A stretch of 32,879 bases of DNA from Conidiobolus incongruus B7586 (taxonomy: Eukaryota), in NCBI GenBank assembly GCA_000697335.1, contig JNEM01012004.1:1-32879 (forward strand), read 5' to 3'. Under the pieces are notes generated by a model. The model did not search any database, was not told the DNA's origin, and worked only from the letters and a program-made list of their open reading frames with translations. Positions 1-32,879 of this stretch are shown here, piece by piece. Every line of letters begins with the position of its first letter. Within the stretch, counting starts at the first letter, position 1. The translations under genes were made by a program, and so were the position numbers.

Positions 1-1365
1 TATTCTTATATCTCTAATATGTAGTTATTATATTAATATAATAATTATAATAATTATCTATTATATTTTTTTATTTGATTGAAAAATATAAAGTATAAAT
101 AAATTTTTAGTAATTTACTTTTTGGCTTTTAATTTAATAATCTCGAAAAAAATCCCATCTATATCTAATATTTTCTTTATAAATTATTGATAAACATTTG
201 TTATGTTAAAATGTCTATAGTTCTTTTTGAGTAAAATTATTTTAAATCACTTTTTATACCTATTATTTAATCAAATAATATTTTTTTTAATAATAAAATT
301 ATATAAAAATAATGTATTAAATAATAATAATAGATACAAGAATATTATAGATCAAAAATAATATTTATTTGATTTATTTTATATTAACATATTCTCAATA
401 CTTTTTTATTATTTCAAATATCAAAAATTAATTAATTTACTTTATTCATATGTGTAATATTTGGAAAAACTCCATGTATATCTTATTAAATCAAAAATTG
501 ATATTATATAGTTAAAAATATAATAGTGCTAAAACGTTATTGAAAAAACGAAATAAATTCATTCATTTTAATAATTGTTTATTATAATTTGAAGCTCTAT
601 TATTAAAGATTTTTATTGAAATTATATTATTATGATTTTAAAATGTATTTTTTGTTTATATGAAAATTTTAAAATAACAACCTTAATATTTTACTTTAGC
701 TTTAAATATGAATCGAAACTTTTTTTGAGTATAAGATATAATATTATTAATATTTAATTATCAAAGAAATAAATAATTTCAACTTAAAGTTATATATTAA
801 CTCTTTGTCTAAAATTGAAATCAAATTGAATTTTACTCAAAATAGTTTTATTTCAAAATTTATATTATTCATTTAATATATTGATGAATAATAAGAATTA
901 CTATATTATTCTAGTATTGGAAACTAAGATAGTTATTTTGAGTTCAGATTGATTATGTATGACATAGATTAAATTGATATAATTTATTTAGTTTTTTATT
1001 TGAAAGTTTCCTTCTGATAGCTAGCGTCTTTTTTTCAGATTAATATTGATATAATTGAAATAAAAAGGTAAATGTATGAAATAATTTGGTAGTAATGTAA
1101 TAATTTTAAAATAATTATATATTTCAATTGAATTAACATTAAAATATAATATTCTCTCAATTCAAAAATTTTACTTAATTTCATAAAAAATTTTTATTTT
1201 GTTTTTCAAATTCATATATTTAATTAAATTAGATGATTGCTGGATCAATTTTGCTGTATATAATTGTATCAAATTATAAAATACATTATCAGGGTAAAAA
1301 ATTTTAATTTAAAAATACAAATGTATATATTAATAAAATAGTTGATAATAATCTTTAATATTTTA

Positions 1366-2362
1366 ATGTTAAGTATATAAACCATTTTATTTTATTTATC
1401 TTTAGCTGCTATATTTTATATTTGGATTTCCCTTCAATATCTAATATTAGTGTCAAAAAATTGTAGCAAATTATTGACACTGCAGATGAGAGAATTCTTA
1501 CAAGGATGGTCAAAAGACATAATACAAAATCTTGATGACTCTCCTCCTATAAAACTAGATAGACCGACCATAATTAAGATCCCTTTTTTAGAAAGCGATA
1601 AATATGATCTAGAATCACCAATTCGACCATATTACTGCACTTCAATGGGTTCCTGTACTTGAATTATTTTCTAAAGTAATTTCAAAGGTTTATATTTTTA
1701 AAATTCTTCAGAGAGATTAATTATTAAAGTACCCATATTATGATGATCTAAGAAACTATTAAGGGAATAATTGTTTGGCATAGAACTAGTATCCATCTAC
1801 CCATCTGTATGAGAGATTTTTTTGGATTGGTTTCATTTGAAAGATGAATAAAAATATTCTAGTTCATAGTTATTATATTACTTGAAATATCTGTCAATCC
1901 GAAATAAATTCATATTTGATTCATATAATTCAAGGACGATTATTATAGTGCTTATGAAATAATAATTACTGGTCAGAGTTTGAGAAGATCCACTTCTATA
2001 TTTCATGATGCTAAAGAAGATAGATACATTCTCGCAACTGGAAATGAGGTTGAATTATTCTATTATCATAGTACTAGAGCCGTTAATAGAATTCTGTTTA
2101 TCATATTATCCGTCTACATATTCCAGTGATCGGATATGAGAAAAGAAATGATCTATTCAGTGATATTAATCCTAGGTAGATATGTTACATCCAGATATCT
2201 GGTGATATACACTTATCATTCTCTTCAACATTCTCCGAGCCGCCTATATTATTTGACCAAGGTATTGATCAAGATCTAAATCACAATAGCAAGATAGTTT
2301 TTTTCCTCATTCCTTTCATTCATTTTTGCTGCTTTAATAAACATATTCTTCCACATTGATGA
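1366..2362 (+). pseudogene. Decayed class 3 lipase paralog of 5567-6559
   Basis: Manual translation across stops and frameshifts is collinear with the intact lipase: EFLQGW..PPIKLD vs EFPEGW..PPEKLD (the 1450-1662 ORF is this piece); IKGIIVWHR..MRDF vs IKEIVVSHR..LRDF; IIITGQSLRR vs VIITGHSLGG; ATGNEVELFYYHSTR vs ATGHDVELFVYHSPR; FNKHILPH* vs FNKPAIPMC*. Overall span ~997 nt vs 993 nt. Multiple in-frame stops. Confidence 0.88.
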
Positions 2363-3898
2363 ATAGAGCTTTCTATTCTATTCATTTTTTGTAATTTTAT
2401 AAATTTTAATATATACTACATCTATAGGCATATTTCAAAATTTTATTGTAATAAAATTATATAATAATTCAGATTATAATAGTTTCTAAAAATTTGAATG
2501 AATATTGTTATTTCTTTAAAATATTATGGTTAATAAAAAATAAAAATCATTTAATCAATCTAGAATTTATATTTAAAATAATAGCTTAAAAAATTAAAAT
2601 ATAAATTTATAAAATTAATTTATTACAACTCAAGTCAAAGTATTTTGAATATATATTTTTTAAAATATACTATATGGAGAATGTTTATAAAATAAGAATC
2701 AATTTTATCCACTCACTATTATATATAAAATAAATTTTAAAATTATTATTATTATTGATTATAAAATTATTTTCAATTTTCTGAATATATTATATAAAAG
2801 GTTATAAATTGGGTTTTAATAGATAAAATAAGATTAACCACAATATATTAATATATAAAATATTCCACGATATGATATAATTAATATATTTAATTTTGTA
2901 TTTTTTTTGAATAATACTAGATTATTGTGAAAAAATGACAATTCCTAATAATATTTAATTGATAATAATTTGTTATTATATAAAAAATTAGCTCAGGTAA
3001 TATATTAACCGCTTTAGTATAACCAAAATCATAATAACTCAATATTTTTCTAGAATCATTAACTTAATAAATGTTTATTAAGCGTTTAATTTAAAAAACA
3101 TTGCAAGAACTAAAATATAGGTAAAATTAATCAATCTGATTAAACTCAAATATGAAATTATTTTAGTGATTCATATATTCTATCTTGAATTTTCAAAATT
3201 TTTTGTACAAAATATTTAGTAAAATAGTTTATATTCATAAAACTCTATTTATTTATATAGAATAAATCTTGTTTTTAATTTTAATTAGTATATCAGAATA
3301 TATAATTTGAATTATTTTATTAAAAAATATAATCAGTATTTGAAAAACTAATACTTATAATATATAAACTAAGAATAATATTCAAAGCTATCTTTAAAAA
3401 GTTATTATCAATTAATTTGTCCTATTTAATATTAAAAAACTGATTATTTAAATTTTTTTTAAACTATTCAAAATTAAATCAAATTATAAAATAAAATGTC
3501 AAAATAAAATATTATTTTTTAATTTATAATATAAAATTATATAAACGCAAAAATTACATATAAAATATTTTTTTTAATATGGAAACTTTTGTTCTTATTA
3601 AATTCACAAAATATAATAATTTTATTCATTTCTATATTAATTCTTATAAATTTTGATTTGAGCCTTATAATAAATAAAATCATAAAAAATTATAATATTA
3701 TTAATATGTATTATTTGATTAATATTCATTATTCCAAGAATTCTAAAAACTTTTTAATATTTTCAAAATAATATATAATTAAATAATAAAATAAGTGTAA
3801 TATATAATTAGTTATTAGTAATATTATCAATCCATAATATTGATAGATATTAGGCATGTATCTTTAAGTAATATAAATGCTATCTTTATCTTTGAAAT

Positions 3899-4610
3899 AT
3901 GCAAATTGAATATCTAAGTTTAAAACATAAAAATATTAATTTATTGTTATTTGGGTATAATTTTTAAATATCAAAATATTATATTAGAAATGAATAAATA
4001 TAATTTTATTATAAAGGGATATTTTAGTAATATTAATTCATTTTTGCTTTCTCTCGATTAAATTTATCCTCTTTAAACTAATTCACTAAATCAAGTTTTA
4101 TTTTCTCTTGCCAACATCCTTTTCTCCTGGATCCAAACTCTGTTTTACTATTAAATATTGAATAAGATTATTTAATATCTGTGATAATATTATAATGTTA
4201 ATAACAGAATAATTCTGTAATATATTTTTCGTTATTTCAATTTTGTGTTATCATATTTATGAATATATTAAGAATTATCAAATAAAATGCTGAAAGTATT
4301 CTTAAAAAATTTAGAATAATTACTGGTTATTCATGATAATCAGGTTATAAATTTTAAATCTGGAAACAAATTTACAATTATTATATTCAAATTAGTAAAT
4401 TATGAGAATTCAGGAACTAATTTTTTAAAATAGAAAATAGAAAACTTGATAATTCAATTATTTTTCAAATTTAAAATTTGAATAAAATGAATTCTGAACC
4501 TTATGTATTTAATTTTTAGAATTACATAAAAAATTTAAAAATTCAATCTATAACATTAATTATTATGATCAATGTAAATGCTCTTTAACTAACCATTATA
4601 ATATTTGAAT
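3899..4610 (+). pseudogene. Heavily decayed, internally deleted lipase paralog
   Basis: Short matches to the intact lipase occur in the correct order: MQIEYL (3899) vs MKILNYL; WV*FLNIK vs WIEKLPVK; IKFYF (~4090) vs IKFHF; IITGYS (~4315) vs IITGHS; SEPYV (~4493) vs AEPMV; gatcaatgtaaatgctctttaac (~4567) vs gatcatataaatggctttaat (DHINGFN). Spacings are shorter than in the intact gene, implying deletions. Ends are approximate. Confidence 0.55.
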
Positions 4611-5487
4611 TCAAAAATAATAATAGCTGTTATTCGCTTTAAATAAGATATTTCTCAAAAAATAAAGAAATATATAGGTATATTTTGAAATTTGCAAAGA
4701 TCATATTAATTAACTTTCAATTTTATGCATGTTTATTATTCCATCTTATTATATATATATCGAAATTTAAATATTTTTATGATTGCTATAATTATTAAAT
4801 TATGTTTATTCAATATAATAAAATAATAATTTAAATGAGTTTAAAATGAAAATTTAAATATAATTATATAATAAAAATAAAAAAAAATTAATAATTTTTT
4901 TTCTATTTAAAAATTTGAAAATTTTGATTTAATAACTAAGAACAAAATAATTAATAAATTGGGAAAAGGGATAAAGTTCTTATATTCCATAATATCCTGA
5001 AATCAATTTTTTTCACTAATACTCACCCTTGAATTATTTTATTATTAAGGAAAAATCTTTTATTATTTAGGTTGAAAATTATTAATTTTAATTTCTAGTA
5101 ATTATGTAATATTTTTAATTGATATAATATTAAAAAATATAATCTTTTTATATATTAAAGTTAGAAGGTTAATTCAGTTTACAAATTTGTAATATTAAAT
5201 TAGTTTTTATTATTCAAATTAAGATATTATATACTAAAAATTAAATCATTGAAAATATATTGTATTTGATTATATCAATTTTAATAAAAATTTAAGGGTT
5301 GTATCATAAAAATATCTTTTTTCAAATCCAAAATTGGACTATTTTTTTTAAAATTAGTTATTATTTTTGGTTAACTTTAATGTGGAAATCGTTTAAACCT
5401 TGACATTGATATTGAAGCTAACAAATAAATATCAAACCCTTAATTAAAACTTATGGCTCTAAAGAATAGCGAAAATTGTAATATCAT

Positions 5488-5495
5488 TATAAAAG
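5488..5495 (+). promoter_or_regulatory. TATA box of lipase gene
   Basis: TATAAAAG starts 79 nt upstream of the ATG at 5567, similar to the TATA-ATG spacing of the array genes. Confidence 0.5.
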
Positions 5496-5566
5496 AGAGA
5501 AATTAGAAAGCATTTTGAATTATAACAAATTTCAAAAATATAATTTATTTTACTGAAGGAATAGGA

Positions 5567-6559
5567 ATGAAAATATTGAACTATTTATTGCTAACTACCT
5601 GTATCTCTGGTCAAATCATTTCCGATTGGATAGAGAAACTTCCAGTTAAATTAGGCCACAAAATAGAGTTGTTTGATTTATTCGAATTTCCCGAAGGTTG
5701 GATCAACGATTTGGCCAAGAATGATATATACTATCCCCCCGAGAAATTGGATGTAGAGACTAATGTTATTGTTCCTTCCATGGATCGCATTAAATTTCAC
5801 TTTAACTCTGCTTTGCAATCTTATTGCCATATTTCTCCTGACCTTTATATGAATTGCTTATTTGGAAAATGTCGCGGCTTCAAAATGTTGAAATCTTTTG
5901 ATCATTTATACTATGGAAGTATGGTAGTAATTGGAGTATATGAAGATATCAAGGAAATTGTTGTTTCTCACCGTGGTAGCTCTAACTTGCAAAATTGGTT
6001 AAGAGACTTTAGCTTTGGTTTTGTGGAATTGACAGGATTTAATCAAGATATCAAAATTCATAATGGTTTTTATAGTACTTATAAGAGTTATGCTCCTAAA
6101 GTAAACGAACATCTCTTCCAGATCTTGAAAGATCCCAAATACCAAGGATACAAGGTTATTATTACTGGTCATAGTTTGGGAGGTGGTACTGCTACTTTGC
6201 ATGCTGCTGACCAGACCCAAAACATCCGCGCTACTGGTCATGATGTTGAATTGTTTGTCTATCATAGCCCAAGAGTTGGAAACAAAGCATTCGTCGACCA
6301 TATGGTTAGCTTAAACATTCCAATGGCCAGATATACTAATAGAGGAGATATCGTTAGTCAAGTTCCCTTCCGTCATCAGGGTTATGTTCACATCCCCGTA
6401 GAAGTTCATTTACCCTATTCCACCTTATTTACTGCTGAGCCCATGGTTTGTTCTCAAAAGTACGACGAAGACCCTAAATGCCAATGGAGAGATCGTATCT
6501 ATCTCAATCCCATTGATCATATAAATGGCTTTAATAAGCCTGCAATTCCTATGTGTTAA
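5567..6559 (+). CDS. Secreted class 3 lipase (alpha/beta hydrolase, fungal Lipase_3 type)
   Basis: Intact 330-aa ORF with a hydrophobic N-terminal signal. Motifs: SHRGS..NWLRD oxyanion/lid segment, IHNGF, GHSLGG nucleophile elbow, SPRVGN, TNRGDIV (catalytic Asp), GYVH, C-terminal DH (catalytic His). Confidence 0.95.
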   Translation: MKILNYLLLTTCISGQIISDWIEKLPVKLGHKIELFDLFEFPEGWINDLAKNDIYYPPEKLDVETNVIVPSMDRIKFHFNSALQSYCHISPDLYMNCLFGKCRGFKMLKSFDHLYYGSMVVIGVYEDIKEIVVSHRGSSNLQNWLRDFSFGFVELTGFNQDIKIHNGFYSTYKSYAPKVNEHLFQILKDPKYQGYKVIITGHSLGGGTATLHAADQTQNIRATGHDVELFVYHSPRVGNKAFVDHMVSLNIPMARYTNRGDIVSQVPFRHQGYVHIPVEVHLPYSTLFTAEPMVCSQKYDEDPKCQWRDRIYLNPIDHINGFNKPAIPMC

Positions 6560-7109
6560 ATTATATTTATTCAAATTTTTAATTATTGAAATAAATATCT
6601 TTTTTATTATGATGAAAATTTTATTTAATAATTTGAATAATTAAAAAATAAGTTTTTAAATTTGTTTTAAGCAAATTAGGATTAAGAAAAGGTAGCTATA
6701 CTTTATTTAATTTTGGGAAATTGCTCTTACTTTAGTAATCGATTTACACCAATATCAACAAAAATATAACTAAATATTACAATCTGTTGATAATAGATAG
6801 TATGTCAGGAGTATATTGATATTTTATCAAAATACAACTATATTTTTCTCAGTTTGAAATAGCTTTGAATAATTAATTTTAGTAAATTTTGAATTTTTTA
6901 ATATTTCATTTAATAATAATAATTACATTTAAGAGCAAATTTTATTTGAATAATAATATATAAAAGTTTTTAAATTATTTGATTTCAAAAAAATATTTAA
7001 TTTGTTTAATATAAATTTCTCATTTTATAATAATAAATTTTTTTTGAAATATTTATAAAATGACAAAATTTGTGATTATCTTTAATTCATTTAAATATTA
7101 GAATTAATT

Positions 7110-8175
7110 TGAATCACTTGCTGATGGTAATGCTTAAAATTATGTTATATTTCAAAAACACACGTCCGTCTCAATTCGATAGTTAAGTGAATGTTACCAC
7201 CCATTCATAATGGATTTGTTGGTCCATAATAAAATAATGTTCTTTAATTCCTATCCCAATCCTATGTCATCCACTGAACAAACTATTTAAACCCAGAAGT
7301 GATAAGGATAGGGAAGCATTCTATTTTTTCTAGATGTTCTGTTACGATGTCTCAATAGTAAGTAAGCTTTAAGACTTATGGGATTAATAAATAATTTATT
7401 AAGTTGTATTATGAGAGCTTTTCTAACCATAAGCTCTATTTACAAAACTTATTATAAAACACAACAATTAATCAATTCTATAATATTAAGGTATATCAAA
7501 TATAATTTAACTGATCAACTTGAATTAATATAAAATAATTTGATTAATAATGCATATTATCTTTAATTAGCACTAAGTTTAATAATTTTTCATTTATTTA
7601 ATATTTGATATTTTATATTTTGTAAATATTATATGATCAAATACTATTTGTGAATAAGATTCCAAACTAATATGTTAGTTTTAAAGATTATTTAATATAA
7701 ATTTGCCAACAAAGGTTGAATTATATTTTAAGATCAAAATTGTATTTGTATTGTCACGAGCCAGGCGACTCCCTTCTACCTAAGTATTTTTACTTCAACC
7801 TAATGTTAAAGTCATTTCTCCCTCGCATATCATCTGCTCCCGCTCTATCTTTTAGTTGGCCGATGATGCAAGTAACCGGAGAATCTCATGAATCACCTTA
7901 CCTAACTCACTCTAAAACCCAGAACTAGAGCTATCCTTAACAAGAAGAATTCGATCTGGGTCCTCCCAGCTAATTGACTTAAACCAATAAACCCCCTATC
8001 TCCCTAGCACTTACCCGGGATTCCCTAGATCCCTATCTTTATTTAAATAACTCTGGATACGGCTTTTCCAAGACGTGTTAGTATAAATTTCATTAACATA
8101 TTTTTTTGTCTTGATAGAGGGATTGAAGATGAAGGATTTGAAAACTCAACCAAAGTTTATGGGCCTGAAGACTAA
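7110..8175 (+). pseudogene. Possible third lipase relic, interrupted by the solo LTR at 7752-8080
   Basis: IHNGF (~7203) is followed by KHS (~7314) at the same 32-codon spacing as IHNGF..GHS in the intact lipase. KVELY (~7712) resembles PVEVH. After the LTR, CLDRGIEDEGFENSTKVYGPED* (8107-8175) resembles the C..ED..C.NS......DH tail of class 3 lipases. The middle part does not align cleanly. Confidence 0.35.
7752..8080 (+). mobile_element. Solo LTR (Ty3/gypsy-like termini)
   Basis: 329-bp GC-richer island starting TGTCACG and ending CGTGTTA (imperfect inverted termini). It is flanked by a 4-bp direct repeat GTAT (7748-7751 and 8081-8084) and has an internal AATAAA at 7986. Confidence 0.65.
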
Positions 8176-10298
8176 TTAAAATTGAATGATAATTATAAAA
8201 GCAATTATTTTAATCGACATCTATTATACCAAACTTAAATTCAAATTTTCTTAATTATATTAAAATTATAAAATTTTCTATTGATTATTAAATTTTTTCA
8301 AAAATTTTGTAATAAAAATATTTATTTATTTTTAATTGATTAAGATCCTAATGATTAAAAATTTGAAAATATTCAATTTTATAGATTTATTATATATAAT
8401 TTATTGAAGTATATTGAAATTTATTGGATAAACCTATCAAAAAATAATAACAAATCTTTGTGTATTTTGTAAATGTATTAGAAATTACAATATTTCCATA
8501 GTAATTTGATCATATATCAAAAACTCTATGAGTTGATATTTTATTGTGATAAATAAAATTTAATCAAGTATTTCCTATTCTTTAATAAATATTAACAATG
8601 AGTTATTTCTCAGTGTTAAGGATAAGGTAAAAAGTTGAATGTTATGCCTGCTGGATATATTAAGAGGTAAGGATAAGTACTAATAAAGTAGATTGCTTAT
8701 AAATCACAATTATCTATAATATTTTTAATTAAGAATTACAAGATTTGATGTTATCTTAGTTCTTAACTTAATCACCAATTAATAAGTAATAACTTAAAAA
8801 TTTAAGTTATTTAATAGATTTGTGATGGAAAAAGATGTTTTTATTATGATGGTTATAACTAAAGTTATATATCTATGGTAATTTATAGATTATAACTCAT
8901 TTTCTAAAAGGTTAAAGTTCATCAATATCAAAATAACAATTATAAATAACTAGTGAGGCTTTGTTATATATAAGTGAATCAAAAGTAATATCAATATTTA
9001 ATAATATTATAGAAGTAACTTAACTATCAAATTATTTGCTAATAATATAAATTCAATAAATTAAAAATTCACATTATATATTTTAAAATTATTCTTTTAA
9101 TTCAATATTAAAAATTCTGTTTTATGTTATTAATTATTATTATTATTATATATTAGAGATATATTATGATTTGTATTAAAATAATATTTTTATTTATAAG
9201 AAAATTGAGAGGCTATTTTCTAGTTATTTTTTTTTGAATATTTCTTATTAATTAATAAATAATATAAGTTTAACAACTATAATAGAATCAATATTTATCT
9301 TAATATTGTATATAATAGTATTATCAAATGGATTTTATCACTAATACAGAATCTTACAAATATACAATTTAAATTATTACAAAAAATTGATTTTAATTTT
9401 AAAAGCATATTACAATAAATTGCTGTATTATTTTGTCAACAAAATCAATGTCAAGAGACTAGATATTTAAATTCTTATATATAACCACATATATTTATTA
9501 ATTTTTAATTAGCTAAATAATTTATACTTTTAAAGTTAATTTAATCATATAAATAACATTAATGTAGCTAATAAATATGGTTCATCTTGTTCCTCTTAAT
9601 ATCTTGCTATTTTTCTTGAATTATTATTAATTGCTATTTTTATAAGAACTGAGAATATTATTACTAATGTTATAATTATATTAAATAATAAATTTAAAGT
9701 CTAAAAGAACTCACTGATGTATTAAATTATTTATGTCATTTCTAAGTTTTCTTCTACACTACACTGACTTTAACCTCTAATTACTATTACAAAAATAATA
9801 CTTTTATAAAAAGAATATTATTGTCTAACTAATAATAAATGATTTATTGTTTCTATCAAATATAGCATAGTATAGTATATATATGAATAAAAAGACATAT
9901 ATTTTATTAAAATCTATATTACCAATAATATTATCCGGCAAGTTGACAATTATTAAAAATATTACTATAAATATAAATTTAATAATAAATAGTAAAAATT
10001 AGATTATTAATTCTTCCATGAACAAAAACTGAAAATAGATATTCTCATTGAAATATATTGTTAAATTGAATATAAAAATTATTTGAGTAGATGGAATTCT
10101 GACCAATTTAAAAATTATTTTTTATAATTTTTATTTTTAATTTTAAATGTAATTTTTACATTGTAAATGAATTCATATTACAATATAAGTGTATAAAATA
10201 CAAATGAAATTTTTATAAAAATAAGTCTATAAATATTCAAAAATTAATAAAAGGGTTATTAATTATGATTTATTATATGATAAATATTAAAACTAAAG

Positions 10299-11255
10299 CT
10301 ATTCTTTAATACCTAAAAATCGATAAATTTGATCCCGAATACACTTATTAACTGTAATAGTAACTAAAGGAGACAGAAACTTGTGAACTAGTATTAAACA
10401 AACAGATATTGTGTCAACCAAGGGCGATCTGGATTTATTTCCCACCATCTCTTGGATCATCACCCATCCAAAGGGAATGAAACAGGTTAAAAAGATAGTA
10501 CAGTATAACACCGATTTAAGGGCTACTTGTGCTACTTTAATCCATGAACTATCAATATGAAGACCGTTTTTAGATAATTTGACACTCGAAACATTGCTCA
10601 AATGATTAGAAGACATGGATGACATTTCTGAAATCACTTTGCCAAAGTAGCTGGTAATTGAAAAGTAGAAAAAAATAGTTAAAAAAGTACAACTGGAAAT
10701 TGATACTATTGTAAGAATAAAATAACCAAGAATAATCTTATCTTCTGGGATGTACTTTAAAAAGCAATAACCACCAGAAGGCATCACATTAAATTTACCT
10801 AGCAACGCTATGCTAAGTCCAACACCAAATGGTATTCCCCATTGACCATATTGCATAATAATCATGGATTTTGGTGACCAAGTTTTTCTGCCTACAATAG
10901 TTTGATACCTCCAAAAAGCACATAATGTAGCTGAGAATAACCAAGTCATTAAGCAAGTAGTTGAAACCATTCCTTCGATTTGACACATCGTATAAGATAA
11001 ATACTCTTGATTACTCCAAAATTTAATTGGAAACCATATCAAACACCATAATGCATAAATAACATCAATAATAACAATTTGTGAAATAATTAAATTGTCG
11101 GGAGTTCTCATTTTTGATGATCCAAAGATACTAAGAAGAATAAAAATACTAGGTATTAAAGTCAAAATAGCGCTAAACACAAATGCCGATCCAGCGATGA
11201 GCGCTTGCCAACTATTGGGAGCTTCAACTCCCGACACTTGGAAGAGTGGATTCAT
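10299..11255 (-). CDS. Rhodopsin-like (class A) G protein-coupled receptor, 7TM
   Basis: Intact 318-aa ORF with seven hydrophobic segments. Features: TM2 Asp (IIDV), Cys at the top of TM3 (MCQIEG), WRY at the DRY position, TM4 W..P, ECL2 PSGGYC (likely disulfide partner), TM6 CFIP (CWxP-like), TM7 SPLVT (NPxxY-like), and a helix-8-like NKCIR..I segment. Confidence 0.88.
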   Translation of the reverse strand: MNPLFQVSGVEAPNSWQALIAGSAFVFSAILTLIPSIFILLSIFGSSKMRTPDNLIISQIVIIDVIYALWCLIWFPIKFWSNQEYLSYTMCQIEGMVSTTCLMTWLFSATLCAFWRYQTIVGRKTWSPKSMIIMQYGQWGIPFGVGLSIALLGKFNVMPSGGYCFLKYIPEDKIILGYFILTIVSISSCTFLTIFFYFSITSYFGKVISEMSSMSSNHLSNVSSVKLSKNGLHIDSSWIKVAQVALKSVLYCTIFLTCFIPFGWVMIQEMVGNKSRSPLVDTISVCLILVHKFLSPLVTITVNKCIRDQIYRFLGIKE

Positions 11256-11310
11256 TTTTAGGATGTATAAATTTAAACTAAAAATCAGAATTTGCTTGCG
11301 TCAAACTGGA

Positions 11311-11318
11311 ATTTATAT
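11311..11318 (-). promoter_or_regulatory. TATA box of GPCR gene
   Basis: TATAAA on the minus strand about 60 nt upstream of the ATG at 11255, with TTAGTT about 36 nt downstream of the TATA start. Confidence 0.4.
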
Positions 11319-12599
11319 CTCATCATAAAAGTGACTTGTAAAACTAATTACAATTGATTTACATTAAATTAACAGGCATTAGAATCAGACTGTTTTTCTT
11401 AACTCTCATTGTGCTATAAATTACGGTTCTTTAAACCAGTGAATTGAAGATCGTTAAATATTTGCATAATGCATTTAATTTCAGTAGTTTTAATAAAAAT
11501 AAGAATAATAAAATAAATTTTTTTTTCCATTTTTTGATAATTAATAATCCTAAAATTGGTTAATAATTCTTATATTACTAAAATGTTATTTACTATAATT
11601 TTATAAGATAAGAAAATTTAATTAATTTTAATTTATTAATATTATAAAATAGAATTTTGTTTAAAAAAAACATTTGGATTTTTCCTATATTTTTTGTTAT
11701 AAAATTAAAAAAAATTATTAACAGATTAAACAGAACACTTAAGTCATAATGCGGTTTTTGGCACCTGTATAGCGTCTAAAACTAAAAAAGTAAATATAAT
11801 CACTCATTATAATTTCGATATTTATTCACATTTAATATTCTTATGTTCTGAACTAGAAGCAATTATTTGCTGAATGGTGGTTTAGAATTATCCTTGTGAT
11901 TGTTACAAAAGCATAATTCATCCAATGTGAAATCTATATTTTTTAATAAGAATAATCTGAAATTAAAAAATGATTCAAATATGTTTTTGTTTTTCTCAAT
12001 TAACTTATAAAAATGTATTATATACACTTATGTCAATTAACTAAATGATTAATTTGTATGTTCTTTTATATCGACTTGATATACTTTACAGAAGTTCAAC
12101 TAGTTAATAATTCAGTTAGGAAATTAATGCAACTAATTATTAAAAAATTTGAACTCAATTTATTATCCATATTCTTTTACATGATAATAGATTTATTCAC
12201 TAAAGATACCTAATTATTTATTGAAATTTTTACAAGTATTCTATTTTGAAAATTTTATTCAACTTACCAAAGTTATTAATCAATACTCAAGCTTCGGATG
12301 TAAATCATGTATGATAATTGGAATTAAATTTTGAATATATAAACAATAAAGTAAAATATCGAAATATTCATAATATTGTAAACAATTTTGAAATTAGAGT
12401 GAAACCATTTCGGTTCAATATTTAAATTAATAGATCAATGAAAGATTTTTTTATTTATTAAAATTTTTAAAAAATCCTGATGAAATTATTTTTTTAAAGT
12501 TGAATTTATATTAATTTAATAATTTTAATTAAAATATGCCTAAATTGTTATTATATAAAGATATTATGGTTAAATATGAAATTAAATTTTTCTCTCTAT

Positions 12600-13317
12600 T
12601 TTAATTGTTACCAAAAAATCAGTAGATTTATATAAACCGAATAAGGAATCAAATATATTAATAGACGTAATGATTGTATCATGTACATCATTGAAATGAA
12701 TTGATAATGAGTTAAAGGAATAGTGAAATTTTCGGTCAATTCATATTACAAGTTTTGTGTTAAAGCTTTATTTTATTTATTATAAATTCAAAAATTTTTA
12801 CATAAAAATATTAAAATTTTATAATTTATCATTAGATGAGTGTGCTATAGAAAAAGATGGTAAATTGTTAGTAACAGAATGTATCAAATAAAAAGTTATA
12901 ATAATTGTAAATAGAAAGAAATTTTAATGATAGTTTTAACATTTATTAATTATTGTTATTTTTACCTTAAAAAGTACGTAATATTTATAGGTGAGAATAG
13001 CATAACATTAATAGTGATATGAGCCAAGTAATGATAGTGTGAGAAACATATAAGAGACCCATTTGAAATAATCAAATATGATAAAAAAGAGAGCAAAAGA
13101 ATAATCAAAATTAAATGAGACCAAAGTTGAAGTACAAATATGTGACAATTGACTTGAAGCAATTATCTTATTGATAATTTATAAAAACTATATTAATATT
13201 ATCACATATATGATTACAAGAGAAAAACAAACTTAATCACAAAGTACATTATATCAATTGTAAACAGTATTTTATATTTTATCAAAGGCATATCTAATAA
13301 TTTAAAAGGAATTTCAT
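12600..13317 (-). pseudogene. Decayed paralog of the class A GPCR
   Basis: Minus-strand ATG at 13317, then ordered matches across frameshifts: DN..SQL vs DNLIISQI; FLSYLI/FQM..........TWLIS..MLC vs YLSYTMCQI..........TWLFSATLC; LPS vs MPS (166 nt vs 162 nt after the Trp); DKL vs DKI; FNSLSIHFNDV vs YFSITSYFGKV. The 12962-13162 ORF is a fragment of this relic. The 3' end is uncertain. Confidence 0.55.
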
Positions 13318-14745
13318 TTTAATATATGATTTCATATTTGAAGGCTTTGGTCTTTCTTATTCAGATATTTTGTATTTTTTCAATTGATGATATTGACGGG
13401 GAATAAGCTCACCCAATGGTAGTAATCCCTCAAAAGGGTACAGAACGTTAGAGAAACTGACATAAAGGTTAGTAAAGTATAAAAGAAAGAATAAAGTTGA
13501 ATGGTTTAAATATTTCAAAGTTATTAAAAGGAGGCTTATAACATGAAATTTCTAAATATCACGTTCTTGGGGCTGGGGGTTAAAATATCCCTATCAAAAT
13601 GAATTTTACCTGGTTCATTACTTTAAAATGAAATAAGAATTTCGATGAGTATAAATTCATATTAAATCAAGTCTTTATGATCAACAAAGTATAATTATTA
13701 AATATTATATATTATGTACAGTGCAATTTTATTCAACTTATATATTTTTAATATTTTAAAAATGATGCTGTGATACAAATTAGTGATAGCAATATTAATA
13801 GTATGCATTTTAAAAATTAATGAATTTGATTTATTCAAATTATTTTAATCAAAGAAAATATAATTTTTAAAATATATACTGAACCATAATCTATTATTTA
13901 AATTTAGGAACTTGATATGTTCGAACGATAAGCTTATAAGTTTAATCAAAATAGCAATGATGCTTCGCATTATTGATATTTTTATCAATTAATTCAATTA
14001 TATTTCACTTTATTTCCTTCAATTGGCCAAAAAACTTCTGAGTTGAAACAACGAAATTTAATTTATATATTATTACTTCGAAATTCAATTTGTTTTGATT
14101 CAAGCAAAAAGTTCACCTTATAAAGATTTATATGGTGTTAATTTTGTTATTAAGGGAATTTAATAAAATCAAGCACTGAGTTTTTAATAATAAAGCAAAA
14201 TATCATATTTGTAAATTATAATATTAATCATTTGCTAAAAATCCAAAAAGAATAATTTATATTTAAAAATATATTTCAAATAATTTATTTTTTTAAATAC
14301 TTGACTTTTCATCTATCTTTAATCATATCCAATCCATCATCGATTATTTTTATAGGTTTTCCTATCAACCAATATGATTGGATCGTTTTATAGATTTACT
14401 CTATTATAATTAAATAAATATTAACAATAATTTTAATATTATTCTAGAAATTCAATTATAAGTGATCACTATGAAACAAATATAAATATATCAAAAATTT
14501 ATATAATCCTATTTTTATTAAATCTTATATTATATAAATGTTTCAAAAATTAACAAATAAAAAAATATCACCAATATTGAGAATAATATTCTTGAATTTA
14601 TATTAATTAAATTCTAAATCATAAATAAGTGAAAATCTTTAAATTGAAATTTTCAATTCAATTTGTACAATTTTGAAATTGATTGATAATCCTTTTGAAA
14701 TGATTTTGGTTTCTAGACAGTTTTCAAATTTAACAAAATTACCAG

Positions 14746-14790
14746 TATAAAAGACTTCGTTCGATGATTCAATTTTAATTATCAGTTGAT
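14746..14790 (+). promoter_or_regulatory. Core promoter of array gene 1 (TATA + initiator-like ATCAGTT)
   Basis: TATAAAAG at 14746 (-72 from ATG) and ATCAGTTG at 14781. The same arrangement recurs at genes 2, 3, 6 and 7. Confidence 0.5.
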
Positions 14791-14817
14791 ATAATTAACT
14801 CTATCACTACTGTGAAT

Positions 14818-15249
14818 ATGAAATTCTTAATCGCTTCAATCTTCGTTTCCTTCACATTGGCTGCTCCATCATTCCAAAACATCAGTGGTGGTGATTCAGT
14901 GCTTGCAAGACGTGGTAACCAAATCGGTCATGGCGACGAAGGTGGTCATGTAAGTGATGAATCTCATTCTACATCAGTCAACGCTGTTGGCGATACTATG
15001 TTCTCAGGTACTGGTAACAGATTTAGTGCTGTTACCAATGTATTAACAGGATCCACTCGTGATTTCTTCCAACGTAGAGGTCTCCTTCAAGGTATTGGTA
15101 TTATCGGTAATGGCAATTCTAACCAAGATAGTTCTAAAAATGACAATGTTATCTCTGGAGGCAACCAACAATTATCTGGTCAGCATATTAGCAATAATCC
15201 AGTTGCTAATATTGCTGGAATGACTACTAATGAATCCATCACTGCTTAG
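14818..15249 (+). CDS. Small secreted RR-processed bipartite precursor, copy 1 (143 aa)
   Basis: The true start is the ATG at 14818 (MKFL, as in paralogs); 14812 is GTG. Signal 15 aa, propeptide APSFQ..VLARR 17 aa, module A 55 aa ending FFQRR, module B 56 aa (GLLQGIGIIGNG..GNQQLSGQ). Confidence 0.9.
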   Translation: MKFLIASIFVSFTLAAPSFQNISGGDSVLARRGNQIGHGDEGGHVSDESHSTSVNAVGDTMFSGTGNRFSAVTNVLTGSTRDFFQRRGLLQGIGIIGNGNSNQDSSKNDNVISGGNQQLSGQHISNNPVANIAGMTTNESITA

Positions 15250-15730
15250 ATTAAAAATAGATATTAGAAAATAAAAATCTCTTTAATATATTATAAACAG
15301 CGATCTTGAATAGAATATGAATTTTGTAGTTTATCGATACAGTAATTATTATTATTATTATTTTCATAATCATTCAGATTATAGAATATATTAGTTCAAA
15401 AGTAATGTTACCTTATTATAAATTTAATAAAATTCCAAATCTTCTAATAAATTTTTAATAAATTTATAATTTTAGAATTAGTACTCTATAAGTATAAAAC
15501 ATCTATGATATATTAAAAATAGAGAAATGGATAGTAGTAAATAATATATTTGAAACTAATTTGAAGGATATCTGAGGGATTCAAGATCCTTTCTTATAAT
15601 AGTGAAATATTTCTAGTTTCATTAAATTAACAATTCCAACTGCTTTTAAAAGTTGAAACTGTATCAGAAATTTAGATACACACTCCATTTTACTTTATGT
15701 TCGAGCTCAATTCAAAGCTTAGAACTTTGA

Positions 15731-15782
15731 AAAATATAATATTTGAAAATTCAAAATATAATATTTAAAGATTCAAAATATA
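15731..15782. repeat. Short tandem duplication, 22-bp unit x ~2.4
   Basis: aaaatataatatttgaaaattc / aaaatataatatttaaagattc / aaaatata. Confidence 0.5.
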
Positions 15783-16878
15783 TAAATTTAAATTATTATT
15801 AATAGCAAATTGATTATAACTAAATACAATATTGCTTAGCATATTCCATAAAACCTAAAAAAATATCATCATTGAGGTATTTATGCTGATAATCAAACTT
15901 CAATAACGAAATATATCAATAGTTATTAGGGTCGTGTTTTATATTTGAGTGTACACTATCTTCACTCAGCATTATACTTAATGAGGTTACATGTATTTAA
16001 TTTACAAGAAATGATTTGTTCAAATTTTAATAATCAAAAAAAATATATACCAATGAAATCAATTTAAAGAATAATCTTGGTTAAATAAAAACACTGTTGA
16101 AGGCTTTAACTTATTTCAAATGCTATTTACAAAAAACTTAAGATAAAATAAATTACTAATATGGGTTCATATTATTAAAAAATTGAATTATTAACAATAT
16201 AATTAAATAAAATGTTTTTATAAATCCAATATATCATTGAAGTTCAATTTAGAATGAAAAAGGAAATTTTGAAAAGAGTTTTTTAATTTATTGTATAAAT
16301 AGAAAAATAAAAAGAATAAACAATAATATTTTATAATAATATTTATTAAAAAATTCTTCAAGTAAAGTTATTAATATTATAAAGATAATGAAAATTTTGT
16401 AACTTGATAAATTGGTTTTGATTTTCATTTTGATAATCTATTTCATTTAAATATAAATATCAGAAAATCAGTATAATGATTGAAAAAACATAATTAATAA
16501 ACCACTAGAGTATAATATAAATTATATGAAACCTGTGAGATGTTTATTAGAAATTCATTTATTTTAAAATAGTAACATGATTTTATTAACCAGTAATTGT
16601 AACATAGAATTCAACGTCATATATGTAGATATTTGAAAATTTGATATGATTGATGATCAATTTTTAAACATCTCAAATGAAATATTTCAATTTGGATTCA
16701 CATTGCTGAAGAATAACAGTGAATATAAAATACAGAGATGTTACAATGTATTTATTACCAGACGACTTTAATACACTTTGATTGTTTGAATATAGTTTGA
16801 ATTATTGATATAAAAAGATAGTGAAAGAATATACTGAATCATCAATTAATACAATAGTTTAAATAATATACTAAAGAT

Positions 16879-17328
16879 ATGAAATTCTTAGCTGCTTCAT
16901 TCTTGATATCCGTCACATTAGCTGCTCCAGCATTCCAAAATATCAGCGGTGGTGACTCAGTGCTCGCAAGACGTGGTAATCAAGTTGGTCATGGAGGTGA
17001 AGGTGGACACGTGAGCGACGAATCTAATACAACATCAGTAAACAGTCGTGGCGATAGTTTATTCTCAGGTACCGGAAATTCTTTAAGTGCTGTGAAAAGT
17101 ATCTTTGGTAAATCTGCTTCAGGCTTTTTGAGTCGTAGAGATTTCCTGCAAGGTCTACAGGCTCTACAAGGTATTGGTGTTTTGGGTAATGGTGCCTCAA
17201 ATTCCGATAGCTCTGAAGCCAACAATGTAGTTGCACATGGTAATCAGCAATTATCAGGCCAGAATATCAGTAACTCACCGGTTGCTACTATTGGAGGCTT
17301 GGATACTAACCATTCGATTACCGCTTAG
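16879..17328 (+). CDS. Small secreted RR-processed bipartite precursor, copy 2 (149 aa)
   Basis: Same layout (15+17+55+62 aa) with sites VLARR and FLSRR. TATAAAAA at 16809 (-70). Module B starts with an LQG-LQA-LQG triplication. Confidence 0.9.
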   Translation: MKFLAASFLISVTLAAPAFQNISGGDSVLARRGNQVGHGGEGGHVSDESNTTSVNSRGDSLFSGTGNSLSAVKSIFGKSASGFLSRRDFLQGLQALQGIGVLGNGASNSDSSEANNVVAHGNQQLSGQNISNSPVATIGGLDTNHSITA

Positions 17329-17474
17329 AAAACAGAGTTCAAAGTAAATAAAATTATTAGTTAATTTGTATACATTTATAAAATTATTACAATTTTTTCA
17401 CATTAATTTTAATAATTATAAACAACAAAAGTATTGAATATTTAGACACCAATCTAATTTATAGGGAATAACAT

Positions 17475-17890
17475 TGTCAATCACTCAAGTAACTATCATT
17501 ACCACATTGAAAAAGAAATCACATTGGAGGTTCCTCATTTCACTACCTGTTTGACTCCCACACTTTCTGCCAGTAAGTCATTTCTATTAGCAAAAACAAA
17601 CAGTGAAAATTAATATAAAACTGTCATGAGCAAACTAATAAACATCATTTAATTAACTTCATCCCAAATGTATTCGGTTTCTAAGTTCTTATAATACTCA
17701 CAAAAGTGTTGAGTTGTGACTAGTGTGAGATATTTACTTTATTCAAAGAACCCAATTATTGTAAGTCATTTTCATCTTATTTGGTTAATACCATTAATTT
17801 TCTCTTACTCTATGGTAGCCTATAGCTTACCACTGTTGATTTCCTCTTTCAGCTTTAATAGTCTATTTGTTCCTACATTTATGGTTGTCA
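17475..17890 (+). mobile_element. LTR-like dispersed repeat, copy 1 (CpG-depleted)
   Basis: Collinear over ~415 bp with 22948-23368 (shared TGTCAATCACTCAAG, CACATTGG, AACTAATAAACAT, CACAAAAGT, TTACCACTG, AGTCTATTT). It starts TG and ends GTCA, has TATAAAA (17614) then AATAAA (17637), and is preceded by purine-rich GGGAATA. No clean target-site duplication. Confidence 0.6.
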
Positions 17891-20184
17891 CAATATTGGT
17901 ATAATATTATTTAATACTATTCAGTTTTATACTAATATTATTTTAAATATTTCTTAGTTTATAAATCAAAATATTATTACTTAAAGTAATTGTACTATAA
18001 TAATAAGCTGGTATTTTAAATAATTTTGAATTTTTGGTATATTATATAATTTGTAAAAATATTGAAATATATTTACTATAATTTACAAAAGATTATTTTA
18101 ATATTTGAATGATTTGTCACAATTTAAAAAAATATTTAATAAATATACAACACAATTTTGGTTAGTATTATAAATATGACAATAAAATTAAGATAGCATA
18201 CATCAATCCCTGTTTAATTATTATTAGATTAATATAGTTATCCTATGTAAATATGGAATATTATACAGGAATGTTTCTTTTTATATCTTGAAAGTTATTC
18301 TCAAATTTTTTTAATGAACAATTGATTCAAAAAATGTGTCTAAATTAAATAAAATATGAATTAAAAGTTTATGAAAAATAAATTTTTTGAAAATTTTTGT
18401 TTAATAAAAAACTATTTAAAAATATGAATAAAGTAAATATAATAGTTTAAATAATAAAAAATTATGAATAAATCTCTTAATCTTTTTTGAATTTCATATT
18501 ATTATTTTAAATTTTGAATATTGACTATAAAGTTTAAAAATATATTCAACTATAATAGCGTATACTATGTTAGTTTCAAATTCTTAAAATTATATGATAT
18601 TATACGCAGATATGTGATTGATTAAGAAATTTATTATCAGATTTCTCTGTATAACTATATTTGTTATTATATAAATATAACAAATATTAAATATTATATT
18701 TTGGTACATCCTATATAATTGAGTATATATATATTTAGTCAGTAATTTGAAATTATATAATATATCAAATATATTTCAATATATCGCTGTCTATTATAAA
18801 TACATAAAATTTTTTTCCATCGTTTATATTTTTAACAGTATATTGAGATTACAAAAATTTTTAACAATTGGCATATTTTTTTAAAGTTTTCACTATAAAA
18901 ATCAAGCTAACATTAAATCATAATATAATAATTATTTACTTATTCTAGTGTTTAAACTATATATTTAATTAAACAATATATATTAAGATTTTATTATTTT
19001 AATATAAAATTTTGATTTTTATTTTATATTAAATTATAATATCAAAATGATTTATCAAAGTGATTGAATAATATAATATTAAAATCCATTTTATATTGAC
19101 AACTATAATAATTTTATCGAAAGAGATTATTAGTAATATTTTTTGTTAATATTTATCTTCAAATTACTTTTCTATGATATTTAATGGAATAATTGATATT
19201 AATTTTACCTACATTGTGATTTTAAATTTTGGTCTAATTATTAAAAATAATCTTCTAAAATAGTATAAAGATTGAAGAAATTTTTGAAATTATAATAAAT
19301 TATATTTCAAATTGAGAATCTATAAATATTAATGAATATTCATATTCTAAAATTGATTCAACTCAAATGTTAATGTTAAAAAAATAATCGCTAATTAATT
19401 TCCATAAAAATTTGCATGGTTTATTACATGTTCACTTAATATGATAAAAATTCTCTACATCACTTTAGAATATAATCTTGTTTATCATTATAAATCAATT
19501 CAACTTGAATAATTATAAAATAGCAATTTATTTCATTATTTATCGATACATTAAATATGAAATCGTATGAAAATATTCTTAAATATTTAATTCACCACCT
19601 TGAGAGTAAATAACCTGAAAAATTTAATTTTTAATATATTACTTTTGTATTTAAAACAATTTGTAATTTATGTGATAATTTTAAGCATATATAGCCTTAA
19701 AATTAATAAATTTAATGGATTTTTTTCAAATTACTAGAAATTAAGATTTTAGTTTTATAAATAGAGAATATTAAAAATTTAAAAAAAAATAAATTATTTT
19801 TCTATTGCTCTAATGGAACTATAAATTTATTAATATACACAAATTTTATTATTTTTGAAAAATTAATTAATAAGAAATTATCTTCCTGATATAAAGCAAT
19901 GATGATCCTATTACATTTAGAAATTCAATTTTATTGTATCAAATATTGATTGATCAACATTTCAATCCATTCAGATCATCTATAAATCATTTCATATTTG
20001 AATCATTTCAAATATTTAATTTACTTGAATTAAAAATTCATTATATTAAATTGTTACTGTTTGATAAATTTTTTTAATACAACTTTGAGTTTTACAACTG
20101 GATTTAAATATTCATATAAAAGAGTTATTCATCAAATATGGTCAACTTATCAATTGATCTAATTTCTAATTAATCTTAGAAAAA

Positions 20185-20508
20185 ATGAAATTCTTATTTG
20201 CTTTATTCACTTCAATCACTTTAGCTGCTCCTTCATTTCAAAATATTAGCCGTGGTAATTCAATAATTGCAGGACCTATTGGATCTATTGGCAGAGATGG
20301 TTTCAGCAGAGATGGCTTCTTCGTTCGTAGACAAATCCTACAAGGAATCGGTATCTTGGGTAATGGTGGCCAGAACACCGATAAATCTCAAACCAACAAT
20401 GTTGTGGCTCACGGTAATCAACAATTGTCAGGTCAAAATATCAATAATTCACCTGTTGCTAATATTGGTGGACTGGATGCTAATCATTCAATTAATTTTA
20501 AACAATAG
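20185..20508 (+). CDS. Small secreted precursor, copy 3, module-B-only derivative (107 aa)
   Basis: Signal and APSFQNIS are retained. The first RR and module A are replaced by a short linker (GPIGSIGRDGFSRDG), followed by FFVRR and an intact module B. TATAAAAG at 20115 (-70). Confidence 0.85.
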   Translation: MKFLFALFTSITLAAPSFQNISRGNSIIAGPIGSIGRDGFSRDGFFVRRQILQGIGILGNGGQNTDKSQTNNVVAHGNQQLSGQNINNSPVANIGGLDANHSINFKQ

Positions 20509-20837
20509 AATTAAATATTACAATAAAATGGTTAAAATTATTCTAAACTAACATTTATTTTGCATAGGTCAACTATATAACCTATATGACAAAGCTTAAT
20601 ATAAATAAAAGTGATAATCCATATTAACAATATTAATACTAAAAAATATTATATATATTCCAAATATTATTTGAAAAATGAAACTTTCAATGAATAGCTT
20701 TAATAAATCTTGTATAAATATTATTATTGACAGTTATTAAAAATTTGGTTATTAATAAGAGTATACAAAAAAATAGTATTTTGATAATAATACAAAAACA
20801 CAAAAAGAATTGATAAAAATTGAAGAGATAACTTAAT

Positions 20838-20910
20838 CGCCCAATGTGGGGCTCGAACCCACGACCCTCAGATTAAAAGTCTGATGCTCTACCGACTGAG
20901 CTAACCGGGC
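20838..20910 (-). tRNA. tRNA-Lys-TTT: tRNA-Lys (anticodon UUU), 73 nt, intronless
   Basis: Reverse complement reads GCCCGGTTAGCTCAGTCGGTAGAGCATCAGACTTTTAATCTGAGGGTCGTGGGTTCGAGCCCCACATTGGGCG. It forms a full cloverleaf with A box, B box (GGTTCGAGCC) and anticodon loop CT-TTT-AA. No encoded CCA. A T5 Pol III terminator lies about 20 nt downstream (20815-20819). Confidence 0.97.
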
Positions 20911-21721
20911 ATAAAATCAGCAAATATTTAAATAACATATCTCACTTAGTAAAATATTTTTCATTTAATCTTTCATTTTTTTTTCAAATTAACTATTTAA
21001 TTTCGTATAGATTTTCTTAATTTAATATAGATTTTCCAATTTTTATCTACTTTCAAATCTCACCTAATAACTATTTTTTTAATTATTAATACTCATTTCA
21101 TCTATTTTTTTTCAATATAAATTTTATTATTTATTATGTAATTATAATTCGAAATCACATTATATATTCAACTATATCTTTTTTATTCTAATGCTTATTC
21201 TCAACTATTTTTTTGGTATAGAGTTATATCTCTTATATTGGTTTTACCAATTAATGTATTAATATATATTATTTCTTTAATAAGTAACCTACATACATAT
21301 ATTAATAATATTACAATATTCGAAATTTTCATTTTTAATATTCAAACAATATGAAGTTTTTATCATTGTTTTATCTATAGCATTATTTAATACGCTATAA
21401 TTTACATATTTTAGAATTCAAATACAGTTATATTTAAATATATATTTTTTAAAATATCAATATCAAAATAATAGATTTAAGAGAAAGAAATCAAAGATTA
21501 AGCTTGAATATGATATTAACCTATTACAAAAATTATAAATTCACCAAAATTTATGAGAGAATAATCAAATTATGTATTTTGAAATAATTTTACTAATTGA
21601 AATTGATTTGATACAAAATTAAGTTTTACAAATAATTTGAGAGTTTTATATATAATACTAATCAAAGTTGATCAATCTAAATATTAAATTAATCTCTTGC
21701 ATGTTAAATTTAAAATCAATA

Positions 21722-22048
21722 ATGAAATTTCATTACATAACTTTATTCATATTAAGCACTTTTGCCACTCCAATATTCCATGTGACCAGTGGTGATAAGT
21801 CTTTATTATCTCGACGTGGGTACACATTTGGTCAAGGCGATACCAGCTATAGTGTCAGCGACTCATCGCACAACGTTGTTATCAACTCAATAAATGACGG
21901 CTACATGAGCGGCGAAAAGAATAAATTTAACTCAATAATTAATATTAATGAATCTACTGGTGATTTTTTAATCCGTAGAGGCTTTGTACAAGGGGTAGGA
22001 ATAATAGGAAATGCTGCTTCCAATATGGATGGCTTTAGCCTCTTTTAA
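21722..22048 (+). pseudogene. Small secreted precursor, copy 4, C-terminally truncated (108 aa; module A intact, module B cut after 22 aa)
   Basis: The true start is the ATG at 21722 (MKFH). Sites LLSRR and FLIRR are present. It is closest to copy 5. The stop arises in a T-run (22043-22046); removing one T restores FNIF, aligning to LNVF of copy 5, but GNQQLSG and the rest are absent. It may still be expressed as an A-only product. Confidence 0.7.
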
Positions 22049-22947
22049 TATTTTCTATCTAAAATTTTCCAAAATTTATTGAAATTTGAATTTATTTCAT
22101 TAAAGATAAATAAAATGATTAAAGTTTAATCGATATATATAATTGTAAAATAATTATCCAAGTTCAATTAATATATTTAATCGATTCTATTGAATTTTTA
22201 AATATTTTTCCATTTACTTTTTCAAATATAAATTCAAATTTTACAATATTGATAATTAACTACTGATTGGATATGAGCAAGGATATTCAGTTAGAGCAAT
22301 ATACAAAGTAATATAATAAATAAACCTTGAAAATGAGCATAACAACTGCAAAATCATTTGATTAGTTACTTTGGAAATTGAATGTATAGATAAATACTTT
22401 AATGTACAATTTATATAAAGCATTGTATATTAATTGATTAGTATATGACTCAACTAACATCAAATACAAAAAATATGTTATTACTTTCTTAATGATTATT
22501 TTAGTTACATTTTAATTGGACTTGTAAAATATTAGTTTAATTTTTCAAAATTTCATTAAAATAGTACTAAATCTGAAAAACTATGTATCTTGATATAGCC
22601 GTTGTTTATTATAAACATATTCAATGATTCAATCATTTAGATATTAAATTATTTTCCATATTCTTTTATTTTAGAATCATGAAATATTTGAAATTATAAA
22701 AATTCGTAACTAGGAAAATAGTAAAATATTTAATACATTAATCTTGAATTTTTCTATTTAAATTATTGAGTTTATTCAAACACCCATTGTTTTAATATTT
22801 TTTATTTTTATATTTTTATCTATTTTTTATATTTTAAATAATTGCCTTCAAATATTTTTAACATATTTCCAATATCAAAATTTATGATAAAAGAAAATAT
22901 TTTTTGCTATAATAAATTATATTGAACAAAATGATGGGAAATAACCT

Positions 22948-23368
22948 TGTCAATCACTCAAGACACTGTGATTGCCATACTGTATCGAGAAGTCACATTG
23001 GGAACACTCAGTTTTCTGAACCTGGTGGCTGTGTTCCTTTTTGCCACTGAGACATTCCTATCCATAAAAATCAACAATGAAAGCTAATATAAGATTATCA
23101 TGAATGAACTAATAAACATATCTCTTTTATCTTCATAGCAAAAGTATTCAGTCTCTAAGTTTTTCTCGTAGCACCCACAAAAGTATCGAATCGTGACGAG
23201 CGTGAGATTATTACTTTACACGAGGAACCCAAATTACAGTAAGCCGTTTGCACCTGATTTGGTGAACCCCATCAATTTCCCGTAACTTTGTGGTAATCTG
23301 TCGTTTACCACTGGTGATTCCCCGCTGAAGCACTAAAAGTCTATTTCCTCCCGCAATCCCGTTCGTCA
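22948..23368 (+). mobile_element. LTR-like dispersed repeat, copy 2 (CpG-rich, less decayed)
   Basis: Homologous to 17475-17890. TG...CA ends, TATAAG (23088) then AATAAA (23111), preceded by GGGAAATA. No reading frame examined was conserved between the copies. Confidence 0.6.
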
Positions 23369-23957
23369 AAAATTTTCAGTAGATGATTGATAATTGACAT
23401 CATTACTTATTATTTAAATATGATTGTTTGAGATAACGTTATTTATCATTATGATTCAATAAATGAGATATAAGTATTAAAATATATGAATAAGTAATAT
23501 AAACAAATTTAAAAGATATATTTTAAATTGTAAATTTCATTTATGATTTGATAAAGTTTTTTAGTTCAATATATTACTTTCAAATTGAGAATATATTTTG
23601 ATTAAAATATTAGTATTAAATTTCTAAAATCATAGGATATATTTTAATACTGTTAAATTTTTGATATTTTAATATAACTAAGCCCGAGTCAAGTATTACT
23701 GAAGTTTCAATAGTTTATCAATTTAAAATATCATTAAAATTGACCTTATTAATAAAAATGAGTATGAAAATTTGTAGGAGTATTTGAAAATTTCAATTTA
23801 CACAATTTGAAATGTTAATACCATTTCAAATTCGTTTGATACGAGGTTAAAGTTTGGAATATAATTTAAATGTTTTAATATAAAAAGAAAATAGAATACA
23901 TTATATATACATACACAATTAATTAATCAATAATTCAAAATATTGTGATTATCAATT

Positions 23958-24398
23958 ATGAAATTCTATATTCCAGCTTGCCTTGTTTCAATTACCTTAG
24001 CCACTCCGATTCTTCAAGTAACCACTAACGATAGTTCGTTACTATCTCGACGTGGGAATACATTCGGTCAAGGAGATTCTGGAGGTAGTGTCAGCGATTC
24101 ATCGCACAACGTTGCTATCAGCTCAATAGGGGATAGTTTCATGAGCGGCGAAAACAATACATTCAACCCTATCACAAATATTATTCATGGACCTGCGAAC
24201 GATTTTTTTACACGTAGAAGTTTTTTAGAAGGAGTTGGAATATTAGGAAATGCTGGTGCTAATACTGATAGCTCAAAAACTCTCAATGTATTTACTAAGG
24301 GGAATCAGCAGCTAACAGGTCAGAATATTCAAAGTAATCCAAGTTTAACAACTGGTGGTTTGAACTCGAATGGATCTATTTTAAGAGAATTTAATTAA
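23958..24398 (+). CDS. Small secreted RR-processed bipartite precursor, copy 5 (146 aa, divergent subfamily)
   Basis: Layout 15+17+55+59 aa with sites LLSRR and FFTRR. Motifs GVGILGN and GNQQLTGQ. TATAAAAA at 23879. Confidence 0.9.
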   Translation: MKFYIPACLVSITLATPILQVTTNDSSLLSRRGNTFGQGDSGGSVSDSSHNVAISSIGDSFMSGENNTFNPITNIIHGPANDFFTRRSFLEGVGILGNAGANTDSSKTLNVFTKGNQQLTGQNIQSNPSLTTGGLNSNGSILREFN

Positions 24399-25674
24399 TT
24401 TTAATAATACAACATTAAAAATACCCCAATTCAATACAATACTTGGAGTTATGAAATTTATTATAAAAATTTAATTTCAACTTTAAAATTTAAAAAATCA
24501 TATTATTTAATAATACTTTCTGATAAATATGTAAAACTTATGTTTTAATACCATAAGTTTAGTTTTATATGACAATTTAATTCAATTTAATTGAAGGAAT
24601 ATAATTCTGATAATATTTTTGAAATTTGATTGAAACTTCACTATTTAATAAAGTATTTAAATTATAAACTAAGTTCAAAAATACAATAAATTCAGTAGCA
24701 TATAAATTATCTTCATAATGAATATGAGCGATAGCATATATAATTAATTGAACCTTTAATCAGATTTCAATGGTTAAATTTTGAATAACTGTAGAAAATT
24801 TTATATTTAATTAGTTTGAATAATAATGTTTATATTTTAATATATATTTGGTGTTAGCATATTTATCTCAATATTTCAATGAATTTCAATTTTATTTTAG
24901 AATATTCGAGACTGATCAAATCTTTTGTATATAAAGAAATATATATTTCAAATAATATCAAACTAATAATATATCTATATTTAACAAACTAGAAAAAGCA
25001 TTAAAAAATTACAAATTTTAATATAATATGCTAAAAATATACACAGCAATTTCATCAACAAAATTCATTATTATTTTTTAAATATTAAAAAGTTTTAATA
25101 TTGTAAATTTCTTACTAATATCACCTTGAATTATTGATTCTTAAAATTTTTAAATTGATTATTTCTAATAAAGGAATGTTATATGTATACCAACTTTAAA
25201 GTTGGTTTAATTTATATATACAATGAGATTTTGCAAAAAAAAATAATATCAAAAATAAATATTCTTAATTATGATTGATTTATATAAAATATTTAACATT
25301 TTATTTATGTTTAAAATCAGAATTGAATCAATAATATCGTTTGACAATGCCATATTATAAATTAATATCCAAAATAATAAATTTCTCTATTAAAATTATC
25401 ATTATTTATTAATTTGAAACGAAGTCACAATTAAATTTTAATAGATTTTCAGGAATCAAATTACAGAATGTTGAATTTGGAATAAAATTTTGTTTCAGAA
25501 AAAATTGATCTGAAATTGAGAAATTTTAATTAATCATGTATCATATTTGAGATCCATTTTGTATCAAGGGAAAATTAATATGATGATAGCTATTATCAAA
25601 GGGTATAAAAAGATTGTGGTGCAATGTAATATTAATATCATCAAATATTGAGTTAATAATCAAATCAAAATAAA

Positions 25675-26109
25675 ATGAAATTCTTACTCGTTGCATTATT
25701 CACCTCTGCTACTTTAGCTGCCCCTGCCTTCCAAGTCATTAGCAATGGTGGAAGCGTTTTAGCTCGTCGTGGTAACCAAGTTGGAGGAGGAGACCGTGGA
25801 GGTACAGTGCATGACGAATCAAAATCAGTAGCTGTTGATGCCCATGGGGATTCAATGTTCTCGGGAACGGGTAACATTTTAACATCAGTAAACAATGTGT
25901 TCGGTGGAGATACCAAAGATGCTCTATTGTCTCGTAGAGGTCTCCTTCAAGGTATTGGTATTATCGGTAATGGTAATTCTAACCAAGATAGCTCTAAGAA
26001 TGACAACGTCATCTCTGGAGGCGACCAACAATTATCTGGTCAGCATATTAGCAATAATCCAGTCTTAACTGTTGGCGGTACTACAACTGACCAACATATT
26101 TCAGGCTAA
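25675..26109 (+). CDS. Small secreted RR-processed bipartite precursor, copy 6 (144 aa)
   Basis: Layout 15+17+56+56 aa with sites VLARR and LLSRR. TATAAAAA at 25604 (-71). Confidence 0.9.
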   Translation: MKFLLVALFTSATLAAPAFQVISNGGSVLARRGNQVGGGDRGGTVHDESKSVAVDAHGDSMFSGTGNILTSVNNVFGGDTKDALLSRRGLLQGIGIIGNGNSNQDSSKNDNVISGGDQQLSGQHISNNPVLTVGGTTTDQHISG

Positions 26110-27065
26110 TAGTGGAATCGTATCACATCAAATTTTTTCTTAGTCAAACATTTGTAACATATAAAAACCATTAATAAAAATCAATCAATATTGTCATAAA
26201 TTTCCCTACTTTAGCCTAATTTTATAATAAAATTAATAATTAAATGGTAGAATATATCTAATACATTCTATAGAGAATTTTTTAAATGTATGATATTTAT
26301 GAAATAGTTTAAATATAAAATAAACTATTCAGAGATAAGTTTAATGACACATAAGGATACAAATATAGTTTATTGATTATATAATTTTCTATTACTACTT
26401 AAGGTATTTTATAATTGCAAAATATTTAATAAACAATCAGAGAAAATTAATACTAAATATATTATAGAACAGCGATATTATTTATCTTGATTTTTTACAA
26501 AAACCTATTGAAAGAGCAAATTGAACTTGATGGATATGGGGTATAATAGATGAAATAAAAAATATTTTTTACTTTTACATTTCAAGAAAATAAATATAAT
26601 AATTAAAATAAATTGATATATATATATTAATGCCAAATAATGACAGGATAGTATTAATATTTTCATTTTTGTGATATTAAAAACGAAATGAAATAAATAA
26701 CTAATATTGGAGTGATGTTTGTAATTTGCTATATATCAGATCATCAAATTATTAATTCTACATTTGCTAATATCTACAATTAAAAATAAACAACCTCGAG
26801 AATAAATCGAACCTTCATATATATTATCGAGGCTTAGACTAAAAGAAATGTTTGATTTGAAGATCATCAGCATGAATTAATTATAAATCAATTCTATAAG
26901 TAAATATTTATTGAATAAGTTGATGGCCATTTGCTTCAAATTTTGGGGCTAATAAAAAAATATGTTAATTTAAAGAGTTTGAAATTGATATAAATGGACA
27001 GATGGAGTTCATCAGTATAAAATATCAATTATTTTGATAATAAAATACATAAATATTGTTTAAAA

Positions 27066-27500
27066 ATGAAATTCTTATTGGTTACTTTATTCACCTCCAT
27101 TACTTTAGCCGCTCCTGCCTTCCAAGTCATTAGTAATGGTGGAAGCGTTTTAGCTCGTCGTGGTAACCAAGTTGGAGGAGGAGATCGAGGTGGTGAAGTG
27201 AAGGATCAATCATCATCTGTAGCTGTTGACGCCCATGGGGATTCAATGTTCTCCGGAGCTGGTAACGTCTTAAACTCTGTAAATAATATTTTCGGTGGGG
27301 ATGCCAAAGATGCTCTATTATCTCGTAGAGGTCTCCTTCAAGGTATTGGTATCATCGGTAATGGTAATTCTAACCAAGATAGCTCTAAGAATGACAACGT
27401 CATCTCTGGAGGCAACCAACAATTATCTGGTCAGAACATTAGCAACAATCCAGTATTAACTGTTGGTGGTACTAAAACTGATCAATCAATAACCGCTTAA
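27066..27500 (+). CDS. Small secreted RR-processed bipartite precursor, copy 7 (144 aa)
   Basis: Layout 15+17+56+56 aa. TATAAAT at 26989 and ATCAATT at 27024. Differs from copy 8 by one residue. Confidence 0.92.
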   Translation: MKFLLVTLFTSITLAAPAFQVISNGGSVLARRGNQVGGGDRGGEVKDQSSSVAVDAHGDSMFSGAGNVLNSVNNIFGGDAKDALLSRRGLLQGIGIIGNGNSNQDSSKNDNVISGGNQQLSGQNISNNPVLTVGGTKTDQSITA

Positions 27501-30298
27501 AATCATTTTCATTATTCAAAAAATTCATTAACGAACTTATTTCAATAAAATAATAAAAGTATATTTGTTTTTCAATCTTTTATTGCCATCATATATTTAT
27601 ATTAATGCTATATAATATATCTCTATACTATTCGTTGAATTATTAAAATGCAATAATTAATTTCAAATCATTTTCTATGATAATTTAATGGTTTTGTGAA
27701 TATATTACCCTATTAAACATATATATTATGGTGCGAATTTAAAATAAGTGGCAGGTTTAAATGTAAATACACAATATCTCTGATGAATTTAACAATTATA
27801 TAACTTCTTATATATCTGAGAGCTTGGTTTAAAAAATTTTTCTAACAAATAATTTACACATATAAAATTAATATATTAATATTAACTTGATCTAGGTTGA
27901 GAAGAAATATCATTAAATATAACATTATCCAAATCATCTTTAAACAAGTATTTTAAATTCAGTAATAATCTTTGGTATACAAATACTATTTAATAAAAAT
28001 TAATAAAGAATTAAACTTTAAAATTATATAAATTAATATTTGTCCTTTGTATAATATAATAATATAATCAACCTATTTGTTAAATTCTTGATATATATAA
28101 TATCCCTAATATATAAATTTAACAAATTGAAGGTGTTTGATTCAGTTAAATTCTCAAAATATTTTTTCTTGACTCTTATTTTATAATGATAACTAGCCCT
28201 TTATACTTTCTATATAATATTTTCAATATATAGTGATTAATATTTTATAATTTAATATATTATATATTTCTTATAATAACATAAGTATACCGAATAAAAC
28301 AATTTATCATAATAAATAGAATGTATTTTATATTAATATACTAACCTAATAAATAAGAATTAATAATATATAACTTTCAAAATTATTTTTGATAAAACCT
28401 TGAAACTTGTATTGCATAAACTTTGCATTTGTTTTTAAATCCAATAATATTTAATTTTCATTTATTTATAAAAAACGATTTTTCTATTTAAAATTATATA
28501 TTTTATAATATTCTTAATATAATAATAACTATAATAAATGAAGCTATTCAATTTTAAAACTAAACATTATCATGAATCTTGAATAATATTCAGTTCATTT
28601 AATTATTATTTGATAATTGAGAAAACTTCAATATAACTTTGAAAAAATTATTTTAAAAATCATATAATTCATATTTTTGAAATTTTATAATTTTTGTCCT
28701 AATATTTCTTAACCATTGTCTTTATATTAATAAATTTATTATAATATATTAAACTTATATTTGATTAATATCTGAATTATCAATTTTTTTTCTTATAAAT
28801 AAAGAAAATATAATCAAAACTAAAAAAGTTTATAACTTTTTTTATTTAATAATAGATATATAATTATACAAATAGTTATCTTTGAATATTTTTATTAAAT
28901 ATTATATTACTATAAGGAATATAGAATAATTAAATCATTATTATCCAAAAATAAATATGTTTTTGCTTAAATTTAATTTTTTGAGTTATTATAATTATTC
29001 AAAATTTAAAACTTATTTTCAGAATAATATATATAAGTATATACCATATTTGATTAAATAAAAGTTTATAAGATATATATTATTCAATAATTATATCATC
29101 AAAAACTAATATTAGTTTAATGTTTTTTATTTTAATTCAATCAAAACTTTGATGGTTTTGAAAATATCAAATATTTAATTATATTTATATATTAACTTTT
29201 ATTTGATAAATATCTGATTTAATATGCATCCATATATTACTTATTCATAATTTATAATTATTTGATAATATAGCAAAATATCTTAATTTGGCATATAACC
29301 AATTTGGAATCAGTTGAAAAAATATTAATATCCACAAATAATAATTAGTTCAAAAGAATATATATTGGATAAACTTAACTAAAATGATATCAATTTAATC
29401 TTTTCTAATTCTCAACTCATAATATTGATTAATAATAAATTTATCTCAATGTTTAAATTCATATATAATCATAACAAAGACCAATATACCAGTTATTTAC
29501 CCTATCTGTTGTTTAATTCATTATATCCTATCAGATTTATTGAACTAAATTAGACAAATAATCACCAAACTAAAGTATTAAAATATATTCATTTAATAAA
29601 TTCAATTAAATTTATATTTATTTTGATAATTTTTAATCAAATAAATATTTATATATTGGGAATAAATTGAGCAATATTAAATAATAAATTAAATTAATTG
29701 TATTTATAATACACTTATTAATTCTTATATATGATAAATATTAACTTTCAATAAGTCTATATGAACAATATTGATCCCTACGATCAAAATGATAATTTTC
29801 TATATAATAAATTGGAAATATAAATTAAAATTTATAAAGTTTAGCAATTTAAAAATATATACTGGCGGCATTTTACTCGAATTTTCATTTTATTATATTA
29901 TTCAAAACTTAAATATATAGAAATGAATATTTTCAATTATTATGGAAATATTTAATTCTATAATAAAATTATCAGATATTTTAATTAGTTATTCCGTTAT
30001 TTTAGGCTCATTGTATAATTCTACAATAGTTAAAAATTAGAGTATTAAGATATCTAATTAAAGTAGACAATTTTAATTAAATTCAATTATTTTTTTATAA
30101 TCTAAGATAATTTTATCCATTGAAATTTATCAAAAATGAAGAAATTTAATATCATTTAATTGTTACCAATCAATCTGTAAGGCTGATTGTAGTTTCAAAA
30201 TTGCTTATTGAGAGTTAACATATATATATAATGAGCGTTGTTATTTTTCTATTAATTATTGATACTTGGAACTATAATATATTATACACTATATTAAA

Positions 30299-30733
30299 AT
30301 GAAATTTTTATTAATTACTTTATTCACCTCCATTACTTTAGCCGCTCCTGCCTTCCAAGTCATTAGTAATGGTGGAAGCGTTTTAGCTCGTCGTGGTAAC
30401 CAAGTTGGAGGAGGAGATCGAGGTGGTGAAGTGAAGGATCAATCATCATCTGTAGCTGTTGACGCCCATGGGGATTCAATGTTCTCCGGAGCTGGTAACG
30501 TCTTAAACTCTGTAAATAATATTTTCGGTGGGGATGCCAAAGATGCTCTATTATCTCGTAGAGGTCTCCTTCAAGGTATTGGTATCATCGGTAATGGTAA
30601 TTCTAACCAAGATAGCTCTAAGAATGACAACGTCATCTCTGGAGGCAACCAACAATTATCTGGTCAGAACATTAGCAACAATCCAGTATTAACTGTTGGT
30701 GGTACTAAAACTGATCAATCGATTACCGCTTAA
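30299..30733 (+). CDS. Small secreted RR-processed bipartite precursor, copy 8 (144 aa)
   Basis: Differs from copy 7 at 5 nucleotides, all at the CDS extremes. A TATATA run lies at ~30221-30231. Confidence 0.92.
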   Translation: MKFLLITLFTSITLAAPAFQVISNGGSVLARRGNQVGGGDRGGEVKDQSSSVAVDAHGDSMFSGAGNVLNSVNNIFGGDAKDALLSRRGLLQGIGIIGNGNSNQDSSKNDNVISGGNQQLSGQNISNNPVLTVGGTKTDQSITA

Positions 30734-31291
30734 ACAATTATCAAAAATAAATTTTTTGGATCATTCATTTACATTAATATCACTAAAAATCACATTAAAA
30801 CCAATTTAACTTTCAATTATTATTTAAATGTATTAATATATATTTAAAGCTTAACAAATTTTGACTAAACATTGTTTATTGTAAAATTAAGTATAAAATT
30901 AAAAACGATCAATATTATTCAAATTGAATATATTACTTATAAAAAGTTGTGTGGTTTAATAGAGCTATGATGTGACAAATATTTATTATTTGTAACTCCC
31001 TATCATTTTCATATCCAACATTGATTAGCAGGTTTAAATTGGAATTATGATTTCGATTGATTTAAAAATGATTGAAACAAAGATAACTATTGAGGTTGTC
31101 AAATAATTTGATAAATTTGTATAGTATTCCACGAGAATCTTTATTATTGAAAAAATCTTATTCTAATATTAGTAAATATAAATTTAATATGTTTATTATT
31201 GAAAAGAACTGTTTATATTTGAAAATTTGGGGTGGAAATTATTGATCAAATAGCGATAACATAATATAGTCTAGATCAATTATAATTGATA

Positions 31292-31780
31292 TATTTAGTA
31301 CCAGTTTCAAATTTCTATTCAGGTGTATCAATTTCTGATAAACTTGATCAATTCCTCATTCAACTTGATATGAAAGTAAGAGATTGTGCTATCACTGATC
31401 CACGTAAATAATATAACAGGGATGGTATATAGAGTAATAATTATTGCGATAAGGATATGGGAAATATATAATGATGAAGAATGGGAATAGAAGACTTAAA
31501 ATAAATATTACTATAATTAACATCAAAAATCTTATATCTGTATTTTTAAAATTCTATAATCATGGTTTGCTAAATCACTCTATAAAACAATGAAACTATC
31601 GATCACATTGGCAAATCGATTTGATTCTTAGAAAATATTATTAACTATCTTTCTAACAAATTCATCAATAAAGTGGTGATTACATGCCTAGAATGTTTGA
31701 AAGACTTTTTCAGCTTAGGGAAACTCAAATAATTTGATGATATTAACTGTATGTTTGATTCAACTTTGTTCAGGATTGTC
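31292..31780 (+). mobile_element. Probable decayed retrotransposon gag (capsid) fragment
   Basis: Across stops and frameshifts it reads FYSG...KLDQFLIQLD....ITDPRK, then A..IW......W..EDLK*IL, then L*NNETID..ANRFD (like the Q...E(S/T)V..Y..RF major-homology region of Ty3/gypsy gag), then KFIN. By-eye only. Confidence 0.4.
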
Positions 31781-32879
31781 AGTAAATACTTCCTTTCAAA
31801 GACTAATATTTGGATAGACATCTAACAGGTAGAAATTAGAGGTTTTTCTACCACATCTCTAACAAACTCATTAATATAGCTAGTTATGATTTCATTGAGA
31901 CCAGATCCACCAAACTAATATCAATGACAACAACCTCTTATTTTGAATATATCTTAGTTAAAAAGAAATGGCTTTACCAACATTTTAAATACAGATGTTT
32001 TCTTAATCTTATTCATTTCTATGATTCGAAGTAAATGTTAACCATAAATTCTGAAGTTATAAAATTCTATTTTAAATATAAAAAGTAATATCAAGCTCTA
32101 AAGTTTAAAAACTTAAACCCTTTTTCAATTTATTTTTAATATATTTTAATATTCTAAAACTAGAAATATTATTCTTATTTATAAAAGCTAAGAAATAATC
32201 CTTATAAAAAAGTTGATAAATTTAAATATATTATTTTCTTAAAATAAAATATCATATTTAAAATAGCAAAATATTTAGTATTGGATTGCCTTTCCTTTTT
32301 CTTATTAAAAATACTTTTAGCAAAAAAGTGCTATAAGATTTCATTATAAATTATTTAATAAATATTAGTTGAAACAAAGAATTAATTCAATTTAATATTT
32401 ATTAATCAAAAGTTATTTAATTCTCAATATTACATATAAAATATTAAAATAAAGTTTGAATAAGTTTACATTTATACTGAATACTGAATTAAAAAATAAA
32501 ATATATCATTTATATATTATAGATTTATAATATATTCTCAAAATTAAAATATTAGAAATAAAAATAGTTAATAAATCCAACTAGTACATATATCATTTTT
32601 ATTGATTTTTATAAGCTTGATAGTGATTTTTGTTAATATAAATATTAATATTAAAGATTTTTTTAAATTTATAAAAACAAATTTTAATATATTAAAGATA
32701 ATTGATGAAAATTAATTATATTATATAATATTATATTATATTACATTTTGATATTTGTTAATTTAATTTTTATTTAACTATATTTAATAAAAATATCAAC
32801 GTTTTGATACTAATATCATTCTATTTATATTACACTTGTAAAATACATTAGTTTATAAATATCTATTAAAAATTTTAAA

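What the first reader, a model, noticed from the sequence alone, without database searches (positions are those of the whole stretch)
14818..30733. Eight-gene tandem array of secreted precursors predicted to release two Cys-free Gly/Asn/Ser-rich peptides: candidate undescribed functional-amyloid or repellent system
Seen in sequence: eight co-oriented intronless paralogs, each with its own TATA. The layout is signal (..TLA|AP), 17-aa propeptide, hydrophobic-hydrophobic-x-RR, module A (~55 aa), hydrophobic-hydrophobic-x-RR, module B (~56 aa). Mature modules have no Cys or Trp, almost no Pro, and alternate short hydrophobic strands with GN/SG/GD turns (QGIGIIGNG, NVVAHGNQQLSGQ, FSGTGN). Established knowledge: Kex2 cleaves after dibasic sites; Ustilago maydis Rep1 is a Kex2-processed precursor of amyloid-forming repellent peptides that substitute for hydrophobins; Pseudomonas FapC repeats carry GNQQ and curli repeats carry GxGN. 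Inference: this is a high-dosage, two-component self-assembling surface protein system (spore coat, adhesion or hydrophobicity) in a lineage where classical 8-Cys hydrophobins are not expected. I do not recognise the family.
Basis: partly seen in the sequence, partly recalled or inferred. Interest (0 to 1): 0.88.

Follow-up and report, generated by a model that had tools for sequence, protein, structure and literature searches.

The report
Fungal peptides shared with Streptomyces bacteria
Eight neighbouring fungal genes encode precursors likely cut into small 55-residue peptides of an unnamed family whose members also occur, up to 75% identical, as single, likely secreted proteins in a few Streptomyces bacteria, and which are predicted to stack into amyloid-like surface fibres.

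Summary
The array is real: eight co-oriented intronless paralogs. Only six have the full signal–pro–RR–A–RR–B layout; gene 3 lacks A and gene 4 stops 22 residues into B. The closest relatives are in Conidiobolus coronatus. A and B are not two different components but two variants of one ~55-residue module (HHalign 89.7%). The same module occurs as 9–11 RR-separated repeats in Conidiobolus, singly in Mortierellaceae and agarics, and as stand-alone signal-peptide proteins in about 1% of Streptomyces genomes. The bacterial proteins end, and mostly begin, where the fungal RR sites lie, which independently supports Kex2-type cutting. Bacterial and fungal modules are intermixed in trees (bacterial monophyly rejected, AU p=0.0002). 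Cross-kingdom pairs reach 75–95% identity, implying repeated gene exchange; the direction is unresolved. The family matches no Pfam, NCBIfam or PDB sequence and is not chaplin, rodlin, FapC or hydrophobin. An alternating N-x-D-x-S-x-N pattern and a low-confidence AlphaFold β-solenoid (pLDDT 53) favour a cross-β surface polymer, which is untested. Verdict: an undescribed cross-kingdom peptide family, probably Rep1-like in working principle. Obligate two-component assembly is not supported.

The parts
14818..15249 (+). Gene 1, 143 aa: leader, propeptide, RR, module A (14914-15072), RR, module B (15079-15246). Mosaic: leader and propeptide closest to gene 2, B closest to genes 6-8
   Evidence: pS for B 0.38 vs g7 and 0.72 vs g2; pS for leader+pro 0.32 vs g2 and 0.64 vs g7
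16879..17328 (+). Gene 2, 149 aa: A (16975-17133) and B (17140-17325); B is 42/56 identical to a Streptomyces stand-alone protein (P0011)
20185..20508 (+). Gene 3, 107 aa: B-only precursor, single RR, B at 20332-20505; the same architecture occurs in P0009 (109 aa)
21701..22048 (+). Gene 4, 115 aa (probable start at 21722): A (21818-21973), RR, 22-aa stub of B, then stop; an A-only gene or a decaying copy of gene 5
   Evidence: 75% nt identity to gene 5; no TATAAA; no B remainder downstream
23958..24398 (+). Gene 5, 146 aa: A (24054-24212) and B (24219-24395); the most divergent full copy
25675..26109 (+). Gene 6, 144 aa: A (25771-25932) and B (25939-26106)
27066..27500 (+). Gene 7, 144 aa: A (27162-27323) and B (27330-27497)
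30299..30733 (+). Gene 8, 144 aa: A (30395-30556) and B (30563-30730); 98.9% nt identical to gene 7 over the coding sequence only, with unlike flanks (likely gene conversion)
   Evidence: self-blastn 27063-27501 vs 30296-30734
14746..14752 (+). TATAAAA box at -72 of gene 1; like boxes at -70 to -79 in genes 2, 3, 5, 6 and 7

Best explanation
The array encodes likely secreted precursors that a Kex2-type protease would cut at RR into ~55-residue acidic-to-neutral Gly/Asn/Ser peptides of one homologous family, shared with Streptomyces through inferred repeated gene transfer, and these peptides likely stack, one peptide per layer, into a cross-beta (functional-amyloid-like) polymer on spore or hyphal surfaces. 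Steps: (1) SHOWN: one module family with A, B and repeat (C, D) variants. (2) SHOWN: bacterial members are signal peptide plus one module, with ends matching the fungal RR sites. (3) INFERRED: Sec/signal peptidase in bacteria, and signal peptidase plus Kex2 (with Kex1 trimming of RR; enzymology recalled) in fungi, release the same mature unit. (4) PREDICTED, low confidence: each unit forms one rung of a parallel beta-solenoid, with N-x-D-x-S-x-N facing one side as a polar ladder and Gly turns. (5) INFERRED: fungal polyproteins and tandem arrays raise dosage and allow mixed (A/B) stacking, but one variant is enough. (6) INFERRED, weakest: the polymer coats or glues aerial structures, as Rep1 peptides do.
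For: A vs B profile match: probability 89.7, score 33.5 against a maximum of 13.6 in 40 column-shuffled controls; A vs C 97.4 and C vs D 97.6. RR/KR is at both boundaries in 10 of 10 two-module homologues (P0001-8, P0013, P0018) and separates nearly all repeats of P0012/P0033/P0030/P0034. Of 20 actinomycete singles, 17 end within 2 residues of the fungal module end. Among the 12 A/C/D types, whose fungal end is as a rule an internal RR, 10 end within 1 residue and 8 start within 1 residue of the post-RR position (signal cuts by an AxA rule). In 46 non-redundant modules, entropy alternates along the predicted strand: N 1.48, D 0.30, S 0.15, N 1.51 bits versus 3.19, 2.96, 2.30, 3.54, 3.13 at the positions between and around them, and one Gly is invariant. 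AlphaFold on the 9-repeat relative gives the same strand pattern in every repeat, pTM 0.57. Its nearest folds are parallel beta-solenoids: SufBD-like 9h78 Z 18.7 (rmsd 3.0, 238 aligned) and curli CsgA 8c50 Z 16.0 (rmsd 8.9, 220 aligned). Composition is G 16.5, N 13.1, S 13.0%; 0 of 78 modules are net positive. Rep1 is the precedent for Kex2-cut water-repellent peptides (PMC7329392, passage). A rodlet layer is reported on Conidiobolus obscurus conidia (PMC3364958, passage).
Against: No experiment and no expression data. Both models are low confidence: pLDDT 44 and no fold for the window's own precursor, and 53.5 for the repeat relative, with 221 of 530 residues under 50 and only the best of five models above 50. 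Foldseek found nothing at E<=0.001. Beta-solenoid matches are common for repeats and show no function. The modelled chain is uncleaved, so it does not show that free peptides stack. In Streptomyces the gene is rare, single-copy and in accessory DNA, which suits an ecological cargo gene better than a bulk coat protein. An invariant Asp in an in-register stack would need charge compensation. Many modules carry N-glycosylation sequons (10 of 14 window modules), which could hinder stacking in the fungus.
Confidence: 0.55

Rival explanations
1. Secreted interaction peptides (antagonist, effector or masking agent against competitors, grazers or hosts) that act as monomers or small oligomers; the array is a diversified arsenal.
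For: Rare, single-copy genes in accessory DNA of Streptomyces: next to an integrase and AbiJ/Shedu defence genes (L001), a prophage-like serine recombinase and portal gene (L037), IS and HNH remnants (L003), an ATP-dependent ligase (L042), and a cofilin plus ricin-B lectin (L041). Repeated cross-kingdom exchange. Kex2-cut precursors include candidalysin and Rsp3 (PMC7329392 passage).
Against: 0 of 78 modules are cationic and there are no Cys or amphipathic helices. No conserved immunity, modification or transporter gene was seen beside the 9 bacterial loci inspected. This role does not exclude fibre formation.
Confidence: 0.2
2. The precursors or peptides fold as soluble beta-solenoid oligomers that bind a polysaccharide, lipid or metal through the invariant D-x-S and Gly, rather than forming open-ended fibres.
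For: Most top fold matches are soluble beta-helix proteins (SufBD, lyases, tailspikes). D (44/46) and S (45/46) are nearly invariant.
Against: A single 55-aa bacterial module cannot form a closed solenoid alone and has no capping element, so it would have to stack with copies of itself. RR sites between all repeats argue against an uncleaved domain.
Confidence: 0.1
3. Pheromone- or hormone-like ligands for the fungus's own GPCRs; Streptomyces carries mimics.
For: Kex2-cut repeat precursors include mating pheromones (PMC7329392). A 7tm_1 receptor gene lies 3.6 kb upstream, divergently oriented. High type-specific sequence conservation would suit a ligand or mimic.
Against: At ~55 aa the peptides are far longer than known fungal pheromones (recalled). 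C. coronatus has 125 GPCR genes (PMC12387763), so adjacency is expected by chance. The conserved residues alternate like a structural strand.
Confidence: 0.08
4. Ice-nucleating or ice-binding assemblies built from small subunits.
For: The window's modules weigh 5.2-6.2 kDa. Fusarium ice nucleators are unidentified ~5.3 kDa subunits, rich in Asx, Glx, Thr and Ser, that assemble by the hundred (PMC10655213 passages). Homologues occur in Mortierellaceae.
Against: No Fusarium protein was among the named hits. The Fusarium material has 19% Glx against 7.5% here. No regular TxT array is present. The size match may be coincidence.
Confidence: 0.06

Closest known systems
KEX2-processed repeat proteins (KEPs; Le Marquer 2019 PMC6339444, Umemura 2020 PMC7329392)
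   Same: Signal peptide plus modules separated by dibasic sites. The 9-repeat relative KXN69753.1 is listed in Umemura's Table S2 as type 0, with no HMM profile; I read type 0 as the paper's 'stand-alone, no homologs' class.
   Different: The window's genes have only two diverged modules. The C. coronatus two-module relatives KXN66050 and KXN66051, and the 11-repeat KXN72849, were not found in those supplements. Modules are long (~55 aa) and have bacterial stand-alone homologues; the word 'horizontal' does not occur in that paper's main text.
Ustilago maydis Rep1 repellent precursor
   Same: Kex2-cut, Cys-poor peptides from one precursor that act as water repellents for aerial hyphae (PMC7329392 passage): the best functional analogue.
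   Different: No Rep1-like protein or family was named among the hits. A direct profile comparison was not possible because no Rep1 sequence was in hand. Rep1's amyloid nature is recalled, not from a call.
Streptomyces chaplins (PF03777) and rodlins (NF041022)
   Same: Small Sec-secreted actinomycete proteins with ~55-aa self-assembling domains (function recalled).
   Different: No homology: HHalign scores 6.6-13.1, inside the shuffled range with maxima of 11.9-17.1. Chaplins have two Cys and occur in 5 of 5 genomes with 6-14 matches each; this family is in about 1% of genomes, single copy.
Pseudomonas FapC/FapB and curli CsgA functional amyloids
   Same: Asn/Gln/Gly/Ser-rich imperfect repeats, one repeat per cross-beta layer (PMC12392863 passages). 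CsgA 8c50 is among the top five fold matches.
   Different: 0 of 78 modules match the FapC motif or its tail, and none matches my curli-like pattern. There is no fap/csg operon. Units would be released as separate peptides rather than linked in one chain.
Fungal hydrophobins
   Same: Small secreted proteins proposed to coat aerial surfaces.
   Different: No Cys in any fungal mature module.

Membership tests
KEP (Kex2-processed repeat protein) | N-terminal secretion signal | tested here: met
   Hydrophobic 15-aa leader in 8 of 8 genes by inspection, helix 3-15 in the model; SignalP not available
KEP (Kex2-processed repeat protein) | Homologous modules separated by KR/RR sites | tested here: met
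   A~B homology; RR conserved; boundaries match bacterial singles
KEP (Kex2-processed repeat protein) | Several near-identical repeats, as the genome surveys detect them | tested here: not met
   Two modules of about 26% identity in the window's genes; met only by relatives P0012/P0033 and P0030/P0034; KXN66050/51 not in Umemura's tables
KEP (Kex2-processed repeat protein) | Cleavage by Kex2 in vivo | not testable with these tools
   needs peptidomics
Rep1-type repellent | Sequence homology to Rep1 repeats | not tested
   No Rep1 sequence was returned by any tool; no Pfam hit at E<=1
Rep1-type repellent | Peptides form insoluble amyloid and confer surface hydrophobicity | not testable with these tools
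   only a low-confidence beta-solenoid model of a relative
Chaplin (PF03777) | Chaplin domain with two Cys; profile match | tested here: not met
   No Pfam hit; HHalign against 20 chaplin domains within the shuffled range
Rodlin (NF041022) | Rodlin profile match | tested here: not met
   No NCBIfam hit; HHalign against 6 rodlins within the shuffled range
Hydrophobin | Eight-Cys pattern | tested here: not met
   No Cys in the window's mature modules; 1 Cys-bearing module among 78
FapC/FapB | Repeat motif GN-h-G-h-N-h-aaG-x-gNqQN (PMC12392863) | tested here: not met
   0 of 78 match the full motif or its tail
Curli CsgA | Parallel beta-solenoid of short repeats | tested here: inconclusive
   Z 16.0 but rmsd 8.9 over 220 residues, from a pLDDT-53 model; no sequence match
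Fungal RiPP precursor (dikaritin type) | DUF3328 or other modifying genes nearby; short core peptides | tested here: not met
   Only lipase, GPCR and tRNA genes in the 32.9 kb window; the DUF3328 column is empty for KXN69753; genes beyond the window not seen

The most novel reading that the evidence does not exclude
A previously unrecognised cross-kingdom functional-amyloid family: one ~55-residue beta-rung that soil Streptomyces export singly from mobile DNA and that fungi have repeatedly exchanged with them and rebuilt as Kex2 polyproteins and tandem arrays. It could be the missing rodlet/adhesive coat of Conidiobolus spores, and its sequence-specific variants could let bacterial and fungal fibres cross-seed or interfere with each other.
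Probability: 0.35. Interest if true: 0.9.

Novelty: new variant of a known kind. Interest (0 to 1): 0.76.

Why it matters
It gives a named, synthesisable candidate for the surface-coat protein of entomophthoralean fungi, where a rodlet layer has been reported (PMC3364958) and classical hydrophobins are scarce (1 of 6 Zoopagomycota proteomes in one survey). It links 'orphan' fungal KEPs to bacterial genes and shows the same mature unit delivered by two processing routes. It also documents repeated bacterium-fungus exchange of a non-enzymatic small protein at 75-95% identity, which is unusual whatever the function. The peptides are short and Cys-free, so amyloid, wetting, ice and antagonism assays are all immediately testable.

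Tried and rejected
Pfam and NCBIfam: no meaningful hit for any family member; the TAT-signal hit at E 0.037 on gene 2's SRRDFL is chance. PDB by sequence: 0 hits at E<=10 with A6, and only composition-level hits (E>=0.35) with A7. ESM Atlas: no usable hit for gene 7; later requests did not complete. The word-indexed 'longer' search found nothing, but the exhaustive profile search then found the long repeat proteins, so that blank was misleading. P0014 (1827 aa) was dropped from the 24 hits as a repeat-inflated false hit. Plasmid and phage collections: no match. Metagenome DNA scans: no confirmed locus, so the neighbourhoods of the unnamed fungal homologues were not seen. Sequencing runs: no RNA holder listed. 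The window's whole genome is not held. My recalled likeness to the rodlin N-terminus was tested and rejected. Direction of transfer: GC3 of bacterial modules (365/439 = 0.83) is not lower than that of their signal peptides (151/201 = 0.75), and both are below rodlin genes (0.95), so there is no trace of a recent AT-rich origin. Signal peptides co-segregate with B versus non-B modules (0 of 5000 permutations) but not with four types (1288 of 5000) (two signal cuts were misplaced by the rule and relatedness is not controlled). Direction is left open. Contamination was rejected as a general explanation: window GC3 is 0.25-0.34; bacterial copies have GC3 0.67-0.95, three of them on 7-9 Mb contigs; the Linnemannia and Panaeolus copies lie on 2.4 and 1.8 Mb contigs. 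It cannot be excluded for the Mortierella antarctica record (34 kb contig, DNA not seen). Literature: accession search of main texts 0 papers; Conidiobolus+HGT+Streptomyces 8 papers and Kex2+Streptomyces+amyloid 1 paper, none relevant by listing. Subscription papers and bioRxiv supplements were not searchable. Earlier scan notes: none on this genome or sequence; two notes on other peptide families were not used.


Full report
OBSERVATION. The window is AT-rich eukaryotic DNA (GC 14-31%). Between 14818 and 30733 lie eight single-exon + strand paralogs; tblastn shows no further copy. Six have leader(15)-propeptide(17, ending RR)-module A(53-54)-RR-module B(56-62). Gene 3 lacks A; the same B-only build is seen in homologue P0009. 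Gene 4 ends 22 residues into B. TATAAA sits at -82..-66 in 6 of 8 genes (background 8.5%, P about 9e-6), and modules show dN well below dS. Genes 7 and 8 are 98.9% identical over the coding sequence only, and gene 1 is a mosaic of a gene-2-like leader and a gene-6/7/8-like B. Modules are therefore likely exchanged within the array.

ORGANISM AND CLOSE RELATIVES. The closest named proteins are three adjacent Conidiobolus coronatus hypothetical proteins (KXN66050-52, 58-61% identical). I infer a Conidiobolus-like entomophthoralean fungus. The window's proteins checked (3 of 8) are not in the 15-billion collection. No Pfam or NCBIfam family and no PDB sequence matches.

ONE MODULE, MANY PACKAGES. 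An exhaustive profile search gave 24 proteins at E<=0.001 (one, P0014, dropped as a false hit), and a module-only search added four. They include C. coronatus-type polyproteins of 9 and 11 RR/KR-separated repeats (KXN69753, KXN72849 and metagenome twins), single-module proteins of Linnemannia elongata, Mortierella antarctica and Cyathus striatus, an RR-preceded A module in Panaeolus papilionaceus, and short proteins of ten named Streptomyces records and Yinghuangia. Three further Logan proteins (P0015, P0024, P0031) I class as actinomycete only from their signal peptides. Profile-profile comparison shows that A, B and the repeat types C and D are one family (A-B probability 89.7, score 33.5 vs a shuffled maximum of 13.6; A-C 97.4; B-C 92.2; C-D 97.6; B-D weak at 12.5). 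The core is G..N-x-D-x-S-x-N...G[DN]..SG; 74 of 78 modules carry D-x-S followed by the invariant Gly.

THE BACTERIAL PROTEINS CONFIRM THE CUT SITES. Each actinomycete member is a signal peptide plus one module. Seventeen of 20 end within two residues of the fungal module's end. Among the 12 A/C/D types, 10 end within one residue of where the fungal module ends (as a rule at an internal RR) and 8 begin within one residue of the post-RR position; three C types have 9-10 extra N-terminal residues (signal cuts by an AxA rule, two B cuts misplaced). The unit defined by RR in fungi is thus the unit defined by signal peptidase and stop codon in bacteria. Cleavage itself is not shown.

NOT TWO-COMPONENT. 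With the all-type profile, 4 of 401 Streptomyces-genus genomes matched, 6 of 401 family-level genomes (one is the centre genome, one a weak contig-edge fragment), and 2 of 401 class-level genomes (the centre and one weak match in a 493-aa frame that I do not count). Re-searching the ten hit genomes gave one match in each of the eight with a whole gene. The first-look filter limits sensitivity, so these are lower bounds. The loci lie in accessory DNA with no shared neighbour: integrase and AbiJ/Shedu genes, a prophage-like recombinase and portal, IS/HNH remnants, DNA ligase, LysE, GAF-ANTAR, cofilin and ricin-B lectin.

REPEATED EXCHANGE. In a tree of 78 modules (57 columns; 22 rows of near-duplicate polyproteins, one fused double and one deleted module left out), the actinomycete label needs 14 changes, at least 10 forced by well-supported branches, against a shuffled mean of 16.4. 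For 26 B modules (four long or identical rows left out), holding the 8 actinomycete rows together costs 119 log-likelihood units, p-AU 0.00016 (the taxonomic grouping was tested after the first tree was seen, and the alignment is short). Cross-kingdom pairs: gene 2 B/P0011 42/56; C. coronatus P0018/Streptomyces P0038 46/53; Mortierella P0020/P0025 53/56; Linnemannia P0017/locus L039 50/56. By comparison, the window's gene 7 B is 61-68% identical to the B modules of P0001-P0007. Synonymous sites between window and Streptomyces are saturated (pS 0.82-1.0), so each copy is ameliorated to its host. Several transfers are inferred; an ancient multi-type transfer with strong type-specific constraint is the alternative; direction is unresolved.

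STRUCTURE. AlphaFold failed on the window's own precursor (pLDDT 44). On the 9-repeat relative it gave a regular all-beta stack with the same pattern in every repeat, including a 14-residue strand over the N-x-D-x-S-x-N stretch (pLDDT 53.5, pTM 0.57, other models 28-49). Foldseek found nothing significant. VIA-align ranked SufBD-like solenoids (Z 16.5-18.7) and curli CsgA (Z 16.0, rmsd 8.9) first. Independently of the model, conservation alternates residue by residue along that strand, the pattern of an inward polar ladder like the conserved Asn/Gln network of FapC (PMC12392863, passages). A lone 55-residue bacterial module could form such a solenoid only by stacking on copies of itself; that is the main argument for a cross-beta polymer, and it is an inference.

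COMPARISON. Works like: probably Rep1 (Kex2-released surface peptides; PMC7329392 passages) and FapC/CsgA (one repeat per layer). Member of: KEPs in the broad sense. KXN69753 is listed there as type 0 with no profile, while KXN66050, KXN66051 and KXN72849 are not in the supplements (KXN66052 was not searched; 15 of 19 Conidiobolus rows displayed). Not chaplin or rodlin, not FapC by motif, not hydrophobin (no Cys). Papers seen: passages of PMC7329392, PMC10655213, PMC3364958, PMC12387763, PMC9026835, PMC12392863, PMC3684753 and bioRxiv 10.1101/2022.08.19.504535; supplement term searches of PMC7329392 and PMC6339444; others as listings only. I found no description of the family or of its bacterial link. 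Closed bioRxiv supplements and subscription papers could hold one.

VERDICT. Processing into ~55-aa peptides is likely (about 0.9), as is repeated fungus-Streptomyces exchange (about 0.85). A cross-beta surface polymer is the best mechanism (0.55), ahead of an interaction peptide (0.2), a soluble solenoid (0.1), a GPCR ligand (0.08) or ice activity (0.06). New family, new variant of a known kind; interest 0.76.

Noticed in passing
window 17461-17868 and 22934-23346: Two 71%-identical, stop-riddled relics between array genes, unrelated to the modules and not matched by the neighbouring GPCR or lipase; origin unknown.
   Followed up: partly
window 20837-20911 (-): tRNA-Lys(TTT) inside the array, between genes 3 and 4.
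   Followed up: no
window 10299-11255 (-): Intronless rhodopsin-like 7TM receptor gene (PF00001, E 1.9e-12), divergent from the array.
   Followed up: partly
window 5567-6559 (+) and 1465-2353 (+): Class 3 lipase (PF01764) and an upstream broken paralog in three tblastn pieces, 30-36% identical.
   Followed up: partly
L041:799-1200 (-) and 1798-2226 (-): A Streptomycetaceae genome carries a cofilin/ADF gene (PF00241, E 1e-27) and a ricin-B lectin gene flanking its module gene: possibly an island of eukaryote-derived or eukaryote-directed genes.
   Followed up: partly
L001:4144-7362 (-): AbiJ_NTD3-Shedu (SduA_C) fusion and a second unannotated 320-aa gene with an integrase nearby, upstream of the Streptomyces B gene.
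   Followed up: no
P0018 (C. coronatus KXN64556): Pairs an A module 87% identical to one Streptomyces protein with an internally deleted B module close to another Streptomyces/Linnemannia type: a second, independently assembled A-RR-B precursor.
   Followed up: partly
L042 and L044 (G408:C248 and C236, 9-98): Two contig-edge module fragments at the same coordinates in one genome, one beside an ATP-dependent DNA ligase gene; possibly a terminal repeat, as for P0022, annotated at both chromosome ends and on a plasmid.
   Followed up: no
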